Below are positions 1 to 64,000 of a stretch of 64,000 nt of DNA, piece by piece. How positions within the stretch are numbered: the first letter of the stretch is position 1; each line of letters begins with the position of its first letter. The position numbers were made by a program, and so were the translations under genes. The DNA is taken from the sequence record KT454806. One strand, given 5' to 3'. The stretch is from Escherichia phage SUSP2. The notes beneath the pieces were generated by a model. The model had not been told where the DNA came from, searched no databases, and was given only the letters and a program-made list of their open reading frames with translations.

Positions 1-317
1 CAGACATTTTCATCAATCTGGCTGTCAATCTTCTTCAAGAATGCACCGAAAGAGTCTGGGTCAACCTTCGCAATAACAAAACCATCATTGTCAAAGTCTA
101 TCCCATAATATGGAAGGTTGTTTGACAGAATCATGTTCTCACGATTTGGTAAAGGTTTACGTCCAAGAGTCTTGAAAGTCTCGTTACCCATGATTACAAG
201 CTGGTTTTGAGTCAGCTTTTTAAACTCTTTCATGTCTTCACGGTTACGCTCCCAAGGCATCCCATCAGGAGTACCAAACTCACCTTTACGACCACTTGCA
301 AATACTAAACGAATCAT
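1..317 (-). CDS. frd: dihydrofolate reductase, N-terminal 105 aa (gene continues past window start)
   Basis: Reverse translation from ATG at 317-315 gives MIRLVFASGRKGEFGTPDGMPWERNREDMKEFKKL..VIMGNETFKTLGRKPLPNRENMILS, resembling T4-type DHFR N-terminus and the VIMGxxTFxSL..LPxRxNIVLS region. Confidence 0.75.
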   Translation of the reverse strand, partial: MIRLVFASGRKGEFGTPDGMPWERNREDMKEFKKLTQNQLVIMGNETFKTLGRKPLPNRENMILSNNLPYYGIDFDNDGFVIAKVDPDSFGAFLKKIDSQIDENV

Positions 318-583
318 TTGAAAAACCCCTTAATGATAAACCAGTTGATGACGTTCTTAATAACTTTAACTGGATGGTAAATAATATGTGGATGTGGCTC
401 ATAACTTCCATAAGCCCAAAAAGAAACAACCTTCATACAACCACGGCAACGAGTGTACTCTGCTGCTACATGACCAGATACAATATCACTTACCTCACCT
501 TGGAAGTCTGTACCACCACAATGAGGACAACGTATTGGTTCGCCACTCTGCATGTAACAGTGTTCAACTTTAAAGATTTTCAT
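314..583 (-). CDS. zinc-ribbon protein (CPHCGG..CRGC)
   Basis: 89 aa ORF; two CxxC pairs; stop overlaps DHFR start (ATGA). Confidence 0.5.
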   Translation of the reverse strand: MKIFKVEHCYMQSGEPIRCPHCGGTDFQGEVSDIVSGHVAAEYTRCRGCMKVVSFWAYGSYEPHPHIIYHPVKVIKNVINWFIIKGFFK

Positions 584-786
584 TTCTTATTCACCTTATA
601 TTCTTGTTCCAGTTTTACAATGAAATCAAGGTCATCACCACACGATGAAAGGAAGTCTTCAAAGTGTTTTGGGATGAAATCTAAGAAGTTCATCGTTGCA
701 AGATTGCCAGCAAGAGTTATGTAGCTGTTATTCTGACATTCAGCAGTGATTACATACTCACCAGCTTCTGGCCTTACCAAATCCAC
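580..786 (-). CDS. hypothetical protein
   Basis: 68 aa ORF co-oriented, start/stop overlap with neighbours. Confidence 0.4.
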   Translation of the reverse strand: MDLVRPEAGEYVITAECQNNSYITLAGNLATMNFLDFIPKHFEDFLSSCGDDLDFIVKLEQEYKVNKK

Positions 787-794
787 AATATCAT

Positions 795-1097
795 CTAAAA
801 AGATGTTAAGTAAAGCTTTGAAGCTACGTGATACTGCATACCTTCATACAACTCAATGCTTGGAACCAGCTTCACAGAGATTGATTTAGAATCTCGAAAC
901 TCAGTAGTGAAGAGGTGAGTTGGTAAAAGGCAAAGTGCATCACCAGTATCTTCATCAAGAAACTCAATCATTCCAGCTTCGTAGTTTGTCTCAATCAGGA
1001 TTGTGCCCTCTTGGAGCCTACGATTTTTCAGGTGTTCTTTGATAACACCCTTAAGCAGAATTGCTTCTGGTTCTGTTAAGCTGTTTCCAATCTTCAT
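795..1097 (-). CDS. hypothetical protein
   Basis: 100 aa ORF in compact minus-strand operon. Confidence 0.45.
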   Translation of the reverse strand: MKIGNSLTEPEAILLKGVIKEHLKNRRLQEGTILIETNYEAGMIEFLDEDTGDALCLLPTHLFTTEFRDSKSISVKLVPSIELYEGMQYHVASKLYLTSF

Positions 1098-1098
1098 A

Positions 1099-1599
1099 TT
1101 AAACCTCTACAAAAGTTTGTTTGTCATTATCGTATGCGAAGAATTGTATAACCTTTTGAGTGTTCCAGTCAATCTTTTCATCATAAGAAAGACCTTTATC
1201 AACACGCTTTGCAACAGTCTGATAGATTATCTCACGTAACTTCTCAAACTCTGTTCCACTACTGAACGGTTGCATAGTGACTTTCTTGTAACCCTCAACA
1301 GCTTTCTTGTTCCACTCTTGAGCAGTTGGGGAGGTTACTTTGTACAGCCGTGGGAACAGTTCATAACCCATCTTATTTTCTTCGTTAGCCATACGAAGTT
1401 GATGGAAGTACTCATTTACTCGACCATCTTCTTCAAGCCATTTGTAAATCGTCTGCAAACGACCTAAATCGTTATTGTAATGTGCAGCACGTTTCACAGC
1501 ACCTTTCTCAGTACGATACGGAGACTTAGGAAGACTTAGCATACGTCCTGTCATCAGGTTGTATCCGAAGAACAAATCAATTTTTACGGGAAGAGACAT
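1099..1599 (-). CDS. hypothetical protein
   Basis: 166 aa ORF, no motif recognised. Confidence 0.5.
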   Translation of the reverse strand: MSLPVKIDLFFGYNLMTGRMLSLPKSPYRTEKGAVKRAAHYNNDLGRLQTIYKWLEEDGRVNEYFHQLRMANEENKMGYELFPRLYKVTSPTAQEWNKKAVEGYKKVTMQPFSSGTEFEKLREIIYQTVAKRVDKGLSYDEKIDWNTQKVIQFFAYDNDKQTFVEV

Positions 1600-1943
1600 T
1601 TGATATCCTCATTTTTGAATACGAAAGTGGTATACTTAGTACCATCAACATCAAGCCAAGCACACATTACATCGACACCTTCAAGGTTGCTGTGAAGGTC
1701 ACGAATAAAATGGTCTCGTACTTCTTTTGCACAGGTTGTCTCCAGTTTAATATTGGAGATTGCTGAACCAACAGCCATATAACCTTTTACACGATTCTTC
1801 TCAGAATGCTTAATCAGTCCTTCCTGAACATAATCAGTTAGGTCATCAAGAATGTATTTCCCATACTGCTTCTCAGTTTCAGTAGGTTTCCCGTAGAAGC
1901 CAATTGCAAAGTTACCTTTGAAGATTGCATTTTCACGTTTCAT
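1584..1943 (-). CDS. hypothetical protein
   Basis: 119 aa ORF, overlaps downstream gene by 16 nt. Confidence 0.5.
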   Translation of the reverse strand: MKRENAIFKGNFAIGFYGKPTETEKQYGKYILDDLTDYVQEGLIKHSEKNRVKGYMAVGSAISNIKLETTCAKEVRDHFIRDLHSNLEGVDVMCAWLDVDGTKYTTFVFKNEDIKCLFP

Positions 1944-1944
1944 A

Positions 1945-2274
1945 TTAATCTGACAGCCTTAAGTTAAAGTTAACACCAAGTTTTTCACAAGCTTTCAACA
2001 TGTATTCAAGGGTAATCTTTCCAGTACCGTTGACAATGTTGGAAACACGACTTTGAGAGATATCACAAATCTTTGCGACTTGTGCCTGAGAAAGTTTTCT
2101 TTTCTCAATTTCTTTTTCAAAACGGAATGCAACGAACTCTCTCATTTCGTCTACATCCATTGGACAGATATAACTTGCCATCTCATACTCTCTATCAGCT
2201 TCCCACTTATCTTGTGGAGCATAAGGGTCAAAGACTTCATTCATCTTTCTTCCTCCGTTTTCTGGAAGTGTCAA
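1945..2274 (-). CDS. helix-turn-helix DNA-binding protein (XRE-like)
   Basis: 109 aa; LSQAQVAKICDISQSRVSNIVNG resembles an HTH_3 motif. Confidence 0.55.
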   Translation of the reverse strand: MTLPENGGRKMNEVFDPYAPQDKWEADREYEMASYICPMDVDEMREFVAFRFEKEIEKRKLSQAQVAKICDISQSRVSNIVNGTGKITLEYMLKACEKLGVNFNLRLSD

Positions 2275-2440
2275 TCAATGAATCTATGTTTGTTGCTCTG
2301 ACGTTTTCACGAGTACCATTGATATGGTCATCCAGTGCTTTATCTACCTCAGAGTCATCTGCACAGTAAACTCGGAAGATAGCATAACCTTCATCGTCAA
2401 GCACTTCTCCATAGTTCTTCCTGCAATGATTCTTCTTCAT
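2237..2440 (-). CDS. hypothetical protein
   Basis: 67 aa ORF. Confidence 0.35.
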   Translation of the reverse strand: MKKNHCRKNYGEVLDDEGYAIFRVYCADDSEVDKALDDHINGTRENVRATNIDSLIDTSRKRRKKDE

Positions 2441-2441
2441 A

Positions 2442-2822
2442 TCATAGACCTACGCAGGTACGCTTTTCAACAAAATAGTGAACACCTTTGAAAGTTTCAT
2501 CCATCATTTCACTTTCAGTATCACTGACCTTCTCAATGCTTTTGGAATCAAGCAAGTCAACATCCTGAGTGACCATAGCATCAGAAACAGCTTCGTAGTA
2601 GTCTGCCATCACACGATATTTGTAATCAGTAATACGGTCAGACATTTCTATGACAGTTGGAGAAGATAACGGCTTAGTTAACTCCCCAGCATCTGTTACG
2701 ACTTTACGAACAATCTGACAAGCCTCCATAGAGACCTTGCTAAAGTCTGCTTCAGGCATCTTCATAGCTGATGCACCAAAACTCAGAGTTGCCAGAATGA
2801 CACCTACCATAAGCTTTTTCAT
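2442..2822 (-). CDS. secreted/periplasmic protein with N-terminal signal peptide
   Basis: 126 aa; MKKLMVGVILATLSFGASA hydrophobic leader. Confidence 0.5.
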   Translation of the reverse strand: MKKLMVGVILATLSFGASAMKMPEADFSKVSMEACQIVRKVVTDAGELTKPLSSPTVIEMSDRITDYKYRVMADYYEAVSDAMVTQDVDLLDSKSIEKVSDTESEMMDETFKGVHYFVEKRTCVGL

Positions 2823-3180
2823 AACTCACCTCATATAAAATTTTGTATACATTCAAGTATAAAAATAAGCTATAACACCTGACTTGTCAACAGATTTTAT
2901 AGCTTATTTGGCAGATTTTTTATAAGGCTACTGCCATCCTTCCATACCTCACCGCACCCTACTACACCCCCACCTTACCGAACCGCGCCATACCAAACAT
3001 CACTTAAAAACCCTTTTCAAAGACTCTTAAGTGATGTAATCGAATTTTAATGTAGCTCCGATTAACTACCCATACCTCACCTCACCTAACCTCACATTAC
3101 CAAACCGCATACTACCTCATTAAAAGACCCTGTTTAAAGGCCTTTTAAAAAGGAGCCTCCGAAGAGGCTACCTAGTCAAC
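2823..3180. repeat. G-depleted C/A-rich intergenic repeat module A (imperfect copy of 4227-4604)
   Basis: Shares with 4227-4604 the blocks ccatacc(t)tacc.., ctcattaaaagaccctNtttaaagNccttttaaaaagg and the 10-bp-arm palindrome catcacttaa..ttaagtgatg. Confidence 0.6.
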
Positions 3181-3621
3181 TTAGAAAGGTTTTCTACGTT
3201 GCTTGTTAATGTTAGCTTTCATAGCGGCTAAATGGTTTTGCTGTTCAATCAATCGTGAACGTTCTTGATGACTAAGTGCCATAGTGTTCACATTCTCAAT
3301 TGCTTGAGTCGCTTGCTTTAAGGCGCGACCAATCTTACCAGACATTTTACGTTTTGCAATAGTTGCTTGATGTTTTGGTTCAACTACACGATAACCCACA
3401 CCCATTGAAGCAACCAGATAAATCTTTTCTTCTTTAAGAAGCTTTTCGATAAACTTCTCAAGTCGGTTTAATCGTGTCAGAGAATAAGCCTTCATCTCAT
3501 CTTCGTACTTAACAATATCACCCTGATAAGTTGGCTTCACAATACCTAAGAAGGTATCCATTTCAGAGTGTGATACAGTATCACCGTAACTAAACTTTGC
3601 TGCTAATGCTTTTGTATTCAT
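3181..3621 (-). CDS. hypothetical protein
   Basis: 146 aa ORF inside cassette bracketed by repeat modules. Confidence 0.5.
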   Translation of the reverse strand: MNTKALAAKFSYGDTVSHSEMDTFLGIVKPTYQGDIVKYEDEMKAYSLTRLNRLEKFIEKLLKEEKIYLVASMGVGYRVVEPKHQATIAKRKMSGKIGRALKQATQAIENVNTMALSHQERSRLIEQQNHLAAMKANINKQRRKPF

Positions 3622-3623
3622 AA

Positions 3624-4604
<981 letters not shown>

Positions 4605-4792
4605 TCAACAATTTTCTAATAAAGTTTTATAAAGATTTTGCTTAACGACCCGCCTCACATGCCTATGCTCTTTCTTAATAAAGAGTGACCTCTTCTTGAC
4701 AGAGCGCCTATTCTTGTAGGTATTACTAGGATACTTATCATGAACCGGACAACAACTACCCGGATTTGTAAACTTGATAATCTCTCTTTTCA

Positions 4793-5896
4793 CTATTCAT
4801 AATCCCTAATAACGAGACCAACAGGGAACTGTAAAGACCCCTTACGAGTCATCTTCTGGAACTGAACCGTCAAAGGTTTCCCGATAAACTCTTCAGGATG
4901 TTCAGCAAGATACTGTTTCTTTTCATGGGTAGTTTTCCATGAAACATCTACAAAGACGTTAGGAAGAGTCTCTACAACGAACTTACCATGACCACGTTTA
5001 TCAGTCTTCACACCAGTTACTTTAAATTCTTCCGTGTGCATCTTCTTATGCTTAATCAGGAAGTAAGAACGGTGACCACACTCATAGAAAGATTCTGCTG
5101 AGATGGAACGGTACATTGCCCCTTCAAACTTCAGCTTAACCCAATTGTCATGGGCTTTGTCGAACTCTTCCCAAGAGTTAACACGGATAGTTTGCACAGG
5201 TACAACCCTACAAGCATCACCGAGTTCAACAATTGGAGAGTTATCAATGATTTCACGGCGCTCAGGCCAAGTTTTAGTTTTGTCACAGATATCATACCAG
5301 TAGAATTTAAGTAGGTGACGGTCTGGATTGTCAGCATTCTTAATCATAGACACGATATCTTCTAAATCCCAACCATGAGCATAGATTTCACCATCAAAAT
5401 CTTGAACTTGTGGGTGGCATTTAAGCATCAGAAGCAAGTCTGGAATTAACTCTTCAGGTACGTTGTACACAGTATTTTCACGGGAGTAAGCTGTGAAGTT
5501 CACTGAGTCAGCATCTCTTGATATACGGCAACGAACACCATCAAGCTTCGGTTGAGCATCAGCAGGGAACTTCAAATACTTGGCATGACTGACCTTTGCA
5601 GCATCTTGTGCAAGTTGTACACCAACCTTCTCAGTGTTCTCTGCTTCAGATTTTGTGTAAGCATAACCTTTACGGTCAACCTGTTTCTTGTACTTAGCAG
5701 CAACTTCAAAGAGAGCTTGCTGTTCAGCATTACGCTCATTCTTTTTACCGATGTTTTTCGGTTCTGCTGTGTACTCTTCAAACATCATCTTGCCATTTTC
5801 TTTGCCATACGTGGTAACAACTTTGTCACCTACAGCGACACATGACCAGACATTAAAAGAGCCATCTTTATTTTGTTTGTACAGAATTGTCATCAT
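4793..5896 (-). CDS. ATP-dependent DNA ligase
   Basis: PKLDGVRC matches ligase adenylation motif I (KxDGxR); about 370 aa as in T7/T4-type ligases; start chosen at internal Met overlapping upstream stop. Confidence 0.8.
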   Translation of the reverse strand: MMTILYKQNKDGSFNVWSCVAVGDKVVTTYGKENGKMMFEEYTAEPKNIGKKNERNAEQQALFEVAAKYKKQVDRKGYAYTKSEAENTEKVGVQLAQDAAKVSHAKYLKFPADAQPKLDGVRCRISRDADSVNFTAYSRENTVYNVPEELIPDLLLMLKCHPQVQDFDGEIYAHGWDLEDIVSMIKNADNPDRHLLKFYWYDICDKTKTWPERREIIDNSPIVELGDACRVVPVQTIRVNSWEEFDKAHDNWVKLKFEGAMYRSISAESFYECGHRSYFLIKHKKMHTEEFKVTGVKTDKRGHGKFVVETLPNVFVDVSWKTTHEKKQYLAEHPEEFIGKPLTVQFQKMTRKGSLQFPVGLVIRDYE

Positions 5897-6087
5897 CAAT
5901 CTCCAGAATGATACCAAGTGTCACAAGAGTTACACGCGAAGAGTTTTAAATCCTCCTTGTTTGGTTTATGAAAACAATTTGCCCCACAACGGCAATGGAA
6001 TGCCTTACCACCAACTGTCAAGATAAAAGACTCAACCTCTCCATCAGGTGTTCTTACAGCATTCTTAAATTTGTCTTCTTTACTCAT
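5896..6087 (-). CDS. small zinc-binding protein
   Basis: 63 aa with CRCGANCFH..CNSCDTWYH. Confidence 0.45.
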   Translation of the reverse strand: MSKEDKFKNAVRTPDGEVESFILTVGGKAFHCRCGANCFHKPNKEDLKLFACNSCDTWYHSGD

Positions 6088-6290
6088 TTTCTCTTCCCAC
6101 CAATTTCTACATCAATAACCTGAACATCACCAGCAACATCAAACTTGTGAATGATGTTCTCTACAGTGTAAGTCCAACCTTCAATGCGAACCCATTCACC
6201 TTCTCGTGGTACTATTGGATTACGTTGAGCTACCGTTGTAGTAGAGTGAACAACATCATAACGGTATACATAGTTTACTAAAACTTGCAT
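6084..6290 (-). CDS. hypothetical protein
   Basis: 68 aa ORF. Confidence 0.4.
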   Translation of the reverse strand: MQVLVNYVYRYDVVHSTTTVAQRNPIVPREGEWVRIEGWTYTVENIIHKFDVAGDVQVIDVEIGGKRK

Positions 6291-6299
6291 AGTGTTTCC

Positions 6300-6527
6300 T
6301 TAAAAGAATAAGTCAGAGGCTTTTGGAGAATCTTGCACAATACTCCACCCTGATTTCTGCCAATCAAGACCACGATACCATGAAGTCATCGGGTAACCCA
6401 TTTCACAGACAATGGTTCCATCTTTCATTTCAAAGAACTCATCAGATGTGAAGTTCTCATTACGTACTTTCTTACCTTGCTTCATTGCTTCAACAGCTTC
6501 TTCAAAAGTCATTTTTGGTTTCTCCAA
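6300..6527 (-). CDS. hypothetical protein
   Basis: 75 aa ORF. Confidence 0.45.
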   Translation of the reverse strand: MEKPKMTFEEAVEAMKQGKKVRNENFTSDEFFEMKDGTIVCEMGYPMTSWYRGLDWQKSGWSIVQDSPKASDLFF

Positions 6528-6530
6528 TAC

Positions 6531-6743
6531 TTAAAAGTTAATGTCGATGCGTTCACCCTTAAGGACTCCAGTGCGGTCTCTTGCAATCTTACCGTCAACA
6601 ATAAGGATATGTGCAGCCCTTAAAGAGTCACGATTAAAACCTTTTACGAACTTACTAGGCATCACTACAATGAGCATCTCCTGAATCAACTCTGGAGTGT
6701 AGCAGTTGTCGTGAAGTTGTTGGATAACGTCTGAAAGTGTCAT
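6531..6743 (-). CDS. hypothetical protein
   Basis: 70 aa ORF. Confidence 0.4.
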   Translation of the reverse strand: MTLSDVIQQLHDNCYTPELIQEMLIVVMPSKFVKGFNRDSLRAAHILIVDGKIARDRTGVLKGERIDINF

Positions 6744-6794
6744 AAACCCTCCTATACAAGATACAGTATAAGGTACTCTTCCATGAGCACCTTG

Positions 6795-7322
6795 TCAACT
6801 TAGTTTTGCAAACTCTCCGTGAAGTTTCATAGAAGCTTCACAGTAAGCTTTATGGGCTTCTTCAGGGGTGTCATAGTAGCCTAATGACATCTTTTTACCT
6901 TTATAGCTTATTTGCGCAACCCACCTACCAGACTTCTTCTTCAGGCTTACACCCTTATAGCCTGATTTATTGGTGGATAGTTTGCTTTTATTCCAAGCAC
7001 TTTGGCAGTCGTCTGCTTCTCTTAAGTTTACAATCCTGTTATCAAGGGAGTCCCCATTACTATGGTCAATAACACCTTTAGGTAACCTACCATACACGTA
7101 CAGCCATGCGAGTCTGTGCGCTTTATGTGCTTTCTTGTCAAAATAGATAGTAATCTGCTTATGACCAGTTGAGTCAATCTGGAGGCTTCCCGCTACCTGT
7201 CCTGCGTACTGGCTATTAAAAACTTTAACAGCCTTTGAGTCGCCCTCTCTACGAAGCCAAGTAAAGACCCCTATTTCGGGGTCATAGTGTAGTAGTTCCT
7301 TTAAACGTTCTTGTGTAATCAT
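6795..7322 (-). CDS. HNH homing endonuclease with AP2 DNA-binding domain
   Basis: HRLAWLYVYG..IDHSNGDSLDNRIVNLREA (HNH) followed by SGYKGVS..SGRWVAQISYKGKKMSLGYYDTPEEAHKAY (AP2); sits directly downstream of the DNA polymerase gene. Confidence 0.8.
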   Translation of the reverse strand: MITQERLKELLHYDPEIGVFTWLRREGDSKAVKVFNSQYAGQVAGSLQIDSTGHKQITIYFDKKAHKAHRLAWLYVYGRLPKGVIDHSNGDSLDNRIVNLREADDCQSAWNKSKLSTNKSGYKGVSLKKKSGRWVAQISYKGKKMSLGYYDTPEEAHKAYCEASMKLHGEFAKLS

Positions 7323-7332
7323 TTTGTCACCA

Positions 7333-10032
7333 TTAATGCACTTCCAACCACGATTTACCGACCTTACCAGTACCAGTTACCAGTGTTTTACTCTTTAGTC
7401 CTAAGTTCTTAGAGGCTTGCCCGTAATACCAATCAGTGACAGCCTTCACCTCTGCCGTCATACTTTCTGGACATTCCCAACTTGTCTCATCGTGATAGGA
7501 GCACAATAAACGAGCACCTATAGCTGGTTTACGACCGTTCAACTTCATCAAACCTTCGTCAATCATACGACGGCAAGCAAGGTTAATTGCCTCGTTCTGA
7601 ATCTGGCTTTCCGAACCCATCAGTAAGTAGTTCAATAGTTTGTGTGGAGATTTACACCACAACCATGCTCCAGCCACCTTGACAAAACCACCTTTAGAGA
7701 TTGCAGCAGTCTTACCAAATACTTCTTCAAGTGCTTTCTTAGTTGCTTTAAAGTCAGCTTCCAAGTTGTCTAACAGTTTCTTAATCTTCGGCAAACGCAC
7801 AAAGTAAGTCTGTTTAGTTAATGCACCTTCCTGAGTAGTCGCAGCTTTAATCGTCTTAGCAAACTTCTCATCACCAGCACCGAACAGTAACGCATAGATA
7901 CCATTCTTAGCTTTCTTACGACCTTTGCTAATTTCGTGAAGAAGATTTTCATCCTGAGTCATACGACAAGTCAAGATATCTTGTTCTTCATTCAAGCTGA
8001 AGTAGATACTGTTCAGTGTATGTGCATCAGTACCTGAGTAAACTACGTACAAGTCATTTTCAGAGTCGTAATGCAGATACTTATCAACTTCTGGATTCAG
8101 GTATTCGTCAAAGTGTTTGCAGTAGTATCTGCCATCTTCCTGACGGATAAACTCAATCTCTTCTTTACCCTGAGTTACTGCTTTGGTGAACTCTTTGTCA
8201 CCCATAAAGTTGCACAGTAAAACAAGTTGCGCTGAATTCATGTCAACGGAGACTACGTTTGTACCTTCTTCACAAATCCAGACTGCCCTCATTGGTTCAC
8301 CGTAAACAGCAGCCCCAGAAGGTACGTTCACGATTCCGTATTGTGTCATACGTCCAGTTGAAGTGCCAAACACCATTGCACCAGCACTCAAACGACCATC
8401 TGGACGAATCTGGTTTAACCAACCTTTTTCATCATCCTTTGAGTTCTCGATAGTTCTGCGTCGGTGCATCAAAGTATAGTACTTCGCAATCTTCTGTCCA
8501 AGTTCACCTTCAATCGTATCGTAAGATGATTCAGTCAGTTTCGGTGAAGTCCGAATCAAGCAAGGTTCAAGCAAATCTGTGTACTTCTTAACAGACCAGT
8601 TGTGTTCGATGTACTGTACACCTTCATGCTCAACATAGTTCAATCCGCAACGGTCTACCATCTCTTGCCATTTCGGATGTTTACGAATCATCTTCTTGTT
8701 GTCTTTGAAGCGACAAACCTTCACCGGACGACCATCAGAATCTTTCTTGTAGTTCCAGTCATCAGGAATCCAGCCAAGAGTTTTCAGATAATCCTTCACA
8801 ACCGCAACCTGAGTCATACGCGACACTTCGAACTCAATCGGTGTATAAGGTGCATCAATCAAACCTGTGTAACGACTTGACTCAAGTTCAAAGTGATTTA
8901 CTACGTGGTTGTTGTAGTACTTCACAGTCTTCACAGTCTTAACTGGTTTCCAGTCTTTGCACTTCTTATCAATCGCAGCATTCAACTCATTACAAACTGC
9001 ACGAGCATCTTTCATTGCAACGAAACCTTCTTTGTACTCTTCTCCAGTAACCGTGTTAGTCGGAGTGTAGCAGTTACGCTTCTCAATGTTGAAAATCTTG
9101 GTAGTCGGTTTACCAAAAGGCTTGATAGCGTAAGTCTGCATCTCACCATTGCGAACCTGCTGACGGAACTTAGTTTTTGGATACTTAGTGATACGCTTCA
9201 AACCATCTGCTTCACCAAATGTCTCAACATACTCGTTCCAAGCCCTTGCAAACTCTTCACCAGTGACTTTGCCTTTCGTCTTAATAGTTGGTGGCAGATG
9301 AGGCTCAACTTCAGCAGCTAATTCATCAGTCAGTCTGTCAAGTTCTTTGACATGGAACTGCATAAGTTCAATATCAGCTTTCCAACCGTTAATAGCTTGC
9401 TGACTCATCCAGAAAGATGTTTCTTTAGCTCGCATGTAGGTTTCGTAAGTGTCTACACCACACTTCTTCAGTTTCAGGTATTCATTATCAAGAGCACGTT
9501 TAGCTTTGGCGTTGATTCGAATATCCTCAACAACACGGTTCAGAATGTCAGCATTCCAGACACCCCACTCTTCAATTTCTGGTTTACGAACACCAACACG
9601 AGCACCCCATGCAGCCAAACCATGAGCACCTTTGTAACCTTTCGGTGTAGGTCTATCCATCCACTGAACACGAGACTGGATAAGAGAATCCTGAAAGAAG
9701 TCTCCCCAAGGTTTACACTTCGGATTGTCAAAGTTCCATAAGTCCGGTGCAATGTGATTGAACACCCACCAGTCATAGCCAAGACCGTTATGAATGCAGA
9801 GACGTTTTGCCTTAAGAGCAAACTCCACACCTTCACGAAGACCACCTTTGATGTACTTAGTACACTTGTGACCAAGGATAGGTTCATCGGTGAAGACCCA
9901 CACAGCAGGTTCGTCACTGTCATCTTTGTAATCTGCAAATGCCATTACGTGTGCTTTTGTGAACTCAAGGAGTAACCCATCAGTTTCGGTATCACCTACC
10001 AAGTGCAAGTTTTCAAAATCTACGTTTTCCAT
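7333..10032 (-). CDS. family A DNA polymerase with 3'-5' exonuclease domain
   Basis: 899 aa; exo motif VGDTETDGL; motif A VVSVDMNSAQLVLL; motif B KGRKKAKNGIYALLFGAG; motif C YHDE. Confidence 0.9.
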   Translation of the reverse strand: MENVDFENLHLVGDTETDGLLLEFTKAHVMAFADYKDDSDEPAVWVFTDEPILGHKCTKYIKGGLREGVEFALKAKRLCIHNGLGYDWWVFNHIAPDLWNFDNPKCKPWGDFFQDSLIQSRVQWMDRPTPKGYKGAHGLAAWGARVGVRKPEIEEWGVWNADILNRVVEDIRINAKAKRALDNEYLKLKKCGVDTYETYMRAKETSFWMSQQAINGWKADIELMQFHVKELDRLTDELAAEVEPHLPPTIKTKGKVTGEEFARAWNEYVETFGEADGLKRITKYPKTKFRQQVRNGEMQTYAIKPFGKPTTKIFNIEKRNCYTPTNTVTGEEYKEGFVAMKDARAVCNELNAAIDKKCKDWKPVKTVKTVKYYNNHVVNHFELESSRYTGLIDAPYTPIEFEVSRMTQVAVVKDYLKTLGWIPDDWNYKKDSDGRPVKVCRFKDNKKMIRKHPKWQEMVDRCGLNYVEHEGVQYIEHNWSVKKYTDLLEPCLIRTSPKLTESSYDTIEGELGQKIAKYYTLMHRRRTIENSKDDEKGWLNQIRPDGRLSAGAMVFGTSTGRMTQYGIVNVPSGAAVYGEPMRAVWICEEGTNVVSVDMNSAQLVLLCNFMGDKEFTKAVTQGKEEIEFIRQEDGRYYCKHFDEYLNPEVDKYLHYDSENDLYVVYSGTDAHTLNSIYFSLNEEQDILTCRMTQDENLLHEISKGRKKAKNGIYALLFGAGDEKFAKTIKAATTQEGALTKQTYFVRLPKIKKLLDNLEADFKATKKALEEVFGKTAAISKGGFVKVAGAWLWCKSPHKLLNYLLMGSESQIQNEAINLACRRMIDEGLMKLNGRKPAIGARLLCSYHDETSWECPESMTAEVKAVTDWYYGQASKNLGLKSKTLVTGTGKVGKSWLEVH

Positions 10033-10093
10033 TTTTACTCCCTCTCAAAATCATTGACTCAATACATTACTGCAAAAAGTTTCAAAAAGCAAG

Positions 10094-10122
10094 TTGACAA
10101 TTCACTTGACAAGGTGTTAATC
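10094..10122 (+). promoter_or_regulatory. candidate sigma70-like promoter in divergent region
   Basis: TTGACA, 17 bp spacer, TTAATC; weak -10. Confidence 0.3.
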
Positions 10123-10289
10123 TTTGCGAAGTGGGTTTTAACTTAAAAGACTCCCTTTACAGATTAACTATACAGTTTCTTTAAAACCCTTAAAAGATTT
10201 TTAATAGCTTTTAAGAAGCTTTAAAGTTATACGTATAGAATACGTAAAGAAAACAGATTAAGTTTAATAGGTACTTAAAAGAGGGCATT

Positions 10290-10712
10290 ATGCAGAGAAT
10301 GTTTGTTCACCCAGACATAGCTGACTTCATGAGAGCTTTAAAAAAGTTGGAAGAACTTGACATTGCTGCTCAAAAGGAATACGCTTACCATCATCGTCGA
10401 ATGGTTGATGTTCAACATGAGATTGAACTCTCCGAAGGCTACGATGAAAGAATGAAATGTTCAGTCTTTGAGCATATGAAGGAGATATCGGCTGAGAGGC
10501 GTAAAGCAAAAGATACACTCTTCTTGATAGATTCTTTAAAAAAGAAGTTGCAAAACGGAACAGACTTAGATAACCTAGCAACACTGATTAGCGATGTAGA
10601 AAGTTCATGGGATAGACATTACTTCCCAAGGTCTGAAAAAGTTCTTGACTTTTCCTCTACAGAGAGCTTAAAGTTATCACGACAAACACTTAACAAAATG
10701 AGAGAGAATTAA
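10290..10712 (+). CDS. hypothetical protein
   Basis: 140 aa, first gene of plus-strand block. Confidence 0.5.
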   Translation: MQRMFVHPDIADFMRALKKLEELDIAAQKEYAYHHRRMVDVQHEIELSEGYDERMKCSVFEHMKEISAERRKAKDTLFLIDSLKKKLQNGTDLDNLATLISDVESSWDRHYFPRSEKVLDFSSTESLKLSRQTLNKMREN

Positions 10713-10713
10713 T

Positions 10714-11517
10714 ATGACTACTGTAAATGAAATGCTGGCCTCTAAAGGTATCGATAGCAACTTTATGCTGAACACTATTGAAAGCCTTGCTATCGTTATG
10801 CGTAGCAACACCTTCAGTTCACAAGTAATTCCTGAATCTTATCAGGTTAACGCAGAGATTTCTGATGAGTCAGCATTTCGCTCACAGGTTGAACTGCTTC
10901 TGAATAACCGTCAACTGGCTCTGGCTTCAGTGGCTGTTGGTGTAGATGCCTTGGCTGGTTATGTCTTTGACAAGATGCAAACTGGCGACTACAAAGTTCT
11001 CTCTGAAGAAGAGAAAGAAGCACTGCTTGAGTTCACTGAAGACGACACCTTCAACCTGATTATCAACTCAATTGCAAGCGTGATGGCTGTACTTGAGAAA
11101 CGTGTTACAGAAAAACTCCCACACTATGAAAAACTTGATTGGGGTTTTGCAGATATCTTTGAGCGTTCACAGGAAATGGTGAAGCTGACTAAAGAGCAAC
11201 TTCAAGAGGTTGTTGACAATGAAGCTGAACGTGGAATTGATGAGATTCAGGTCAAACTGACCGCTCTGGTTCCTTCAATCATCACAGTGATGAGTATTCA
11301 CGCTCTGTTCGAAGTTGCAGGTATGATTGATGCACCTATTGAGTTTGTGGAGCAGATTGCTGGTAATGTAAGTGGTGAAGCACTGCGTGAAGTGATTATG
11401 CAAACTGGTGCGGCAGTTCTTCAAGACAAGATTGCCATCCACTTCGGTGATGAATTTGTAGCAACTATTCAGGCTCTGTCTGAAAAAGAAAAGCTTGATT
11501 CTACACAAATTCACTAA
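10714..11517 (+). CDS. hypothetical acidic protein
   Basis: 267 aa ORF. Confidence 0.5.
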   Translation: MTTVNEMLASKGIDSNFMLNTIESLAIVMRSNTFSSQVIPESYQVNAEISDESAFRSQVELLLNNRQLALASVAVGVDALAGYVFDKMQTGDYKVLSEEEKEALLEFTEDDTFNLIINSIASVMAVLEKRVTEKLPHYEKLDWGFADIFERSQEMVKLTKEQLQEVVDNEAERGIDEIQVKLTALVPSIITVMSIHALFEVAGMIDAPIEFVEQIAGNVSGEALREVIMQTGAAVLQDKIAIHFGDEFVATIQALSEKEKLDSTQIH

Positions 11518-11528
11518 TAGAATTGTTT

Positions 11529-11560
11529 TCCCAAAGCCTCCTTAATTGGGGGCTTTTTCG
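11529..11560 (+). terminator. rho-independent terminator candidate
   Basis: cccaa..ttggg / agcc..ggct hairpin followed by TTTTT, then GGAGA RBS. Confidence 0.5.
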
Positions 11561-11577
11561 TATGGAGATAAAGGTAT

Positions 11578-12321
11578 ATGAAAAGTATTATTGCATTTAC
11601 TGGAAAGGCTCGTTCTGGTAAGGACACTTCCTGCATGTTGACAAAGAACTTTCTTCAAGAAGAAGAAGGTTACAACGTTCACATCTTTGCTTTTGCAGAC
11701 AGTTTAAAAGAATCTGCTGCATACATCTTTGGGCTTGACTGGAATGATTTGTATGGCGAAACTAAAGAGACACCTCAAAAGTTCAACTTGAGATTCTCTG
11801 ACTTGTACTTTGCAGTTCAATGTTCACTTGAACAAGTATTCCCACACAAAAACTTACACCTTGACGTTAAGCTATGTGGTGAACTAACTGGACGATTAAT
11901 CATGGAACTGAAGAAGGTTGCTAAACCAACTCTGCTAACCAGAATGGGACTTAGCCAAACTTACAAATTCTCTTCACGTCAGATTCAACAAATCTGGGGA
12001 ACTGAAGTTGTCAGGAAGGTTCTTGGAGAGAAGTTCTGGATTCGTGACCTTGAAGAAAGAATGGTCAAGTTCTTTGAATCATGCTCAAAAGATAACCAGT
12101 ATGGAATTGCACTGATTAGTGACTTGCGATTTGACCACGAAGCAGAGTTCTTAAAGTCTTTTGATAGTCAAATCATTGAGGTGAAAAGAGACAATCTGGT
12201 TAAGGTTTCATCACATAAATCAGAAAATGGGATTTCTACCAAATTTGAACGTGACATTATTCAAAACAATGGTAGTCTTGAAGACCTCGAAAATAAGCTG
12301 AAAGCTATTATCATTAAATAA
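11578..12321 (+). CDS. deoxynucleoside monophosphate kinase
   Basis: N-terminus MKSIIAFTGKARSGKDT resembles T4 gp1 dNMP kinase P-loop (SGVKRSGKDT). Confidence 0.65.
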   Translation: MKSIIAFTGKARSGKDTSCMLTKNFLQEEEGYNVHIFAFADSLKESAAYIFGLDWNDLYGETKETPQKFNLRFSDLYFAVQCSLEQVFPHKNLHLDVKLCGELTGRLIMELKKVAKPTLLTRMGLSQTYKFSSRQIQQIWGTEVVRKVLGEKFWIRDLEERMVKFFESCSKDNQYGIALISDLRFDHEAEFLKSFDSQIIEVKRDNLVKVSSHKSENGISTKFERDIIQNNGSLEDLENKLKAIIIK

Positions 12322-12326
12322 GAGAG

Positions 12327-12524
12327 ATGAAGATGAGAGTAAATAATTTAGAAGTTGTTGACCATCGTTCGGTGGAACTCTCATCTCTTTCCAAGGAAGT
12401 TATGATGGAGCGACTTGAAAGGGTCGCTTCAAGACGGAAAGAGATTGCAGAAGAGATTCACGAGCTAGACAAGATTGAAAATGGCTTGAAAGCAGAACTA
12501 CAACGCAGAGGTGCTAATGTCTAA
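12327..12524 (+). CDS. hypothetical coiled-coil protein
   Basis: 65 aa. Confidence 0.4.
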   Translation: MKMRVNNLEVVDHRSVELSSLSKEVMMERLERVASRRKEIAEEIHELDKIENGLKAELQRRGANV

Positions 12525-14508
12525 AGGTCGTAAATTGAAGGAAGCTGGTCAGTTTGTTGGTCATTGTGCTTGCCCTAGATGTGGTTCATCAGATGCTGGT
12601 TCAATCTATCATCATGACGATGATTCTTATTCGATGACTTGCTTTAGTTGCAATAAAGGTTTTCCAGAGTGGGATTTTGATAAAGGGCAAATTGTGAGTA
12701 CTTATTCTACTGGTTCAGATAATAAAAACCGTACTTTCCGTGGTATGGATTTAGACGATGTAAAAGACAACCTTGAAGCAATGGACTTGAAAGACCGTAA
12801 GATTCCTGCAAAGGTACTTGACCGTCTTGGTATCAAGGTTGATGTAGATGGTGAAGGTGAGATTGATGCACACTTTTACCCAACTTACAAGAAAGATGAA
12901 AATGGAAAACTTGAACATGTAGGTTACCGTGTTCGTCACCGTTACCCAGAAGACCATCCTAAAGAGCATCTTCGTGGTAAGCTGAAAGACTTCTCCGGTG
13001 GTGTAGGCGATATTAAAGGTGAACTGGCAATGTTCGGTTCATGGATTGCTCCAGAAGGTGGTAACCGCCTCTTCATCTGGGAAGGTGAGATGGAATGTGC
13101 TACAGCAATCTACATGACTTCTCTGGCAATTAAAGATAAGTCTCGTCGTAAGAATTACTGTCACGTATCTGTTCCATCAGGTGCAAACATTAAATCTATC
13201 AAAGATAACTATCAGTACATCACATCATTTGATGAGATTTACCTGTGCTTTGATAACGATGAAGCAGGTGCAAAAGCCACTAAAGAGGCTGCTGGTATCC
13301 TTCCGATTGAGAAGGTTCGTTTATTCCAGTATCCAGAAGGTGTCAAAGACCTTAACGAATGGTGGACTAAGTTTTATAAAGAGAAAGATACAGTACTGGA
13401 AGGATTTAAACAGCGTATCTATAATGCACCTCGTTACTGCCCTGCTGGTATCAAGAACTTCGCAGATGGTTTTGAGGCAATGAAGAATCGTGGTCAGATT
13501 CCACTGATTCCATTCCCAGAATCCTTCGGAGACTTGAACAGACTGACTTATGGCGGTTATGGTTTAGGGGAGATTACAACTCTGGCAGCACCATCTTCAG
13601 TAGGTAAATCGGCTTACACTCGTGAAATGATTTACACTGCTTGGAAGGAAACTGATTATAATATTGGTGTGATTCCTGTAGAAGATACTTATGAAGAGTT
13701 AATGGAGATGCTCTGTGCAATTCACCTTAGCAAACAGATTTCAGAGATTCCTTACGATGAACGTAATTGGGATGAAATCAAGGTTGCACATGCTGAGTTG
13801 TCTGCTGGTCGTCGTATCCATATCGTTGACCACCAAGGGGCAATCGACCAAGATAACCTGTTAGAGTTTGTTGACTATCTGGTTAACAGCTTAGACTGTA
13901 AGATTATTATTCTTGACCCTATCACACTGGCTCTGTCACGTTCTGATACGGATGAAGAAGAAGTCTTATCTGAACTGTTGCGTCGTTGCAAGCGTTACCA
14001 ATATGCACAGGTAAACGTCTGTCACGTTCGTAAGAGTGCAGGTGGTCAGAAAGCTAACTCTGAAGGTGGTGATATTTCTGAAGAGGATATCAAGGGTTCT
14101 GGAGCATACTTCCAGATTTCCATGAACAACATTCTGTTAATGCGTAACAAGGTTGACCCAGACCCTGTGAAGAAAAACTTGACCAAAATCAAGTTAACTA
14201 AATGTCGTCGTCATGGTAAGTCAACTGGTATTGCTGGTCACACTTGGTATAATCCAGATACAGGCCGTCTTATCAAGGCTGCTGGTAGTGGTGTTGATAT
14301 TGATGGTGCAGCAGAGAATATTCGTCAGCAGTTTGGTATTGGTGAAGCTGATGACCACTATGATGATTCTATGCCGCATTATGATGATGAAGTCTTTGAC
14401 CGTGAGACTGGAGAGGTTTACACTCAAGAGCAACGTCAAAGTTCTACTATTCCACCAGTATTAAACGAAGACGGAGAAGATGATGACTGCCCGTTTGAAA
14501 CTGACTGA
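12511..14508 (+). CDS. bifunctional DNA primase-helicase (T7 gp4-like)
   Basis: Cys4 zinc ribbon CPRCGSS..CFSCN; TOPRIM FDNDEAG; Walker A APSSVGKSAYT; Walker B IIILDPI. Confidence 0.85.
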   Translation: MLMSKGRKLKEAGQFVGHCACPRCGSSDAGSIYHHDDDSYSMTCFSCNKGFPEWDFDKGQIVSTYSTGSDNKNRTFRGMDLDDVKDNLEAMDLKDRKIPAKVLDRLGIKVDVDGEGEIDAHFYPTYKKDENGKLEHVGYRVRHRYPEDHPKEHLRGKLKDFSGGVGDIKGELAMFGSWIAPEGGNRLFIWEGEMECATAIYMTSLAIKDKSRRKNYCHVSVPSGANIKSIKDNYQYITSFDEIYLCFDNDEAGAKATKEAAGILPIEKVRLFQYPEGVKDLNEWWTKFYKEKDTVLEGFKQRIYNAPRYCPAGIKNFADGFEAMKNRGQIPLIPFPESFGDLNRLTYGGYGLGEITTLAAPSSVGKSAYTREMIYTAWKETDYNIGVIPVEDTYEELMEMLCAIHLSKQISEIPYDERNWDEIKVAHAELSAGRRIHIVDHQGAIDQDNLLEFVDYLVNSLDCKIIILDPITLALSRSDTDEEEVLSELLRRCKRYQYAQVNVCHVRKSAGGQKANSEGGDISEEDIKGSGAYFQISMNNILLMRNKVDPDPVKKNLTKIKLTKCRRHGKSTGIAGHTWYNPDTGRLIKAAGSGVDIDGAAENIRQQFGIGEADDHYDDSMPHYDDEVFDRETGEVYTQEQRQSSTIPPVLNEDGEDDDCPFETD

Positions 14509-14761
14509 TGCGTATCTTAAGGAGGGCTTTACGCCCTTCTATGAAGAAACAAATTCAGTAAAATTTAAAAAAGAGTGCTTGACTCGTATAGACGATTTCT
14601 GTAAAGTACTCATCAACGAAGGACATACGGTTGAGTTAGAGCACAGAGAACTTGAGATTGGCCTTGATGGAATCTTAGTTTCTGTTGACAATGATACTGG
14701 ATATATGTTTAAGTTGACTGACAAAACATTTGAATACGAAATTTATCGGAGAGTTGTATGA
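14480..14761 (+). CDS. hypothetical protein
   Basis: 93 aa. Confidence 0.4.
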   Translation: MMTARLKLTDAYLKEGFTPFYEETNSVKFKKECLTRIDDFCKVLINEGHTVELEHRELEIGLDGILVSVDNDTGYMFKLTDKTFEYEIYRRVV

Positions 14762-14895
14762 AACATTCTAAAGCGTTTGAAAAAGTATTTGGCGATTCAC
14801 TGAAAGCAACTGCTGGTAAATCTGCTGCACACTACGAAGCAAAACGTGTTCGCACTGGTAAGACAGCACGTAAAGCAGCTAAAAAATCTGCTTAA
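14758..14895 (+). CDS. small basic protein (45 aa)
   Basis: ATG overlaps upstream stop; below the ORF-track cutoff; lysine/alanine-rich. Confidence 0.3.
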   Translation: MKHSKAFEKVFGDSLKATAGKSAAHYEAKRVRTGKTARKAAKKSA

Positions 14896-14902
14896 AAGTG
14901 TT

Positions 14903-14931
14903 TGACAAGGGAGTATGAAGTCTGTAAGATT
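14903..14931 (+). promoter_or_regulatory. sigma70-like promoter candidate
   Basis: TTGACA, 17 bp, TAAGAT, A-rich upstream. Confidence 0.5.
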
Positions 14932-14979
14932 GTACTCCTTCAAGTTTGAAAGAAATAATTTTGAGAAAGAGGATTTAAG

Positions 14980-15832
14980 AATGTCTAAAGTTGTTAAAAT
15001 GAAATCTCCGGTAGAAAAATACAATGGTACTGAACGTCAGACTCTGCGTTACTTGCTGAAAGATGTTTGGTTCTACTACCTGAACACTATTCCACGTCCG
15101 GGAAAAGGCAAGTCAGTTGATAAGAAATTCCCAGGCAAAGATTGTAACTACAGCGTTTCGATTCTGGCAAAAGACGGTAACAAACTCTTCAAAGAGTTCA
15201 CCAAGTCTAAAAAGAATCCTGATGGTTGGGATAAAGTTACAACTGAAGCAGTTGATGCAGATGACTTCGAAGAGAAGTTTGGTTGCAAACCACCGTTTGA
15301 AGCAGACACTTATCACATTCTGAAAGTAAGTCGTGCTGCTGCTTATAAAGATGGTGCAGTTTGGACAGCGAAACAGTCATTCCCTGTTATGATTATTGAA
15401 GAAGTTAACGGTAAGCGTGTTGCAGTTAAACAGCCGATGAAGAAAATCAAGGCTCAACATTCTGATAAACACGATGACGACAAAACTTATGACGTTATTC
15501 ACCCAGATATCGCAGTCGGTAACGGTTCATTTGGTAGTGTGATTCTTGCAACTCACTTCTACACTTTTGAAAGCAACGTTTTGACTAAGCCGATTCAGGA
15601 ACAGTTTATCATTGATACTCTGGTTCCGTACACTGGCGGTACAGGTGGTAACGGTGAGCCTGAACTGGATGAAGACGAACTGGCTCTGCTTGGTCTGGAT
15701 GGCGTTGAAGATAACGGTGAAATCACCGAAGAAGATGCGAAGGATTCTGAGGATACAAACTCTGACGATGACGACGAAGATATGCCAGACCCAGATGACG
15801 ACGACGAAGAAGATTTCGATACTGAAGACTAA
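14980..15832 (+). CDS. putative single-stranded DNA-binding protein with acidic C-terminal tail
   Basis: Start at AAGAGGA-preceded ATG; C-terminus DDDDEDMPDPDDDDEEDFDTED resembles T7 gp2.5/T4 gp32 acidic tails. Confidence 0.5.
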
Positions 15833-15851
15833 TTCTCAGTAGTTACTACAA

Positions 15852-15879
15852 AGCCCTGTACTTAGTATGGGGCTTTTTC
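15852..15879 (+). terminator. rho-independent terminator candidate
   Basis: agccc..gggct hairpin plus TTTTT. Confidence 0.5.
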
Positions 15880-15894
15880 GTATTGGAGATACAA

Positions 15895-16935
15895 ATGGAA
15901 AAGTATACGTTAACAAAACTCCCAGATACTGTGACGCATGTCTTTATTGACTCTGATAGTATCGCTTACAAGGGAGCCTGTGTCGTTGAGAAAGCAAAGT
16001 ACAAGTATGTGAATAAACTTACTGCTGAAGAGTCTGATGCCTTTGAGAGTGCTAAAGATGCTAATCAATGGCTATCTGACCAGAGAGTTCTGACAGAGGA
16101 ACTTGGTCTTGCATTCGATGAAGATGAATGGGAAAGACAGTCTTGGAAAGAAGCCAAGAGTGAAAAAGAAGCTATTATGGCAACTCAACAAGTTCTTCAG
16201 GAATGGTTGAAAGTTGTTGGTAAAGAGCGAACTTGGATGGGATACCTCACTGAGAAAGGTGTACATAAACACAAAGACATTAAAGGTCTTGAACACCAGT
16301 ATCAGGGTAACCGTAAAGAATCAGTAACCCCTACGCATTTAGTTGCTTGTCGTGAGTATCTTCTGTCACGACCTGAGTTTAAGCTTCTCAAAGGTGGCTT
16401 TGAAGCTGACTCCATTGTTATTGCAAAAGCTGAGAAGATGGGTAAGAAGGCTGCTCTTATGAGTATTGATAAAGACCTTCGCCAAGCGGAAGGAACTTAC
16501 TGTATTGATATGACTTACGAGAAAGCCCCTCTGATTTTCATTGCAGATGGTAACGTAGGTGATATTTGGGATTGTCCTATCAAGTCTAAGCCGAAAGCTA
16601 AAAAGACTGTTGGTGTAGGCTTCAAATTCCTCTGCTATCAAGCTGTAGCAGGAGATAACGCAGATAACTACTTTGGCCTTAAGGGTGCAGGGAAAGTTGC
16701 TGTAATGAACGCTCTGGAAGGTAAAGAGACCTATAAAGAGTGTCTTGACGCTATCTATGAACTCTACGCTAAGAAAGAGTCATATACTTATGAATCGTGG
16801 GATGGTCAGGTGATTACAAAAACACCTCTTGAATTAATGCACCAGCACTTCTGGATTGCCTATCAAGAACGTAACCCTAAAGACGATTTCACCTTTGCTA
16901 AATATGGTTGGGAGCCTGTTATGAATGAAGATTAA
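15895..16935 (+). CDS. 5'-3' exonuclease / flap endonuclease (RNase H-like)
   Basis: AGDNADNYFGLKGAGKVA resembles the H3TH motif GDxSDNIPGVxGIGxKTA; N-terminal acidic cluster FIDSDS. Confidence 0.6.
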   Translation: MEKYTLTKLPDTVTHVFIDSDSIAYKGACVVEKAKYKYVNKLTAEESDAFESAKDANQWLSDQRVLTEELGLAFDEDEWERQSWKEAKSEKEAIMATQQVLQEWLKVVGKERTWMGYLTEKGVHKHKDIKGLEHQYQGNRKESVTPTHLVACREYLLSRPEFKLLKGGFEADSIVIAKAEKMGKKAALMSIDKDLRQAEGTYCIDMTYEKAPLIFIADGNVGDIWDCPIKSKPKAKKTVGVGFKFLCYQAVAGDNADNYFGLKGAGKVAVMNALEGKETYKECLDAIYELYAKKESYTYESWDGQVITKTPLELMHQHFWIAYQERNPKDDFTFAKYGWEPVMNED

Positions 16936-17425
16936 AGGTTTTGGCAATTGCCCTGAATATGGACATTGGATTTCACTGTGCGGGGAGATTGACCCCGCTA
17001 AGTATTTTGGTTTCGTTTACTTAGTGTACTGCAAAAAGACTGGACAGTATTACATCGGTAAGAAGCAGTTTAACAATGTCACCAAGAAGAAAGTAGCTGG
17101 AAAGACCAGACGTAAGATTGTGACAAAAGAGAGTGACTGGATGGTTTACCAGACCTCTTCTGAGTACATTAAGAAAGATATTGAAACTTTCGGTGAAAAA
17201 GAGTTTGACTTCTATATTGTGCAAACTTATTATACGCGAGGTGGGTTGGTCTACGGAGAAGCTAACCTTCAACATAAGTTTGACGTCATGACAAAAAGGA
17301 TTGACTCCAAGCTTCGACTCTTCTACAATGCAAACATTGCAGCAATCAAGTTTCTTACTAAAGAGACTTATGAAGATGCTGAGAAGAGAATCCATAAAAT
17401 CATGAAACTTAATGAGAGAGAATAA
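16925..17425 (+). CDS. putative GIY-YIG domain protein
   Basis: FVYLVYCKKTGQYYIGKK resembles GIY..YIG. Confidence 0.4.
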   Translation: MKIKGFGNCPEYGHWISLCGEIDPAKYFGFVYLVYCKKTGQYYIGKKQFNNVTKKKVAGKTRRKIVTKESDWMVYQTSSEYIKKDIETFGEKEFDFYIVQTYYTRGGLVYGEANLQHKFDVMTKRIDSKLRLFYNANIAAIKFLTKETYEDAEKRIHKIMKLNERE

Positions 17426-17639
17426 GATTATGTTTAACAAACTGAAGAATGACCACGTAGCTAAAATTGACAGCCACATTGCAGCACTGAAAGATGCAAT
17501 CATCAAAGCTAAAGAAGCTACGGAGTCCGAAATGGAGGCTCTTGAGTCCCAGATTCAGCACCTGATTAACAAGCGTGTTGAACTGAAAGGCCGACTGGAT
17601 TATATTGAGTCTCAGCAGAAACTGTTTCAGGAGGTTTAA
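17412..17639 (+). CDS. hypothetical coiled-coil protein
   Basis: 75 aa. Confidence 0.4.
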   Translation: MRENKIMFNKLKNDHVAKIDSHIAALKDAIIKAKEATESEMEALESQIQHLINKRVELKGRLDYIESQQKLFQEV

Positions 17640-18394
17640 TGTTTAATTCCAGAGAATCCGTTTTAACTTGGAACCAGCGTTGTGGTAAAACCCCGTTGAC
17701 TCCGTATACACCTGAGTACTGGTCTTCGATGCGTAGTCAAGCACTTTGCATGTTAGAAGAAGCCAAAGAGCTTTTGAAAGCTGTTGATGAAAAAGACCCT
17801 ATCGAGGCTCTTGATGCTCAGGCAGACTTACAGTATGTTCTTGATGGACTGATTTACCTTTCACAGCATGACCATGACGGAGCTATGAAAGCAGTCTGTG
17901 AGAATAACAACCTGAAGTATACCGATAACTACGAAGAAGCTTTGAAGCGTCTTGCAGATATCGAGAAACGTACTGGTGATGAATGTCGTGTACGTGCTTC
18001 AATGATTGACGGCAAAGAGTGGTACGCCATTATCCGTGAGTCTGATAAGAAGGTTATGAAGCAATCTAATCTTCCTAAAGTACAGCTTGCAGAGTTCATC
18101 GCGGAACTTGAAAGCAGAGAATTGTTCGTGGTAACATCTGACACATGCGTTATCTGTAAAGGTCTTGTAGGAAGTTTGAAAGACCTTGGATTGAGTGACT
18201 TCACAGAAGTTCGACCAATCAGTTCGAAAGCAGACAAAGACTTCTGCCGAGAAAACGGATTATGGCTTGCAGATATTGTTTACTATGACGGTGAGAAGTT
18301 CCATGTGACCTCATACCCGAAACTGAACTATGATGCAAATAACCTTAAGAATTGGTTAAAAGGGGTTGGTTATAATGGATTCACAGAACATTAA
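17639..18394 (+). CDS. hypothetical protein (helical N-domain; CxxC-containing C-domain)
   Basis: 251 aa; TCVICKG motif in C-terminal half. Confidence 0.5.
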   Translation: MFNSRESVLTWNQRCGKTPLTPYTPEYWSSMRSQALCMLEEAKELLKAVDEKDPIEALDAQADLQYVLDGLIYLSQHDHDGAMKAVCENNNLKYTDNYEEALKRLADIEKRTGDECRVRASMIDGKEWYAIIRESDKKVMKQSNLPKVQLAEFIAELESRELFVVTSDTCVICKGLVGSLKDLGLSDFTEVRPISSKADKDFCRENGLWLADIVYYDGEKFHVTSYPKLNYDANNLKNWLKGVGYNGFTEH

Positions 18395-18698
18395 TACTGA
18401 AGAGGTGGCTCCAAAGAGCCATTTCTCAAACTATAATCTCTCTATGACAGTGTTTATGAATGATTCACTGTTAGAAAAATATGGAGAGACACCAGAAACT
18501 TTACTGGATAATGAGCAAGTTTTAAAGGCTGTACTTTTTAAGTTTGGCTTGAACATCGACAAACCATATTCTTATGAGATTTGTCAGCACCGCAATACAT
18601 TCGGTAAAGTTGTGACTGCTCCACTATTCATGGGTGTTGAACGCACTGATGATGGGTGGCTTTACCTTAAACGAAACTTGGATAAATATCATGTCTAA
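18366..18698 (+). CDS. hypothetical protein
   Basis: 110 aa. Confidence 0.4.
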   Translation: MVIMDSQNINTEEVAPKSHFSNYNLSMTVFMNDSLLEKYGETPETLLDNEQVLKAVLFKFGLNIDKPYSYEICQHRNTFGKVVTAPLFMGVERTDDGWLYLKRNLDKYHV

Positions 18699-19026
18699 AG
18701 CAAAGAAGCTTACAATTGAAGATGTAAAATCTGGTGTTGAACTTGGAGTTGATAAGTTTGACCAACCTTTACGATTCGGTGACATAGTGATGTACACAGA
18801 AGATTGTAAAGGACGAAGTGATATCAAGTTTGGTCGTGTTTCTGGTAAGCATCGTGGTAATTTTGTTATATCACGCATGGAAGATGACCCTTACGAAAAC
18901 CTTGCAAAACTTTTTGATGAGACTAAGAGTTATTGGTATCACAACGCAATGTCAAAAGGTTCACTGACCAAGGTTTCTCACAAGTTTTATGAACTTTGGC
19001 AAAATAAACAAATCTTTAGCATTTAA
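18691..19026 (+). CDS. hypothetical protein
   Basis: 112 aa from in-frame ATG. Confidence 0.45.
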   Translation: MSKAKKLTIEDVKSGVELGVDKFDQPLRFGDIVMYTEDCKGRSDIKFGRVSGKHRGNFVISRMEDDPYENLAKLFDETKSYWYHNAMSKGSLTKVSHKFYELWQNKQIFSI

Positions 19027-19034
19027 TCTCTAAG

Positions 19035-19057
19035 GGGTCTCTTCGGAGACCCTTTTT
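19035..19057 (+). terminator. rho-independent terminator
   Basis: GGGTCTC-ttcg-GAGACCC plus TTTTT. Confidence 0.7.
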
Positions 19058-19078
19058 CACCTGTAGGACTCTAAAATA

Positions 19079-21313
19079 ATGATTAAGACCATTCGCAAAT
19101 CTGACGGTACAATCGTACCATTCGAACCAGAACGTTTAAACAAATGGGCTTCATGGGCTGACAAACGAGGAATCATTTGGTCAGAGGTAACTATGGAAGC
19201 TATGAAGCGTGTCTATGAAGGTTGCTCTACCAAAGAGATGCACCAAGCTATGATTGACGTTTGTATTGATAAGCAGACTCAAGAATACTCTGATATGGCT
19301 GGTCGATTACTTCTTGGTATCATCTACAAAGAAGCCTTTGGTGGTTTCACAAAAGTTCCTCAACTGTTTAACTTCGTTATGAAGATGGAGCAAATGGGAT
19401 TGTGGGAACACATGGATTACACTGAACAAGAGATTGACTATTTACAAGGTCACATTGTTCACTCAAAAGATATCTCTTACGGCTATGCAGTACTGAAACA
19501 GTTCCGTGACAAATACGGTATCCGAGATATCAAGTCAGGTCGTCTGTTTGAGTCTCCACAGTTTATGTTTATGGGTATGGCTATGAAAGCCTTTGAGAGA
19601 CAACCTAAGCACCGTAGACTGGAAGATGTTATCAAGCTGTACACTTACCTGTCTGACCTGAAGATTAACGCCCCTACGCCTTATCTGAATGGTTTACGTG
19701 CTACTAAGTCAGGTTATGCGTCATGCTGCTTAATCAAGGCTAATGACACTGCTGAGTCTCTTGGCATTGCTACTAAGGTAGCTTATGATATGACCACGAA
19801 GCAAGCTGGTATTGGTATGCTGATGGAGACCCGTACAATTGGTGATGGTATTCGTCAAAACACCATTGAACACATGGGTAAGCTTCCTTACTACAAGCTT
19901 GTACGTGCTGCTGTAGAGGCCAATAAGCAGAAGAGTCGTGGTGGTTCAGCTAACAACTTCTATACTGCCCTAGACCCGCAGATTGAAGATTTACTACGTT
20001 TGAAGCACCCTACAACGGTTCCTTCTAAGCGTATTAATGAGATGGACTATTCATTTGGTGCAAATGACTATTTCTGGCAGTGTGTGCAGTATGACACAGA
20101 TTGGTTGCTGTTCTCTTACAAGGACGCTCCAAAACTTTATGACATGTTCTACACAGCATCTGCTGATGAGTTTGCTATGGCAGTTGGTCACGCAGTTCAT
20201 TCAGGTGTTAAGCATAAACGTGTTAAGGCTCGTGAAGTTGCCAAGCTGTTCATTCAGCAACGTTATGCTACAGGTCGTGTGTACCCGTTCTTTACGAACA
20301 ATGCGAACACTCACACACCGTTTAAAGAACTTTTGAAAATGTCTAACTTGTGTATGGAAATTGTATTGCCAGTTCACGGATTCGAAGATGAACGTGACCT
20401 TTACAGTTACACAGCACCTAAAGAAGATGGTGAAGTTGCTCTTTGCTTCTTGGCTAGTCTGGTAGCAGGGAGAATCACAGAAGATGAATACGCTGACGTT
20501 GCTTATTATGCTCTTGCAATGGTTGACTCCGTTATTGACCTTATGGACTATCCGTATCCGTCAATGCGTAACCACGTTCAGAAACGTCGTTCTGTTGGGA
20601 TTGGCCTTACGAATGTGGCTCATTACCTTGCGAAGAACTACGTAAACTATTCTTCAAGAGCAGGTAAAACGAAGCTGCATGAACTTGCAGAGATGCACTC
20701 TTACTATCTACATGAGGCATCACTAAGACTTGCAAAAGAACGTGGTGTACCTGAATATATGCAGTTCACCAAGTATCCTGAAGGTTGGGTTCCTCCTAAG
20801 ACAGCTAACAGGAAGATTGATACAAAACACGATGCAAAACTTCGTTATGATTGGGATGACTTAGCAGACCGTATTAAGGCAAACGGTGGTATCAGAAACT
20901 CTGTGCTTGAGGCTTACATGCCTAACGAGAGTTCTTCACTGGCAACTAATACAACAAATGGCTTGTACCCAATTCGTGACTTCATCTTAACCAAGAAGTC
21001 AGCAACTGGTAACGTTTTATTTATCGTTCCAGATTACGAAGAGTTGAAGTATGTCTATGAAATTGCTTGGGATATTGACACCTTTGATATGATTGATTGC
21101 TATGCAATTGTTCAAAAATTCACTGGTCAAGCTATCTCTTCAGATTTCTATGTTGACTATTCAAAATCGAAAAAGGTATCATTAGAGCAAGCTTTGAAGT
21201 ACATGATTTATGCTAACTCAGTTGGGATGAAAACTATGTACTACCTTAACAGTCGTATCGGTGTTGGTAAGTCAGCACTACAAGATGCTTACTGTGAGGG
21301 TTGTGGCGTTTAA
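19079..21313 (+). CDS. nrdA: class I ribonucleotide reductase large subunit
   Basis: 744 aa; active-site SNLCMEIVLP; C-terminal CEGCGV. Confidence 0.9.
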   Translation: MIKTIRKSDGTIVPFEPERLNKWASWADKRGIIWSEVTMEAMKRVYEGCSTKEMHQAMIDVCIDKQTQEYSDMAGRLLLGIIYKEAFGGFTKVPQLFNFVMKMEQMGLWEHMDYTEQEIDYLQGHIVHSKDISYGYAVLKQFRDKYGIRDIKSGRLFESPQFMFMGMAMKAFERQPKHRRLEDVIKLYTYLSDLKINAPTPYLNGLRATKSGYASCCLIKANDTAESLGIATKVAYDMTTKQAGIGMLMETRTIGDGIRQNTIEHMGKLPYYKLVRAAVEANKQKSRGGSANNFYTALDPQIEDLLRLKHPTTVPSKRINEMDYSFGANDYFWQCVQYDTDWLLFSYKDAPKLYDMFYTASADEFAMAVGHAVHSGVKHKRVKAREVAKLFIQQRYATGRVYPFFTNNANTHTPFKELLKMSNLCMEIVLPVHGFEDERDLYSYTAPKEDGEVALCFLASLVAGRITEDEYADVAYYALAMVDSVIDLMDYPYPSMRNHVQKRRSVGIGLTNVAHYLAKNYVNYSSRAGKTKLHELAEMHSYYLHEASLRLAKERGVPEYMQFTKYPEGWVPPKTANRKIDTKHDAKLRYDWDDLADRIKANGGIRNSVLEAYMPNESSSLATNTTNGLYPIRDFILTKKSATGNVLFIVPDYEELKYVYEIAWDIDTFDMIDCYAIVQKFTGQAISSDFYVDYSKSKKVSLEQALKYMIYANSVGMKTMYYLNSRIGVGKSALQDAYCEGCGV

Positions 21314-21321
21314 CTAAACAG

Positions 21322-21341
21322 GGGGCTGAAAAGCCCCTTTT
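21322..21341 (+). terminator. rho-independent terminator candidate
   Basis: GGGGCT-gaaa-AGCCCC plus TTTT. Confidence 0.6.
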
Positions 21342-21350
21342 GGAGAAACC

Positions 21351-21626
21351 ATGTTAGAACTCATTCAAGATGCAAGGGGCAGAGAACCAAACTGTGCTTT
21401 GTATCTGTATTATATTCCAAGACAGTCTCTATATTATATTGCAGACTATCACCTGAAAGTTAAAATGCCAGATGGTTCTTGGAAAGAGCATCTTCGTTAC
21501 ATTGATTGCTTCAACCCAAGCAACACTTATGCAAGGTCTCTTGACATGTTTAAAGTTGACCGTTGGCAAGTTTTAACAGCGTCAGAAGCCAGAGAATTTT
21601 ATGAAACAGGAAACCTACCACTATGA
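21351..21626 (+). CDS. hypothetical protein
   Basis: 91 aa between nrdA and nrdB. Confidence 0.45.
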   Translation: MLELIQDARGREPNCALYLYYIPRQSLYYIADYHLKVKMPDGSWKEHLRYIDCFNPSNTYARSLDMFKVDRWQVLTASEAREFYETGNLPL

Positions 21627-22696
21627 TTAACCAACATCCAATCTTTTTAGGTGGTGAGCGAAAAACTTTTGACTCACTCAATAAACACTATCCAAAAATC
21701 TTTGAACTGTACAAACAGCAGAAAGCACAAGACTGGTCTGAAGATGAGTTCCCGTTTGAGCAGTCACGATTAGATTTTGAAAGCGTTCCAGAATCAATGT
21801 CTGGTGTAATGCTTGAGATTCTTAAGTGGCAGTGGGAAGCTGATACACAGGTTGCTAAAAGTTTGGCATTTGCTTTTGCACCATTCATCTCTGATGATAT
21901 CTACGCAACGGCAATTATGAAGCAATCTGAAATTGAGAACCTTCATGCCTTGACTTATTCAGAGATTGTTCGTCAGTGCATCAAGAATCCTGAAACAATC
22001 CTTGATGAGATTAACCAGAATGCTGCTGTACAAGACCGTCTGAAGACTGTGAACAGAGCACTGGAAGAACTACTTGACGAAGGTATCAACTATCGTCTAG
22101 GTTATGTTCGTGATTCACTGCTTGAGAAAGACCCTTTACACTTCCACAAAGTGATTTTGAAAGGTCTCTTTGCAGTAACAGCCTTGGAAGGTGTATCCTT
22201 TATGGCATCCTTTGCATGTACCTTTGCACTTGATGCACAAGATAAGTTCCAAGGTATTGCTCAGGCAGTACAGAAAATTATGCTTGATGAAATCCTTCAC
22301 ACGAAGATTGACATTGAAGCACTGAAAGAAACTTTGAAAGATGAAGAGTGGCAAGAAGCTTTCCGTCAGGTTCTTCCAGAAATCAAAGTAATTCTTGATG
22401 AAGTAGTTGAAAGTGAAGAGAAATGGTCTTATTATATTTTCTCTGAAGGTCGTGCCGTAGTTGGTTTGAATACAAAACTTCTGCATGAGTGGGTTTACTA
22501 TAATGCTGCACCATTGTATGATATGTTTGGTATTCCAAGAGACTTCGTAGCTCCTAAAGAACCACCTTTGAAATACATGATTAAGAAGATGGAAATTGAT
22601 AAAGAGCAGAATGCTAACCAAGAACAGCAAAACGGTGCGTACTTGTTGAATACCGTTGTAGATGATTTAAACTCAGGATATTTAGAGGTTCCTTAA
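21623..22696 (+). CDS. nrdB: class I ribonucleotide reductase small subunit
   Basis: 357 aa all-helical protein immediately after nrdA; size and position fit R2. Confidence 0.8.
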   Translation: MINQHPIFLGGERKTFDSLNKHYPKIFELYKQQKAQDWSEDEFPFEQSRLDFESVPESMSGVMLEILKWQWEADTQVAKSLAFAFAPFISDDIYATAIMKQSEIENLHALTYSEIVRQCIKNPETILDEINQNAAVQDRLKTVNRALEELLDEGINYRLGYVRDSLLEKDPLHFHKVILKGLFAVTALEGVSFMASFACTFALDAQDKFQGIAQAVQKIMLDEILHTKIDIEALKETLKDEEWQEAFRQVLPEIKVILDEVVESEEKWSYYIFSEGRAVVGLNTKLLHEWVYYNAAPLYDMFGIPRDFVAPKEPPLKYMIKKMEIDKEQNANQEQQNGAYLLNTVVDDLNSGYLEVP

Positions 22697-22938
22697 TGAC
22701 TTACGTAATTTACTCCAAAACTGGTTGCCCTCAGTGTGAAACTGCAAAGAACTTTGCAAAGGCTCGTGGTATTGACCACGTTGTAAGAATGTTAGGGCAG
22801 GATTATGAACTGTCAGACCTGATGGATATTGCACAGATGCCAGTTCGTCAGATGCCATTTATCATGAAGACTGATGATACTGTTCTTACGCCAGTTGGAA
22901 CACTACAAAACTTTATGGCAGAGGTGAACAATGCTTAA
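22696..22938 (+). CDS. nrdH: glutaredoxin-like protein (NrdH-type redoxin)
   Basis: 80 aa; CPQCETAK near N-terminus; follows nrdB. Confidence 0.6.
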   Translation: MTYVIYSKTGCPQCETAKNFAKARGIDHVVRMLGQDYELSDLMDIAQMPVRQMPFIMKTDDTVLTPVGTLQNFMAEVNNA

Positions 22939-23137
22939 GCGTTTGTGGGAAGGTTTCACAGTTGATGCACCGATGATTGTCTTAGGTTTCTTCTTTGTGA
23001 ACCTGTTTATTGATATCAAACAAGGCGCTTTGTTTGGTGCTATGCTAGTATGGGTAATCTTTGAGATTCTAGAAATCCATCTTGACATTAGCGGCAAACT
23101 CAAAAAGTTTGTTGAGAAGATTTTCAAAAAGAATTAA
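22931..23137 (+). CDS. small membrane protein
   Basis: 68 aa with two hydrophobic segments. Confidence 0.4.
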   Translation: MLKRLWEGFTVDAPMIVLGFFFVNLFIDIKQGALFGAMLVWVIFEILEIHLDISGKLKKFVEKIFKKN

Positions 23138-23143
23138 TATAAG

Positions 23144-23164
23144 GGTCTCTTCGGAGACCTTTTT
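23144..23164 (+). terminator. rho-independent terminator
   Basis: GGTCTC-ttcg-GAGACC plus TTTTT. Confidence 0.7.
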
Positions 23165-23183
23165 CGTATATAAAGGAGCACAA

Positions 23184-25325
23184 ATGGTCAAAGTACAAAT
23201 TATTAAAAAGAATGGCTCACTTGAAGAACCAGACATTAAGAAAGTCCTAGCAGCAGTTACAAAGTCAGCTAACCGAGTTGGCTATAAAGAACTCCCGTTA
23301 GAAGTTGTTCATGCTCTTGAGTCAGCTTTTATGCGGATTCTTGTAAAGGCTTCTAACCAGAATGCTTTGCTGATTTCTGTAGATGACATTCACAGCATTG
23401 TTGAAGGGGCTTTAGCAGAAGTTAATCACGAGATTTATGAATCTTATTCAACCTATCGTAACTATCGTAAAGAGGTTGCACAGAATTGGGATGAACTCTA
23501 TCAGAAGACTAAAGATACCCTCTTCTTAGGTGACCGTGAGAATGCTAACTTTGACAGCAGCTTAATCTCTACAAAGGGTTCTATTATCCGTGGGTATCTG
23601 ACTAAAGAAATCTTCAAGCAGTATCACTTGACACCAGAAGAACTCGAAGCTATTGAAGCAGGTTTCATCTACATTCATGACCTGAGAGATTTGGTATTTG
23701 GTGGTATTAACTGTTGTCTGTTTGATATTGGTAAAGTCCTGAAAGGTGGCTTTGAAATGTCAGGGATTGAATATTGTGAACCTAAATCTGTTCTGTCAGC
23801 TTTACAGGTTATTGGTGATGTTGTATTGTCAGCAACTGCACAGCAGTTTGGTGGATTCACAATCCCAGAGATTGACAAGATTCTTGTACCATATGCTAAG
23901 AAGTCTCTACGTTACCATGCTGAGAAAGCAACCTCTTACGGGATTCCTAAAGAGCATTACTACAACTATGTAATGGAGCAGCTACAGATTGAGCTAACTC
24001 AAGGCTTTCAGTCACTGGAGATGAAGCTGAACACTGTACCTTGCAGCCGTGGTGACTTTGCATTCACAACTTTAACATTTGGTTTACTTGGTTCAGATAT
24101 GTCTGATGAAGATAACCGTCTTCAGTATATGATTGCAAACACTATTCTTGATGTTCGTATGAATGGTCAAGGAAAGAACAAGAAGCCTGTTGTATTCCCT
24201 AAATTGGTTTACATTCATGACCACACAAGACACAGTGAAGATATCTGTCAAGGGCAACTGTACAATAAAGCTATCGAGTGTTGCTCTAAAGCAATGTACC
24301 CAGACTTCTTGAGTGTATCCGGTCATGGTGCTGTTGCAGAATCTTTTGAACGTTCTGGTAAGGTTATTTCACCGATGGGTTGTCGAGCTTTCCTGTCACC
24401 ATACTATGACGAAAATGGAGAAGAGTTCTGCGTTGGTCGTGCAAATATTGGTGCAGTGTCTTTGAACTTGCCAATGATTTACCAGTATGCTAAAGAGAAT
24501 GGTTTAGACTTCTGGAAAGAGCTTGACAAATACCTTGAAATGATTCGTAGCTTCCATAAGAAACGCTATGAGATGATTGCTAATATGCCAGCAAGTTCAA
24601 ACCCTCTGGCATTTACACAAGGTGGCCTGTACAAAGGGGATAAGAAGCCAACTGATAAGATTGGGTGGGATACTGTGAAATCCTTCACAGCTTCTTTCGG
24701 TGTAACCGCACTTGATGAACTCTCTGTACTGGCTGGAGAAGGTAGACTGCATGAATCTCAGAAAGTGATTGCACAGCAAGTTCTGGACTACCTGAATGAC
24801 CGTCTGGCGAACTTTAAAGAGCAAGATGGCTTCTTGTATGCCCTTTATGGTACACCTGCTGAGAGCCTTTGTGGGACGCAATTGAAGCAGTTCCGTAATA
24901 TGTTTGGTGTTGTGAAAGATGTTTCTGATAAAGAATACTTCACTAACAGTTTCCATATGAACGTTGCAGCAGATATTACTCCGTATCAGAAGCAAGACTT
25001 GGAAGAACCTCTGTTCCATAGCTGTAACGGTGGTCACATCCAGTACATTCGTCTTGCTAATCCAGAGAATCATAAAGCTATCAAGGCTTGTGTCTCAAGA
25101 GGTATGGGTAAGGGATTCTATCAAGGTGTGAACTTTGACTTAGCAATCTGTGAGAATTGTGGTCATCGTCCTAATGCAGACGTTGAAGAGTGTCCTAAGT
25201 GTCATTCACATGATATCTCAGTCATTAACCGTGTTTGTGGTTACCTTGGATGGACTAAAATCAAGGGAACTTCAAGAATGAATGATGCAAAGATTGCTGA
25301 AATTCGTGACAGAAAATCTATGTAA
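23184..25325 (+). CDS. nrdD: anaerobic (class III) ribonucleotide reductase
   Basis: Start after AAGGAG; ATP-cone-like N-terminus; C-terminal zinc ribbon CENCGH..CPKCHSHD and glycyl-radical motif RVCGYLGW. Confidence 0.9.
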   Translation: MVKVQIIKKNGSLEEPDIKKVLAAVTKSANRVGYKELPLEVVHALESAFMRILVKASNQNALLISVDDIHSIVEGALAEVNHEIYESYSTYRNYRKEVAQNWDELYQKTKDTLFLGDRENANFDSSLISTKGSIIRGYLTKEIFKQYHLTPEELEAIEAGFIYIHDLRDLVFGGINCCLFDIGKVLKGGFEMSGIEYCEPKSVLSALQVIGDVVLSATAQQFGGFTIPEIDKILVPYAKKSLRYHAEKATSYGIPKEHYYNYVMEQLQIELTQGFQSLEMKLNTVPCSRGDFAFTTLTFGLLGSDMSDEDNRLQYMIANTILDVRMNGQGKNKKPVVFPKLVYIHDHTRHSEDICQGQLYNKAIECCSKAMYPDFLSVSGHGAVAESFERSGKVISPMGCRAFLSPYYDENGEEFCVGRANIGAVSLNLPMIYQYAKENGLDFWKELDKYLEMIRSFHKKRYEMIANMPASSNPLAFTQGGLYKGDKKPTDKIGWDTVKSFTASFGVTALDELSVLAGEGRLHESQKVIAQQVLDYLNDRLANFKEQDGFLYALYGTPAESLCGTQLKQFRNMFGVVKDVSDKEYFTNSFHMNVAADITPYQKQDLEEPLFHSCNGGHIQYIRLANPENHKAIKACVSRGMGKGFYQGVNFDLAICENCGHRPNADVEECPKCHSHDISVINRVCGYLGWTKIKGTSRMNDAKIAEIRDRKSM

Positions 25326-25480
25326 ATAGTTGACAAGGTGGTGTAGGTCTTGATAGGCTTGCATCACCTTTTTTATTGGATGTTGGATATGGCAGAGAAC
25401 ATCATTGGTTTATTCATCGGTTCTGTCTTACTAGGGTTCTTTCTAGGACTCCTTTATTGTGAATTAAGAGGAAAGTTAAA

Positions 25481-25879
25481 ATGTTTAAAATCTCCAAAGC
25501 GTTAATGGAAGTGCTGAAAGAATGCACGTTAGATGATGGAAAGTGTGAGAAAGAGCATCGTCGTGGCTCAAGCTTTTACATCACCAGTGAACTCACAATC
25601 ACTCAAGAGCTAATTGACTCAATCAAAGAGGATGAAAACTTAGTAGTTCCTGATTGGTTACTTGATAAAATTATTATAATCACAGGTACTTGGACTGATG
25701 ATTGGGGAACCGAGATTGGTGATATCTCGTTCTACAGCTACATTCAGAAGATGAATCCTAAGTATGTGGCCTTGATGACTGCTGCACAAGATAGTAAAAT
25801 CTTGCAAGACTTTATTTACAAGCACTGTCCAGAATATGTCATGTCTTATGAAAAGATTGAAGTGGAGGTAGTAGAATGA
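25481..25879 (+). CDS. hypothetical protein
   Basis: 132 aa between nrdD and nrdG. Confidence 0.5.
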   Translation: MFKISKALMEVLKECTLDDGKCEKEHRRGSSFYITSELTITQELIDSIKEDENLVVPDWLLDKIIIITGTWTDDWGTEIGDISFYSYIQKMNPKYVALMTAAQDSKILQDFIYKHCPEYVMSYEKIEVEVVE

Positions 25880-26361
25880 ATTTTATGGAAATTCGAGAGT
25901 TCGATACAGCTAATGGTGAAGGTGCTCGTGTAAGTATCTTTGTAGCTGGTTGCAAGCATCACTGTGAAGGTTGTTTCAACAAAGAATCTTGGAAATTCAA
26001 TGCAGGTAAAGAGTTTACTGGTTTTGATATGGCTGATATCTTAGCTATGTTGAAAGATGATGGTATAGAAGGTTTGTCAGTGTTAGGTGGCGAACCTTTA
26101 GAAGAACGAAACATTGACACTGTAGCGTATATCTGCAAGACTGTTAAAGAGCATTATCCAGAGAAATCTATCTGGCTTTGGACAGGTTTCCAACTTCATC
26201 AAAAAATTCACCATGAAGTGATGAAATATGTTGACGTGGTGATTGATGGTAAGTATGATGCTTCTAAACCAACGAACAAACCGTATCGTGGTTCTGATAA
26301 CCAAAACCTTTGGAGAAAAGAATATGGGTGGCAAGGTGATTGTCAATGGAGAGCTGAGTAA
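25876..26361 (+). CDS. nrdG: anaerobic RNR activating enzyme (radical SAM)
   Basis: AGCKHHCEGCFN cysteine cluster; 161 aa; downstream of nrdD. Confidence 0.8.
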   Translation: MNFMEIREFDTANGEGARVSIFVAGCKHHCEGCFNKESWKFNAGKEFTGFDMADILAMLKDDGIEGLSVLGGEPLEERNIDTVAYICKTVKEHYPEKSIWLWTGFQLHQKIHHEVMKYVDVVIDGKYDASKPTNKPYRGSDNQNLWRKEYGWQGDCQWRAE

Positions 26362-26641
26362 AGGTTTCCAAAAAGGAGAGATTCCAGTAATTGGTTGCAA
26401 CATGTCTGTGCTTGGTCAATATAAAGTGAATCAAGACAAACTGGAAGACTGGAAAGATTATACTCAGTCACTGTTTGGTAGTACAGGTCAGAGTGCTCTG
26501 GCAGAGATTGAAAAAGCTGGAACCTTTAAAGTAAAATTCAAAGGCCACAACTCCAATTTCTACATCACAAACCTTGTTGTAGGTGGTTCTGTTGTCGGGA
26601 TTACAGAAGAAGAACTTACACGGTTCTGCATCAAACTTTAA
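26324..26641 (+). CDS. hypothetical protein
   Basis: 105 aa from GGAGAAAAG-preceded ATG overlapping nrdG 3' end. Confidence 0.4.
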   Translation: MGGKVIVNGELSKGFQKGEIPVIGCNMSVLGQYKVNQDKLEDWKDYTQSLFGSTGQSALAEIEKAGTFKVKFKGHNSNFYITNLVVGGSVVGITEEELTRFCIKL

Positions 26642-26658
26642 AAGAGAGAGAGATTAAA

Positions 26659-26904
26659 ATGGGAATTTTTAGCAATATGAAAGCTGGTTTCTTAGCGGCA
26701 CTGGCAAAAGCAGCAGCAATCGTCTCTATGACGGGTAAGCAAGTTGGTGTAGATGCTTCAGCAGTTGCACAGGTTCTTGCAAGCCAAATTGAACAGCAGC
26801 CTTACATCCACGTTGGACGTGGAAAAGGTGGTAAAAAACAAGCCCACCGTCAGACTGGTGCAGCAGCTATTAAACGTGCAGCTAAGAAAGCACGTAACAA
26901 ATAA
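26659..26904 (+). CDS. hypothetical protein (hydrophobic N-terminus, basic C-terminus)
   Basis: 81 aa. Confidence 0.45.
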   Translation: MGIFSNMKAGFLAALAKAAAIVSMTGKQVGVDASAVAQVLASQIEQQPYIHVGRGKGGKKQAHRQTGAAAIKRAAKKARNK

Positions 26905-26915
26905 GGAAAATTGTC

Positions 26916-27227
26916 ATGAGCAAGATTTATAACACTCGTAAGCTTCAGATTTTAATGCTTTGCCAGTTCATGTATGACAAACACAATGCACACTATTGTG
27001 GTACAGGCTTTTTAGCTTTTGGTGGTGAGTATACACCATTCAAAAAGGCTGTTGAGATGTATAATTCACAGAGTGAATCTGATAAAGAATTGCATCAACT
27101 GAAGTTGACTTATGACAAAAAGCACAAGAAGATTGTGTGTACAAACAACCTTGTCAAGCCATCTGAATCACTTAAGACAGATGTAAGCCAAGAAGACTTT
27201 ATGAGAGTCTTGAAAGAGCTTCAGTAA
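26916..27227 (+). CDS. hypothetical protein
   Basis: 103 aa. Confidence 0.45.
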   Translation: MSKIYNTRKLQILMLCQFMYDKHNAHYCGTGFLAFGGEYTPFKKAVEMYNSQSESDKELHQLKLTYDKKHKKIVCTNNLVKPSESLKTDVSQEDFMRVLKELQ

Positions 27228-27240
27228 TAAGTTATGATTA

Positions 27241-27265
27241 GGGAACTGTAAAAGGTTCCCTTTTT
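27241..27265 (+). terminator. rho-independent terminator
   Basis: GGGAAC-tgtaaaa-GGTTCCC plus TTTTT. Confidence 0.6.
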
Positions 27266-27279
27266 ATTTTGGAGAGAAA

Positions 27280-27795
27280 ATGTACTTATCTAACTTGAAA
27301 CGTGCTGCTGCAATGTCTGTTCTAAGACTTGACTTTGATGAACGTCAAGAGTTTATTGATTCCCATCAGTATGACCCTTCCAATTCTAATCACATGGTTC
27401 TCTGGAATCGTGGGAAGTTCCGTGACAGTTCCCTCTTTGCATACTACCCTCACTATACAATTGACAACCTCTATGAGTACTGTGTTGTCAAGAACACTAT
27501 TGCAACTCTTAACAAGCTTTGTCGTTATTCTGGCAAGCAAGCCTTTACATTAGGCCACCACAAGCCCGTTACAAAAGGTGGTGAGCATCACTGTGCAAAC
27601 TGGTTTATCCAGACTAAGATTGATAACCAGAAGCAAGGTGAGAGGGTTTTAGATACTCCAAAGATGACTTATGAAGAACAAAAAGAGTATCTAAGAAATA
27701 ATATGCCACCAATGCTTGACAGGGAATATGTAGTTCTGGCAATATCTCTCCTGTTGAAATTCGAGACTGTTTATAAGGCGACTTATCATGGCTAG
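27280..27795 (+). CDS. hypothetical protein
   Basis: 171 aa; GHHKPVTKGGEHHCANW segment could be a degenerate HNH-like site. Confidence 0.5.
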   Translation: MYLSNLKRAAAMSVLRLDFDERQEFIDSHQYDPSNSNHMVLWNRGKFRDSSLFAYYPHYTIDNLYEYCVVKNTIATLNKLCRYSGKQAFTLGHHKPVTKGGEHHCANWFIQTKIDNQKQGERVLDTPKMTYEEQKEYLRNNMPPMLDREYVVLAISLLLKFETVYKATYHG

Positions 27796-28066
27796 AGCAG
27801 ATTGGGAAATAAAAGACCTTGTAAGTGAGGCTGGCAATGGTTGTGAGATGTATATGATTCGTGGTCATGTACCAGACTCATTAGCACTTGAGATGATTGA
27901 CCATCACACAAATGGATTCTACAAAGAACTTGGTGAACCAAATGTTGAACGCACTTGGACAAAACCAGTACCGGATGGCACAGGCAACTGTTCGGTTATC
28001 TATCACATTGTGAATCCACAAAAATGTAAAACAGCTATGGCTGTAACCTTCGTAACTTTTGATTGA
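27788..28066 (+). CDS. hypothetical protein
   Basis: 92 aa. Confidence 0.4.
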   Translation: MARADWEIKDLVSEAGNGCEMYMIRGHVPDSLALEMIDHHTNGFYKELGEPNVERTWTKPVPDGTGNCSVIYHIVNPQKCKTAMAVTFVTFD

Positions 28067-28078
28067 GAGAGATTAAAG

Positions 28079-28960
28079 ATGAAAACTATTATTACCGTAC
28101 TGTTGCACTCACAGAAGAAAGGTGCTCACCAAGAAGAGTTCAACATTATCCAGTTCCCGTCTGGAGAAATCGGTGGAAACTTCTCCGAAGAACTAGTGAC
28201 CTATGCTGAAAAGAATGCTTCCCAGATTGAGAACGTCATCTTCACTGTACAGGGTTACAACAAAGATACTCTGTTTGCTTTAGCTCTGGCAAAAGAAGCT
28301 ATTGATAAACTAATTCCTCAGAAAGCAACGATGAAGACTGTCATTTTTGCTTATCTGCCAAATGCTCGTTATGACCGTCACATGTTTAAAGGTGATGCAG
28401 CAGCACTGAAGGTGTTTGCAAATCTTGTCAATGCAATGGATTTTGATGCAGTATGTGCTCTGGATGCTCATAGTGATGTTGCAGATAACTTGTTCAAATG
28501 CTTTCAGAACATCCCTCAAAAAGAGGTTGCAGCACACTATGCAAGTGAGCCAACTATTGATTTCTTGGTAGCACCAGACGCAGGAGCAGCTAAGAAGATT
28601 GCAGAGACGGCTAAAGAGGTTGATAAACCTTACGTAACAATGGCTAAGGTTCGAGACCTGAAGACTGGTGAGATTACAGGTATGCGTCTGCTTGACGATG
28701 TAGACCTGACTGGTAAAACTGTTCTCATTATTGATGATATCTGTGATGGTGGTCGTACATTCATTGAAGCAGCCAAGTATCTTCGTGAAGCTGGAGCAGC
28801 TAAAGTTGAACTGTATGTAACACACGGTATTTTCTCAAAAGGTGTTGAAAACCTGCTTGACAATGGGATTTCACACATCTACACTACAGACTCTTTAGGC
28901 AGTTCGAAAGACCGTGGTCTTACTCATTTCGGTCAAGTAACTGTAGCAAACATTTACTAA
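28079..28960 (+). CDS. prs: ribose-phosphate pyrophosphokinase (PRPP synthetase)
   Basis: 293 aa; TVLIIDDICDGGRTFIEAAKYLREAGA is the type I PRTase PRPP-binding loop, close to E. coli Prs. Confidence 0.8.
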   Translation: MKTIITVLLHSQKKGAHQEEFNIIQFPSGEIGGNFSEELVTYAEKNASQIENVIFTVQGYNKDTLFALALAKEAIDKLIPQKATMKTVIFAYLPNARYDRHMFKGDAAALKVFANLVNAMDFDAVCALDAHSDVADNLFKCFQNIPQKEVAAHYASEPTIDFLVAPDAGAAKKIAETAKEVDKPYVTMAKVRDLKTGEITGMRLLDDVDLTGKTVLIIDDICDGGRTFIEAAKYLREAGAAKVELYVTHGIFSKGVENLLDNGISHIYTTDSLGSSKDRGLTHFGQVTVANIY

Positions 28961-28969
28961 AATTAATCA

Positions 28970-28985
28970 GGGGCTGAAAAGCCCC
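28970..28985 (+). terminator. hairpin (weak terminator)
   Basis: GGGGCT-gaaaa-GCCCC with poor T-run. Confidence 0.4.
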
Positions 28986-29006
28986 ACTTTGAGAGAGATT
29001 AAAAAC

Positions 29007-30833
29007 ATGTCTAAATCAATCTATGCAGTTCCAGCAGGTCTTAATGCAGATGCTTACAAAGCTGGTCACATCTACCAGTATCCAAGTGCAACTCAGTATC
29101 TGATGCTGAACCTTACACCTCGTGGTGATAAGTGGTTCAACACTCCTTTGGAGACTGATGGTGTAGTTGCTTTTGGTATCCAACGTTTTGTGAAAGATTA
29201 TCTGGTAGACCACTGGAATGCAACGTTCTTTGAACGTGATAAGAAAGAAGCCGTTGATGAAATCTTAGAAATCATGAATGGTGTACTTGGTGCAGATGCC
29301 ATTGGTCGCCAACATTGGGAAGAACTTCACGACTTAGGTTATCTGCCAGTGGCAGTATACTCTGTTGAAGAAGGTACAATTGTCCCTATGCGTGTTCCAA
29401 TGATTATCTTCAAAAATACCGTTGAAGGTTTCCATTGGGTAGCTGGTTATCTGGAAGATGCTTTCTCTGCTGAAATCTGGAAAGCTTGTACCATTGCAAC
29501 TATTGCATTACATTACAAACGTATCTGTAAAGGTTGGGCTGACAAGACTTGTGACAATGACTTCCATCTGCCTTGGCAGTGTCACGACTTTGCAATGCGT
29601 GGTATGTCTGGTTTCACAGACGATGCCTTCAATGCTGTAGGCCATCTTACCAGCTTCAAAGGTACTGATAGCTTCCCTGCTGTGTATACTGCTAAACGTG
29701 CATATGGACAGTTCATGACTGTAAGTGATATTGGTAACTCTGTTCCAGCAACTGAACACTCTGTGATGTGTGCAAACATTGCATGGAATATGAAAGACCT
29801 GTCAGAAGATGATATTCACTCACAGTATATTATGCAGTCTGATAGCTTACTGGATGCTAAACGTTGGCGTGGTGAGGTTAAAACCTTTGAACATCTTTTG
29901 GTAGATGTTTATCCAACTGGTATTGCAAGTGTTGTTTCTGATACTTACAACTTCTGGCGCACAGTTACAGAGGTTCTCCCAGAACTTCGTGAAGTAATCC
30001 TGAAACGAGATGGAAAACTGGTAATCCGTCCAGACTCTGGTGACCCTGTACACATTGTTACTGGCTATCGTGCAATTGAGTGGGAAAATGCTAAAAGTAT
30101 GTATTACAAACATATGTCAACCATTTCCCCTAACAACACTTATCTGCTTGATGCAATCTTGAATTGTAGCATGTCAGATATGGGTTATGGTTTCTCTGCT
30201 TGGTTAATCTCTGAAGGTTATGAGTTAGTTGTTGATGCAGAAGACTTTAACGTTGCTGATACAGTTAATCTGAAAGAAACTTACAAGACTGGTAAAGTTG
30301 TTGTTAAACGTATGCTGACAGCAGAAATTGATGGTGCTATCAAGACTCTATACAATATCTTTGGTGGAACTGTAAACGCTAAAGGCTACAAAGTTCTTGA
30401 TGAGCACATTGGCTTAATCTACGGTGATTCTATCACTCTGGAACGTGCTGAAGAGATTCTTAGTCGTCTTGCTGAAAAGGGCTTTGCAAGTTCTAACGTT
30501 GTTTTTGGTGTTGGTTCATACACTTACCAGTACCTGACTCGTGATACCTTTGCATTCGCTGTCAAAGCAACTCTTGCACAGATAGATGGGGAAGAAATCA
30601 TGCTGGCAAAAGACCCTAAAACTGATAGTGGTCTGAAGAAGTCTGCTTTTGGCGGTGTAGTCCCTATGTGGGATGGTGATAAGCTGGAAGCTGTAGATGG
30701 TTTTGGTTTTGCAGAATTTGAAAGCGTACTAGATAACCCTCAGTGTGCTCTGAAGTTGGTATTCTGTGACTCTCAGCCATATGGCTACGTTAATCTTCGT
30801 GATGTACGAAATGTTATTGACAGACAGCTTTAA
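29007..30833 (+). CDS. nadV: nicotinamide phosphoribosyltransferase (NAMPT)
   Basis: C-terminal GDSITLERAEEIL..VVFGVGSYTYQYLTRDTFAFAVKAT..AKDPKTDSGLKKSAFGG resembles the human NAMPT GDGVD..AFGSGGGLLQKLTRD..FKDPVAD block. Confidence 0.85.
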   Translation: MSKSIYAVPAGLNADAYKAGHIYQYPSATQYLMLNLTPRGDKWFNTPLETDGVVAFGIQRFVKDYLVDHWNATFFERDKKEAVDEILEIMNGVLGADAIGRQHWEELHDLGYLPVAVYSVEEGTIVPMRVPMIIFKNTVEGFHWVAGYLEDAFSAEIWKACTIATIALHYKRICKGWADKTCDNDFHLPWQCHDFAMRGMSGFTDDAFNAVGHLTSFKGTDSFPAVYTAKRAYGQFMTVSDIGNSVPATEHSVMCANIAWNMKDLSEDDIHSQYIMQSDSLLDAKRWRGEVKTFEHLLVDVYPTGIASVVSDTYNFWRTVTEVLPELREVILKRDGKLVIRPDSGDPVHIVTGYRAIEWENAKSMYYKHMSTISPNNTYLLDAILNCSMSDMGYGFSAWLISEGYELVVDAEDFNVADTVNLKETYKTGKVVVKRMLTAEIDGAIKTLYNIFGGTVNAKGYKVLDEHIGLIYGDSITLERAEEILSRLAEKGFASSNVVFGVGSYTYQYLTRDTFAFAVKATLAQIDGEEIMLAKDPKTDSGLKKSAFGGVVPMWDGDKLEAVDGFGFAEFESVLDNPQCALKLVFCDSQPYGYVNLRDVRNVIDRQL

Positions 30834-30848
30834 ATAAGTATTATAAGA

Positions 30849-30869
30849 GGCTCCTACGGGAGCCTTTTT
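30849..30869 (+). terminator. rho-independent terminator
   Basis: GGCTCC-tacg-GGAGCC plus TTTTT. Confidence 0.7.
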
Positions 30870-30886
30870 AATTTCTGGAGAATGCT

Positions 30887-31222
30887 ATGAAAATCAAACA
30901 GATGAATATTAATATGGTCTTAGAAGAAAATTGGGATGATATCAAACGCCCTGAAGATGGTCACAAGTTCATTAATCAAATCTTGGTAGCAGCAAGAGAT
31001 GAACTTCAAGGTGAAGTGGTTGCCACGCTGACTATGAAGATTTACGTTAAAGGTCTTCCACAAAATCACCAATTAGCACTTGACCAATTCTTAGACGGAT
31101 TCTATAATCCGAACAAAACAATACTAGAAGAGAACTTTGCAGTTGCCTCAAGTATTGTTCATGACCGTAGTTTCATTCTGTACAAACATGTTGGAGAAAA
31201 GTTATGCAAGGTTATTGGTTAG
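30887..31222 (+). CDS. hypothetical protein
   Basis: 111 aa. Confidence 0.45.
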   Translation: MKIKQMNINMVLEENWDDIKRPEDGHKFINQILVAARDELQGEVVATLTMKIYVKGLPQNHQLALDQFLDGFYNPNKTILEENFAVASSIVHDRSFILYKHVGEKLCKVIG

Positions 31223-31386
31223 AATTAATCATGTCATTTGGTGGCCTGATTGTAATTGGATACCTTCTGGCTAAACACTTCTTCGGTACAGAAGAGTGTG
31301 AAGATTGTGATGGTACAGGTCTGGTAGGTTATGGGTGTTGTCCTTATTGTGGTGGAACTGGAAAGAAACATAACGGAAACAGTTGA
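31204..31386 (+). CDS. small membrane-anchored zinc-finger protein (DnaJ-type CxxCxGxG repeats)
   Basis: Hydrophobic N-terminus then CEDCDGTG..CPYCGGTG. Confidence 0.4.
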   Translation: MQGYWLELIMSFGGLIVIGYLLAKHFFGTEECEDCDGTGLVGYGCCPYCGGTGKKHNGNS

Positions 31387-31411
31387 CAATCGGTGCAGAG
31401 TTCTTTAAAGT
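31383..31411 (+). promoter_or_regulatory. sigma70-like promoter candidate upstream of rIIA-like gene
   Basis: TTGACA, 17 bp, TAAAGT. Confidence 0.4.
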
Positions 31412-31444
31412 CCCTGCATCAAACAAACCAAGAGGAAAGTTATT

Positions 31445-33811
31445 ATGCGCATGGTAAATGACCACGCAGAGGTGATTAAGAGTTCATCTTCATTAGAAAC
31501 TTCTCAGGCGTCTATCACGATGACTCCTGAAATGTTCAGCCTGTTAAGTTCAGGTGTTTACACTTTTAAAGAACGTGCGGTAATCCGTGAGTTGTCATGT
31601 AATGCTGTAGACACCCACAAAGAAGCTGGAAAAGAGAATGTGCCGTTCCGTGTACATTTGCCAACTCGTTTTGACCCATACTTTGAAGTCCGTGACTTTG
31701 GTACTGGTCTGACTCACGAGAAGGTCATGTCTTTGTACCTGAACTATGGAGCTTCTACTAAGAATGACTCGAATGACTACATCGGTGCTATGGGTATCGG
31801 TTCAAAGTCACCTTTTGCAATCGCACAGTCATTCACCGTGTCCAGTTACGTAGATGGTGTGGTTAACAAGTACTCTGTATATCTTGAGAATGGTATTCCT
31901 CAAGTTACTAAACTGACGACCAACCCGACTACCGAACCAAATGGTTTAGCAGTTCGTGTTGCAGTAGCTGACCACCGTATTCAGAAGTTCCATGAAGAAG
32001 CGAGCAATGTATTCTCTTACTTCAAATTGAAACCAGAATGCAACGTAGAATACCGTGATATTCTTAGCGAGATGACTACCATTGTCCGTGAAGATGGTGT
32101 TTACGATGCGATGAAGTATAAAGAGAACTGGCGTTCAAGCAATAACCAGACAAATTTCAACGTTGTCATGGGTAACATTGCTTATCCTGTTGACTTAGGA
32201 GACTTGCTTGGTGCAGAGTTCACCAATGTTCTTCCTACATTCTTCCGTAACGCTGTAGACCTTGTTAACATCTACATGCCGATTGGTTCAGTAGCTATCG
32301 CTGCATCTCGTGAAGCATTGCAGATGAATGAGACCACCAAGAAAGCAATTACAGATGCAGTTAAAAAGATTACTGCAACAATTGTAGAAGATGTGGTAAA
32401 ACGTATTGCTGACGAACCAACTCTGGTAGATGCAGCACAGGCTTATGCAGACTTGCGAGCTAACTCTCGTGAAATCTTCCAGCATGTGTTTACCCGTCTT
32501 GAGTGGAATGGTCAGAACTTAAGTAACCTTGAGCAGAAACTTTTAAAGATTCGTCAAGGACAATTAAGTAATCAAGATGGTACTCCAAAGTTTGCGACTG
32601 ATGATTCAGGAGCTTTGGTTGTTGATAAGAGTGGTAATCATATTCCAGTGATTGGCAATCTTTATGAACCTGTTGCATACTTTAAGTACAGCCAGCTTGA
32701 GAACAAAATTCGTGCTACTTCAGCGTTGTACACTCAGGAGGGTGCAAACTTCAGTATCTTCGGTGCAATGAGTAAGAACAAAATGTCTAACTATTTGTTC
32801 CTTATCAATGACCGTCGAAACAAAAATGGTACTGAAAAGACTGTAGGACGTAATCAGATTATTCGTGGTGCTTGCCGTGACCGTGAAAATGAAGAACCAA
32901 ACTTCCGTCGCTATAATGGTATTGTATACGTCTTCTCTGATGAGAAAGAGTTAGATGATTTTATCAGTCTTCACATGCTTGATAAGAGTCTGTTGACGAT
33001 TGTTAAAATGTCTGACAAAGAGCATCACTATGTGAAGCGTACCGTGACTCGTGGTGTTGTAAAACTCTACAAAGCTTCTGTACATGAGCATGGAGTGTCC
33101 TATGGAGAAGTGAAAGAAAACTTTGATGATATTGAAGAACCTCAGTATTATATCAAGGCTCAAAGTGATGAGGTTCTTGGTGGTATATTTAACTGTTCTC
33201 CAGAGGCGGCTGCTAAGGTATCTGCACGTTTAACTGGACAGTCAGTTTATGTGTTCCGTAAAGCAAACTGGAAGAAAATTCCTGAAGACTGGTTAGAAGT
33301 AAATCAGCAAGTCTTCAAAGATTCTATCACTGACATTCACTGGATTGAGTTTAACCGTTTTGTAACTCGTGAATGGTGTAGTTCAAACTGTGATATCACT
33401 GATAAAGGTGTTATTGCCAGAACGTTCCAGTTTGGTGATAAGAAGTGCTCAAGAGGTTATGTCTACAGTGCTGACTACAGCAAACGTATCTTCTTGGAAG
33501 GGAACGAAGAGGCTGTAGAAGCAATGTTTGGTAAGCTGGCTTATGTCGCTTCACCAATTGCTTATAAGGACGTTACAAGTGTTCTGCATGACTTACAACG
33601 CTTGACAAGAGCCAAGAGTAAGGTACACTCTGCAATCTACAATGCAAGAGAACGTATTAAGCAGAAACTGAGTGTGTACTTCACAGCACGTAAAGCAGAA
33701 AACTTCTTGCTTTCTAACTTAGACTGGAATAAAGTAAGTCCTGTTGAAGTTGGTCAGTTCTTAGGATTTGATGTTAAGTGCATCCCTGAAGGAACTCAGG
33801 CTTTTGATTAA
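31445..33811 (+). CDS. rIIA: rIIA-like protein with N-terminal GHKL (Bergerat-fold) ATPase domain
   Basis: 788 aa; N-box ELSCNAVD, G1 box RDFGTGL, G2 box GAMGIGSKS; size and domain order as T4 rIIA. Confidence 0.6.
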   Translation: MRMVNDHAEVIKSSSSLETSQASITMTPEMFSLLSSGVYTFKERAVIRELSCNAVDTHKEAGKENVPFRVHLPTRFDPYFEVRDFGTGLTHEKVMSLYLNYGASTKNDSNDYIGAMGIGSKSPFAIAQSFTVSSYVDGVVNKYSVYLENGIPQVTKLTTNPTTEPNGLAVRVAVADHRIQKFHEEASNVFSYFKLKPECNVEYRDILSEMTTIVREDGVYDAMKYKENWRSSNNQTNFNVVMGNIAYPVDLGDLLGAEFTNVLPTFFRNAVDLVNIYMPIGSVAIAASREALQMNETTKKAITDAVKKITATIVEDVVKRIADEPTLVDAAQAYADLRANSREIFQHVFTRLEWNGQNLSNLEQKLLKIRQGQLSNQDGTPKFATDDSGALVVDKSGNHIPVIGNLYEPVAYFKYSQLENKIRATSALYTQEGANFSIFGAMSKNKMSNYLFLINDRRNKNGTEKTVGRNQIIRGACRDRENEEPNFRRYNGIVYVFSDEKELDDFISLHMLDKSLLTIVKMSDKEHHYVKRTVTRGVVKLYKASVHEHGVSYGEVKENFDDIEEPQYYIKAQSDEVLGGIFNCSPEAAAKVSARLTGQSVYVFRKANWKKIPEDWLEVNQQVFKDSITDIHWIEFNRFVTREWCSSNCDITDKGVIARTFQFGDKKCSRGYVYSADYSKRIFLEGNEEAVEAMFGKLAYVASPIAYKDVTSVLHDLQRLTRAKSKVHSAIYNARERIKQKLSVYFTARKAENFLLSNLDWNKVSPVEVGQFLGFDVKCIPEGTQAFD

Positions 33812-33824
33812 AAATAGTTTGACA

Positions 33825-33840
33825 GGGGCTGCAAAGCCCC
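33825..33840 (+). terminator. hairpin terminator candidate embedded in a promoter-like spacer
   Basis: GGGGCT-gcaa-AGCCCC, flanked by TTGACA (33819-33824) and TAGAAT (33842-33847). Confidence 0.4.
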
Positions 33841-33890
33841 TTAGAATACGAACCACTAAGTAATATTAACTAACAAGAGAGAGTAATAAG

Positions 33891-35000
33891 ATGACTACTA
33901 AAACTAAAGCACAAATCGACGCAGAAATCTATGCACTGGTTCAGGAAGGTAAACTGACCAAAACTGCCATTGCAATGAAGTATAACACTTCTACTCGTTC
34001 CGTTGGTCGTGCTGTAGAACGTCACGAAGCAACACTGAAAGGTGCTAAGAAAGCAACTTCCAAGCCAGCTAAACAGACTCTGAAACAGATTGCAAAGTCT
34101 GCTAAGAAGACGTCTACTAAGCCAGTTGCCAAGGCTGTTAAAGAGGCAGTGAAGAAAGAACCTGTTAACCAACTGCACGAAGCAATGCAGAATGGTAACC
34201 AGATTGAGTACATGATTACTGGTGATTCTGTTATCATGACTTTCGGTGCAGATTCTGAAATCGTTGAGTCTACCCATCCGAACTATAAAGAAATCGTGAT
34301 GGCTGTTGTAGGTGGTGAGTACAAGAAAGCTTTCGAACTGATGAACATTCGTAAGTCTATTGAGAACTTCACTCAGGGTGCAATCACCATCAAAGGCGAT
34401 AACCTGTACTACGGTGCTGTTCAAATGCGTTCCACTCTGGTAGACCGTATTCTGGATATGATGAAAGCTGGCGACGATGGCTTTAAACGTCTGGTAGCAT
34501 TCTTCGAAAAACTGATGGAAAACCCATCCAAAGATTCTGTAGAACAACTTTGGGGATTTGTATCCCACCTTGACGTTGAGATTGATGAAGAAGGTTATAT
34601 CATCGGTTGGAAGAAAGTTACAACTCGTGGTGGTAAGCTGTTTGACTCCCGTACCTGCAAAGTTCCTAATGATTTGGGTAACGTTGTAGAGATGCCACGC
34701 TGGATGGTTGATAATGACCGTACAGTAACTTGCTCTCAAGGTCTGCATGTTGGTGCTTGGGATTATGTCCGTAGCTTCTCTGGTGACACTATCCTGAAAG
34801 TTCGTGTACATCCACGAGACGTTGTATCTGTACCAACTGACTACCAAGATATGAAAATGCGAGCTTCCCGTTATGAAGTTGCAGCAATTGTGAATGGTCA
34901 GCGTCAGGTTGTCAAAGAGTGGGATGGCAAATCTGAAGCACTGCATGTTGTTGTAGGCACTGCTGGTGAACTGATTTCTCAGCGTAAACGTGAAATCTAA
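33891..35000 (+). CDS. rIIB: rIIB-like protein
   Basis: 369 aa immediately after rIIA-like gene; assignment by position and size, N-terminal pattern weakly resembles rIIB. Confidence 0.45.
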   Translation: MTTKTKAQIDAEIYALVQEGKLTKTAIAMKYNTSTRSVGRAVERHEATLKGAKKATSKPAKQTLKQIAKSAKKTSTKPVAKAVKEAVKKEPVNQLHEAMQNGNQIEYMITGDSVIMTFGADSEIVESTHPNYKEIVMAVVGGEYKKAFELMNIRKSIENFTQGAITIKGDNLYYGAVQMRSTLVDRILDMMKAGDDGFKRLVAFFEKLMENPSKDSVEQLWGFVSHLDVEIDEEGYIIGWKKVTTRGGKLFDSRTCKVPNDLGNVVEMPRWMVDNDRTVTCSQGLHVGAWDYVRSFSGDTILKVRVHPRDVVSVPTDYQDMKMRASRYEVAAIVNGQRQVVKEWDGKSEALHVVVGTAGELISQRKREI

Positions 35001-35016
35001 TAAGTAAATTCTTAAA

Positions 35017-35039
35017 GGGCTGCTTCGGCAGCCTTTTTT
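35017..35039 (+). terminator. rho-independent terminator
   Basis: GGGCTGC-ttcg-GCAGCC plus TTTTTT. Confidence 0.7.
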
Positions 35040-35100
35040 ATTTGTGTTTTGTGCAGAGTAGTGTATAATTGCTTGCATGTTGAACTAAACAGGAGAACCA

Positions 35101-35652
35101 ATGAAGAAGTTCATTTTAGGTTTGTGCTTATTCTTAACAGCACATTTGGCAGTCGCTTCAGACTGTCCAGAATTATCCATCAGTCAGAAAACAAACATGC
35201 TTAAAGCTTATCACTACGGTGAGAAAGAGATGGGTAAAGGTTGGGGATTAACCTTAGCCGCTATAGCCTTACAAGAGTCAGAGTTAGGTCTTCGTCTTGA
35301 AAATAAAAAGACTCACGATTATGGATTGTTCCAGAATCACTTGAAGACTGTTGTAAAGCGTAACAAAGTTAGCCCAAGCGTAGCTAAGAAGAAACTTATC
35401 AGAGACTTCAATTATGCTGCAAAGGAGACACACAAAGAGCTTCAGTTCTGGACTAAGGTTCATGGTAATCCTAATGGGAAATACTCTTTACAGCGTGTCT
35501 TAGCTTCATATAATGCAGGGTACTCATACCGCATTCCAAAAGCTAGACAATACTCTCAAGATGTGTACAATAACATGAAGGTGCTTGCTCAATGTGAGTT
35601 TGCAACAAACATCAAAAAGGTTAAACATGAGCGAATTAAAACAATTGGATAA
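35101..35652 (+). CDS. secreted lytic transglycosylase (SLT domain)
   Basis: Signal peptide MKKFILGLCLFLTAHLAVAS; catalytic-region motifs ALQESELG, DYGLFQ, SYNAGYSY. Confidence 0.7.
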   Translation: MKKFILGLCLFLTAHLAVASDCPELSISQKTNMLKAYHYGEKEMGKGWGLTLAAIALQESELGLRLENKKTHDYGLFQNHLKTVVKRNKVSPSVAKKKLIRDFNYAAKETHKELQFWTKVHGNPNGKYSLQRVLASYNAGYSYRIPKARQYSQDVYNNMKVLAQCEFATNIKKVKHERIKTIG

Positions 35653-36322
35653 GGTATTTTGTCACGCTTACGATATCAATCCTCTGGCTATAGATATCAG
35701 TGCTGCAAGCTGGACAGACCTTATGAAAGAAGACTTTGCAGATACTGCAAGGGCTGTTGAATGTGACTTCAAAGATTTTCATTCATCTGCTGAAACAGTT
35801 CTCTGTACAGACCTTCAAACAGGTAAGTCAGTATCAGTTAAGCGTGACAGCTTAATCTTGGTTGCAAAAGACCTTGATATGAAGAAGCCAATGGTTTTAA
35901 CAGATATTGATGGCGTTCTCACTAAGTTTGATAAGCCAACAAACTCAACGTATCTGGAAGATGGAACTCTGTCACAGTATACAAACTTGATTGAGTCAGT
36001 TGATGCACAACCTACGTACATCTTTAACATCATTTCAGGCATTCACAAGAGTGCTGCAATCGGTGTTTTAACTGCTCGTGGTGAGTCTCAACGTGTACCA
36101 ACTCATTTGTTTATTGATAAACACATTGTAACTGACTACATGCTCTTTATGCGTGGTTTTGGTTCAAACAGAATCAGTGCAGAAAGTTTGAAAGTTCGTA
36201 TGATTCAGTCTTGCATTCTTCCGTACTATGATGTAGTATGCTTTATAGAAGATACAGTAAAGAATGTTGAGAAGGTTAAACGAATCCTTCCAGACATTAA
36301 CACAATGCTTATCAAACACTAA
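35627..36322 (+). CDS. hypothetical protein (possible HAD-like phosphatase)
   Basis: 231 aa from internal ATG; VLTDIDGVLT resembles HAD motif I but is not N-terminal. Confidence 0.35.
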   Translation: MSELKQLDKVFCHAYDINPLAIDISAASWTDLMKEDFADTARAVECDFKDFHSSAETVLCTDLQTGKSVSVKRDSLILVAKDLDMKKPMVLTDIDGVLTKFDKPTNSTYLEDGTLSQYTNLIESVDAQPTYIFNIISGIHKSAAIGVLTARGESQRVPTHLFIDKHIVTDYMLFMRGFGSNRISAESLKVRMIQSCILPYYDVVCFIEDTVKNVEKVKRILPDINTMLIKH

Positions 36323-36334
36323 GAGAGAGAAATC

Positions 36335-36799
36335 ATGCAAAACATTATTACAGTAGCTATCGACGCATCAGCAAACAAATCACAGGTTGTTCGTGATATC
36401 ATTAAAAGCAACTTTGATGGCAAAATCTTTCGTGCTGTCAACGTAAAAGTGGATGGTGATATCCGTGAATATCGTGCTTTGCTGAACGTGTCAAAACACG
36501 TTAAAGGTGTCGGTTCTACTACAGCACATAAAGAAAACCTGATGACCATCTATGATATGGGTATGGCTTCAGAGTTGGGTGCTAAAGGAATTGTACAGTC
36601 CGGTGCTCCGTACCGTTCTTTCAATCTGGAAACTGCTCTTATGCTTTCCTTTACAAGTGGTTCACAAACTACCACGTATCTCTTTACTGATGCTGCAACG
36701 GTATCTGCCATTAAGGATAGCACTATCAAGGCTGGCGTAGCTGCTGCTGCAAAAGCTTCAACGATGGCTGCAAATGTCCTTGCTAAAGTCCTCGGTTAA
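36335..36799 (+). CDS. hypothetical protein
   Basis: 154 aa. Confidence 0.5.
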   Translation: MQNIITVAIDASANKSQVVRDIIKSNFDGKIFRAVNVKVDGDIREYRALLNVSKHVKGVGSTTAHKENLMTIYDMGMASELGAKGIVQSGAPYRSFNLETALMLSFTSGSQTTTYLFTDAATVSAIKDSTIKAGVAAAAKASTMAANVLAKVLG

Positions 36800-36811
36800 G
36801 GTTATGATACA

Positions 36812-36832
36812 GGCTCCTTCGGGAGCCTTTTT
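36812..36832 (+). terminator. rho-independent terminator
   Basis: GGCTCC-ttcg-GGAGCC plus TTTTT. Confidence 0.7.
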
Positions 36833-36850
36833 CGTTTTAGGAGATTGTAT

Positions 36851-37009
36851 ATGTACAAAACATATTTGATAACAGTCGTCATAAAGGGTGTTGAAATTAC
36901 CCTCCCAATGGCATCTAAAACTACTTGTGAGGTAGAGGCTTTGCAAGAGTTAGTTGAGCAAGCTGAATTACTTTATCCACAAGCTGAATTTGTTTATCCA
37001 GCAGTGTAG
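36851..37009 (+). CDS. small protein (52 aa)
   Basis: ATG after GGAGATTG RBS; below ORF-track cutoff. Confidence 0.35.
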   Translation: MYKTYLITVVIKGVEITLPMASKTTCEVEALQELVEQAELLYPQAEFVYPAV

Positions 37010-37021
37010 AGGATACTAAAA

Positions 37022-37369
37022 ATGACATTTAAAGAGTTCTGTCAAGCCGCTTTCATAGTTGTTTTTCTGATTGGTGTAGGTGTTTGGGGCGGTTATTCTT
37101 ATAAGGATTACCAAGTCACTCAGACAGAATTGACTAATCAGAAGCTTATAAGCGTTGCTAAGGATGCTTACCAAGAAGGTTTAGCAAATCTTAGCTCCAA
37201 TTATAAAAATGATTTGAAAGATGTGCTTGCTAAAAACAAACACACAAAAGAGGTATTGACATATGAGAAGACTAAGCCAGAGTTTTATAACATTTGTGCT
37301 ACTGATACTTATGTCAGGGTGTTCAATGAACAAAGTGAACTCTACGTTCAAAAACTCCCAAGTAAGTGA
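37022..37369 (+). CDS. membrane protein, i-spanin-like candidate
   Basis: 115 aa; N-terminal TM helix AAFIVVFLIGVGVWGGY then helical region. Confidence 0.4.
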   Translation: MTFKEFCQAAFIVVFLIGVGVWGGYSYKDYQVTQTELTNQKLISVAKDAYQEGLANLSSNYKNDLKDVLAKNKHTKEVLTYEKTKPEFYNICATDTYVRVFNEQSELYVQKLPSK

Positions 37370-37532
37370 AAGTGATAAGTACACTCAAGAAGAATCACGC
37401 TATGTTGTCAAGGGCAATACAGGCACAGACCTGTCACAAGCCCTTGAATTTTATCGTGATGGGTACTATCAATGTACGATGAAAGCCAATAATTTAATTG
37501 ATATGATTTTGTTAGGGAATAAGCAGCAATGA
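37263..37532 (+). CDS. lipoprotein, o-spanin-like candidate (overlaps 37022-37369 out of frame)
   Basis: Lipobox LILMSGCS; AAAGAGG RBS; 107 nt overlap with upstream TM protein gene. Confidence 0.45.
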   Translation: MRRLSQSFITFVLLILMSGCSMNKVNSTFKNSQVSESDKYTQEESRYVVKGNTGTDLSQALEFYRDGYYQCTMKANNLIDMILLGNKQQ

Positions 37533-37798
37533 GTCAAGAGACAGAACTGTTCTACACAGAAGGTTATTTACTTCTTCCAAGACCAAAAGATACTTATATG
37601 CGCATTGACTTCATGCCAATGGTTATGGATGATGTGATGTGTCATATCTTTATGAAGGGTATCACAACACAGTTGAAAGATACTGGAAGAGATTGCAAAT
37701 TAAAGATTGACACTCATCCAGAAATCAAAGAGAATCACTACACATGGTTCTTAGAAGATACCAAAGAAATTATGGCAGTTCTCAAAACGAGGAAGTAG
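37529..37798 (+). CDS. hypothetical protein
   Basis: 89 aa. Confidence 0.45.
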   Translation: MSQETELFYTEGYLLLPRPKDTYMRIDFMPMVMDDVMCHIFMKGITTQLKDTGRDCKLKIDTHPEIKENHYTWFLEDTKEIMAVLKTRK

Positions 37799-37799
37799 C

Positions 37800-37976
37800 A
37801 TGTCAAGCAAAGAGAAGTTGATTGAACTCATCAAAGAATACGGTCAAGCACGTTACAACGTTGCTGGAGAAAGCTGTTGTGGTGATATTGACAGTATGAC
37901 GATGTGGGAAGAAACTTCAGAAGCAATTCTACAACAAATTGAAGAGGTAGTCTCTGATGGAATTGAACGGTAAAAC
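37800..37976 (+). CDS. small protein (58 aa)
   Basis: Below ORF-track cutoff; tight fit between neighbours. Confidence 0.3.
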
Positions 37977-38283
37977 CTTCGTAGCTGTCATCCAAGATAG
38001 TGAAAAAGATATTGGCGTAGCACAAGTCACATATGGTAATGGTGAGTTCCTTTATGGTATTGTGGCAATGGTTGGTACAAGAGGCGACACACCAACCTTT
38101 CATGATTGTGTAGATAAACTCGAAGAGTCTGTCAGGAATCATTGGTGTCTTATCTGGATGAATGAGAAAGATATCAAAGAGCGTTATACTAAACTTGGTA
38201 TTGACATTGCTGGCATAGAGCATGTAGACTTGTACGAGTTGACAGAGAAAGTTCTCTTTGAAAAAGGTAAAGAAAATGGCTGA
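37957..38283 (+). CDS. hypothetical protein
   Basis: 108 aa. Confidence 0.45.
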   Translation: MELNGKTFVAVIQDSEKDIGVAQVTYGNGEFLYGIVAMVGTRGDTPTFHDCVDKLEESVRNHWCLIWMNEKDIKERYTKLGIDIAGIEHVDLYELTEKVLFEKGKENG

Positions 38284-38476
38284 TTTCTGCAAAGACTGTT
38301 CCATCGAACTGTTTGGACGTGACACAGGGGACTTAAAAGGTCTTATCTCTGAAGAAGAGTTCAAAGCTGGTTACGCTATGCCAACACTCTGTGAAGGTTG
38401 TGGTGGAATCTGGGTAGACCATGAAGGACAGCGTGTGAAGCCTTCTAAAGATAAAGAATCATGGGAGAAATGGTAA
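38276..38476 (+). CDS. small zinc-ribbon protein
   Basis: CKDC..CEGCGG. Confidence 0.4.
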   Translation: MADFCKDCSIELFGRDTGDLKGLISEEEFKAGYAMPTLCEGCGGIWVDHEGQRVKPSKDKESWEKW

Positions 38477-38477
38477 G

Positions 38478-39260
38478 ATGGGTATTGTAAAAGTCATCAA
38501 AGGGGATATCTTCACAGACTTTGAAAAAGGTAAGTTTGATATCATCGGTCACGGTTGCAACTGTATGAATCTGATGGGTGCAGGTATCGCTGACAAGATT
38601 TCTAAGGGTTATCCAAAAGCCTATGAAACTGATGCTGAAGTCTACCGTGTAGCAGGAGGAAGAGAGCATAAACCTTGTCAGAAACTGCTTGGTAAACTCT
38701 CTGTAGCACGTCTTAAACAAGGTCGTATTGCTAACCTGTACACTCAGTTGAAGACTGGTAAAGATGCTCGCTACGATGCTCTTGAGAGTGCTCTGTTGAG
38801 CCTTAACCAGTACTGCAAAGTAAATCAATTGAAGAAAGTTGGTCTTCCAATGATTGGTGCAGGGATTGGTGGACTTGACCCGAAAGCTATTGTGGTGATT
38901 ATGAATCACATCTTGAAAGATGTTGATGTTTATCTTTACGTGTTTGAAGAGGCAATGTTTAATACTCTGTCAACATGGGGTAATCACAGTGAACCACAAT
39001 ACTTTGCAGGTGTAGCCGTTGTCAACGAAGACGGAGTTACCCTCTTCAGGCATCGTAAGAACAAGGTACATCGGAGTAACCCTCCGGTTGAGCGAATGTC
39101 TCTAAGTAACGCTCAAGTTACCCCGCCGTTGAAAGGAAGTATGCAACGTGCAGTGACATTTGGAAGTGAGCCTGATGTGTACATTCTTGCAGCAAATGAG
39201 AAAGATGCTGAAGCAATTGTAGACATTTCTAATATCAAGTTCTTAGCTGCAAAGAACTAA
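38478..39260 (+). CDS. macro domain protein (ADP-ribose binding/processing) with C-terminal extension
   Basis: VKVIKGDIFTDFEKGKFDIIGHGCNCMNLMGAGIADKI and GLPMIGAGIGGLDP match macro-domain glycine-rich loops. Confidence 0.7.
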   Translation: MGIVKVIKGDIFTDFEKGKFDIIGHGCNCMNLMGAGIADKISKGYPKAYETDAEVYRVAGGREHKPCQKLLGKLSVARLKQGRIANLYTQLKTGKDARYDALESALLSLNQYCKVNQLKKVGLPMIGAGIGGLDPKAIVVIMNHILKDVDVYLYVFEEAMFNTLSTWGNHSEPQYFAGVAVVNEDGVTLFRHRKNKVHRSNPPVERMSLSNAQVTPPLKGSMQRAVTFGSEPDVYILAANEKDAEAIVDISNIKFLAAKN

Positions 39261-39332
39261 GAAACTCTGTAGCATATTCACAATAGACTAAGCCTTTCTT
39301 ATCTGGTAAATTTTTCAGGTAAGGAGGGCTTT

Positions 39333-39515
39333 TTCATTTTAAAATTGTGCAGGTAAAAGTCTGGACAGAAATCTGTAGAGAAAATTTTGAACTCCAAAGG
39401 GAAAATTCATTTTCAATTTGTGCAGGTGGACTCCAAAGAGCTTTTTCATTTTCAAAACGTGCAGTCCCGGCGAGTGTCGGGCAAGAAAAATCATTTTAGA
39501 ATTGTGCAGGTAGAT
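39333..39515. repeat. array of at least four direct repeats (cattttNNaaNNtgtgcaggt), iteron-like
   Basis: Copies at about 39333, 39405, 39444, 39491, with a degenerate copy near 39597. Confidence 0.55.
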
Positions 39516-39528
39516 AGATAGTACCAGC

Positions 39529-39565
39529 CCTGCCCCTCTCCCCCTCTTACTCCCCCTCTCCCCAA
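39529..39565. repeat. homopyrimidine C/T tract
   Basis: ccctgcccctctccccctcttactccccctctcccc; unusual in AT-rich context. Confidence 0.6.
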
Positions 39566-39683
39566 AAGTCAAGAGAAAAATCTGTAGAGAACTGAAAAAT
39601 AATTCTTGATTTGTGCTATGTTTTGTGGTAGTCGTGTGCCCGTTCCTCTCTGGCAATCCCTGAAAATATTTTTAAAAATTTGC

Positions 39684-39712
39684 TTGACCTGCAAAACAAA
39701 GTTATTTAGTAT
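39684..39712 (+). promoter_or_regulatory. sigma70-like promoter heading the small-gene array
   Basis: TTGACC, 17 bp, TAGTAT. Confidence 0.5.
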
Positions 39713-39761
39713 CTGCATCAGACGGGCAAACAAGCCCACTTCCTAAACTGGAGATTCAAAA

Positions 39762-39968
39762 ATGTTATATCAACGTGAGTTAATGATTGTAGATAACACT
39801 GAAACAAAACATCGTCGTTTTTATATGCTAATTTGTGATGTGTGGCAACGTATATCAGAAAAAGATTATGATACATATGTAAACACGTCAATTAATTCAG
39901 ATTGTTACTTGACAACTCACACAAGAAAGCATATTAGACATACTGCAATTTATTATTATGACGTTTAA
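39762..39968 (+). CDS. small protein, array gene 1
   Basis: 68 aa; preceded by conserved leader cctaaactggagattcaaaa. Confidence 0.5.
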   Translation: MLYQRELMIVDNTETKHRRFYMLICDVWQRISEKDYDTYVNTSINSDCYLTTHTRKHIRHTAIYYYDV

Positions 39969-50067: not shown

Positions 50068-50285
50068 TTTGCTACCCTCTCTAAACGAGCATTCCACTCA
50101 ATATCCATCAGACGTTTGAAAGCTTTACCTCTTGGTGTAACATGAGGCATCCCATCATGCACTGTGCAGTACAGAATATCACCTTCAGCTTTCTTACCAT
50201 AACACTGCTTAGTCTTTTTAGCTTTCCTGTAGGATTCTGTAGCAGCAAGCATCCAGTACTCACCAAGTGTTGTAAATTTTTTCAT
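50064..50285 (-). CDS. hypothetical protein
   Basis: 73 aa. Confidence 0.4.
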   Translation of the reverse strand: MKKFTTLGEYWMLAATESYRKAKKTKQCYGKKAEGDILYCTVHDGMPHVTPRGKAFKRLMDIEWNARLERVAK

Positions 50286-50968
50286 TCGTTCACCATAGCG
50301 TTGTAGAACTGACGTTGAATTTCTTCAGCAATCTGATAAGGTGTTAAACCAGCTTTAATCATCATCCTCACGGTGTACTCAATATCTCCGTGTTTTACTA
50401 CTCTCTCCGTGATAAACGCTGCTTCTCTCACCTCTTCAGCAGATTTTACAGCCTCTTCACATTTACTTGTCAACATTGAATCAAGTTTTGTTTGAGGTGT
50501 GAAGTAGTGGTGATGTTGACTGCCTGAAGAGAAAGCTTTGAAGAAGTCTTGGGCTTTGTCAACAACTACTGAAGCTGCGCCATTAGCATCTGCCTTAGTT
50601 GTGAAACGTGCTGTACCATAGTCATGTTTAGGCAGGTCTTCTGCTTTTAGGGCAGGTGCTTCACATGTATCCTTCGAGATTTCACTTTTATTATCTTGTA
50701 CAACACTCAGGCTTAACATGAGGGCATCCTTCCATGTACCAGTAAACATGCCTCTGTGAAAATCATCAGTTGAGTAAACTTGACCAGCATAAATCCTCTG
50801 CTCAACATTGTTGACCATGAATGTCATATTTGCTATTGGTTTAAAGTAAACTCTTCCAGTGTCTGATACAAATGTCACATCTGCATAAACTGTATCAGCA
50901 CCAGCTATTGAAAATCGAGATGTGTTAGCAACATTGATAGTTATTACATCACCTTTTTGTACTTTCAT
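50282..50968 (-). CDS. hypothetical protein
   Basis: Start at GAGGAAAG-preceded Met (228 aa). Confidence 0.5.
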   Translation of the reverse strand: MKVQKGDVITINVANTSRFSIAGADTVYADVTFVSDTGRVYFKPIANMTFMVNNVEQRIYAGQVYSTDDFHRGMFTGTWKDALMLSLSVVQDNKSEISKDTCEAPALKAEDLPKHDYGTARFTTKADANGAASVVVDKAQDFFKAFSSGSQHHHYFTPQTKLDSMLTSKCEEAVKSAEEVREAAFITERVVKHGDIEYTVRMMIKAGLTPYQIAEEIQRQFYNAMVNE

Positions 50969-51046
50969 TTTACTTTCCTCGCATATGAAAAAGGGACTAC
51001 CCTTAAGTAGCCCCATCATATAGAAATCTGTATACTGCTGTCAAGA

Positions 51047-51637
51047 TTATTTTTTCGGCAGCAATGCACTACGTCTGTTTCGTTCATTCTCAAGCATGGA
51101 GATAAAGTCATCTTTAGCACCACGCCAAGGGCTAAACCCAGGAATATGCTCACGGATAGCTTCAACAACAGTCTTCAGAGCATTGTTTTTCATCCACCAA
51201 TCAGGACTCGAAGCAGCAGTCACGTAGAACTGTGCATCATCTGTCAAAACTGGTTCAGTAATGCAAGGAGAAATGTACGTGGTGATGATTGCACCACTGT
51301 TCAGGTAATATGTACGTTTCAGAACCTTTTCAAGCAGTTTGTGCAGGTCACCAAACAGTGAAACTACGTCACGGTGGTTAATATCCTTGTCAAGAGTTGC
51401 ACGATACTTCAAAAGTGCTGCATCAACTTCTTTGTCGTTATACTTGAAGTACTGAACTTCTTCGATAACACATGCAGAGATGTTGTTAACGTTCATCGTC
51501 ACTGTACAAACCTTTGCAGGTGAGTTAACAGTTGGTTGGAATGCTGCAAGAATACCTTCAATGTTACCAAAGTGTTGTACAAGGGTAACTTGTGGCATAA
51601 ACTCTTCTTGATTCTCTGGCTTTACTTCTTCAGACAT
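51047..51637 (-). CDS. hypothetical protein
   Basis: 196 aa; GAGGAAA RBS. Confidence 0.5.
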   Translation of the reverse strand: MSEEVKPENQEEFMPQVTLVQHFGNIEGILAAFQPTVNSPAKVCTVTMNVNNISACVIEEVQYFKYNDKEVDAALLKYRATLDKDINHRDVVSLFGDLHKLLEKVLKRTYYLNSGAIITTYISPCITEPVLTDDAQFYVTAASSPDWWMKNNALKTVVEAIREHIPGFSPWRGAKDDFISMLENERNRRSALLPKK

Positions 51638-51981
51638 TATAGTTTCCTCACTAAATATTTTTTAAGTTGTGTGTTAGGAGTTTCAAAGACCTCTAAAGAA
51701 GAAATCTTGATGTTATCACCACGCATGTTTGTATGGCGGTAAATGTAGTACTCCAACATGCCTATGTGTTTTGCTGGAAGGTCATGCTTGACGAAAACTG
51801 TTACACTATCCTCAAACTGTAAGACTCTTACACCATCTTTATATTTAAACTCTTTAGGCTGCTGGTAATCTCCTAAATCACACATGATAAAGAGCCTTGA
51901 ACGGTGCTTGTCAACTTGTGAAGTCAAAGCATTCTGCATATCCGCAAAGCTCTTGTAAACAACAACGTGTAACTTAGTCAT
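51637..51981 (-). CDS. hypothetical protein
   Basis: Start at internal Met (MTKLHVVVYK..), 114 aa. Confidence 0.45.
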   Translation of the reverse strand: MTKLHVVVYKSFADMQNALTSQVDKHRSRLFIMCDLGDYQQPKEFKYKDGVRVLQFEDSVTVFVKHDLPAKHIGMLEYYIYRHTNMRGDNIKISSLEVFETPNTQLKKYLVRKL

Positions 51982-52267
51982 CACGGTATTCCCTGACGAA
52001 GAAATAGTTAACTTTGTTGCCACCAATAAGTAACTCAAAGCAGGTGTTCTCAAAAGGTGTCTTTGAGGCATCATACGTAGTGTACGGTTCAGACACCTGC
52101 TTAGTGGTGAGTTTCTTGTTGGCGGGATTTAAGAGGCCACCATAAAGTTTCTTGATAGCCTCTTCAACGACACTCCAAGTCATGTCGTCGGTTATTTCTT
52201 CGTACAGGTCGAACTCTCGTTCAAGAACAAAGTCACAAATCGGAAAGACAACCTGTAAACGACTCAT
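51974..52267 (-). CDS. hypothetical protein
   Basis: 97 aa. Confidence 0.45.
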   Translation of the reverse strand: MSRLQVVFPICDFVLEREFDLYEEITDDMTWSVVEEAIKKLYGGLLNPANKKLTTKQVSEPYTTYDASKTPFENTCFELLIGGNKVNYFFVREYRDD

Positions 52268-52662
52268 TAGCGAATTACCTGTGTGACCTGAATAGCTTCG
52301 GTAACAGAAATGTCACCAACTTTTTCTTCAGTGACAAAAGTGAAGGTTAGCTCTACAGGCTCCTTCTCAACTTCCAGTTCTACAGGAACACCATTCAGTT
52401 CATCAAAGATTGATTGGGTAGTCCAATCCTCCTGACCATCTGGGTAGTGGATAGCGTAGAACGGGAACTCTACATCATACCAACCAAATACAGGGCAACC
52501 ATCTTCATCATCACGAACACGACGCAGTGTGTTTCCAGTTTTAAGAAAACGAAGACTTAGGTTTCCGTTAGACTGGAAAATCACACAATCAACAAGTCCT
52601 TTGTTGGGGTCAACCGTGTTGTGGCGAGATGTGTCAACTTTTACAGGAATCTCTTTATTCAT
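52267..52662 (-). CDS. hypothetical protein
   Basis: Start at internal Met (MNKEIPVKV..), 131 aa. Confidence 0.45.
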   Translation of the reverse strand: MNKEIPVKVDTSRHNTVDPNKGLVDCVIFQSNGNLSLRFLKTGNTLRRVRDDEDGCPVFGWYDVEFPFYAIHYPDGQEDWTTQSIFDELNGVPVELEVEKEPVELTFTFVTEEKVGDISVTEAIQVTQVIR

Positions 52663-53065
52663 AATAACCTCTCTCAGCTTTTTCAATCTTATCCAGAAGC
52701 TTGATGCACTGGTTGTTGTGGTAGTTAGCCTCACCCTGATGCAAAGCTTTCTGCTTCTCAAGTAGGCTTTTATAGTAACCGGAAAGCTGCTCTCTTGTCA
52801 AGGGGTGCTCTGAAATAATATCTAAACCATTCTCACCAAGTGGGCTGAACACACCTTCACCATCCACGTTGTATGTGCTTCCTACATAGAAAGAATTGTT
52901 AGCAATCGTGATAGGTGAACGCTCAATTACCTCGACGATAAACTTGCTGTAAACCTTCTCACCTAAAGTTACAACCTTGCTTCCACTGATACGAACCTTC
53001 ATCCCACTACGGGTGTATTTGAAAGTCCCAACATCACTAGCCCAAATCTTCATAGTTTTCTCCAT
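52655..53065 (-). CDS. hypothetical protein
   Basis: 136 aa. Confidence 0.5.
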   Translation of the reverse strand: MEKTMKIWASDVGTFKYTRSGMKVRISGSKVVTLGEKVYSKFIVEVIERSPITIANNSFYVGSTYNVDGEGVFSPLGENGLDIISEHPLTREQLSGYYKSLLEKQKALHQGEANYHNNQCIKLLDKIEKAERGYYE

Positions 53066-53069
53066 AGAA

Positions 53070-53093
53070 ATAAAAAAGGCTCCCGAAGGAGCC
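53070..53093 (-). terminator. rho-independent terminator (minus strand)
   Basis: GGCTCC-ttcg-GGAGCC plus T-run on minus strand downstream of lysozyme gene. Confidence 0.65.
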
Positions 53094-53103
53094 TCTAAAT
53101 CTA

Positions 53104-53568
53104 CTATTTCGGATAAACAGCGTCAAGGTAAATTTTTGCTTCTAAACTACGTCTATTTTTCAGACCCTTAGAAACTTCTTTCTTACCGTTGACTGTTACC
53201 TTGTTCCACCACTGCATAGCTTCAGCACAACCAGCCTTATTACCAGCATTGTGACGCTTGATGAAAGTGGAATCTCTCATAGCTGTGATGCCAATGTTGT
53301 AAGTTTCTACAACGAGAGCATCAAACTCATTTTGGGAAGTTGGAACCTTGATAGCTTTGTTCACCGCACCAACATAGCTTTCAACATCTGCAAGCAGATA
53401 CTGTTCAGCTTGTTCAGAAGTAATCTTCATACCCATCGTAACAGGTTTACCACCAATACGGATTGTCCCGTACCCAATTGTTGGGATTCCAGCAGAGTCT
53501 TTATAGGCTTCTAGACGAAGCCCTTCAAAAAACTTAATTGCTGCAAGCCCCTTATCAGAGAGTTGCAT
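53104..53568 (-). CDS. endolysin, T4-type lysozyme (GH24)
   Basis: N-terminus AAIKFFEGLRLEAYKDSAGIPTIGYG matches the catalytic E..D..T triad region of phage lysozymes. Confidence 0.8.
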   Translation of the reverse strand: MQLSDKGLAAIKFFEGLRLEAYKDSAGIPTIGYGTIRIGGKPVTMGMKITSEQAEQYLLADVESYVGAVNKAIKVPTSQNEFDALVVETYNIGITAMRDSTFIKRHNAGNKAGCAEAMQWWNKVTVNGKKEVSKGLKNRRSLEAKIYLDAVYPK

Positions 53569-53570
53569 TA

Positions 53571-54455
53571 TTAACCTCCTACTTCGTTAACCACAACAGT
53601 AGCTGCATTAGAAGTCACAGAACCACCTGCACCAGTAACTACACAAGTGTATGTTCCGGCATCATCAGCAGTTGTTGCATCCTCTTTTGTGTAAGTCGCT
53701 GAAGTTGCTCCAGAGATGTTATCAGCACCTTTCTTCCACTGGTAACCAGTTGCTCCAGTAGCCACGATGCTCAACTCAAGAGTGTCACCTTCAGTGATTT
53801 CAACGTTTTGCGGCTGCGTAGTGATTACTGGCAAAGCATTCACTGTCACAGTTGCAGCATTTGACGTTACAGTTGCACCACCTTCACCAGTTACTACGCA
53901 GGTGTAAGAACCAGCATCAGCAGGTACTACATTTGATTTGGTGTAAGTTGCAGATGTTGCACCGGAGATGTTACTTGCGCCTTTCTTCCACTGATAACCC
54001 GTAGCACCAGTTGCAACAATACTCAGAGTCAGCGTTCCACCTTCGTTAACAGTCTGGTTAGTAGGCTGCGTAGTGATTACTGGAGGAACTACAGAGTCTT
54101 TCAGTTTTGCGTTCAGCATTGAGAAAGGTTTGACCCTTGCAAGCCATTCACAGTAAACGGTGTCAACGTCTTTACCGTTGATAATTGCATACTGCAAATC
54201 CATGAAGAAATCAGCAGTTCTCATCTGAGCACCAACGCTGTAAAGGAGTTCTGGACTGAATGGGACTGTATAGGCTGGCTCATAAGCAAAGTTGGTCACC
54301 TCTGCAATATCTGCTTCAGGCCAAGGTGAACTGTAAGTCAGTGGTAGAATAGCTTCTTGATATGTTCTGAAGTCATATCTTTTACCAGCTTTAACGTTCG
54401 CAATAAAACCTTTAACGAACTCTTTGAAATCTGGATATGTTTTTGCCTTAATCAT
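53571..54455 (-). CDS. protein with two tandem Ig-like repeats (possible virion-surface or decoration protein)
   Basis: Repeated blocks PVITTQP..TLxLSIVATGATGYQWKKGAxNISGATSATYTK..AGxYTCVVTG; N-terminal domain paralogous to 54448-54822. Confidence 0.55.
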   Translation of the reverse strand: MIKAKTYPDFKEFVKGFIANVKAGKRYDFRTYQEAILPLTYSSPWPEADIAEVTNFAYEPAYTVPFSPELLYSVGAQMRTADFFMDLQYAIINGKDVDTVYCEWLARVKPFSMLNAKLKDSVVPPVITTQPTNQTVNEGGTLTLSIVATGATGYQWKKGASNISGATSATYTKSNVVPADAGSYTCVVTGEGGATVTSNAATVTVNALPVITTQPQNVEITEGDTLELSIVATGATGYQWKKGADNISGATSATYTKEDATTADDAGTYTCVVTGAGGSVTSNAATVVVNEVGG

Positions 54456-54822
54456 TTTTATTAGCCTCTAATCTTGCATTTAATCTGAAGTAGCCTTTGT
54501 GTTTCGGAGAAACATCACCAAGAACTACACCTTCAATTTTATATCCCTTACCAATCACATACTGAATATCCATAAGGAAAGTACCCAGCCCAACAATGTG
54601 GAACATTGGGTAGAGTAATTCTTCAGAATCTGGTAGGTCAATTTTAGGAGTGTATTTGAAGGTTGCAGTGGTTGGTTGGATATCCGTTTCAGGCCATTGA
54701 CTAGTACGCCACGTTAAAGGAGTTGGGAGCACATCATCGAGATTGTACCTCTCACCTTCTTCAATTGTTTGTACATAGGATTGTAGGAAGCAGTAAAAGT
54801 CTTTTCCACTCTTCGCCTTCAT
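54448..54822 (-). CDS. paralog of the N-terminal domain of 53571-54455
   Basis: 124 aa; shared pattern KAK..DF..F..WPE.DI..LLY..MDIQYVI. Confidence 0.5.
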   Translation of the reverse strand: MKAKSGKDFYCFLQSYVQTIEEGERYNLDDVLPTPLTWRTSQWPETDIQPTTATFKYTPKIDLPDSEELLYPMFHIVGLGTFLMDIQYVIGKGYKIEGVVLGDVSPKHKGYFRLNARLEANKND

Positions 54823-54841
54823 TATCTATCCTTAAAGAATT

Positions 54842-54860
54842 AAAAAGGGGCTTTCGCCCC
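54842..54860 (-). terminator. rho-independent terminator (minus strand)
   Basis: GGGGC-gaaa-GCCCC plus TTTTT on minus strand. Confidence 0.6.
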
Positions 54861-54867
54861 GAAATAC

Positions 54868-55458
54868 TTAAGCTTTAGTCTTAAGCAGGTTTTTAAGCTT
54901 TTTGAGATTCATGGTCTCATCAAACTTAAAGCCGAATCCATTGACATACTCAATGAACTCAGATTTCTTACTCAAAGCAAGCGCGTAATCCATGTCGAAG
55001 TCATTGCTTGGAGTTGCGTCTGGTGTAGTGTTCACATCAAACGAGATATCTGTAGGTGTCAAGTCACCACTTCTCATGTTGTCCACAAGAACGCATGTGT
55101 AGTTTGCTGGGTAGAATGATACAGAGCCATCAACATAAGTGTACTTGTCATTATGGATAAGATTTGAGAAGACCTTCAGGAAGGTTTCAGCGTCGTGACA
55201 GACAAGTTTAAACTTACTTTCTGCACCAAGAGCCATCAGGGAATATGGACATTCTTCGCTTAGGTCGTATGAAGGGTTCACATTACATACCGTCACACGC
55301 ATCAGGTTATTTGCAATTGTCTTCTGTTTAAAAGTGTCAGGTACGTAGTGCATACCTCTTCCACACTGATTAACCAACTCTTTTAAGAGGTCATTTGCAT
55401 AAGGTGAAGTGACGGATACAGAGCCATCACTATTATAATTAAAACTTACGGTTAACAT
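54868..55458 (-). CDS. hypothetical protein
   Basis: 196 aa. Confidence 0.5.
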   Translation of the reverse strand: MLTVSFNYNSDGSVSVTSPYANDLLKELVNQCGRGMHYVPDTFKQKTIANNLMRVTVCNVNPSYDLSEECPYSLMALGAESKFKLVCHDAETFLKVFSNLIHNDKYTYVDGSVSFYPANYTCVLVDNMRSGDLTPTDISFDVNTTPDATPSNDFDMDYALALSKKSEFIEYVNGFGFKFDETMNLKKLKNLLKTKA

Positions 55459-55685
55459 TTATCAGTTCTCCTACGATTTATAATTTTGCTGCAATAGAGA
55501 AACGAAGCAAACTCACTGGAAGAAACCATTAAATGCTGTTCACTAGATTGAGCTACAGCCCTGAAATACATTCCAGTTAGAGCATCATAGTGACTATTCT
55601 TCCCAATAGAAGTTATATAACCATGATTCTTTGCAGTCTGATACAACTCAATAATATCTGTGATTTCTAATTGTGAACTACACAT
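55452..55685 (-). CDS. hypothetical protein
   Basis: 77 aa; first gene of minus cluster. Confidence 0.4.
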   Translation of the reverse strand: MCSSQLEITDIIELYQTAKNHGYITSIGKNSHYDALTGMYFRAVAQSSEQHLMVSSSEFASFLYCSKIINRRRTDKC

Positions 55686-56076
55686 AAATAATCCTCTTGT
55701 CTTCTGTAATTTTGAAAGAACAGGTACAGACCAATTTCAGAGGACGAATAGTAGATTGATTCTACCCTTTTTGATTCCTTACAGTGATTGGTATTATTAC
55801 CTTTCTTCGGTTTATTAGATTTTCTCATTAAGTCTCCTTTGTAGATAAAGGCAGACCTACAGCTTTAAGTAAGATGGTACAGTAATCCATACAACAAGTC
55901 AAGAACTATTGCAACTGAAAAAAGTTGTTGACAAATGACTTGACAAGCTGTAGCCTAATAAAACACTTAGAAGATTACTTAAAAGACTCTTCTAAAAAGG
56001 CTATTTAAACAGATATCTTTCTGGATATCTATCTCTTATCTTAAAAGCCTTTTAAGAAGTCTTAGAAGGAGACTGA

Positions 56077-56448
56077 ATGACAAAACGTACAAACAAAGGC
56101 CAATTCAAGAAAGGCCAGTCTGGTAACCCATCTGGAAGACCAAAAGGTTCACGTAACAAGAGTTCTCTTGTAAAAGCCCAATTAACCATTGACAACTCAG
56201 CAGAGTATGCTGCAAAGTTGTTTGAGGCGATTGTTACCAGAGACCCTGTAAAACTTGCAGAGTTTGGACTTTCACCAAATGATGTTCAGATTAAATCTAT
56301 GATGGAAGCTGGTAAGGTCATCATGACCCACTCAGCAGGTGAGATGAAAGCCATCGCTGGGGATGCTAAGAAGGGCGACGATAAAGGCGGAGACAAACCA
56401 CAAGAGAACAAACCAACGTTCTCTGCTGTAGCGACTCTGAAAAAATAA
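56077..56448 (+). CDS. hypothetical basic protein with GNPSGRPKG motif
   Basis: 123 aa; N-terminal KGQFKKGQSGNPSGRPKGSRNK. Confidence 0.5.
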   Translation: MTKRTNKGQFKKGQSGNPSGRPKGSRNKSSLVKAQLTIDNSAEYAAKLFEAIVTRDPVKLAEFGLSPNDVQIKSMMEAGKVIMTHSAGEMKAIAGDAKKGDDKGGDKPQENKPTFSAVATLKK

Positions 56449-56459
56449 TTTAAAAGATG

Positions 56460-56489
56460 TTGACAGGCTCTACGAAGATGTTCTAAAGT
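56460..56489 (+). promoter_or_regulatory. sigma70-like promoter candidate
   Basis: TTGACA, 17-18 bp, (C)TAAAGT. Confidence 0.35.
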
Positions 56490-56528
56490 CTGTCACATCA
56501 AACAACAAATGAGAGAAGAGAGTAAAAT

Positions 56529-57944
56529 ATGAGCGATTTATTTAAACATTCGCACCTTCATGCAGGGCGAACTGAAAATGGTGCTGTTAACCATACATCA
56601 TCAATGTCTGCCTTGGTAGACTTCTACAAAGCTGCTGGTTCAAGCCGTGGTAATGTAGAGATTCTCCCAGAGTTGTTCTACAAAGCTTTGCGTGAGGATG
56701 TTGATGTAGCAGTTCGTATTTTACTGCATATGCGAGATGTACGAGAAGGTATGGGTGAGCGTAAAGCTTTCCGAACTGTTCTCTTACAAGCAATCGAAGA
56801 TAACATTCTAGATTCTTTCCAAGTTCTTCGTATCATGGATAAGATTTCTGAATTAGGTCGTTTCGATGACTTCAAAATCTTCGTAGGGACTCGTTATGAG
56901 ACAGATGCTTTCAAGCATTTAGAAGCAGCTTTGTTAGACCCTGATACAGCAGGTTTAGCAGCTAAGTGGTTACCACGAGTAAAACCACGACACAAACAGT
57001 TTGTAAAACGTTTCTGTAAGTTTGCAAACCTGAGTGAGAAAGAATACCGTACACTGTTATCAGCTTTGTCTGATACCGTTGAACAGAAAATCTCTACAAA
57101 TAACTTTGGTGAGATTGACTACAGCAAGATTCCTTCACTGGCTGCTGCACGTTATCAAAAACTGTTCAGCAAAAAAGATGGTGAACGTTATGCAGCTTAC
57201 GTTGAAGCTTTATCCAAGGGTGAAGCAAAGATTAATGCTGGTGCTGTGTACCCATACGATATTCTGAAGTCCGTTAATCACGGTAAAGCAAACGTTGCAA
57301 ACGAACAGTGGAAAGTATTACCAAACTGGATGGCAGAAGGTGAAAACATTCTGTGCATGACAGACGTATCAGCTTCTATGACGTGGCAAACTTTTGGTGC
57401 TGTTACCGCTCTTGATATTGGTCTGTCTTTGGCGTTATACGTCTCAGAACGCAATACAGGGTGCTTTAAAGATGAGTTGATGGTTTACTCCACAAGACCT
57501 CACTTTATTACTCTGAGTGGTGATTTGCAGACTCGTATGCGTCAGGTAATGAACAAGGTTGAGTATGGTTCAACAAACCTGCAAGCAGCATTTGACCGCA
57601 TTCTTGAAATCGGTGTAAGAAATGGCTTGACTCAGGCAGCAATGCCAAGTAAGCTTATTATCTTCTCTGATATGGAGTTCAATCAGGTTGACGGTGCAGA
57701 TGGTTGTACAAACTTCGAAGCAATTCGTAGTAAGTACGAAAAAGCTGGATACGAAATGCCACAACTGGTATTCTGGTACTTAGCAAACCGTAATGGTACT
57801 TGCGAAGTGTCTGTTAAGGATAACGGTGTAGCAATGGTATCGGGGTTCTCTCCAGCCACTTTAAAAGCTCTGCTTGGTGGTGAGAAGTTTGACCCAATCA
57901 GCGTAATGCTCAAAGCAGTAATGATTGACCGTTACATCTGGTAA
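56529..57944 (+). CDS. vWA-domain protein, possibly Ro60-like (TROVE plus vWA architecture)
   Basis: 471 aa; MIDAS-like DVSAS in CMTDVSASMTW at about residue 277; TROVE assignment of the N-terminal 260 aa is tentative. Confidence 0.5.
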   Translation: MSDLFKHSHLHAGRTENGAVNHTSSMSALVDFYKAAGSSRGNVEILPELFYKALREDVDVAVRILLHMRDVREGMGERKAFRTVLLQAIEDNILDSFQVLRIMDKISELGRFDDFKIFVGTRYETDAFKHLEAALLDPDTAGLAAKWLPRVKPRHKQFVKRFCKFANLSEKEYRTLLSALSDTVEQKISTNNFGEIDYSKIPSLAAARYQKLFSKKDGERYAAYVEALSKGEAKINAGAVYPYDILKSVNHGKANVANEQWKVLPNWMAEGENILCMTDVSASMTWQTFGAVTALDIGLSLALYVSERNTGCFKDELMVYSTRPHFITLSGDLQTRMRQVMNKVEYGSTNLQAAFDRILEIGVRNGLTQAAMPSKLIIFSDMEFNQVDGADGCTNFEAIRSKYEKAGYEMPQLVFWYLANRNGTCEVSVKDNGVAMVSGFSPATLKALLGGEKFDPISVMLKAVMIDRYIW

Positions 57945-57963
57945 AAAGTTTTAAAAAGGGTAT

Positions 57964-57992
57964 TGACAATCTGCTCGATACCCTTTAATATG
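57964..57992 (+). promoter_or_regulatory. strong sigma70-like promoter upstream of tRNA island
   Basis: TTGACA, 17 bp, TAATAT; A/T-rich upstream. Confidence 0.55.
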
Positions 57993-58110
57993 TTCTACAT
58001 AGAAACGAAATCGAGAGTTTTTCTAAGATACTGAAAAATATTTTAAAAAAGTTCTTGACAACCACTAAAAAATAATGTTAAAGTGGTTACATAGAGTTTG
58101 AAAAGATTAT

Positions 58111-58187
58111 CTCCGTTTAGCTCAGTTTGGTAGAGTGCGCCGTTTGGGGCGGTGAGGTCGAAGGTTCAATCCCTTCAACGGAGACCA
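58111..58187 (+). tRNA. tRNA-Pro (anticodon UGG)
   Basis: Hand-folded cloverleaf: acceptor ctccgtt/aacggag, anticodon loop tttgggg, T-arm gaagg-ttcaatc-ccttc, encoded CCA. Confidence 0.75.
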
Positions 58188-58194
58188 AATTAAT

Positions 58195-58272
58195 GTTCCA
58201 GTAGACAAATTGGTAAAGTCACCACACTTTCAATGTGGAGTTTTGAGGGTTCAAGTCCCTTCTGGAACGCCA
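58195..58272 (+). tRNA. tRNA-Glu (UUC)
   Basis: Acceptor gttccag/ctggaac, anticodon loop ctttcaa, CCA. Confidence 0.75.
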
Positions 58273-58355
58273 AATTTGACAGAAGACCAAGTACAGCAAA
58301 TAACTTTACTTTTCGCGCATAGAAAACTTAAAAGTTTGGTCTGGTCATAAAAGTT

Positions 58356-58432
58356 CGCGGGTATAGAGAAAGGGCGTCTCACATGTCTCATTAGCATGGT
58401 ATCGGCAGGTTCGACTCCTGCACCCGCCTCCA
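58356..58432 (+). tRNA. tRNA-like gene, anticodon CAU (Met/Ile2/fMet undetermined)
   Basis: T-arm gcagg-ttcgact-cctgc, anticodon loop ctcatta; 1-72 mismatch and unusual discriminator. Confidence 0.4.
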
Positions 58433-58514
58433 AATTTGCAGAAGACCGTTTACAGCAATCTCAAAAATTTTTATCGGAAAAAATGAAAAGATACGGTCTG
58501 GCAATACTAAACAT

Positions 58515-58591
58515 GGTGAGGAAGCACATAAGGCATGTGCGGTCGGCTGTTAACCGAATGGTATAGGGTTCGAATCCCTAACTCACCGCCA
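58515..58591 (+). tRNA. tRNA-Asn (GUU)
   Basis: Anticodon loop ctgttaa, T-arm taggg-ttcgaat-cccta, CCA. Confidence 0.7.
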
Positions 58592-58651
58592 AGATTTGGG
58601 AGAGAAGCGTAATGCTCACCGATTTGTAAGGTGCAAGTCCTTAGCCTGAAT

Positions 58652-58739
58652 AGAATAAAATGCGTCGTTATCCCGTAGATGGAAGCGGTGGTGACTGTAA
58701 ATCACTTGTCATTATGACTCGGTAGGTTCGACTCCTTCA
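58652..58739 (+). tRNA. tRNA-Tyr (GUA), long variable arm
   Basis: Acceptor gcgtcgt/acggcgc, anticodon loop ctgtaaa, 88 nt. Confidence 0.65.
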
Positions 58740-58745
58740 CGGCGC

Positions 58746-58823
58746 ACCAAATAAAGGTTATGTAGTTTAATCTGGTTAAAATACTCCCCTGTCACGGGAG
58801 ATGATGAGGGTTCGAATCCCTTC
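58746..58823 (+). tRNA. tRNA-Asp (GUC)
   Basis: Anticodon loop ctgtcac, stem ctccc/gggag, CCA. Confidence 0.75.
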
Positions 58824-59261
58824 GTAACCGCCAAATTTGAGAGGGCTTTTTAGCCCCTCCCTTAAAGAGTTCTTACGAGTATTCTTTAAAGGAGCAGAAG
58901 ACCAAATTCAGCAAGCCAACTTAAAAAATTTCAAGCCAATTTAATTTTGAAAAATTTAAAACTTGGTCTGGCTCAACAAATTTACAGAAGACCGTTTACA
59001 GCAAGTATAAAACAATCTATTTCTCTGGTAAAGAAAAGGCGAAGGTTCGATTCCTTCACACGTTACGGCGTGTTGGTGTAATGGTAGCACTTAAGATAAA
59101 ACAACGGTCTGGTAATCTTCTTTGCAGTGACTTATGGAGCTAAATGCCGTCCCATGAGTGCCGATGAATTTCCTTAGCATGATTCTAGATTAGCTTAATA
59201 GGAAATGACTCTACAAACCCTTTAGCAAGGTTTGCGTAGGTTACTGCAAAGATGATTTAAT

Positions 59262-59337
59262 GGGAGTGTAGCAGAATGGTGATGCGGCAGACTTTTAATC
59301 TGACAGGCGACGGGTTCGAATCCCTCCACTCCTACCA
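59262..59337 (+). tRNA. tRNA-Lys (UUU)
   Basis: Acceptor gggagtg/cactcct, anticodon loop cttttaa; weak T-stem. Confidence 0.6.
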
Positions 59338-59343
59338 AATAAT

Positions 59344-59420
59344 GGTTCAGTCGCAGATAAGGTAATGCAAGGGTTTCATAAGCCCTATGAATGTGGGTTC
59401 GAATCCCATCTGAACCTCCA
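59344..59420 (+). tRNA. tRNA-Met-type (CAU)
   Basis: Acceptor ggttcag/ctgaacc, anticodon loop ttcataa. Confidence 0.65.
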
Positions 59421-59425
59421 ATTAT

Positions 59426-64000: not shown

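Follow-up and report, generated by a model that had tools for sequence, protein, structure and literature searches.

A probable free-standing HNH-AP2 homing endonuclease gene in a polymorphic slot behind the DNA polymerase gene of Escherichia phage SUSP2

An endonuclease gene directly behind the polymerase gene

The open reading frame (ORF) at positions 6795..7322 of Escherichia phage SUSP2 (KT454806) is very probably a free-standing homing endonuclease gene, encoding an I-HmuI-like HNH part joined to an AP2 domain and lodged in an intergenic slot that follows the DNA polymerase gene. It was analyzed within a stretch of 64,000 nucleotides, referred to here as the window. The gene is an ordinary, already annotated, known kind of element in a phage group whose abundance of HNH genes was already recognized, and our analysis adds an allelic series in one slot, a quantified co-conversion-like block, and a conserved internal hairpin. 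The features that define the gene and the slot are the following.

6795..7322, minus strand: probable free-standing HNH-AP2 homing endonuclease gene, intact, 175 aa (ORF, Pfam, and PHROG)
7333..10032, minus strand: family-A DNA polymerase gene, uninterrupted, 899 aa, the conserved essential neighbor
7323..7332, minus strand: 10-nt gap between the polymerase stop codon and the endonuclease ATG, TGGTGACAAA
6744..6798, minus strand: conserved spacer, the downstream boundary of the slot, TTGACAAGGTGCTCATGGAAGAGTACCTTATACT...TAGGAGG
7014..7124, minus strand: HNH_3 catalytic core, aa 67-103 (Pfam envelope)
6816..6965, minus strand: AP2 DNA-binding domain, aa 120-169 (Pfam)

The endonuclease ORF runs from an ATG at 7322-7320 to a TGA at 6797-6795 on the minus strand, and this stop codon sits within the TTGACA of the spacer (6793-6798). 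The upstream ORF matches Pfam DNA_pol_A and PHROG 17 ('DNA polymerase', E 4.7e-111). A first-pass annotation made from the sequence had placed an HNH-AP2 endonuclease directly after the polymerase gene, and the ORF coordinates, both domains, the 10-nt gap, and the shared strand all agree with it. Its description of the architecture as free-standing was likewise upheld: the gene follows the polymerase stop codon, it is intergenic between conserved genes and inside neither an intron nor an intein, and Rfam returned zero introns over the window at gathering thresholds. An intron-encoded endonuclease was rejected on the same Rfam result, together with the position of the intron that some relatives carry, which lies 560 nt upstream and has a different ORF.

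The 10-nt gap contains GGTGA, a weak Shine-Dalgarno-like sequence. A scan of 7323..7332 for sigma-70-like promoters found none, and the endonuclease gene appears to lack a promoter of its own. The conserved spacer at 6744..6798, located ahead of the next small genes, may act as a promoter; as a repeated regulatory motif it was rejected, since it is unique within the 64-kb window and was not called by a consensus promoter scan. Neither tblastn nor the family HMM detected a second member of the endonuclease family in the window.

The region matches Escherichia phage phiSUSP1 (Suspvirus, Ounavirinae) at 95-100% and many Felixounavirus genomes at 83-88%. The endonuclease gene is 100% identical at the nucleotide level to the phiSUSP1 gene for ALH47075.1, which is annotated as 'putative homing endonuclease.' No foreign base composition was seen, as the GC content of the gene (42.0%, versus 42.9% for the polymerase gene) equals that of its neighbors. 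This native composition points to a long residence in the phage group and not to a recent arrival from outside.

Domains, predicted fold, and constraint

Both domains scored well above their Pfam cutoffs, with HNH_3 (PF13392) at 52.9 bits (cutoff 24.8, E 2.8e-14) and AP2 (PF00847) at 51.2 bits (cutoff 33.3, E 1.6e-13). The whole protein matched PHROG 99, 'HNH endonuclease' (E 1.6e-71), and the family is large, with 2,304 matches at E ≤ 1e-5. The HNH motif is of the D-H...N...N form (D86-H87, N95, and N99-L100-R101, followed by N111). In an alignment of 32 homologues, D86, H87, N99, L100, R101, and N111 were invariant and N95 was at least 90% conserved.

An AlphaFold2 model of the 175-aa protein had a pLDDT of 94.6, and the top PDB match of the whole model in Foldseek was I-HmuI (1u3e; E 7.2e-4, probability 1.00). 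The TM-score of this match was only 0.38 because the domains are arranged differently. The AP2 part superposed on the AP2 domains of TEM1 and AtERF1 with an rmsd of 0.9-1.2 Å over 50-54 residues, and a sequence-only search of the PDB retrieved, for this part, the plant AP2/ERF structures WRI1 (7wq5, E 2.4e-6), TEM1 (7et4), and ERF096. The HNH part matched nothing in that search, and I-HmuI surfaced only in the structure comparison. On this prediction, AP2 forms the C-terminal DNA-binding module of a protein whose N-terminal and HNH parts are I-HmuI-like.

Comparison with five close copies gave dN/dS values of 0.14-0.23 for the endonuclease gene, and the protein is therefore under purifying selection. 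It would be expected to act as a nuclease, either by nicking or by double-strand cutting. Our literature search found no report of activity, target site, or inheritance bias for the protein or its close relatives, no phiSUSP1 paper that mentions the gene, no experimental characterization of the Felix O1 or phiSUSP1 HNH-AP2 genes, and no mapped target for the HNH-AP2 enzyme class.

Polymorphism and allelic series at the slot

Distribution of the gene was analyzed for 35 loci (34 of them distinct) around the polymerase 3' end, drawn from GenBank phages and IMG/VR. The IMG/VR sample comprised 22 distinct Ounavirinae contigs retrieved via the polymerase C-terminus alone, and because this was the sole criterion for fetching them, these loci are unbiased toward the endonuclease. 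The slot, measured from the polymerase stop codon to the spacer, was occupied in 21 of the 34 loci and empty in 13; for the IMG/VR contigs the corresponding counts were 10 and 12 out of 22. The conserved spacer was found in all 34 loci. It starts 14-15 nt past the polymerase stop codon in empty loci versus 490-543 nt in occupied ones, where an HNH-AP2 ORF lies in between.

Slot state differs even within one genus. In the Suspvirus EcSzw-2, whose backbone is 95-96% identical, the polymerase stop codon is followed by the spacer 15 nt later with no endonuclease gene, and phiSUSP1 is occupied. The first-pass annotation had suggested that such a gene can mark sites polymorphic between related phages, and comparison of the polymerase 3' flanks bears this out: since 13 of 34 loci are empty, among them EcSzw-2 and 12 of the 22 IMG/VR contigs, the gene is not universal at this position, and the site is polymorphic within a single genus.

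Sorted by amino acid identity to the window protein, the occupants make up at least five divergent HNH-AP2 lineages, at 93-100%, 84-86%, 73%, 50-55%, and 44-47%. All of them share the C-terminus KLHG(E/D)FAKLS and have their stop codon within the TTGACA of the spacer. In Felix O1, the slot after the polymerase gene is occupied by ORF95. The occupants behave like allelic forms of one slot. In the copy of Salmonella phage D1-2 (locus L005, 1770-2261), the 3' arm of the hairpin described below is longer by one G (GGGGGTC), which causes an early frameshift; this copy is probably decaying, and its frameshift fits the decay phase expected of such elements.

A high-identity block spanning the gene and its flanks

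Identity to relatives changes sharply around the endonuclease gene, and the sliding comparisons delimited the following features.

6531-7618, genes on the minus strand: high-identity block in which the 70-aa ORF and the spacer lie on one side of the endonuclease gene and the final 286 nt of the polymerase gene on the other
7333..7618, minus strand: polymerase tail (last 286 nt of the polymerase gene), a co-conversion-like tract
6531..6743, minus strand: 70-aa ORF, PHROG 4230 (function unknown, E 3.3e-42), on the far side of the block

Against phiSUSP1, the block had 0 mismatches in 1,088 nt (100%), versus 92.4% identity outside it (Fisher p 3e-33). Against three felixounaviruses, identity was 95.1-95.4% within the block and 84.0-85.8% outside (Fisher p 1e-20 to 1e-25). 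The relationship is inverted for the endonuclease-less EcSzw-2, with 84.9% identity in the alignable part of the block and 95.7% outside. Over all of these contrasts, Fisher p ranged from 4e-13 to 3e-33.

Each part of the block contributes to this pattern. The polymerase tail is 100% identical to that of phiSUSP1 and 98-99% identical to those of felixounaviruses DaR-2019b, VpaE1_ev78, and dune. Against EcSzw-2 its identity is just 82-88%, and beyond ~7620 identity to the felixounaviruses drops to 85-91%. On the other side, the 70-aa ORF is 100% identical to its phiSUSP1 counterpart and 92-94% identical to those of the felixounaviruses. The dS of the endonuclease gene was 0.11-0.14 against four felixounavirus copies and 0.22 against a fifth, SapYZU01. 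In the felixounavirus comparison, dS was 0.09-0.13 for the polymerase tail versus 1.1-1.2 for the polymerase core, and synonymous divergence was overall tenfold lower in the endonuclease gene and its flanks than in the surrounding genome. The gene and its flanks thus share a recent history that differs from that of the rest of the genome, as co-conversion predicts.

T4-like phages harbor free-standing endonucleases that spread through 'intronless homing' accompanied by co-conversion, many of these genes being promoter-less cassettes (PMC2988022). Homing endonuclease genes have also been located at recombination boundaries beside essential phage genes (PMC10448857). The block at 6531-7618 fits the signature expected of homing with co-conversion. 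Its history explains discordant phylogenies obtained from the polymerase 3' end, and the slot serves as a landmark for a recombination boundary in the genomes of Suspvirus and Felixounavirus, phages that are used for typing and biocontrol.

Affinities also shift elsewhere in the window. Positions 5001-6527 are ~96% identical to EcSzw-2 and ~85% identical to phiSUSP1, and roughly 9800-11000 is, like the block, 100% identical to phiSUSP1. The window genome forms a mosaic of these two sequenced Suspvirus types, with one breakpoint at the edge of the block. In EcSzw-2 (locus L001, 2211-2420), an unrelated 69-aa Felix01p174-like ORF replaces the 70-aa PHROG 4230 ORF, and many felixounaviruses carry both ORFs, in either order.

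Polymerase tail alleles and the candidate target

The last 242 nt of the polymerase gene formed 12 allele clusters across the 34 loci, with identities to the window of 71-100% across loci, versus 84-96.5% for the polymerase core. Breakpoints cluster at ~7575-7620, at a conserved stretch encoding MGSESQIQNEAINLAC. The window-type endonuclease is paired with three different polymerase tails, S19cd and CECAV_041 diverge from the start of the endonuclease gene onward, and locus L007 has a window-type tail with no endonuclease gene. Because endonuclease lineage and tail allele are so loosely linked, the cleavage site is not deducible by comparing endonuclease-bearing with endonuclease-less alleles, and that approach was ruled out.

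These pairings bear on where the target may lie. Since the window-type endonuclease occurs with three tails and the L007 tail occurs without the gene, the simplest account is a target at the empty junction that would be destroyed by the insertion itself; we consider this location close to an even proposition. A target in the polymerase tail is a more tentative candidate that nevertheless deserves serious weight.

A group I intron in the polymerase gene of relatives

In some Felixounavirus and Suspvirus relatives, the polymerase gene is split by a group I intron between the equivalents of positions 7889 and 7890, within KNGIYA/LLFGAG (the slash marks the insertion point). The intron of D1-2 (locus L005, 2912-3195) was assigned to group I by Rfam at 62 bits against a gathering score of 50 and has no ORF. 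That of PC79-13 (locus L003, ~3065-3870) contains a 160-aa Endo VII-like ORF and, at 26.5 bits (E 0.0024), did not reach the gathering score. The ORF-less intron corresponds to a gap of 268-310 nt in D1-2, REP5, and S19cd; PC79-13 and five IMG/VR contigs show a gap of about 800 nt. The intron-split loci also include L024-L028, L032, and L035. The Felix O1 genome, with its six HNH endonuclease genes, has been described as intron-free (PMC3185647).

Among the 22 IMG/VR contigs, one had both the intron and the endonuclease, four had the intron only, nine had the endonuclease only, and eight had neither. Collaborative homing with the polymerase intron was rejected, as the two elements assort independently and co-occur no more often than by chance. 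The tract of high identity also speaks against it, ending near 7620 and thus ~270 nt short of the intron site at 7889.

A conserved hairpin inside the ORF

A scan for terminators flagged one hairpin within the endonuclease gene.

7266..7283, minus strand: hairpin GACCCC-N6-GGGGTC, codons 14-19 (D P E I G V)

In RNA form it reads GACCCC-GAAAUA-GGGGUC followed by UUUACUU, with a 6-bp G+C-rich stem and a 6-nt loop. It occurs once in the window, where 0 occurrences are expected. Eight HNH-AP2 lineages of the Ounavirinae, which share 32-75% amino acid identity and include paralogues from another genomic site, have invariant stem codons (GAC CCC and GGG GTC). In the alignment of these lineages, 28 columns have an invariant amino acid. 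Only six of the 28 use a single codon, and four of those six are the stem codons; other conserved Gly, Ala, and Pro positions use two to four codons each. The loop varies (GAAATA, GAAACA, GATACA, TTAACA, and GACAAA). The sole stem variant is GACTCC in SapYZU01, which changes Pro to Ser and keeps a G-U pair.

The stem is built from the rarest codons of the genome. CCC does not encode a single Pro in the 18 longest ORFs (250 codons or more) and supplies 11 of 390 Pro codons (2.8%) in ORFs of at least 150 codons, GGG makes up 6-7% of Gly codons, and GTC makes up 10-11% of Val codons. Across the whole window, CCCC and GGGG tetramers reach ~65% of the number expected from base composition. Taken on its codon pattern, selection on the hairpin at the nucleotide level is well supported. 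No compensatory double changes that would support stem pairing were found among the lineages.

Several accounts of this conservation were set aside. The hairpin is not a trait of the HNH-AP2 family as a whole, as none of 64 distant homologues gathered through protein similarity had a perfect stem and Felix O1 ORF128 is likewise without it. Its maintenance by gene conversion between paralogues is unlikely, as sequences differ in the loop and on either side of the 6-nt stems, which are themselves identical. A role as a terminator of the classical intrinsic type in every lineage is doubtful, given that the U-tract varies (UUUACUU, UUAACU, and UUCUAC) and that the 101-nt context of the hairpin has a folding z of -1.38, which is not unusually stable. 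In the centroid fold, no stable element other than the hairpin is present. Among 50 exact matches to the pattern, 13 place the identical sequence with a T-run between genes of unrelated phage contigs, where it is an obvious terminator.

As a first guess, the hairpin could be an attenuator that limits expression of a promoter-less cassette. A broader and more speculative proposal, which we would not call probable, has two parts: the hairpin would be a cis-element of the Felix O1-group HNH-AP2 genes, either an attenuator or partial terminator on a read-through transcript or an operator bound by AP2, and slot endonucleases of different specificities would displace one another and so drive the hypervariability of the region coding for the polymerase C-terminus. 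If this were true, an attenuator or partial terminator would keep a toxic nuclease low on the polymerase read-through transcript. The rare-codon hairpin poses a small, testable question about how promoter-less nuclease cassettes stay in check.

Proposed spread by homing and alternative explanations

Under the homing reading, the promoter-less endonuclease gene would be transcribed by read-through from the polymerase gene, as suggested by analogy with the promoter-less seg and mob cassettes of T4 (PMC2988022). During mixed infection, the enzyme would cut or nick the allele of a related phage that lacks the gene, its target lying either at or close to the empty junction or within the final ~300 nt of the polymerase coding sequence. 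With the genome that carries the endonuclease as template, repair would then transfer the gene along with flanking DNA of variable length. Three points sit less easily with this scheme: the high-identity block could stem from ordinary homologous recombination in a hot region, independently of any nuclease; endonuclease lineage and polymerase tail allele are loosely linked; and the base composition of the gene equals that of its neighbors. phiSUSP1-like and EcSzw-2-like phages form a natural pair for measuring homing by an HNH-AP2 enzyme.

Some of the same observations could be read as the trace of a resident gene that no longer homes, with the pattern produced by ordinary recombination and deletion among variable small genes and the protein kept for another role, such as interference with co-infecting relatives or recombination-stimulating nicking. 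The region downstream of the polymerase gene is indeed mosaic, with the 70-aa and Felix01p174-like ORFs swapped, duplicated, or missing; the 12 tail alleles assort loosely with endonuclease lineage; and the base composition is native. An intron-encoded endonuclease has been reported to act in phage-phage competition (PMC11620839). However, the empty sites are precise and alike across subclades, so that a never-invaded state fits them better than repeated deletions do, and the sharpest contrast in identity is centered on the endonuclease gene itself. Homing and interference can, moreover, coexist. We therefore regard a non-homing resident as unlikely.

Very improbable is a protein that serves mainly as a DNA-binding regulator through AP2, acting on the adjacent spacer or on its own palindrome with a vestigial HNH part: the ORF end within the TTGACA of the spacer, the conserved G/C-rich palindrome in the 5' region of the gene, and the reported precedent of I-TevI, a homing endonuclease said to repress its own gene, speak for it, but the catalytic HNH residues are invariant and under purifying selection, and the gene is missing from about half of otherwise similar phages, which is hard to square with a needed regulator.

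Comparison with known systems

The closest structural parallel is I-HmuI of Bacillus phage SPO1 (PDB 1U3E), a nickase. Both proteins have an N-terminal beta-rich DNA-contact region followed by a D-H...N...N HNH core, and each is linked to the family-A DNA polymerase gene of a phage. They differ in that I-HmuI is encoded in a group I intron, whereas the window gene lies past the stop codon with no intron, and in that their identity is only ~16%, with no significant sequence-only match. The C-terminal DNA-binding module in the I-HmuI structure is reportedly a helix-turn-helix, where the window protein has AP2.

In genomic setting, the gene resembles the mob (e.g., mobE) and seg genes of T4, which are intergenic promoter-less cassettes between conserved genes and are polymorphic among relatives (PMC2988022). 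Co-conversion of flanking markers is a further likeness (PMC2988022 and PMC2790892). The DNA-binding module, AP2 in the window protein, and the phage family set them apart. The cleavage sites of the T4 enzymes have been mapped, hundreds of bp from the gene, whereas the window data fit the junction about as well as the polymerase tail.

Within the Felix O1-like phages, comparable HNH-AP2 genes are ORF95, ORF106, and ORF128 of Felix O1 and the phiSUSP1 gene that is identical in nucleotide sequence to the window gene. ORF95 occupies the same post-polymerase slot, but it has ~45% protein identity to the window lineage and overlaps the polymerase gene. A free-standing endonuclease beside a gene that bears an intron in some relatives also recalls F-CphI and the psbA intron ('collaborative homing') and mobE and I-TevIII ('trans homing'). 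Unlike in the F-CphI type of pairing, the slot endonuclease and the polymerase intron are unassociated.

Other features of the window

Four arrays of YNNGG pentamers lie on the minus strand within 2942-3105 and 4294-4517, flanking the ORFs at 3181..3621 and 3624..4226.

2968-2997, minus strand: YNNGG array, 6 units
3070-3094, minus strand: YNNGG array, 5 units
4320-4364, minus strand: YNNGG array, 9 units
4472-4511, minus strand: YNNGG array, 8 units

The arrays correspond to the vrRNA repeats reported for phage SUSP1 as part of its 'Viral Interference Programmable Repeat' (VIPR) system (bioRxiv 10.64898/2026.04.26.720920), and the Vipr protein is presumably encoded by one of the two ORFs that they flank. 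That preprint also describes small-RNA sequencing of cells infected with SUSP1.

A 75-aa ORF at 6300-6527 (minus strand) scored 24.7 bits against the Pfam Tad2-like (anti-Thoeris) family, just below the cutoff of 25 (E 3.5e-5), and gave weak matches to five solved Tad2 proteins (E 0.3-0.7). It may encode a small anti-defense sponge.

Between 39600 and 45800, repeated elements of 60-95 nt precede at least seven start codons, each element ending in CCTAAACTGGAGATTCAAAAATG and many of them following a TTTACA...GGGG(N)CCCC hairpin. An early gene cluster probably uses these elements as common promoter and leader modules. Finally, 23 tRNA genes are clustered on the plus strand at 58111-63575, as is usual in Felix O1-like phages.

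Follow-up and report, generated by a model that had tools for sequence, protein, structure and literature searches.

Neighbouring Prs-like and NAMPT-like genes of a Suspvirus coliphage very probably form a NARP1 operon

What do two neighbouring phage genes produce when one resembles a PRPP synthetase (Prs) gene and the other a NAMPT gene? A preliminary description of the DNA studied here proposed that they jointly turn nicotinamide into NMN and counter NAD+-depleting defences, with the last step to NAD+ unaccounted for. The window, meaning the whole stretch of DNA analysed, covers 64 kb out of a genome of ~87 kb. It is assigned to a Suspvirus (Ounavirinae, Felix O1-like) coliphage, and its nucleotide identity to the Suspvirus phages mistaenkt and EcSzw-2 is ~94%. 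The gene pair, named adps and namat here (Table 1), is with high confidence the operon published as NAD+ reconstitution pathway 1 (NARP1), an already known system.

The open reading frames of the pair are listed as 293 aa at 28079-28960 and 614 aa at 28989-30833, both on the plus strand. The start of namat is placed at the ATG at 29007, which gives 608 aa; close relatives begin there with MSKSIYAVPAGL. Both motifs quoted in the preliminary description, VLIIDDICDGGRT and GDS...FGVGSYTYQYLTRD, are found in the translations. Both genes lie where they had been reported, and their membership of the Prs and NAMPT superfamilies is backed by profile scores far beyond chance. Adps reaches 135.1 bits against TIGR01251 (ribP_PPkin; cutoff 113), with E values of 1.4e-14 for PF00156 and 7e-99 for phrog_619. 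Namat scores 462.6 bits against NF006629 (cutoff 405), with E values of 3.9e-32 for PF04095 and 5e-196 for phrog_448.

Table 1. Features of the adps-namat locus and the distal Macro-domain gene, in window coordinates
Feature	Position	Strand	Description
Terminator-like hairpin closing the preceding unit	27240..27261	+	Found by a search for terminator-like sites
gp77 orthologue	27280-27795	+	171 aa; 80% identity to Bas63 gp77
gp78 orthologue	27788-28066	+	92 aa; orthologue of Bas63 gp78
adps	28079..28960	+	Prs-like ADP-ribose diphosphokinase (Adps), 293 aa; homology-based
Intercistronic spacer	28961..29006	+	46 nt; read from sequence
Spacer hairpin	28970-28985	+	G+C-rich, GGGGCTGAAAAGCCCC; read from sequence
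Translation-initiation motif	28989-29003	+	TTGAGAGAGATTAAA; read from sequence
namat	29007..30833	+	NAMPT-like nicotinamide ADP-ribose transferase (Namat), 608 aa, long Ounavirinae form; homology-based
Intrinsic-terminator-like hairpin and T-run	30845..30868	+	10-bp stem with 5 GC pairs, then TTTTTAATTT
Candidate accessory gene	38478-39260	+	Poa1p/Adpp-like Macro protein ('putative phosphatase'), 260 aa

NARP1 would feed on the products of the defence itself. A host defence (SIR2-HerA, type I Thoeris, DSR1/2 or SEFIR) would split NAD+ into ADP-ribose (ADPR) and nicotinamide. Adps would then transfer the beta,gamma-pyrophosphate of ATP to the terminal ribose of ADPR (ADPR + ATP -> ADPR-PP + AMP). 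On Namat, nicotinamide would displace the pyrophosphate in one step (ADPR-PP + nicotinamide -> NAD+ + PPi). Neither PRPP nor NMN would be required, and because NAD+ itself would be the product of Namat, an NMN adenylyltransferase (NMNAT) would not be required either. Both reactions are known from enzymes of SPbetaL1, ICP1 and P. foliorum, together with in vivo metabolomics of phage Bas63. We infer that the enzymes of this phage act like these characterised orthologues and homologues; their presumed substrate specificity rests on the Bas63 metabolomics and on homology.

The identification starts from Bas63, whose gp79-gp80 are the operon of the NARP1 discovery (Osterman et al., bioRxiv 10.1101/2024.02.11.579819). 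Adps and gp79, both of 293 aa, are 77% identical over 292 aa with zero gaps, and Namat is 75% identical to gp80 over its full length. Bas63 lacking genes 79 and 80 no longer overcomes SIR2-HerA and no longer restores NAD+, and ADPR-PP was detected solely when the operon was present. In an independent study, single deletions of g79 or g80 cut plating on Sir2-HerA cells 10^4-10^6-fold. Purification of the Bas63 protein failed. In published tables, Bas63 and the closest relatives of the window (mistaenkt, EcSzw-2 and Felix O1) are entered with an Adps next to a Namat, and the same arrangement is observed in the window, where the two genes are adjacent, 46 nt apart and both on the plus strand. By this orthology, the pair is likely to be functional and to counter NAD+-depleting defences, as the preliminary description had suggested. 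The same orthology argues for NARP1 rather than for the route through PRPP and NMN that it had proposed.

That route would need a true PRPP synthetase and a true NAMPT making NMN, with host NadR, PncC or NadD completing NAD+. The Pfam, NCBIfam and PHROG annotations agree with it, and Namat is able to form NMN from PRPP in vitro. It is nevertheless very improbable for this phage and already refuted for the Bas63 orthologue, as the Bas63 operon is active without host pncC and nadR. SPbetaL1 Adps was inactive when assayed as a canonical Prs, yet made ADPR-PP from ADPR and ATP. Adps of the window falls far under the Prs equivalog cutoffs, failing all equivalog and narrower models (for instance, 112.6 vs 296 bits for NF002095 and 104.6 vs 297 bits for NF002320). 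TIGR01251, a broad subfamily model, is the sole Prs-type curated cutoff that it passes. Finally, the window enzyme has a Namat-specific adenine clamp that is absent in true NAMPTs, described below.

The residues of Adps also point to NARP1. The protein is 33% identical to ICP1 Adps (structure solved), 30% to SPbetaL1 Adps (biochemically tested) and 24.5% to E. coli Prs. A sequence search of the PDB returned canonical Prs chains only (best 4twb, E 7e-19). Because Adps structures went unmatched in this search, residues were checked with the ICP1 gene from GenBank and the residue numbers of the published ICP1 paper. Adps K190 is the aligned counterpart of the catalytic beta-hairpin lysines SPbetaL1 K162 and ICP1 K185, whose Ala mutants are inactive. 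The PP loop and donor site of Adps are remodelled relative to canonical Prs: the DDICDG loop is found at residues 219-224, and residues 219-228 read DDICDGGRTF, compared with DDICDGAASF in ICP1 and DDMIDTGGTL in E. coli Prs; three positions of the PP loop are unlike ICP1 (GRT vs AAS). The ICP1 substrate-site residues are matched by R97, H131, D167, D219, D220, I221, C222, D223, G224 and F228. R97 corresponds to R87, which holds the adenine in ICP1. F18 and F92, two aromatic adenine contacts of ICP1, become A16 and M102 in an N-terminal alignment that is unreliable at 33% identity. These two residues and the PP-loop differences count against the NARP1 assignment.

Canonical PRPS carries a C-terminal alpha11-alpha12 module for regulation and filament formation, which is lost in Adps. 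By alignment, this module is missing from the window protein (293 aa vs 315 aa in E. coli Prs), and the TIGR01251 match stops at position 290 of 309. The C-terminal segment of canonical Prs is absent in all aligned phage Adps sequences.

For Namat, the best match among solved structures is 9w5w/9w5x ('Crystal structure of Namat'), both by sequence (E 5e-124) and by fold (E 7e-53, target TM 0.94); the Foldseek identity to SPbetaL1 Namat is 35-37%. Every residue that contacts NAD+ in the SPbetaL1 crystal structure is identical or conservatively replaced in the window enzyme (D15, Y17, F195, R198, D221, A248, H251, R341, D343, G473, D474, G503, S504, T511, R512 and D513). The helix of the Namat selectivity clamp follows the pattern GS-X-Phi-X-Phi-X-Phi-TRD, in which motif positions 3 and 7 are aromatic. 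Residues 503-513 of the window enzyme read GSYTYQYLTRD, and Y505 and Y509 occupy these two adenine-stacking positions. The same columns read GSFTYQYNTRD in SPbetaL1, GAQTYQRNTRD in H. ducreyi NadV (HdNadV) and GGALLQKVDRD in Xcc, so that the clamp positions are Q/R (HdNadV) or A/K (Xcc) in true NAMPTs and aromatic, not NAMPT-type, in Namat.

The clamp loop of Namat enzymes carries a stacking residue: either its third position is Arg, or Lys/Tyr stands there and the fourth residue stacks; the Bas63 arrangement is described in PMC12774641. In the window the loop reads PRGDKW, with K42 followed by W43, and in Bas63 it reads PRSDKW. Namat also contains two insertions, at residues ~259-289 and 356-441, the second being ~86 aa and folded. 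A Pfam scan of the two insertions alone gave zero matches even at E <= 1. The preliminary description had named assignment of 29007-30833 to a different phosphoribosyltransferase family as a result that would refute it, and this is half the case. The product stays in the NAMPT superfamily, but within it belongs to the Namat subfamily, with a different predicted donor substrate.

No NMNAT is recognisable in the 64-kb window, as had been reported. In tblastn, NadD and NadR of E. coli as queries gave best E values of 0.79-1.3 (positive control Prs, E 1.5e-13), and a Pfam scan of 40 ORFs of the window gave no CTP_transf_like (PF01467), NUDIX (PF00293) or RyR match. This leaves no gap in the predicted pathway: the last step to NAD+, earlier called unaccounted for, would be the Namat reaction itself.

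Alternatively, the pair could belong to a pathway of the NARP2 type, exemplified by Vibrio phage KVP40 (NAMPT + NMNAT), and have its NMNAT encoded outside the window. Room for such a gene exists in the ~23 kb of genome beyond the window, and 773 phage records hold NadR-like NMNATs. However, NadD/NadR tblastn against the whole genome of Bas63, a relative, found no NMNAT (best E 0.47), and in relatives the region beyond the window is a structural module. Furthermore, NARP2 NAMPTs have no Prs-like partner, the authors of the pathways found no phage with both NARP1 and NARP2, and the clamp motif of the window enzyme is of the Namat type. A NARP2 pathway is therefore extremely unlikely.

The anatomy of the locus is that of an operon. 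The spacer hairpin at 28970-28985 lacks a T-run after it on the plus strand and thus is not terminator-like there. The 15-mer just before namat recurs at 28063-28077, ahead of adps. It was considered as a signal specific to the pair and rejected, as close variants stand ahead of other genes. The terminator-like hairpin beyond namat begins 12 nt past the stop codon and is probably where the transcription unit ends.

Between 27240 and 30868 there are four same-strand genes (27280-27795, 27788-28066, adps and namat), and no further plus-strand terminator-like sites were seen there. The two small upstream genes, of families phrog_3500 and phrog_4726, are possibly co-transcribed with adps-namat. 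NARP1 chemistry has no part for their products. The Bas63 gp77 protein is reported to counter retron Ec67 ~10-fold (bioRxiv 10.1101/2024.10.10.617714). No RyDEP (RyR-domain, PF02026), Macro or Nudix gene is found among the flanking small ORFs of the terminator-bounded unit.

Further upstream lie nrdA, nrdB, nrdD, nrdG and a dNMP kinase gene. This position would suit a housekeeping function, in which the pair boosts PRPP and NAD+ for DNA synthesis and has no counter-defence role. Yet NARP1-bearing Bas63 left NAD+ unraised in defence-free cells, and its deletion mutants show a defect specific to Sir2-HerA, with weaker impairment on retron Ec86 and hhe. A purely housekeeping function is hardly credible on these grounds, and the NARP1 assignment is retained.

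A Macro-domain gene lies 7.6 kb, or ~13 genes, downstream of namat. Its product matches PF01661 at 31.4 bits (cutoff 22) and a profile built from 10 published Adpp sequences with a probability of 99.7% and an E value of 1.3e-25 (hhalign). Its identity is 29% with the assayed Adpp of Vibrio phage Gary (E 1e-16) and 69% with Bas63 gp95. H25, in GHGCNC, aligns with the catalytic H24 of Gary Adpp. The protein may convert ADPR-1''-phosphate to ADPR. Matches to its fold include TARG1, DarG and Poa1p, the last among the top ones. In a phmmer alignment to OARD1/TARG1, Gln and Gly occupy the positions of TARG1 K84 and D125, which we take to be catalytic; a TARG1/DarG-like glycohydrolase role is therefore ranked below that of a phosphatase. 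The protein also has a C-terminal extension of ~100 aa, beta-rich in the model. A Pfam scan of this extension alone gave zero matches even at E <= 1, and in fold searches of the model (PDB, BFVD) the annotated targets aligned on the macro domain alone.

It is possible, though doubtful, that NARP1-AP exists in Felix O1-like phages (Suspvirus, Felixounavirus) as a dispersed set of three genes. The Macro protein would dephosphorylate ADPR-1''-phosphate, the product of RES NAD+ phosphorylases of the aRES type, and NARP1 would then rebuild NAD+. By the published methods, NARP1-AP is detected when a Macro gene lies inside the NARP1 operon or at most two genes from it, a range that leaves out the gene at 38478-39260. 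The published survey scanned two genes either side of each operon, and Escherichia/Salmonella phages are absent from its list; a dispersed version would have been missed because of this range.

Other observations bear on the link between the two loci. In distant relatives, the Macro gene was not found adjacent to NARP1 and a spacing of ~9 kb is kept, so synteny does not independently back a functional link. Across phages, Poa1p-like Macro genes were not seen to track NARP1, with ~2,860 records compared with ~1,570 for Adps, and their carriers include T4-like phages without NARP1. If the Macro protein does feed NARP1, then a large group of phages of E. coli and Salmonella, used in therapy, is predicted to resist aRES as well, and NARP1-AP would be commoner than reported (15% of NARP1 phages).

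Pfam, NCBIfam and PHROGs name NARP1 genes "PRPP synthetase" and "NAMPT", which is a persistent annotation trap. It invites an NMN-salvage pathway and a hunt for a nonexistent NMNAT. As Namat passes the cutoff of NF006629, a nicotinate/nicotinamide phosphoribosyltransferase equivalog, automatic annotation will go on naming it NAMPT or NAPRT. True Prs/NAMPT pairs can be told from NARP1 by a short rule set. In NARP1 the Prs-like protein has the DDICDG loop and the catalytic Lys, the third and seventh residues of the clamp-helix motif are aromatic in the NAMPT-like protein, and the genome is without NMNAT.

Several known systems can be compared with this locus. Vibrio phage Gary has a NARP1-AP operon (Adps - Adpp Macro phosphatase - Namat; bioRxiv 10.64898/2026.01.28.702374). 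The window likewise encodes a Macro protein that resembles Poa1p/Adpp and keeps the catalytic His. However, the Macro gene of the window stands apart from the operon rather than inside it, its product has the extra C-terminal domain, and related Macro proteins occur in many phages without NARP1.

The NARP2 of KVP40 (NadV NAMPT + NatV NMNAT/Nudix) also restores NAD+ against depleting defences and also has a first enzyme of the NAMPT superfamily. It works through PRPP, NMN and an NMNAT, whereas the window has a Prs-like partner, no NMNAT and a Namat-type clamp. An NMNAT accompanies 94% of phage NAMPTs of the true NAMPT/NARP2 clade.

Among the characterised NARP1 enzymes are SPbetaL1 Namat (9w5w/9w5x) and the Adps of SPbetaL1 and ICP1 (PMC12774641, PMC13586617). 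The window enzymes share with them the catalytic core, the Adps catalytic Lys, the acceptor motif DD(I/L) and the SCH motif of Namat. They differ in that the two insertions of the window Namat are absent from the characterised enzymes, its clamp loop has Lys-Trp where SPbetaL1 has Arg, and the window Adps appears to be non-aromatic at the equivalents of ICP1 F18 and F92.

The NARP1 of Bas63 (JohannRWettstein, MZ501086) differs in its intercistronic spacer and in belonging to a Felixounavirus rather than a Suspvirus; in the window, Namat has 15 aa more in insertion 1 (608 vs 593 aa). Genes 79-80 nevertheless have the same order, strand and neighbourhood, the gene order NrdD-NrdG-...-gp79-gp80-...-rIIA-rIIB being common to both. 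Both phages also have a long-form Namat with both insertions and a clamp made of the K-W loop and GSYTYQY[L/M]TRD.

Two adjacent genes in the window, adps and namat, are orthologous to the two-gene operon 79-80 of Bas63 (JohannRWettstein, MZ501086, genus Felixounavirus), the phage in which the NAD+ pathway NARP1 was discovered (bioRxiv 10.1101/2024.02.11.579819). Bas63 gp79 shares 77% identity with the window Adps over 292 aa without gaps, and gp80 shares 75% with the window Namat over its full length. The gene order is also common to both phages: NrdA-NrdB-NrdD-NrdG, small ORFs, the pair, and then rIIA-rIIB. Over a 5-kb stretch around the pair, nucleotide identity to Escherichia phages EcSzw-2 and mistaenkt (Ounavirinae, genus Suspvirus) is ~94%, and more than 270 Felix O1-like records also match. 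Supplementary tables in the NARP1 discovery paper name mistaenkt, EcSzw-2, EcSzw_1, Felix O1, and Bas63 as having Adps adjoining Namat, and label their Namat "Adps-associated" (bioRxiv 10.1101/2024.02.11.579819).

An ORF listing confirmed both genes on the plus strand where the preliminary description had placed them (28079-28960 and 29007-30833), and the motifs it quoted, VLIIDDICDGGRT and GDS...FGVGSYTYQYLTRD, are found in the translations. The namat start at 29007 agrees with close relatives, whose proteins begin MSKSIYAVPAGL. Profile searches place Adps in the ribose-phosphate diphosphokinase superfamily (TIGR01251, 135 bits, cutoff 113; phrog_619, E 7e-99), below every curated Prs equivalog cutoff, and Namat in the NAMPT/NAPRT superfamily (NF006629, 462.6 bits, cutoff 405; phrog_448, E 5e-196).

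The pair had been read as a true Prs and NAMPT making NMN, which was also the first expectation of the NARP1 authors, who dropped it. ADPR-pyrophosphate (ADPR-PP, m/z 720.01) was seen only in infected defence-carrying cells whose phage had genes 79-80. Purified Adps of SPbetaL1, a gp79 homologue, converts ADPR and ATP to ADPR-PP and gave no product in a canonical Prs assay; Namat, the gp80 homologue, joins ADPR-PP and nicotinamide to form NAD+, favouring ADPR-PP over PRPP (bioRxiv 10.1101/2024.02.11.579819). Because NARP1 orthologues go via ADPR-PP straight to NAD+, the NMN chemistry is not upheld. The proposed counter-defence purpose stands, by orthology to Bas63 NARP1. In an independent Bas63 knockout screen, single deletion of g79 or g80 cut plating on Sir2-HerA 10^4-10^6-fold, with weaker effects on retron Ec86 and hhe.

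The earlier statement that no NMNAT is recognised in the window agrees with tblastn and Pfam scans. With E. coli NadD and NadR as queries, neither the window (best E 0.79-1.3) nor the whole Bas63 genome (best E 0.47) gave a match; a Prs query, as positive control, found adps at E 1.5e-13. None of 40 window ORFs (all uncharacterised ones of at least ~140 aa plus flanking small ORFs) matched CTP_transf_like, NUDIX, or RyR. NadR-like genes are present in 773 other phage records, and the NARP1 authors found no phage carrying both NARP1 and NARP2, the NAMPT-NMNAT pathway. The last step to NAD+, previously thought unaccounted for, requires no missing enzyme, because Namat makes NAD+ itself.

ICP1 Adps structures show that R87, H121, D161, D212, and D213 form an acceptor groove, that the PP loop (C215-S220) is remodelled, that Lys185 is catalytic, and that the C-terminal alpha11-alpha12 module has been lost. 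In alignments, the window K190 is in register with ICP1 K185 and SPbetaL1 K162; R97, H131, D167, D219, D220, I221, C222, D223, G224, and F228 are kept, and a C-terminal segment of ~20 aa is absent. Where E. coli Prs has DDMIDTGGTL in this loop, the window protein has DDICDGGRTF. Three PP-loop positions differ from ICP1 Adps, and the ICP1 adenine-contacting aromatics F18 and F92 fall opposite A16 and M102.

Positions of the features discussed in the text
Feature	Position	Strand	Remarks
adps ORF	28079-28960	+	293 aa
namat ORF	28989-30833	+	608 aa from ATG at 29007
Namat insertion 1	29781-29873		residues ~259-289; lineage-specific, Ounavirinae
Namat insertion 2	30072-30329		residues ~356-441; lineage-specific, Ounavirinae
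Terminator-like hairpins	27240-27261 and 30845-30868	+	bracket gp77 orthologue, gp78 orthologue, adps, namat
15-nt purine-rich motif TTGAGAGAGATTAAA	28063-28077 and 28989-29003	+	identical; ahead of adps and namat start codons
Close variants of TTGAGAGAGATTAAA	26644-26658; 10034-10048; 63585-63599	+; -; -	ahead of a few other genes
G+C-rich hairpin GGGGCTGAAAAGCCCC	28970-28985		in 46-nt adps-namat spacer; no T-run after it on coding strand
171-aa ORF	27280-27795	+	80% identity to Bas63 gp77; inside NARP1's terminator-bounded unit
rIIA, rIIB	31445-33811 and 33891-35000	+	directly downstream of NARP1
nrdD (anaerobic ribonucleotide reductase)	23082-25325	+	single uninterrupted 747-aa ORF
Macro-domain ORF	38478-39260	+	260 aa; PF01661 31.4 bits (cutoff 22); "putative phosphatase" in relatives

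No further plus-strand terminator-like site lies between the two hairpins bracketing the pair, and we infer co-transcription of the four genes they enclose. The motif TTGAGAGAGATTAAA and its variants give 5 matches in the window, against 0.32 expected by chance; since variants precede other genes, it is probably a general, shared strong translation-initiation region. The spacer hairpin may act in RNA processing, RNA stability, or translational coupling.

Bas63 gp77 is reported from a knockout screen to counter retron Ec67, and is termed GIY-YIG there (bioRxiv 10.1101/2024.10.10.617714). This assignment looks uncertain: scans of the window orthologue gave nothing in Pfam and, among PHROGs, just a weak HNH-type hit (E 1.6e-4). 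As g84 and g85, the Bas63 counterparts of rIIA and rIIB, are reported to counter qatABCD defence, the region from 27.3 to 35 kb appears to hold a series of counter-defence genes. The 402-aa ORF that runs antisense to rIIB (33870-35078) is a shadow ORF of that gene. The Bas63 annotation splits nrdD (46630-49516) into two joined segments around a homing endonuclease gene; the window nrdD is uninterrupted, and therefore this intervening element is absent from the window phage. Upstream of the ribonucleotide reductase genes lies a MazG-like nucleotide pyrophosphohydrolase (17639-18394, +; PF01503, phrog_2144). Further away, DUF2828 and DUF7788 domains occur in a 471-aa protein (56529-57944, +) that equals Bas63 gp130 in length (1416 nt, 471 aa); gp130, just upstream of tRNA genes, is reported to be Ro60-like and to counter ppl defence.

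The Macro-domain gene is found ~13 genes downstream of NARP1. In NARP1-AP, an in-operon Poa1p-like Macro phosphatase, Adpp, keeps NARP1 working by converting ADPR-1''-phosphate, the product of aRES defence, to ADPR (bioRxiv 10.64898/2026.01.28.702374). When ten published Adpp sequences were combined into a profile, hhalign aligned the window protein to it with 99.7% probability (E 1.3e-25). This protein, 98% identical to the phage SUSP2 Macro protein, shares 29% identity with Gary Adpp, which has been assayed, and retains the catalytic His mutated in published work (H25 in GHGCNC). It also has a beta-rich C-terminal extension of ~100 aa, and the nearest folds to its predicted structure are TARG1, DarG, and Poa1p. 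Felix O1-like phages might thus carry a dispersed NARP1-AP with this protein as a distant accessory, a tentative and rather doubtful reading. The NARP1-AP survey covered two genes on each side of NARP1 operons, so these Macro genes were beyond its reach; Escherichia and Salmonella phages are absent from its table (bioRxiv 10.64898/2026.01.28.702374). The ~9 kb spacing is kept in distant relatives, and synteny therefore adds no support for a link to NARP1. Related Macro proteins are commoner than NARP1 (~2,860 against ~1,570 phage records) and occur in T4-like phages without it. Alternatively, the protein may clear ADP-ribose-1''-phosphate arising in RNA repair, for which a nearby polynucleotide kinase gene speaks, as does the reported slight similarity of Bas63 gp107 to the NAD-binding domain of RNA 2'-phosphotransferase. 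It could also have an unrelated ADP-ribose-processing role.

The top PDB sequence matches of the window Namat are 9w5w/9w5x (E 5e-124), titled "Crystal structure of Namat" in Foldseek; agreeing residue numbering (D13, Y15, R40, F189, and others) shows that they are the SPbetaL1 Namat described in PMC12774641. They also rank first for its AlphaFold model (pLDDT 91.7; E 7e-53, target TM 0.94), followed by H. ducreyi NadV, Xcc NAMPT, and mammalian NAMPT. All NAD+-contacting residues of SPbetaL1 Namat are identical or conservatively replaced: D13, Y15, F189, S190, R192, D215, A242, H245 (the catalytic His), R306, D308, and G360-D361-A362 correspond to D15, Y17, F195, A196, R198, D221, A248, H251, R341, D343, and G473-D474-S475. 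In the published Namat signature, GS-X-Phi-X-Phi-X-Phi-TRD, positions 3 and 7 are aromatic. The aligned columns read GSYTYQYLTRD in the window, GSFTYQYNTRD in SPbetaL1, GAQTYQRNTRD in H. ducreyi NadV (a true NAMPT), and GGALLQKVDRD in Xcc NAMPT. The window loop PRGDKW has the Lys-then-stacking-residue arrangement published for the Bas63 clamp loop (PMC12774641). Namat-type proteins of 496 aa with the clamp motif GSYTYQYNTRD occur on large chromosomal contigs of Klebsiella, Cronobacter, Phytobacter, Kosakonia, and other Enterobacterales, consistent with reported bacterial NARP1 homologues.

SPbetaL1 and ICP1 Namat are ~115 aa shorter than the window protein, whose extra residues an alignment of 31 homologues places in the two insertions. 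The long form (~590-610 aa) is found in Felix O1-like, SUSP1-like, Yersinia P778, Pectobacterium Arno162, and Salmonella SB18 phages, with identities as low as 43%; homologues in the following tier have 496 aa. The second insertion, modelled by AlphaFold as a confident compact alpha/beta subdomain (pLDDT ~91-95), matches no Pfam family, and the Namat structural paper does not discuss it. The pair itself is an already published system, NARP1, which had been detected correctly; only the lead on the Macro gene and the subdomain inserted in Namat go beyond the literature consulted.

Follow-up and report, generated by a model that had tools for sequence, protein, structure and literature searches.

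A conserved promoter-hairpin element with the layout of promoter-early stem-loops between the rIIA- and rIIB-like genes of Escherichia phage SUSP2

The window analyzed here, a 64,000-nt stretch of Escherichia phage SUSP2, belongs to a Felix O1-like myovirus of the Ounavirinae. On its + strand an rIIA-like gene of 788 aa (31445..33811 in the ORF list; annotated rIIA in relatives) is followed by an rIIB-like gene of 369 aa (33891..35000, with its ATG at 33891), and direct reading of the 79-nt, gene-free gap between them revealed a promoter sequence and a hairpin, both on the + strand. The rIIA stop codon TAA (33809-33811) is included in an A/T-rich stretch, TTAAAAATAGT (33808..33818), lying 5' of a -35 hexamer TTGACA (33819..33824). 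The -10 hexamer TAGAAT (33842..33847) follows after a 17-nt spacer; both hexamers were also returned by the promoter scan, where the pair matched the sigma70 consensus at 11 of 12 positions. The spacer is filled by a hairpin (33824..33841) composed of GGGGCT (33825-33830), the GNRA loop GCAA (33831-33834), AGCCCC (33835-33840) and T33841. Because A33824, the last base of the -35 hexamer, pairs with T33841, the stem comprises 7 bp, five of them G-C. An earlier note on this DNA had described precisely this series, TTGACA, GGGGCT-gcaa-AGCCCC plus T, and TAGAAT at 33819-33847, and the letters agree with it exactly, the 17-nt spacer included. From sigma70 geometry, transcription would start 5-8 nt past the -10, at 33852..33855. 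About 29 variable bases separate the -10 from a Shine-Dalgarno-like GAGAGAG (33877..33883), which is conserved in the alignment and lies 7 nt 5' of the rIIB ATG.

The rIIA-rIIB unit ends at a canonical intrinsic terminator located 3' of rIIB (35014..35043, +), which has a 10-bp stem, a UUCG loop and a T-run (tail score -5.25). Just 5' of rIIA, a promoter-like TTGACA-17-TAAAGT (31383..31411, +), identified by its consensus match only, is the likely origin of transcripts reading into the hairpin. An open frame of 402 aa runs antisense to the entire rIIB gene (33870-35078, - strand); it is longer than rIIB and misled length-based gene calling, and is probably no real gene. The gene map was drawn by strand domains and omits 35101-35652.

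The hairpin contributes about -13 kcal/mol when folded as RNA, and a 44-nt stretch of the site gave a minimum free energy of -14.6, with a z of -3.75 relative to shuffled sequences and none of 200 shuffles folding equally well. As DNA, the same hairpin reached -7.7 kcal/mol. The earlier note had also raised the idea of structure-dependent regulation, which for the promoter DNA remained unsupported. Cruciforms do not readily extrude from arms of only 7 bp closed by a 4-nt loop, and extrusion was dismissed on this general ground.

First-order Markov simulations gave an expectation of 0.033 per 64 kb for a promoter that matches at 11/12 or better and whose spacer holds a perfect 6-bp hairpin, against one observed, which by itself is modest evidence. 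The element is nevertheless real, since it is present in all 31 of the Felix O1-type (Felixounavirus/Suspvirus-type) relatives that were read; the two overlapping signals that the earlier note placed here are thus genuine, conserved and located where they had been described. Thirty of the 31 relatives have TTGACA as their -35 and the remaining one has TTGACT, the -10 is either TAGAAT or TAAAAT, and both hexamers match at 5/6 or better in all 31 while the adjoining bases drift. The stem arms GGGGCT/AGCCCC are invariant except for one destabilizing G-to-A change in two relatives. In spacer length SUSP2 (17 nt) differs from Felixounavirus (18 nt), sigma70 tolerating both. What varies in the alignment is the loop (GCAA, GAAA, TTGA, TCAA), a stretch of some 20 nt past the -10 and the bases that precede the stop codon. 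Within the Felix-type genera covariation was sought and none was found, as the stem is invariant at this level. The adjacency of rIIA and rIIB is constant in all the relatives, and the site region is 98% identical to that of Salmonella phage PC79-13 and 94-97% identical to that of the Suspvirus phages EcSzw-2, EP1 and mistaenkt. Two loop sequences occur in Felixounavirus (relatives L002-L030; Felix O1, L036:2305-2320), TTGA and its reverse complement TCAA, the pattern expected when a loop inverts within a perfect palindrome.

A hairpin of about -13 kcal/mol was also found 3' of the rIIA stop in four further lineages with unrelated stems, namely Felix O1 (AAGGGGCT/AGCCCCTT), phiEa21-4 (GGGCTG-GAAA-CAGCCC), Wc4 (TGGTGGC-CTAACAA-GCCACCA) and Zyzzx, the last sharing its form with contig L028 (AAGTGGTC-TAATAA-GGCCACTT). 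None of these four junction hairpins carries a T-run. In phiEa21-4, Wc4 and Zyzzx the rIIA stop is no more than about 20 nt away from the hairpin, and each gap folds significantly better than its shuffles (z of about -3). Promoter hexamers are missing in phiEa21-4 and Wc4, implying that the hairpin can function without the promoter; Zyzzx has a TTGACA, its hairpin overlaps a weak -10, and its stem includes a U-G pair that is functional on the sense strand only. Since distant relatives keep a junction hairpin with unrelated stems, the hairpin predates the promoter that surrounds it. The replacement of sequence with retention of structure, together with the sense-strand-specific features, therefore indicates a role in RNA that was started upstream. 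A DNA search for Erwinia relatives seeded with Wc4 matched only 4 Pectobacterium phages.

Within the window, the rIIA-rIIB site is the only copy with a spacer-embedded hairpin. In a census that took in six of the seven copies of the cassette described below, 14 of 26 intergenic sense-strand hairpins overlapped or adjoined a sigma70-like promoter; the antisense control gave no overlap, and random placement gave a mean of 1.7-2.9, with none of 2000 trials reaching 14. Promoter sites matching at 11/12 or better numbered 8 against 1.8 expected, and all 8 were on the sense strand. In all the hairpin-promoter arrangements, a transcript started at the promoter would be without the complete hairpin. 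The GGGGCT/AGCCCC stem occurs twice more, as GGGGCT-GAAA-AGCCCC, directly after the stop of the nrdA-like gene (21322..21337, +) and directly after the prs-like stop, before nadV (28970..28985, +). Neither copy has promoter hexamers, the second also lacks a T-run, and the flanks are dissimilar. In Felix O1, a different U-less hairpin follows nrdA, and an HNH endonuclease gene replaces the prs-nadV hairpin.

An intergenic cassette of about 85 nt, extending up to the next ATG, is present in seven copies on the + strand (40147, 40616, 40960, 41562, 42630, 43455 and 44399). Its order is stop codon, AAAGTGC, TTTACA, nGGGGYT.., TAGTAT, ..CCCC, AGATAAAGAG.., CTAAACTGGAG and ATG; the copies are 72-91% alike and lie among small ORFs, and the hairpin, of 9-11 bp and with no T-run, encloses the -10 in a loop of 9-14 nt. 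The cassette shares with the rIIA-rIIB site the GGGGYT 5' arm right after the -35 and the lack of a T-run, but it is a dispersed repeat whose 3' arm lies past the -10 (TTTACA-nGGGGYT..TAGTAT..CCCC) and which bounds modules that Felix O1 lacks. Specifically, Felix O1 has no counterpart of the gene modules that follow 40147, 40616 and 43455; in that phage the cassette alone matches. By blastn, all cassette matches fell in Ounavirinae-type records (286 records, 1366 places), and no homology to the stem-loop promoters of T4-like phages was detected.

In a third arrangement, the -10 of a -35/-10 pair ends 1-3 nt before a canonical terminator. This is the case at 23112-23162, 27210-27261, 30817-30868 and 36780-36828 on the + strand (terminators at 23141, 27240, 30845 and 36811) and at 51044-50993 and 53126-53075 on the - strand (terminators at 50993 and 53075). 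Transcripts of these six pairs would start inside the 5' arm and so escape termination. Felix O1 retains three of these abutting pairs, along with three cassette copies and the rIIA-rIIB site. Between the DUF2828/DUF7788 gene (56529-57944) and the tRNA cluster (58111-63575, +), a hairpin AAAGGGTAT..ATACCCTTT (57955-57992, +) engulfs a -35: its loop contains TTGACA, and TAATAT follows immediately. The arrangement resembles a composite of terminator and promoter that would feed the tRNA genes. A search of the whole window with Rfam at gathering thresholds returned only the 23 tRNA matches of this cluster and nothing at the rIIA-rIIB site. Another hairpin, AGGGCTTTTTAGCCCCT (58841-58857), lies shortly past the tRNA at 58756-58830.

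The layout of the rIIA-rIIB site is identical to that of the promoter-early stem-loops (PeSLs) described in the T4-like phages RB49 and phi1 (Arbiol, Comeau and Krisch 2010, PMC2839356; Comeau 2014, PMC4122927). [quoted passage not shown] Promoter and terminator activity has been reported from reporter constructs for the RB49/phi1 cassettes only (PMC2839356). We read the RB49 gaps directly. The 206/205 gap has TAA..AAAAGTTG / TAAAGTTG-TTGACA-GGGGATC-GGT-GATCCCC-TATAAT and 191/190 has TTGACA-GGGGAG-GATAA-CTCCCC-TACAAT; these two, together with 192/191, 211/210, 210/209 and 187/186, match the SUSP2 site in carrying a spacer hairpin. The gaps 199/198 and 186/185 mirror the 7-copy cassette, which corresponds to the PeSL subclass with the stem-loop overlapping the -10. 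The SUSP2 site is intergenic, with the upstream stop inside TTAAAAATAGT, a stretch that, like its PeSL counterpart, may resemble part of a proximal UP element, and has the sigma70 hexamers, the stem-loop, and the Shine-Dalgarno sequence with its ATG. Both systems thus have the same order of parts (stop, A/T run, TTGACA, GGGG..CCCC in a spacer of 17-18 nt, -10, Shine-Dalgarno sequence, ATG), lack a T-run, and lie between same-strand early genes of a virulent enterobacterial myovirus that uses the host sigma70.

They also differ. The PeSL lineage is Straboviridae and the present one Ounavirinae, no sequence homology was detectable outside the consensus parts, and activity of the SUSP2 copy is a prediction. 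In RB49 the PeSLs lie next to ORFans, in variable regions; the rIIA-rIIB copy sits between conserved genes with no indel. PeSLs are dispersed repeats that cluster among small ORFans; in the window the spacer-embedded form occurs once and the related form enclosing the -10 seven times. The association with indel boundaries was seen for the 7-copy cassette only, where the absence of the adjacent modules from Felix O1 is the modular-indel pattern reported for PeSLs. We found no papers in the literature linking PeSLs to Felix O1-like phages or Ounavirinae. A scan of IMG/VR for TTGACAGGGG..CCCC(N)TANNNT gave 105 matches, of which 59 had a complementarity of 6 pairs or more, against roughly 14% expected. 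These loci (L040-L142) place the layout in many unrelated viral contigs, from fragments of about 4 kb to about 366 kb. Because the matches span contigs of many sizes and types, the spacer-hairpin promoter design is widespread. Several sequence families are represented among them, for example TTGACA-GGGGCTTTCATCGGCCCC-TACAAT and TTGACA-GGGGGCTTCCAGCCCCC-TATAAT.

The earlier note had called the hairpin a terminator, a label that its sequence does not bear out. The tail, UUAGAAUAC (also given as TTAGAATA; UUAGAAU in RNA), has only two consecutive U, with no U-rich tract directly 3' of the stem, and scores -1.80 on a TransTerm-style scale, versus -3.8 to -5.3 for the 11 T-run hairpins of the window, which mostly have UUCG or UACG loops and all carry 5-7 T in the 8 nt past the stem. 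With canonical Rho-independent terminators the hairpin shares a GC-rich stem, a stable tetraloop and its position 13 nt past a stop codon; the U-tract makes the difference. The terminator scan of the window did not call it, in Felixounavirus both U are taken into the stem, leaving AGAAUAG as the tail, and in the available part of the Felix O1 paper the terminator table (Table 2) has the terminator after rIIB as its first entry and none for the rIIA-rIIB gap (PMC3185647). In view of these data, we find it unlikely that an efficient terminator ends essentially all rIIA transcripts and leaves rIIB wholly reliant on the embedded promoter; moreover, the canonical terminator past rIIB fits a leaky internal hairpin and suggests that rIIA and rIIB may be co-transcribed. 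The case for efficient termination comes from PeSL211/210 of RB49, whose stem-loop GGGGAT-CACGT-ATCCCC, likewise followed by a -10 (TATACT) and without a T-run, was reported to cut lacZ as much as rrnB T1, although the lacZ assay cannot tell termination from RNA processing (PMC2839356). The proposal in the earlier note that a single site could end rIIA and start rIIB transcription agrees with the published PeSL logic (PMC2839356), but its terminator half is not earned by the sequence. It could also be argued that the hairpin alone is functional, as an intercistronic RNA stabilizer or processing signal, and that the flanking hexamers are an unused promoter. Intercistronic stabilizer hairpins are known in bacterial operons, e.g. 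the REP elements in malE-malF; they resemble the present one in being stable and U-less, directly past the upstream stop, with structure conserved and sequence not, and differ in that the rIIA-rIIB hairpin is nested inside a promoter. The hairpins without hexamers in phiEa21-4 and Wc4, the identical ones at 21322 and 28970, and the U-less one 3' of nrdA in Felix O1 are in line with this explanation, yet we judge it quite improbable given that the hexamers persist in 31/31 relatives amid drifting neighbors, at a spacing of 17 or 18 nt only, and that in Zyzzx, too, a TTGACA is present, though the hairpin it accompanies is another one.

At the level of DNA, the 16-bp palindrome GGGGCT-N4-AGCCCC might be an operator at which a spacer-bound regulator shuts off the rIIB promoter. 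The palindrome is perfect and in the classical repressor position, its sequence, beyond the pairing, is invariant across three genera, and the window encodes an HTH_3 (Cro/C1-type) protein of 109 aa with a weak match to sigma70 region 4 (1945-2274, -), a candidate phage transcription regulator. While the palindrome may have a DNA-level role, an operator of this kind is very doubtful: two of the three copies stand directly 3' of stop codons where no promoter was found, other lineages swap the sequence and keep the pairing, including through a G-U pair that exists on the sense strand only, and GNRA loops appear on the sense strand in three lineages. The over-long spacer of 19-20 bp that would mark a MerR-type promoter, or one with an operator in its spacer, was looked for and not found, the lengths being 17 nt in SUSP2 and 18 nt in Felixounavirus. 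Equally hard to credit is a more general proposal, according to which U-less GGGG..CCCC hairpins in sigma70 promoters would be a distinct type of phage insulator, widespread and able to terminate transcription with no need of a U-tract. The -10 just past the hairpin would then serve as a sigma70-dependent pause signal for polymerases coming from upstream, replacing the U-tract pause. If true, this would explain the rrnB T1-like strength reported for the RB49 stem-loop without a T-run, as well as the recurrence of the layout in unrelated phages. Sigma-dependent pauses, however, usually occur more than 10 nt past a -10-like element, and it is this less than ideal geometry that makes the proposal so improbable. 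Finally, promoter-like matches are common (38 found versus 27.5 expected in 12 kb), but that hairpin and hexamers met by chance is scarcely believable for a composite expected so rarely per window, conserved in all Felix-type relatives, which contradicts coincidence, and recurring in RB49 and many unrelated viral contigs.

The interpretation that we favor, and hold to be probable, is that the rIIA-rIIB junction carries a composite cassette of the PeSL type, in a Felix O1-like phage that relies on the host RNA polymerase; according to its published description, Felix O1 encodes no RNA polymerase of its own (PMC3185647). Judging from geometry and conservation, TTGACA-17-TAGAAT would be a working sigma70 promoter for rIIB, with a start at about 33852-33855. 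As this start lies downstream of the hairpin, rIIB transcripts initiated there would never carry it, and the hairpin would be present solely in RNA coming from upstream, i.e., rIIA read-through. On the rIIA 3' side, where its position and structure are conserved, the hairpin may work as a pause site or a leaky attenuator; it may also, or instead, block 3' exonucleases and so define a stable rIIA message. Termination would probably be partial, because the -10 hexamer sits in the place of the U-tract. The rIIB gene would then draw on read-through as well as on its own promoter, in a unit closed by the terminator at 35014. The idea of a roadblock, formed by a polymerase bound at the promoter, was rejected on geometry, since an incoming polymerase would halt before the hairpin was transcribed. 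Against the cassette we counted that the stem does not covary within the Felix-type genera, that 11/12 promoter matches also occur inside coding sequence, that phiEa21-4 and Wc4 have no promoter hexamers, and that a perfect DNA palindrome coexists with a phage HTH_3 regulator. Our search of the literature for transcript maps, 5' or 3' ends, or stem-loop promoters of Felix O1 or other Ounavirinae yielded nothing usable, and the supplement of the UAB_Phi87 paper contained no entry attributable to rIIB.

The rIIA-rIIB element is real, yet its design is one already described in T4-like phages as PeSLs. The finding extends the PeSL design beyond the T4-like phages and alters no general concept. In the Felix O1 paper, how transcription proceeds past the many terminators of that phage, whether by read-through or from secondary promoters, is stated as unknown (PMC3185647). 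The overlaps between promoters and intergenic hairpins found here, namely the rIIA-rIIB site, the 7-copy cassette and the -10 elements abutting terminators, offer a concrete and testable answer to that question, in a group of phages that is widely used in the biocontrol of Salmonella and E. coli.

Follow-up and report, generated by a model that had tools for sequence, protein, structure and literature searches.

An overlapping transmembrane-protein and lipoprotein gene pair in Escherichia phage SUSP2 is very probably the two-component spanin already catalogued for Felix O1-like myophages

What is the role of a small membrane-protein gene that is overlapped out of frame by a lipoprotein gene, in a phage whose recognized endolysin gene lies far away on the opposite strand? 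The question is raised by a stretch of 64,000 nucleotides from Escherichia phage SUSP2 (sequence record KT454806; hereafter the window). An earlier note, made by reading this DNA alone, had interpreted the two genes as an i-spanin and an o-spanin and had taken the lysis functions of the phage to be dispersed. We asked whether both overlapping frames are genes, whether the pair is a spanin, and how far its mode of action may be deduced from the spanins that have been studied. The features of the pair itself are the following.

37022 to 37369, plus strand: putative i-spanin gene, 115 aa (open reading frame, hydropathy, PHROG 1152, pN/pS, SpaninDB JH2 i-spanin family)
37263 to 37532, plus strand: putative o-spanin gene, 89-aa precursor (open reading frame, lipobox rule, PHROG 4180, pN/pS, SpaninDB JH2 o-spanin family)
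37263 to 37369, plus strand: dual-coding overlap of 107 nt, holding i-spanin codons 81-115 (frame 0) and the first 36 o-spanin codons (frame +1)
37009 to 37013, plus strand: Shine-Dalgarno-like GAGGA, 8 nt before the i-spanin ATG
37250 to 37253, plus strand: Shine-Dalgarno-like GAGG, 9 nt before the o-spanin ATG and inside the i-spanin coding sequence

A 4.5-kb query around the spanin genes placed the window among the Felix O1-like myophages, which belong to the subfamily Ounavirinae. This query matched 256 phage records, the best of them being CHB7 (97.5%), PC79-13 (96.8%) and mistaenkt of the genus Suspvirus (96.5%), and the classical Felixounavirus genomes matched it at approximately 79%. 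The genes lie within a T4-like early-gene neighborhood that comprises rIIA, rIIB, a Vs.1 homologue and the gene for polynucleotide kinase (pseT), the last of which is located 0.7 kb upstream of the pair. Directly upstream of the spanin unit is a hairpin that resembles an intrinsic terminator and that was found by alignment to be kept in relatives.

36811 to 36838, plus strand: intrinsic-terminator-like hairpin, AGGCTCC-TTCG-GGAGCCT followed by a T-run

A scan for promoters returned 19 sites, as compared to 13.2 +/- 4.6 in shuffled sequence, and thus no excess. The sole local peculiarity with respect to members of the JH2 family, to which we return below, is an insert of 171 bp (36849-37019) that contains a 52-aa ORFan, separates the ancestral ribosome-binding site from the i-spanin start codon and is common only to phage IME338 and the present stretch. 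Alignment with relatives revealed that the GAGGA preceding the i-spanin gene comes from this insert and not from the ancestral sequence.

The product of the first gene has only one hydrophobic segment, near its N-terminus, where the Kyte-Doolittle value of the 19-mer spanning residues 6-24 peaks at 2.01; elsewhere the protein is polar. From this profile we infer a transmembrane anchor that covers roughly residues 6-26, followed by a periplasmic domain of 88 residues, in an N-in/C-out orientation, which is the type II layout that had been proposed for this open reading frame. The protein matched PHROG 1152, named 'Rz-like spanin' (E 2e-38), a family that also takes in the i-spanins of IME267 and Pistou, two of the distant loci tested. 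Invariant residues in its C-terminal region, in relatives down to 23-35% identity, are E82, K83, F88, N90, C92, Y97 and F101-N102-E103.

The product of the second gene begins with MRRLSQSFITFVLLILMSG followed by C, an N-terminus that fits a PROSITE-style lipobox rule (TFVLLILMSG, then C) with Cys20 as the cysteine, Ser next to it at +2 and MRRL as the basic n-region. This bears out the claim that 37263-37532 is a lipoprotein gene with lipobox LMSGC; moreover, the check suggested in the earlier note, prediction of a signal-peptidase II site and of a transmembrane segment, gave a lipobox and a hydropathy profile that both fit the spanin layout. The predicted mature protein consists of 70 residues, none of which is proline. 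Since Ser, not Asp, follows Cys20, sorting by the Lol system to the outer membrane is predicted. When all 299 open reading frames of at least 45 aa in the six frames were searched, this gene was the only credible lipobox candidate; two further matches to the lipobox expression were short and otherwise unsupported, one of them having its Cys at residue 41. The Shine-Dalgarno-like sequence before the gene recurs unchanged in relatives, for whose o-spanin genes GAGGT is listed in SpaninDB (Kongari et al. 2018, PMC6139136). By profile search the protein belongs to PHROG 4180 (E 2e-47) and PHROG 2425 (E 4e-9), which cross-match each other and both of which carry no functional name, and its match to a named spanin family was weak (PHROG 456, 'Rz-like spanin', E 7e-4). 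Residues that are invariant even when distant relatives are included are C20 and S21 and, in the C-terminal region, G54, L61, E62, D66, C71, N76 and L78. A single-sequence AlphaFold2 model of low confidence (mean pLDDT 55.4) consisted of a disordered linker and a C-terminal helix at residues 57-85.

The two genes overlap out of frame as the earlier note had described; the second is read in +1, and its shared codons encode the signal peptide and the start of the linker. An 89-codon open frame would arise by chance with a probability of about 0.003 at the local base composition, and the +1 frame of the i-spanin gene contains nine stops in its first 80 codons and none in its last 35. Inside the overlap, however, openness of the frame is uninformative, because the +1 frame stayed open in 94% of synonymous resamplings in which the i-spanin amino-acid sequence was held fixed. 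Therefore, measures of selection were instead employed. We assembled a set of relatives from 28 loci of viral contigs and two annotated genomes, with i-spanins 80-87% identical to the present one. In all 30 the two frames were open, encoded 115 and 89 aa and overlapped by 107 nt, and none of the 30 had lost the lipobox, the transmembrane segment or either of the two cysteines (C92 of the i-spanin, C71 of the o-spanin). Using the Nei-Gojobori method on 28 distinct sequences, we obtained pN/pS values outside the overlap of 0.15 for the i-spanin gene and 0.11 for the o-spanin gene, against 1.0-2.1 for wrong-frame controls. Synonymous diversity was 4-7 fold lower in the overlap (0.10 and 0.076) than in the single-coding parts (0.385 and 0.568). 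Variable sites made up 24% of the overlap versus 40-43% of the sequence outside it, and their third-position excess vanished inside the overlap. Depressed synonymous change together with the loss of the third-position excess is what dual coding predicts.

The suggestion that only the membrane-protein gene is real and the +1 lipoprotein frame fortuitous, which could appeal to the ease with which that frame stays open across the overlap and to the several GenBank records that lack the second gene or start it at an internal Met, is refuted by the selection analysis. The 163 nt of the o-spanin gene outside the overlap combine their low pN/pS with a preponderance of third positions among the variable sites (46 of 70), and synonymous change in the i-spanin gene is suppressed only in the overlap. 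Every relative, down to four distant ones at 27-35% identity, retains the lipobox and Cys20. That gene callers miss or truncate o-spanin genes is, moreover, a documented artifact (260 of 528 cases). Conservation of only one of the two frames in related phages, the outcome that the earlier note had named as fatal to its reading, was not what we found: both frames are under purifying selection and both are kept at approximately 30% identity. Judged by these comparisons of sequence, both overlapping frames are real genes.

We then compared the pair with the criteria for two-component spanins set out by Summer 2007 and Kongari 2018. The first protein is small, with a single predicted N-terminal transmembrane domain and a polar C-terminal remainder, and the second has a predicted lipobox whose Cys is invariant and is followed by a residue other than Asp. 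The genes overlap, with the i-spanin gene first. Each protein has a periplasmic Cys near its C-terminal region, C92 and C71 respectively, both of which are invariant down to 23-35% identity; periplasmic cysteines near the heterotypic interface are a published rule that holds for 507 of 528 spanin systems. The combined periplasmic length of 88 + 70 = 158 residues lies inside the published range of 62-300 residues for known spanins. Proteins 80-87% identical to the present pair are labeled i-spanin and o-spanin in many Felix O1-like records. [quoted passage not shown] The JH2 i-spanin family has 15 members and the JH2 o-spanin family 11 (Kongari et al. 2018, PMC6139136). Felix O1, JH2, EC6, Moogle, Mushroom, UAB_Phi87 and WV8 are represented in these families, and the i-spanin family additionally holds phiEco32, NJ01, KBNP1711 and ECBP2 (PMC6139136).

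The entry for Felix O1 in particular reads almost as a description of the present locus. Its architecture is given as 'ovl' in the +1 frame, with the i-spanin at 5330-5678, the o-spanin at 5571-5841, an overlap of 107 and lengths of 115/89 aa; the periplasmic parts measure 88/70 aa, the lipobox is IMSG, and each protein has one periplasmic Cys (PMC6139136). We found the proteins of the JH2 families to be without difference from ours in overlap, frame, lengths, lipobox ([LI][MI]SG before the Cys) and the single Cys of each protein. When the Felix O1 genome was surveyed manually, this pair was chosen as its spanin (PMC6139136), and the Mijalis and Mushroom papers concur with the Moogle genome paper (2015) on the spanin pair. 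The phage is a Felix O1-like myophage, and the pair is very probably its two-component spanin, of overlapped architecture and belonging to the JH2 families. The PHROG 1152 match, the annotated relatives and the SpaninDB entry for Felix O1, which differs neither in architecture nor in lengths or overlap, all agree with the i-spanin/o-spanin reading that prompted this analysis. Both the observation and its interpretation as a spanin are already known, because the pair is catalogued in SpaninDB and annotated in many records, and the scattering of the lysis genes has been published. The analysis therefore carries little weight as a discovery, and its practical value lies in annotation. In several related records the o-spanin is missing or begun at an internal Met, so that it has no signal peptide, and the two PHROG families of the o-spanin are nameless. 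Since Felix O1-like phages are used for biocontrol of Salmonella and E. coli, a correct inventory of their lysis genes is of some applied use.

Two candidate partners of the pair in lysis were located in the window.

53104 to 53568, minus strand: endolysin gene, a soluble lysozyme of glycoside hydrolase 24 type (Pfam Phage_lysozyme, E 3e-39; PHROG 7 endolysin, E 4e-57)
61651 to 62208, plus strand: putative holin gene, 185 aa with one N-terminal transmembrane segment, assigned by homology to an annotated protein only

The endolysin gene adjoins a tail-protein gene (53571-54455) and is 15.6 kb from the spanin pair on the opposite strand, in agreement with the approximately 16 kb stated earlier. 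The putative holin is 95% identical to a coding sequence annotated 'holin' in phage Mushroom, sits within a cluster of 25 tRNA genes and falls in PHROG 2143, which has no assigned function; a PHROG scan of the membrane-protein candidates in the window returned no named holin family. Spanins, endolysin and putative holin each occupy a locus of their own, so that three separate loci on two strands are involved. [quoted passage not shown] T4 likewise has its genes e, t and pseT.3/pseT.2 unlinked.

Searches with tblastn extended the comparison to more distant phages. Relatives of the i-spanin were detected at approximately 30-34% identity in phiEco32-like podoviruses (Gordonclarkvirinae), and relatives of the o-spanin at approximately 29-33% identity in Ounavirinae of Erwinia and Pectobacterium. 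At each of four distant loci that were inspected, those of IME267 and LAMP (Gordonclarkvirinae), Erwinia phage Pistou and Pectobacterium phage Arno162, the same overlapped pair was present: an N-terminally anchored protein of 115-119 aa, overlapped in +1 by a lipobox protein of 82-91 aa, at 23-35% identity to the present pair. The lipoprotein gene was unannotated or truncated in most of the four. In Arno162, a lysozyme gene that is 44% identical to the endolysin of the window lies directly upstream of the pair, an arrangement which, as far as gene order can tell, is an independent genomic linkage of the pair to lysis.

This linkage bears on a different reading of the locus, namely that the two proteins are an envelope system with a role other than lysis, such as superinfection exclusion or a block to DNA injection, expressed early with the rII genes. 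Phage-encoded envelope proteins with functions in exclusion do exist, examples being the lipoprotein Llp of T5 and the membrane proteins Imm and Sp of T4. The location of the pair in a T4-like early-gene neighborhood, far from both endolysin and putative holin, is what such a role would lead one to expect, and it would be compatible with the nameless state of the o-spanin PHROGs. Our literature search likewise found no functional test of the JH2 spanin family and no experiment on its members; spanin experiments have essentially all been conducted on lambda, together with a test of T4 by the SpaninDB authors themselves (Kongari et al. 2018, PMC6139136). However, the T4 spanins are also encoded in an early-type region, by pseT and far from e and t, and yet they complement lambda spanin mutants. 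Paired, overlapping genes for a transmembrane protein and a lipoprotein, whose products have cysteines and conserved C-termini, are moreover the signature of spanins, and the Arno162 pair follows directly after the endolysin gene while that of Felix O1 was taken as the spanin in the manual genome survey. We know of no exclusion system that consists of an obligatory overlapped pair of transmembrane protein and lipoprotein. A non-lysis role is for these reasons very unlikely.

Under the preferred reading, that of a spanin, the two proteins would act as follows. The 115-aa i-spanin would insert into the inner membrane by means of its N-terminal anchor, leaving about 88 residues in the periplasm. 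The 89-aa precursor would be exported, lipidated on Cys20 and cleaved by signal peptidase II, and the resulting o-spanin would travel via the Lol system to the inner leaflet of the outer membrane. The two proteins would then bind each other through their conserved C-terminal regions, forming a bridge that crosses the periplasm and is threaded through the peptidoglycan meshwork, and the single invariant periplasmic Cys of each protein (C92 and C71) would probably provide stabilizing intermolecular disulfides. Once the holin (probably the product of 61651-62208) had released the endolysin, degradation of the wall would free the spanin complexes, which could then fuse the inner and outer membranes as the last step of lysis. 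By analogy with lambda Rz/Rz1 and T4 PseT.3/PseT.2, we infer the localization of the pair, the formation of its complex, the disulfides, the fusion of the membranes and the timing of their action.

The best-studied point of comparison is lambda Rz/Rz1. Both systems combine a type II protein of the inner membrane with a lipoprotein of the outer membrane and encode the two in different frames of shared DNA, the lipoprotein being read in +1; they also have in common periplasmic cysteines, C-terminal conservation and a presumed part in the last step of lysis. In lambda, however, the lipoprotein gene is embedded and the pair belongs to the lysis cassette, whereas the present genes overlap and lie outside a lysis cassette. 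The o-spanins also differ: lambda Rz1 is a short, proline-rich protein of about 40 aa, as opposed to 70 mature residues devoid of proline here. An unstructured character has been published for Rz1. Pfam searches with both spanins of the window yielded only sub-threshold noise (SH3b_T, ATG1 MIT) and no lambda-type Rz/Rz1 family. Because there was no Pfam match and no proline in 70 residues, we regard the present pair as an analogue, and not a member, of the lambda Rz/Rz1 families. In published Jpred predictions the periplasmic domain of the Felix O1 i-spanin is 66% helix with no predicted coiled coil, and its o-spanin is 20% helix and 16% strand (PMC6139136). The lack of a predicted coiled coil sets the Felix O1 i-spanin apart from the lambda model, in which coiled coils drive the fusion. 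Since the o-spanin contains no proline, the i-spanin has no predicted coiled coil and the architecture is different, the details of the lambda model may not transfer.

The second comparison is with PseT.3/PseT.2 of T4. These proteins are of similar size (the record used gives 117 and 99 aa) and are likewise unlinked to endolysin and holin; their genes are near that for polynucleotide kinase, in a region with rII, vs.1 and tk.4-type genes, and predictions for the T4 o-spanin show a flexible linker ahead of a helix, much as in our low-confidence model of the present o-spanin. The differences are that the T4 genes have a separated architecture with only a 4-nt junction, that the cysteines are distributed as 0 + 2 in T4 versus 1 + 1 in the present pair, and that the gene order relative to pseT is reversed. 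Since the gene for polynucleotide kinase is near the spanins both in T4 and here, we tested for homology. BLASTP against PseT.3/PseT.2 gave no alignment for the i-spanin and an E value of 3.4 for the o-spanin, and the PHROGs of the two pairs are disjoint (739/812 in T4, 1152/4180 here). Homology to the T4 spanins was rejected on these grounds, and the parallel is one of analogy or else too old to detect.

These differences leave room for an alternative at the level of mechanism, in which the outer membrane is disrupted in a manner unlike that of lambda, for instance by a short helical o-spanin C-terminus locked in place through a heterotypic C92-C71 disulfide. The published table without a coiled coil for the Felix O1 i-spanin and the mature o-spanin without proline both point in this direction, as do the linker and C-terminal helix (57-85) of the o-spanin model and the fact that each subunit has a single invariant Cys, close to its conserved C-terminal motif. 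It has also been proposed that divergent spanins may reach membrane fusion by different routes (Kongari et al. 2018, PMC6139136). On the other hand, the disulfides are homotypic in both systems that have been tested, lambda and T4, and a structure model with a mean pLDDT of 55 is unreliable. We consider this alternative unlikely. A broader claim, that the spanin of the JH2 family (Felix O1/phiEco32-type) is mechanistically distinct in having neither a predicted coiled coil nor a proline-rich o-spanin, a heterotypic C92-C71 disulfide and perhaps early-type transcription independent of endolysin and holin, is in our judgment unlikely. The preferred reading remains a spanin that bridges the envelope and fuses its two membranes.

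A further envelope-directed protein had been described in the neighborhood of the pair, a secreted SLT transglycosylase 1.4 kb upstream. The protein in question is encoded at 35101-35652 and comprises 183 aa with a signal-peptide-like N-terminus, its gene ending 1.37 kb upstream of the spanin pair, so that the position is as stated; the SLT domain could not be assigned with confidence, as the Pfam SLT match is borderline (20.5 bits versus a cut-off of 21.3), although a marginal match of this kind runs through the whole family. As the criterion for a family 1 lytic transglycosylase we used an above-threshold profile match together with the motifs E-S, G-L-x-Q and A/S-Y-N-x-G. The SLT match recurred in five of five diverse family members tested (best E 1.4e-5), and invariant in the five aligned members were E59-S60, G75/F77 and S136-Y-N-x-G140, corresponding to motifs E-S, G-x-F-Q and S-Y-N-x-G. 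Sequence and profile searches of this protein against solved structures gave spurious kinase matches only, and its single-sequence AlphaFold2 model (pLDDT 49.5) was too poor to use. T4 Vs.1 aligned over the full length of the protein with 31% identity (E 4e-15), which by sequence similarity makes it a homologue of Vs.1. The marginal but conserved SLT match of vs.1 had been noted earlier by Nolan et al. 2006 (PMC1524935). Relatives of the Vs.1 type were found in more than 2,100 phage records, mostly those of T4-like phages. The Mushroom and mistaenkt records label the gene 'endoribonuclease, T4 RegB-like', which is probably a mislabel and adds a further correction to the annotation of this region; in T4, regB adjoins vs.1.

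Alignment with relatives revealed an insertion directly ahead of the i-spanin gene. It falls precisely in the gap that separates the start codon of this gene from its ancestral ribosome-binding site (AGGAG). None of the 30 relatives compared carries it.

36849-37019: 171-bp insertion, identified by alignment with relatives
36851 (ATG) to 37009: 52-aa ORFan inside the insertion

The old AGGAG now serves the ORFan, for which PHROG and Pfam searches returned no match, and the insertion itself supplies a new GAGGA for the i-spanin. DNA-level and protein-level searches retrieved only one other record with the insertion, that of phage vB_EcoM_IME338 (L036, its extracted locus; MH051914.1). The patch formed by the upstream terminator-like hairpin and the insertion (window about 36730-37030) is 95-100% identical to IME338, whereas its flanks are just 75-85% identical, with 51-62% identity inside the kinase gene. 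This difference indicates that a cassette of about 300 bp was exchanged horizontally, and recently, between diverged Felix O1-like lineages. The i-spanin of IME338 is a mosaic, in which a Felix O1-type N-terminal part is joined to a window-type C-terminal part.

The spanins lie within a block of T4-like genes that also includes rIIA, rIIB, a homologue of T4 Vs.1 and a PseT-type polynucleotide kinase. Another protein of the block, annotated in relatives as a phosphatase or O-acetyl-ADP-ribose deacetylase, is possibly comparable to T4 tk.4.

31445-39260: block of T4-like genes containing the spanins
35101-35652: signal-peptide protein, T4 Vs.1 homologue (E 4e-15)

In T4 the spanins likewise adjoin pseT, although the gene order is reversed relative to the window, and protein comparison detected no sequence similarity between the window spanins and those of T4. 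The SLT matches of the Vs.1-type protein are marginal across the whole family. Its annotation varies among relatives: Mushroom and mistaenkt label it "endoribonuclease (T4 RegB-like)", CHB7 calls it a "putative lysin", and nearly all other records have it as "hypothetical"; the RegB label was probably carried over from the neighbouring T4 gene.

Further loci concern lysis functions.

L034 1794-2776: endolysin and homologous spanin pair of Pectobacterium phage Arno162 (Ounavirinae)
61651-62208: putative holin of 185 aa with one N-terminal transmembrane segment, 95% identical to Mushroom's annotated holin

In Arno162 the spanin pair is directly preceded by a lysozyme-type endolysin, 44% identical to the window endolysin, and together they constitute a partial lysis cassette, which the Felix O1 group, in contrast, lacks. 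The putative holin, whose family (PHROG 2143) has no assigned function, is the lone protein-coding gene enclosed by a cluster of 25 tRNA genes (window 58111-63578); the annotated holin gene of Mushroom is similarly embedded in a tRNA cluster.

The o-spanin lipoproteins belong to PHROGs 4180 and 2425, which carry no functional name, and their genes are variously annotated in related loci.

L001 3657-3863: mistaenkt, start placed at an internal Met
L031 2799-2972: IME267, start placed at an internal Met
L032 2790-2963: LAMP, start placed at an internal Met
L033 2501-2776: Pistou, not annotated as such
L034 2528-2776: Arno162, not annotated as such, a short 138-nt CDS covering just the 3' end
L036 1934-2203: IME338, not annotated as such

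Owing to the internal start, the annotated products of mistaenkt, IME267 and LAMP are deprived of signal peptide and lipobox. A complete lipobox ORF nevertheless exists in all six loci.

Follow-up and report, generated by a model that had tools for sequence, protein, structure and literature searches.

A Tk.4-like macrodomain protein of FelixO1-like phages, extended by an apparently lineage-restricted C-terminal domain, is a candidate anti-DarTG2 enzyme

Results

A conserved Ounavirinae gene in an orphan context

Positions 38478-39260 on the plus strand of the window (the whole 64,000-nucleotide stretch of Escherichia phage SUSP2, KT454806, analysed here) hold a complete coding sequence with an ATG start, 260 amino acids plus stop, which is a conserved gene of the Ounavirinae. 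An earlier note on this DNA had placed an open reading frame (ORF) of this length here, and we found it exactly as described, along with every motif quoted for it: GDIFT (residues 9-13), GHGCNCMNLMGAGIADKI (residues 24-41) and GLPMIGAGIGGLDP (residues 122-135). The product matches PHROG 335 (“phosphatase”) over its full length (E = 2e-99), and tblastn finds matches to it in 2763 phage records, 263 of which cover at least 80% of the protein. Because of these matches, and of the Pfam Macro match described below, this is a real gene and not a chance ORF. The 4-kb stretch around it is 90-96% identical to coliphages and Salmonella phages of the Ounavirinae (FelixO1-like, Suspvirus/Felixounavirus), such as PC79-13, EcSzw-2 and mistaenkt. 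Since orthologues in these relatives are labelled “putative phosphatase”, “O-acetyl-ADP-ribose deacetylase” or “macro domain protein”/“macro domain-containing protein”, the macro-domain gene is already known at the level of annotation, and the new part is its tail.

The gene sits in a block of small genes downstream of rIIA/rIIB and is the last of a plus-strand unit that begins after a terminator-like site at 36811-36828. Thirty nucleotides past its stop codon lies an intrinsic-terminator-like hairpin of 17 pairs followed by a T-run (39290-39331, plus strand), where a Rho-independent terminator is annotated in phage wV8. A scan of the neighbourhood (36.3-40.6 kb) showed no ADP-ribosyltransferase (ART), toxin or darT gene; the neighbours are small, uncharacterised phage ORFs without an ART domain (phrogs 2210, 4453, 26590, 4391 and 5293). 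Because no ADP-ribosyltransferase or toxin gene lies nearby, we describe the encoded enzyme as an orphan, like AdfN and AdfM.

Several other features of this region were recorded. The same unit contains overlapping i-spanin- and o-spanin-like ORFs (37022-37532, plus strand), as annotated in C600M2 and mistaenkt, so that lysis genes stand among its small uncharacterised genes. Directly upstream of the macro gene, with its stop 1 nt before the macro ATG, is a 66-aa ORF (38276-38476, plus strand; phrog_2210) with two CxxC pairs in a zinc-ribbon-like arrangement, which may be a translationally coupled partner of the macro protein. This 201-nt ORF occurs at every Felixounavirus, Mooglevirus and Suspvirus locus fetched, and its C600M2 copy, the one that was aligned, is 83% identical. 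We did not retain it as a conserved partner gene, as it is not recognisable in distant relatives, one of which (L004) has a different small CxxC...CxxC ORF upstream of its macro gene. Just past the macro gene's terminator, a gene-poor stretch of about 700 bp contains four copies of a repeat of about 38 nt (core TCATTTT-N6-GTGCAG; 39334-39509, plus strand; spacings of 73, 39 and 45 nt), of which the 64-kb window holds no copy elsewhere (0.14 expected by chance). The repeats may serve as binding sites or form a promoter cluster. They are followed by a C-rich tract with three copies of a CTCCCCCTCTCCCC-like sequence (39530-39563). A structured RNA in this stretch was considered and set aside, there being no Rfam match.

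The earlier note remarked that the phage encodes NAD+ salvage, which is correct: a PRPP-synthetase-like protein of 293 aa with Pribosyltran and Pribosyl_synth domains (28079-28960, plus strand) is followed by a NAMPT/NadV-like protein of 614 aa (28989-30833, plus strand). Gene adjacency lends nothing to the link with the macro gene that the remark implied, and we rejected functional coupling on this ground: about 8 kb, containing further genes and terminator-like sites, separates the two genes from the macro gene downstream, and they are not part of its transcription unit. Elsewhere in the window we noted 25 tRNA genes (58111-63578, plus strand) that serve most amino acids, including two for tRNA-Met and three for tRNA-Leu, an array typical of FelixO1-like phages; a 293-aa protein with tandem immunoglobulin-like domains (53571-54455, minus strand; Ig_3/I-set, E = 2e-20); and a 471-aa protein that matches DUF2828 and DUF7788 (56529-57944, plus strand).

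The N-terminal part is a macro domain closest to the ALC1-like class

Residues 1-157 (38478-38948, plus strand) form a macro domain of the ALC1-like, TARG1-DarG-Poa1p type according to Pfam, PDB profile, AlphaFold2 (AF2) and Foldseek comparisons. Pfam Macro (PF01661) matches residues 25-139 over profile positions 2-115 of 118 with 31.4 bits (E = 2e-7), above the curated gathering score of 22 bits. An AF2 model of the full protein, built on 18 two-domain homologues, has a mean pLDDT of 90.3 and a pTM of 0.88; in it, the macro domain (residues 1-157) is joined by a linker helix (158-167) to a beta-rich C-terminal domain that ends in a helix. Foldseek returned 246 matches to the PDB at E ≤ 1e-3; the best is TARG1 (E = 2e-10, TMt 0.85), followed by Poa1p (TMt 0.77) and then the DarG macrodomains of Mycobacterium tuberculosis and Thermus aquaticus, and the best 50 of the 246 consist of macrodomains and of designed enzymes similar to the macro protein TTHA0132. 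The macro-domain call of the earlier note is thus borne out by sequence profile, by predicted fold and by the structure comparison that it had proposed.

A family profile run against PDB sequences ranks TARG1 first (5e-11), then M. tuberculosis DarG (1.7e-9), T. aquaticus DarG (1.3e-6) and Poa1p (1e-4), with MacroD/YmdB-type proteins (0.006-0.05), SCO6735 (0.04) and BT1257 (0.1) lower down. By this profile ranking, the domain falls closest to the ALC1-like class (TARG1/DarG/Poa1p/SCO6735). DarG is also the only match in PADLOC (E = 2e-12, profile positions 15-146 of 329) and in NCBIfam (NF048014; E = 2e-11, positions 3-149 of 338), in both cases over the macro half of the profile, and against these DarG profiles the protein scores better than T6 Tk.4. 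It is nevertheless not a DarG family member, because score, catalytic lysine, C-terminal domain and darT neighbour all fail: the NF048014 score is 44 bits against an equivalog cut-off of 250, and the C-terminal 100 aa match nothing. The protein probably works like the macro half of DarG.

The ADP-ribose pocket is conserved, with glutamine at the catalytic-lysine position

Alignments place the conserved ADP-ribose pocket in N28, the G34-A-G36 loop and the P124-x-IGAGIGGLD134 loop. The first loop, GHGCNCMNLMGAGIADKI, is encoded at 38547-38600 (plus strand), with the N28 codon at 38559-38561. In the joint alignment, N28 is aligned with N22 of TaqDarG and N23 of PhiKZ AdfM and is nearly invariant (≥90%); it is invariant in the 18 two-domain homologues, which reach down to 33% identity, as is the G34-A-G36 loop. 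The DarG asparagine contacts ADP-ribose, and mutation of DarG N22 or PhiKZ AdfM N23 cripples activity (PMC5179494, PMC13309987). The second loop, GLPMIGAGIGGLDP (38841-38882, plus strand), is the glycine-rich, diphosphate-binding loop. Its G127-AGIGG-L-D134 stretch resembles GNGGLD of M. tuberculosis DarG (GNGGLP in the T. aquaticus enzyme) and GCGLD125 of TARG1, with D134 aligned to TARG1 D125, and is invariant in the 18 homologues except for G131, which is Ala in some.

Q90 (codon CAG, 38745-38747, plus strand), in an invariant N-L-Y-T-Q motif, occupies the position of the catalytic lysine, that is K84 of TARG1, K80 of TaqDarG and K78 of PhiKZ AdfM. It is present in 18 of 18 two-domain homologues, and every aligned phage Tk.4-like sequence, T4 and T6 included, has Gln here. 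The preceding residue, T89, is aligned with DarG T79 and is nearly invariant (≥90%) in both alignments. T93 stands where DarG has W83, the proposed thymine stacker, and is not conserved; the local sequences read F-P-T-K-K-H-W in DarG and L-Y-T-Q-L-K-T in the phage protein. DarG K80A is inactive (PMC5179494). In SCO6735, the residue at the TARG1/DarG catalytic-lysine position is Gln85; Q85A and Q85E are inactive, a water-mediated mechanism has been proposed, and the enzyme was reported as the most efficient of three compared in hydrolysing ADP-ribosylated thymidine (T-ADPr) DNA (PMC9411070). Gln is therefore a known alternative solution in the ALC1-like class, and the Tk.4/Ounavirinae clade appears to share the SCO6735-type Gln, the equivalence of Q90, K80 and SCO6735 Q85 being transitive, through alignments to DarG and TARG1 plus the published structural alignment. 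In a codon analysis over 12 orthologues, the macro domain has a median dN/dS near 0.016 in unsaturated within-Felixounavirus pairs, indicating very strong purifying selection.

A further motif, H25-x-C-N-C (H25-G-C-N-C), is common to yeast Poa1p (H23-S-C-N-C) and T4 Tk.4, and the “phosphatase” label probably derives from it. By sequence, Poa1p aligns over residues 5-57 alone (E ~1e-3); of its active-site residues, H23 is aligned with H25, but S30 with L32 of the phage protein. Among metagenomic relatives we observed a 339-aa protein (P0025) in which an NLYTQ macro domain, 35% identical to the phage protein, is fused to cREC_REC (PF20274, E = 5e-7); some members of the clade may thus be tied to the processing of ADP-ribose cyclic phosphate or 1''-phosphate.

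T4 Tk.4 is the closest characterised relative

The protein is 41% identical to T4 Tk.4 over 135 aa (E = 8e-24), its closest characterised relative, with which it has HGCNC, NLYTQ and P-x-IGAGIG in common. In T-even phages the tblastn match adjoins the vs gene, and in T4 it is tk.4, annotated “phosphatase; contains A1pp motif”. The T6 orthologue behaves like the T4 protein in the comparison. T4 Tk.4 and the protein described here both belong to the territory of phrog_335. A 2025 preprint describes a transposon screen in which tk.4, alone among T4 genes, came out as significant and needed on E. coli that expresses DarTG2; T4 became sensitive to DarTG2 when the gene was cleanly knocked out, and the product, which resembles the DarG macrodomain, received the name AdfM (bioRxiv 10.1101/2025.11.20.689424). 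These are genetic data from a preprint, on a protein that is only 41% identical and lacks the C-terminal domain. The chimallivirus macrodomain PhiKZ gp104, independently named AdfM, strips DNA of thymidine-linked ADP-ribose in vitro, the catalytic-mutant control being N23A (PMC13309987). Our literature search found no paper linking Felixounavirus with DarTG2.

The C-terminal domain is predicted to fold and evolves rapidly

Beyond the linker helix (residues 158-167; 38949-38978, plus strand, from the secondary structure of the AF2 model), residues 168-260 (38979-39257, plus strand) make up an orphan domain in which some six beta strands are followed by a helix at the C-terminus. When residues 158-260 were modelled by themselves from 13 sequences, roughly six strands and a terminal helix were obtained with a pLDDT of 84.5. 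The earlier note's observation of no recognisable motif in this part holds: Pfam searches with 13 family members gave no significant C-terminal match (seven families were matched by one member each, best E = 0.025), and the PADLOC and NCBIfam matches are confined to the macro half. A degenerate Nudix or other known domain, considered since the GVAVVNEDG strand looked Nudix-like, was dropped for want of a significant Pfam match (PH appeared once, at 0.095).

We then asked how widely the domain occurs. Searched with a profile HMM of the domain, 1.84 billion representative proteins yielded ten matches, of which seven are the macro-fusion family or its fragments and three are spurious multi-stretch alignments in repeat proteins, a TPR-type protein and a retroelement concatemer among them; a search of BFVD found the domain's own family only. 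Occurrence outside the fusion family was accordingly rejected. With the domain alone as query, tblastn matched 241 of 50,697 phage records, which by name nearly all infect enterobacterial hosts; every record opened was from Ounavirinae. Distant two-domain homologues (33-45% identity) on metagenomic contigs keep the gene order rIIA-rIIB, SLT, PNKP-like gene, macro, and the Kolesnikvirus orthologue, whose tail is beyond the reach of tblastn, is also 260 aa long. Since distant homologues keep both domains and synteny and the Kolesnikvirus protein has this length, sequence comparison indicates that the two-domain architecture is ancestral to the Ounavirinae-like lineage and that the C-terminal domain does not exist alone. 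The models and searches together describe a domain that is predicted to be folded and that is restricted to the FelixO1-like (Ounavirinae-like) lineage.

The median dN/dS of the C-terminal domain in the same pairs is about 0.21, whereas that of the macro domain is about 0.016, and amino-acid identity between genera is 45-57% as opposed to 75-81%. The tail is a real protein domain under selection, and its rate of evolution exceeds that of the macro domain by roughly an order of magnitude. The net charge of the tail in the homologues lies anywhere between -5 and +5 and follows no trend, and this inconsistent sign argues against both a DarG-style acidic mimic of single-stranded DNA and a simple basic DNA binder.

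Discussion

The interpretation that we favour, to which we assign a probability of about one half, is that the gene encodes an AdfM/Tk.4-type enzyme whose Gln-type, ALC1-like macrodomain reverses DarT2 thymidine ADP-ribosylation of phage DNA, and to which a lineage-specific accessory domain has been added. An orphan, antitoxin-like ADP-ribosyl hydrolase of this type would bind, through its macro domain, the ADP-ribose that host DarT2 puts on thymidines of single-stranded phage DNA, and would hydrolyse the ribose-base bond so that replication and transcription are restored. Catalysis would be Gln-type and water-mediated, as for SCO6735, and not of the Lys type of DarG and TARG1. The C-terminal domain of about 93 aa would be an accessory module packed onto the macro domain, most likely for the recognition of substrate or partner, whether by holding DNA, by docking to a phage or host protein, or by binding the toxin. 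Of this picture, the analysis shows the macro fold and its class, the homology to T4 Tk.4, the conserved pocket residues, the orphan setting of the gene and a C-terminal domain that is folded in the models and under selection; the T-ADPr DNA substrate, the anti-DarTG2 role, the catalytic mechanism and any role of the C-terminal domain are inferred. The earlier suggestion that the protein may remove ADP-ribosylation fits this interpretation, and we sharpen it to an AdfM/Tk.4-type, DarG-like enzyme that probably acts on DarT2-modified DNA.

Several lines of evidence lead us to this interpretation: the homology to Tk.4, with the tk.4 phenotype on DarTG2 hosts; the standing of DarG as sole PADLOC and NCBIfam match, with TARG1, Poa1p and DarG as top solved structures, members of the ALC1-like class for which thymidine-ADPr reversal has been proposed as a unifying activity (PMC9411070); the correspondence of N28 to N22/N23 and of Q90 to the SCO6735 Gln85 position; and an orphan context that fits the AdfN/AdfM pattern, coupled with a macro dN/dS of about 0.016. 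Weighing against it, the catalytic K80 and the thymine-stacking W83 of DarG are both absent (Q90, T93), the HxCNC motif also occurs in Poa1p, which is an ADP-ribose-1''-phosphate phosphatase, and the cREC fusion of P0025 hints that some clade members act on soluble ADP-ribose derivatives. TARG1 and SCO6735, moreover, act on proteins too (PMC9411070), so that the substrate cannot be read from sequence.

The protein-directed activity of TARG1 and SCO6735, which hydrolyse protein-linked ADP-ribose besides T-ADPr DNA (PMC9411070), raises the alternative of a de-ADP-ribosylase for another macromolecule, either a protein or RNA modified by another host ART defence or toxin, or one whose ADP-ribosylation is tuned during infection, with the C-terminal domain selecting the target. 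D134 corresponds to D125 of the protein-directed Lys/Asp dyad of TARG1, and a fast-evolving accessory domain fits the recognition of a variable macromolecular partner. The lysine of that dyad is missing, however (Q90), the scanned neighbourhood shows no ART gene, and the closest characterised homologue, T4 Tk.4, scored against DarTG2 only. Reversal of mRNA ADP-ribosylation, which we had considered as a specific case, was rejected on the weak negative evidence that T4, with its Tk.4, is still strongly restricted by CmdTAC, an mRNA ADP-ribosyltransferase system. We regard the alternative as a whole as unlikely.

Somewhat less likely again is a Poa1p-like hydrolase of soluble ADP-ribose derivatives, which would clean up or destroy small molecules such as ADP-ribose-1''-phosphate, O-acetyl-ADP-ribose or NAD-derived signals, among them the cyclic ADPR isomers of Thoeris. 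A possible preference of viral macro domains for soluble ADPr derivatives has been argued by Iyer et al. (PMC9503650), and such an activity would agree with the alignment of H-x-C-N-C to Poa1p, H23 included, with the place of Poa1p among the top fold matches and with the cREC cyclic-phosphate-processing domain of the 35%-identical metagenomic relative. Against these observations, the sequence alignment with Poa1p covers just the N-terminal 55 aa or so, and the phenotype of the T4 homologue is specific to DarTG2. The labels “phosphatase” and “OAADPr deacetylase” carried by relatives point in the same direction, although the “phosphatase” labels are inherited annotations and not tests, and so does the presence of NAMPT and a PRPP-synthetase-like enzyme, although their genes lie some 8 kb off in other transcription units.

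That the protein is a non-catalytic ADP-ribose binder, sequestering or shielding ADPr-modified DNA, protein or ADPr-derived signals with the C-terminal domain as effector or oligomerisation module, is improbable: Q90 does replace the nucleophilic lysine of TARG1 and DarG, and mutants of DarG, TARG1 and SCO6735 that have lost catalysis can still interact with DarT and so inhibit it in vitro (PMC9411070), but in SCO6735 a Gln at this position is essential and goes together with high activity (PMC9411070), Q90, N28, D134 and both glycine loops (G131 aside) are invariant among the two-domain homologues, and the macro dN/dS is the pattern of a preserved active site.

Returning to the anti-DarTG2 interpretation, a more speculative extension, which we consider rather doubtful, would make the C-terminal domain a second, independently evolved anti-defence module that blocks DarT2 or another host ART directly, or retargets the macro domain to a new substrate. 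If it blocks DarT2, the two-pronged mechanism of DarG (enzymatic reversal plus toxin occlusion) would be reproduced by an unrelated fold, and the fast evolution of the domain would track host toxin variants. If it retargets the enzyme, the substrate would be one not yet known as ADP-ribosylated in phage defence.

DarTG systems are present in E. coli (EPEC) and other pathogens, where they block phage replication by DNA ADP-ribosylation, and FelixO1-like phages are widely used as typing and therapy candidates. Should the gene prove to be an anti-DarTG2 factor, it would predict the host range of FelixO1-like phages on DarTG2-carrying strains, and the recently recognised AdfM class would gain a third phage lineage. 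The occurrence of Gln, in place of the DarG/TARG1 Lys, throughout the Tk.4-like phage clade lends weight to the view that thymidine-ADPr hydrolysis has a second catalytic solution. The Ounavirinae fusion is also a tractable case in which to ask how an accessory domain adjusts the specificity of a macrodomain or adds the ability to bind a toxin.

Comparison with known systems

With the DarG2 macrodomain (PDB 5M31, 5M3E, 5M3I) and PhiKZ gp104, the protein shares the macro subclass, the fold, the N22/N23-equivalent Asn and the GGLD loop. It differs from DarG and PhiKZ AdfM in overall sequence (20-23% identity; ~20% for PhiKZ), in the replacement of K80/K78 by Gln and in that of W83 by Thr; the DarT-binding C-terminal domain of DarG is absent, an unrelated domain stands in its place, and there is no adjacent darT. 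In having Gln at the catalytic position it resembles SCO6735 (PDB 5E3B), a stand-alone, efficient thymidine-ADPr DNA hydrolase and DarT antidote, from which it is nonetheless remote by profile (E = 0.043). SCO6735 is a bacterial protein, from Streptomyces coelicolor, and has an extended mobile loop and no extra domain. Human TARG1/OARD1 is the best profile and fold match and has the D134 equivalent (D125), but K84 where the phage protein has Q90; TARG1 and Poa1p, moreover, are eukaryotic single-domain proteins that act on protein Glu/Asp-ADPr, OAADPr or ADPr-1''P.

The closest counterpart is T4 Tk.4, likewise a stand-alone phage gene without a toxin partner, with Gln at the catalytic-lysine position and in a clade labelled “phosphatase”. 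The two differ in phage family and genomic neighbourhood, and in the second glycine loop, where Tk.4 has GIGKGNWD and the protein described here GIGGLDP, so that the Asp equivalent to TARG1 D125 is present in the latter and absent from Tk.4. Tk.4 is a macro-only protein of 155 aa, to which the FelixO1-like protein adds about 103 aa, the linker helix plus the orphan domain.

Follow-up and report, generated by a model that had tools for sequence, protein, structure and literature searches.

A conserved array of four direct repeats, a putative protein-docking site, at the inner edge of the terminal gene block of a Felix O1-like phage

Results

Organization of the locus

The DNA analysed here, a stretch of 64,000 nt that is referred to as the window, belongs to an Ounavirinae (Felix O1-like) phage. 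Positions 39261-39761 constitute a non-coding gap, which is flanked on one side by a gene encoding a macro-domain protein and on the other by the small early genes of the terminal array. Read from left to right, the gap holds an intrinsic terminator, the four direct repeats, a tract of pyrimidines, a conserved block and then a strong promoter whose UP element is close to consensus. The features of the locus are listed below.

38478..39260, plus strand: gene for the macro-domain protein (annotated phosphatase, Tk.4-like), which closes a long plus-strand unit
39290..39331, plus strand: intrinsic terminator from the terminator scan, a 17-pair stem with an 8-nt loop, then TTTCATTTT
39320..39355, plus strand: repeat unit 1, core TCATTTT aaaatt GTGCAGGT from 39334 (motif scan and unit alignment)
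39361..39382, plus strand: B box, TCTGGACAGAA then ATCTGTAGAGAA, in the 34-nt insert between units 1 and 2 (family D4)
39393..39428, plus strand: repeat unit 2, core at 39407 (motif scan and unit alignment)
39432..39467, plus strand: repeat unit 3, core at 39446, with the deviant 3' end GTGCAGTC (motif scan and unit alignment)
39477..39512, plus strand: repeat unit 4, core at 39491, ortholog of Kolesnikvirus unit 3 (GGTCKGGCAAGAAAAATCATTTT)
39528..39563, no strand assigned: pyrimidine tract of 36 nt (34 of 36 pyrimidine), form A of a variable cassette
39564..39609, plus strand: highly conserved block AAAAGTCAAGAGAAAAATCTGTAGAGAACTGAAAAATAATTCTTGA, column conservation 0.89-0.95
39662..39678, plus strand: UP-element-like A/T block close upstream of the -35 hexamer, column conservation 0.94
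39684..39712, plus strand: sigma-70 promoter TTGACC-17-TAGTAT, the first promoter of the terminal small-gene array
39724..39737, plus strand: 5'-UTR hairpin GGGC-aaacaa-GCCC just after the predicted transcription start (sequence and alignment)
39762..39968, plus strand: first small early gene, 68 aa, with the Shine-Dalgarno sequence GGAG at 39750-39753 (PHROG 5293, no assigned function)

The product of the macro-domain gene matched the Pfam family Macro (PF01661, E 2e-7) and PHROG 335, 'phosphatase' (E 2e-99), and shared 64-70% amino-acid identity with its homologues in Felixounavirus, Suspvirus and Mooglevirus. The long early/middle transcription unit ends at the terminator just before the array, and the GC content changes from ~0.41 to ~0.35 across this boundary. 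The terminator hairpin was recovered in the RNA fold as well and is conserved in the alignment, where Suspvirus and Mooglevirus build the stem from another sequence; its T-run doubles as the 5' part of repeat unit 1.

The array was considered to be non-coding because frame-breaking indels occur within it between genera. The minus-strand ORF 39339-39656, already suspected to be spurious in the initial annotation, carries 2-nt and 4-nt indels in relatives that break its frame, and was rejected as a gene. Overlapping plus-strand ORFs in the gap were likewise not conserved as frames, owing to 2-nt and 4-nt indels in relatives; the ORF 39347-39499 (plus strand), which is 'gene 13' of wV8 and ORF32 of Felix O1, was rejected on these grounds.

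Four direct repeats share a bipartite core

A search for TCATTTTNNAANNGTGCAG with up to two mismatches returned four matches in the 64 kb, at 39334, 39407, 39446 and 39491, all on the plus strand. In shuffled sequence 0.34 matches were expected, and four copies were reached in none of the 100 shuffles. The start-to-start spacing of the units was 73, 39 and 45 nt. The four direct repeats that had been reported initially were therefore real, but their uniform spacing of 40-50 bp was not, and the 21-mer that had been given for them proved to be off register by one base, matching only two sites with three mismatches each. Two near-matches elsewhere, at 35038 and 35111, were discarded as a terminator tail and as signal-peptide coding sequence, respectively.

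The repeat core is TCATTTy-N6-GTGCA, with constraint extending over about 36 nt. The units occur in variants (GTGCAGGT versus GTGCATAG), and copy 3 ends in cgtgcagtc instead of tgtgcaggt. A consensus built from 73 distinct units in 33 arrays had invariant TCATTT and GTGCA blocks, together with purine-only and A/T-only positions, and was constrained from -14 to +21. The purine-only positions are strand-specific, and the A/T tract reads either TTTTT or AAAAW, depending on the unit. From centre to centre the two invariant blocks are ~12.5 bp apart, roughly one helical turn.

Array spacing varied by lineage (73/39/45, 75/41/45, 37/37/39 and 75/45). The Kolesnikvirus units form a strict 37/37/39-nt tandem with no spacer, and most genera have an extra 34 nt between units 1 and 2. 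Degenerate unit-like segments (repeat family D2) were found at 39594-39616 and 39661-39683, the latter adjoining the -35 hexamer; the GTGCA block of these proximal segments was not conserved in relatives.

The array is unique in the genome and conserved across four genera

In a complete relative of 87,144 bp the exact core occurred at the four array positions only. The array was present in Felixounavirus, Suspvirus, Mooglevirus and Kolesnikvirus, as 33 distinct arrays; absence of the repeats from relatives with the same gene order, which the initial annotation had named as refuting its reading, was thus clearly not observed. Paired-motif scans of viral, bacterial and metagenome collections found true relatives solely on Ounavirinae contigs of 73-93 kb and on fragments of these. 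Outside the Ounavirinae only chance matches came up, in scans that covered metagenomes and one genome for each bacterial species, and no cognate array was found in enterobacterial genomes. Distant macro-domain loci (L224 and L225) had no array.

Column conservation was 0.92-0.98 over 39300-39460, compared with 0.92, 0.94 and 0.83 at codon positions 1, 2 and 3 of the adjacent macro-domain gene; in conservation the array thus equals or surpasses codon positions 1 and 2 of its neighbour. It is among the few stretches that can still be aligned to Kolesnikvirus at the nucleotide level, and a BLAST match to Erwinia and Hafnia phages spanned 39406-39508. The region is a real cis-acting site, and the earlier description of the repeats as iteron-like was upheld within a genuine, selected non-coding element.

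B boxes, a variable cassette and a conserved block

The duplicated boxes noted previously were present: AATCTGTAGAGAA occurred exactly twice, at 39370 and 39579, and the two copies extended to a 28-nt repeat with 86% identity (family D4). The Felix O1 counterpart of the B box consists of two tandem TCTRTAGAGAA copies. The conserved block 39564..39609 holds a third B box (39579-39591) and the start of the degenerate unit-like segment 39594-39616 (families D2 and D4).

The pyrimidine tract, previously placed at 39529-39565 and described as pure, is genuine, with slightly different limits (39528-39563) and lower purity (34/36). It is interrupted by G at 39532 and A at 39549, and positions 39564-39565 are A. 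It is the most pyrimidine-rich 36-mer of the window and contains a perfect mirror repeat with 14-nt arms (CCCCTCTCCCCCTC, spacer TTA, CTCCCCCTCTCCCC), an H-DNA motif; its minus strand holds the sole canonical G-quadruplex motif in the 64 kb (four or more runs of G3+, loops of 1-7 nt). Form A of the cassette was found in Felix O1, wV8, SUSP1 and Moogle, with a C-rich counterpart in phiEa104. In 140 GenBank relatives an unrelated form B cassette replaced the tract, which the initial annotation had counted among the core architecture. An R-loop origin was rejected as a unifying model: in form A it is the minus strand that is G-rich, in form B the plus strand, and there is no leftward promoter.

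The promoter of the small-gene array

The promoter TTGACC-17-TAGTAT that had been proposed downstream of the repeats was confirmed by the promoter scan and is conserved. Its hexamers are TTGACC at 39684-39689 and TAGTAT at 39707-39712, separated by a 17-nt spacer; TTGAC was invariant in six phages from four genera, and this promoter (P39684) aligned with the repeated TTTACA-17-TAGTAT promoter modules downstream. The A/T block 39662-39678 matched the UP-element consensus (AAAWWTWTTTTNNAAAA) at 16 of 17 positions. Relatives have other hairpins in place of the one at 39724..39737.

The array lies 170-350 bp upstream of P39684. No promoter-like site was detected when both strands of 39100-39683 were scanned, and inspection revealed no TAnnnT at a proper distance from any unit. 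The units were accordingly rejected as a promoter class: they are without -10/-35 pairs, and their motif is absent from the rest of the genome. An autoregulatory inverted half-iteron over the -35 hexamer was also rejected, as the partial inverted copy there (I2/I6/I7) is lineage-specific and absent from relatives.

Tests for origin-associated features

The GC-skew check suggested in the initial annotation gave no sign of an origin: the skew was positive on both sides of the array, with no lasting turn, and a local dip over 39250-39999 was caused by the CT tract. GC skew is a weak test for origins in phages, where it follows transcription. The segments of the gap had an AT content of 0.63-0.66 compared to 0.60 for the window, so that no unwinding element stood out, and the only very AT-rich block (39661-39683) doubles as the UP element of the promoter. 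Allowing up to one mismatch, the search for DnaA boxes gave one match (1.2 expected) and that for IHF sites also one (0.9 expected), with no exact match to either. Pfam and PHROG searches revealed no recognizable initiator gene beside the array, the neighbours being the macro-domain protein and small proteins that had no Pfam match and fell into PHROG families with no assigned function.

A loose Fis-type pattern had its sole match in a palindromic site at 39378-39392, between units 1 and 2. By eye, the units did not fit the Fis, CRP, sigma-54, sigma-E or MarA-box consensus sequences. Searches of the literature on the Ounavirinae turned up neither a named replication origin nor transcription start sites, nor any mention of the array repeat.

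RNA structure

A search of the region against Rfam returned nothing beyond chance level. RNAalifold gave -8.4 kcal/mol with a positive covariation term, and the fold z-scores were +0.75 in phiEa104 and +0.09 on the minus strand. A structured non-coding RNA was therefore rejected: the terminator is the only significant structure, and the RNAalifold energy is negligible.

The probable genome end

A further feature was located downstream of the array.

46510..47100, no strand assigned: homologue of the 581-bp direct terminal repeat (DTR) of Pr103Blw, 79% identity

The Pr103Blw record (MW481326) has the DTR annotated at both ends, as determined with PhageTerm (PMC8303462), and the terminal repeats reported for the group are about 581-608 bp (PMC8303462; PMC4837284). 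By this homology, 46510-47100 is probably the physical genome end, ~6.8 kb downstream of the array. The small-gene array would then make up the last ~6.8 kb of the ~87-kb genome, with the repeats (39320-39512) at its inner edge. Many GenBank records start at a distance of 6.4-8 kb downstream from the array; that of UAB_Phi87 has its start elsewhere. BoyaciRG1 has identical ends of 1232 bp that contain the array, probably an assembly overlap.

Discussion

The array is most likely a docking site for a putative DNA-binding protein, which could be supplied by the phage or be a conserved protein of the host. Each unit would constitute an asymmetric site of ~36 bp, whose TCATTT and GTGCA blocks would suit a protein with two reading heads, with the obligatory A/T tract and the purine-rich block flanking the two invariant blocks. 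We infer that such a protein acts on DNA rather than RNA, because the TTTTT and AAAAW tracts that are exchanged between units are both A-tracts in a duplex but quite different in RNA, because a terminator lies directly upstream and no promoter lies ahead of the array, and because there is no conserved RNA fold and no Rfam match. The bound complex would make the terminator/promoter boundary an organizing site that occurs once per genome. The irregular spacing, which differs between genera, argues against helically phased cooperative binding.

As a tentative model, we suggest that several copies of one sequence-specific protein bind side by side on the four repeats, and that the preferred function of this assembly is to provide a loading site for replication initiation. 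Duplex opening might then be assisted by the neighbouring promoter and perhaps by the non-B-DNA cassette. Four repeats in the same orientation at a single genomic site are the classic signature of iterons that bind an initiator or regulator, as in lambda ori and the iteron plasmids. For iterons at least three clustered direct repeats are expected; here four plus-strand copies lie within 180 nt, with none elsewhere in the window or in the complete 87-kb relative. Like the iteron origins (lambda ori with its four O-protein sites; P1, F, R6K and pSC101; T4 oriE), the array consists of copies of an asymmetric motif in the same orientation at one site, and like origins of the iteron type it is non-coding or regulatory, adjacent to a promoter and furnished with A-tracts. 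Unlike them, it has variable spacing, is without DnaA or IHF sites, shows no AT-rich unwinding element that stands out and has no recognizable initiator gene beside it; regular, helically phased spacing was not conserved across the lineages compared. Its units of ~36 nt without free spacer also differ from typical iterons, which are 17-22 bp long and spaced at about two turns. A repeat that is constrained throughout its 37-nt period, leaving no spacer free, is uncommon among iterons and would be more typical of a functional RNA.

Two further observations weigh against the origin model. A close relative is annotated with a DNA primase/helicase and a DNA polymerase; these genes look like a T7-type set, and T7-type replisomes classically start at promoters and not at iterons. 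The promoter modules in the vicinity are conserved across genera as well, so conservation may reflect the host RNA polymerase rather than an initiator. The initial annotation had offered a replication origin or an early control region; a conserved cis-element is indeed present, but the origin-specific checks (skew, AT content, DnaA and IHF sites, initiator gene) lent no support to an origin. On balance, an origin is slightly favoured over control of a transcriptional boundary.

The latter possibility, which is itself doubtful, is that a protein bound to the array acts with the terminator to insulate the terminal early-gene module from read-through, as a boundary or operator. It may, in addition, switch the first and strongest early promoter by looping or by spreading to the segments 39594-39616 and 39661-39683. 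This explanation is consistent with the position of the array, which falls precisely into the interval from a strong terminator to a promoter whose UP element is close to consensus, and with the drop in GC content there from ~0.41 to ~0.35. Family D2 ties the units to the two degenerate copies, the second of which adjoins the -35 hexamer, and conservation across genera extends to the other regulatory modules of the early region. Units 2 and 4 match the distal UP consensus with one mismatch (eight such matches in the gap compared with 0.29 expected), resembling a distal UP half-site with one inserted C. However, the units are farther from the promoter (170-350 bp) than would be usual for a sigma-70 operator, and more than ten downstream promoters of the module are without the motif, which implies that a regulator acting here would control just one of them. 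Moreover, the GTGCA of the proximal degenerate units is not conserved, and the inverted partial copy over the -35 hexamer (I2/I6/I7) is confined to this lineage. As to a comparison with rrnB P1, which combines a UP element with upstream Fis sites, P39684 has a near-consensus UP element and an array upstream of a strong promoter, but the units, unlike UP elements, keep an invariant C and the invariant GTGCA block and, unlike the upstream sites of rrnB P1, are too distant (170-350 bp) for contact with the alpha-CTD and fit the Fis consensus inconsistently.

An RNA-level function is unlikely. Here, RNA from terminator read-through would present four tandem modules of ~37 nt and so act as a sponge or decoy that binds a nuclease or RNA-binding protein of the host, for example as a pseudo-antitoxin like the pseudo-ToxI of phage phiTE or as an Hfq or RNase E sponge. 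Type III antitoxins (ToxI, CptI, TenpI and antiQ, and the phiTE pseudo-ToxI) likewise consist of fully constrained tandem repeats of ~36-40 nt on the coding strand; the size range of their repeats includes ~37 nt. The likeness is clearest in the spacer-free 37/37/39-nt tandem of Kolesnikvirus, compared with 73/39/45 in the window. Constraint over the whole unit with strand-specific purine-only positions, and the location of the array and its flanking genes on one strand, also favour RNA, and a conserved host target would account for the conservation across genera. Against this, a strong terminator lies upstream and the array has no promoter, an RNA function does not readily account for the T5/A5 exchange between units, and neither a conserved secondary structure nor an Rfam match at E values up to 10 was found. 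No ToxN- or AbiQ-like domain was detected by Pfam in the downstream proteins, and enterobacterial genomes have no cognate array. The array therefore differs from ToxI systems, in which a promoter, the repeats, a terminator and an endoribonuclease toxin gene follow in this order, in having a terminator before the repeats and in lacking a promoter, toxin gene, Rfam match, fold and host cognate; in most genera an extra 34 nt also parts units 1 and 2.

It is improbable that the array, by analogy with the injection stop signal of T5, pauses genome transfer as a DNA-entry checkpoint, so that the terminal ~7.8% with the small genes would enter and be expressed first; the further step, in which a protein bound to the repeats would hold back the remaining DNA until an early product releases it, is just as improbable. 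In T5, a repeat-rich stretch of non-coding DNA with ordered DnaA boxes, inverted repeats and palindromes serves as the stop signal and bounds the 7.9% first-step-transfer DNA on its inner side (bioRxiv 10.1101/866236). The array is also a conserved, repeat-rich, non-coding inner boundary of a terminal block of small early genes amounting to ~8%: the genome end assigned by homology (46510-47100) places the repeats at the inner edge of the last ~6.8 kb, and the record starts 6.4-8 kb downstream fit the same end, although that of UAB_Phi87 does not. In contrast to the eight DnaA boxes and the palindromes of T5, there is no exact box here, near-matches are at background, and the few inverted repeats are short and mostly lineage-specific. 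The T5 site lies inside a terminal repeat of ~10 kb, whereas the repeat here is ~0.6 kb and is located elsewhere, and the literature search found no report of two-step transfer for Felix O1-type phages. If a checkpoint did exist, it would represent a second and mechanistically different T5-like first-step transfer, without DnaA boxes, in phages used for typing and therapy.

Recognition by a packaging terminase (pac/cos-type) is very improbable. The site is unique in the genome and has several direct repeats, as do lambda cosB and the SPP1 and P1 pac sites, but the mapped homologue of the terminal repeat is 6.8 kb away, so the array was rejected as a genome terminus or pac site, and the group has terminal repeats of about 581-608 bp (PMC8303462; PMC4837284). 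It is equally hard to credit that the array is a functionless relic of tandemly duplicated promoter-upstream (UP-like) segments, for although its units resemble the A/T block upstream of P39684 (family D2), it is better conserved than third codon positions and on a par with the first and second, and each of the four units retains the invariant blocks in four genera.

Whether as the proposed loading site for replication initiation or in one of the other roles, this unique non-coding site is retained in phages that range from those of Erwinia to coliphages. Classic Salmonella typing phages, Felix O1 and its relatives are also common in therapeutic and biocontrol cocktails; the Felix O1 genome paper reportedly left the timing of transcription open. 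We read the terminal small genes, each with its own strong promoter, as a host-takeover module. The array would provide a mutable handle on the process that it controls, which could be the firing of an origin, the insulation of the early module or the entry of DNA. As a marker of where the terminal gene block has its inner edge, it helps both engineering and annotation. Several GenBank records place spurious ORFs across the array.

Conserved repeat array upstream of the small early genes

The element at 39320-39512 is familiar in kind, being an iteron-like array, and unfamiliar in its particulars: contiguous units of approximately 36 nt whose spacing varies, a location on the edge of the terminal early module, behind a terminator, and, as predicted from sequence, a swappable non-B-DNA cassette. 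The genome paper on Felix O1 gives direct repeats of at least 24 bp and some promoters, not this array, and states the temporal control of transcription as unknown (PMC3185647). A literature search on transcription start sites, the origin or array repeats in the Ounavirinae found none. A 2.6-kb query around the array region matched 253 phage records; the best matches (~95% identity) were Escherichia phages EP1, EcSzw-2, EcSzw_1 and mistaenkt and Salmonella phage PC79-13, all members of the Ounavirinae, which are myoviruses like Felix O1 with genomes of 84-91 kb.

Features of the array region
38478-39260, + strand: macro-domain gene, upstream neighbour (Pfam Macro; PHROG 'phosphatase')
39261-39761: 500-nt gap without a conserved gene, holding the array
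39290-39331: intrinsic terminator (17 pairs) closing the macro-domain gene; its T-run enters repeat 1
39762 onwards, + strand: long series of small genes downstream of the gap

No Pfam domain was found in any scanned small protein encoded downstream; comparison with PHROGs led to families of unknown function.

The direct repeats proposed in the initial annotation proved genuine, since TCATTTTNNAANNGTGCAG with up to two mismatches occurred at four + strand sites in 64 kb (39334, 39407, 39446 and 39491), compared to 0.34 expected, and none of 100 shuffles reached four. The second and third intervals (39 and 45 nt) lay near the proposed spacing of about 40-50 nt, whereas the first (73 nt) fell outside it. 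The duplicated boxes also were recovered: AATCTGTAGAGAA was present at exactly two sites, 39370 and 39579, and the pair extended into a 28-nt repeat.

GenBank, IMG/VR and metagenome loci supplied 33 distinct arrays, and the 73 distinct units in these gave a unit consensus. With numbering that starts at the T of TCATTT, the consensus reads, from -14 to +21, T c n R R a g R G n W W W W TCATTTy n R R W t t GTGCA g r t a. The TCATTT and GTGCA blocks were invariant across the 73 units, positions -11, -10, -7, +8 and +9 were purine only, and positions -4 to -1 and +10 were A/T only. The constraint thus covers approximately 36 nt per unit. Most genera have an insert of 34 nt separating units 1 and 2; it holds a second repeated motif, TCTRTAGAGAA, which reappears 3' of the variable cassette.

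Array architecture by lineage
Felixounavirus: 21 arrays; 4 units; spacing 73/39/45 nt
Suspvirus and Mooglevirus type: 4 arrays; 4 units; spacing 75/41/45 nt
Kolesnikvirus (Erwinia and Hafnia phages): 4 units; spacing 37/37/39 nt, strictly tandem
Si3-like lineage: 3 units; spacing 75/45 nt

Distribution and conservation

The exact core was confined to the four array positions in the complete genome (87,144 bp) of Felixounavirus LF110P2. A two-unit pattern recovered 28 IMG/VR contigs, 23 of 84-94 kb and the others shorter and partial; when applied to metagenomes and to bacterial genomes, one per species, it gave nothing but chance matches outside Ounavirinae-like contigs. Within the window, the sole other partial likeness to the unit, judged to be chance, lay 3' of an rIIB-like gene at 35016-35070, where TTTTTTATTTGTGTTTTGTGCAG and then a TATAAT hexamer come after a terminator.

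In a 19-phage alignment, column conservation was 0.92-0.98 over 39300-39460, and the adjacent macro-domain gene scored 0.92, 0.94 and 0.83 at codon positions 1, 2 and 3; the macro-domain protein shared just 64-70% identity among the same phages. The array was not the most conserved segment, as tRNA genes and some coding stretches exceeded it in the comparison with LF110P2, and the promoter modules separating the small genes reached 80-90% against Kolesnikvirus. Since 39406-39508 aligned to Erwinia and Hafnia phages at 75% identity and the midpoint root of the published tree separates Kolesnikvirus from the remaining subfamily (PMC8594841), the array is probably ancestral to the Ounavirinae.

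Several records required comment. Erwinia phage BoyaciRG1 (OR125561.1; loci L200 and L201) has an identical 1232-bp start and end with the array inside, probably an untrimmed assembly overlap and not a true terminal repeat. Four IMG/VR contigs from metagenome 3300045988 (L089, L134, L139 and L151; three of ~89 kb, one of 51.6 kb) stop within ~100-200 nt past the array, probably as assembly breaks at a segment common to co-occurring strains, with the variable cassette next to it. A Felix O1-type region at 128687-129190 (85% identity) in 'Staphylococcus phage SA1' (GU169904.1, 147 kb; matches H31 and H83), and the match in one Campylobacter-named record, make these records look chimeric or contaminated.

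Pyrimidine tract and its replacement

The 37-nt pure C/T tract described previously exists, but it spans 36 nt (39528-39563) and is 34/36 pyrimidine, the exceptions being G 39532 and A 39549. No other 36-mer of the window is as rich in pyrimidines, and the tract reads as a perfect mirror repeat with 14-nt arms and a TTA spacer; its complement is the sole canonical G-quadruplex motif in 64 kb. This cassette (form A) is common to Felix O1, wV8, SUSP1 and Moogle, and phiEa104 has a C-rich counterpart, for which reasons form A looks ancestral but replaceable. Roughly half of the Felixounavirus loci in the alignment have an unrelated form B (GGTAGGTGGGTGCAGGTGGGGATGTCGCC...) separating unit 4 from the conserved AAAAGTCAA block. 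Form B was present in 140 GenBank records, with 95-100% identity in nearly all of them. Its G-rich strand is the + strand, opposite to that of form A, and no model uniting the two was found. The cassette position in the window is 39513-39563; a metagenome variant (L246) was more G-rich than form B.

Coding, RNA, promoter and genome-end readings

Every ORF that GenBank records place at the array carries 2-nt and 4-nt indels between genera, which excluded a protein-coding function. The region had no Rfam match and, the terminator aside, no outstanding fold (z-scores +0.09 for the minus strand and +0.75 for phiEa104; RNAalifold energy -8.4 kcal/mol, its covariation term being positive). A promoter class was rejected, as the units lack -10/-35 pairs and the motif is missing elsewhere in the genome.

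The array also is not a genome end. Pr103Blw carries an annotated 581-bp direct terminal repeat at both ends, determined with PhageTerm (PMC8303462), and its homologue (79% identity) maps 6.8 kb downstream, at 46510-47100, where the + strand small genes meet - strand genes. From this homology, 46510-47100 is the probable physical end of the SUSP2 genome. Many GenBank records begin about that far downstream of the array. The UAB_Phi87 record start conflicts with the Pr103Blw-derived end, mapping to 62419 inside the tRNA cluster (25 genes, + strand, 58111-63578); the UAB_Phi87 paper reports a 608-bp repeat (PMC4837284).

Possible functions of the array

Action at the DNA level was favoured because units differ in their obligatory A/T tract, which is either T5 or A4-5, because a strong terminator lies directly upstream with no promoter feeding the array, and because no RNA structure was present; an RNA-level repeat (decoy or sponge) is unlikely. 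The TCATTT and GTGCA blocks are ~12.5 bp apart, centre to centre, a geometry that would suit binding of each unit by a protein with two DNA-reading heads. Four such sites at one genomic place would suggest an oligomeric assembly.

An origin, one of the two readings in the initial annotation, or an initiator-loading site is tentatively and slightly favoured among the readings. GC skew did not bear it out: values remained positive on either side of the array, apart from a local dip that the CT tract produces. The AT content of the gap was 0.63-0.66 compared to 0.60 for the window, DnaA and IHF consensus matches were at background level, and the primase/helicase and DNA polymerase genes are ~25-30 kb away in the annotation of a close relative. 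That annotation names no initiator, and no initiator-like domain was detected among scanned neighbouring proteins. The results on skew, AT content, DnaA/IHF sites and neighbouring genes are all compatible with an origin, and none lends it specific support.

A little less probable is a role in the early module as transcriptional boundary or operator: units 2 and 4 look UP-like and resemble the segment adjoining the -35 hexamer (repeat family D2), and GC falls from 0.41 to 0.35 exactly at this place, yet the motif is missing at other early promoters. In T5, the first-step-transfer DNA is 7.9% of the genome and its stop signal, at the inner edge of this DNA, is non-coding, conserved and rich in repeats (bioRxiv 10.1101/866236). 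The array is likewise such a region at the inner edge of a terminal block, and the small-gene block occupies the terminal ~7.8% of the genome; this likeness is one of position alone, and the T5 DnaA-box signature is missing from the array. A T5-like DNA-entry checkpoint is improbable. A packaging site and a functionless relic are both very improbable, and part of the probability was assigned to none of these readings.

Promoters of the small-gene block

The TTGACC-17-TAGTAT promoter of the initial annotation was recovered by promoter scan at 39684-39712, and a segment immediately 5' of it agrees with the UP-element consensus at 16 of 17 positions. A hairpin, GGGC-aaacaa-GCCC (39724-39737), lies 3' of the predicted transcription start of this promoter (P39684) and may be a 5' mRNA stabiliser; relatives have another hairpin, GGGGAGGgaatgacCCTTCCCC, at its position. 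One and the same promoter module lies ahead of every small early gene, in the order TTTACA-17-TAGTAT within a GGGG...CCCC hairpin, CAGATAAAGAG and a common 5' UTR, CCTAAACTGGAGATTCAAAAATG.

Promoter modules of the small early genes
40095-40240
40560-40700
40905-41045
41550-41645
42575-42715
43395-43540
44345-44475

These modules align to Kolesnikvirus at 80-90% and correspond to the 57-bp direct repeats of Felix O1 (PMC3185647). As a separate observation, GATC does not occur in the window (1-64000), compared to 198 ± 13 in dinucleotide-preserving shuffles; avoidance of this Dam/MboI/DpnI-type target is complete.
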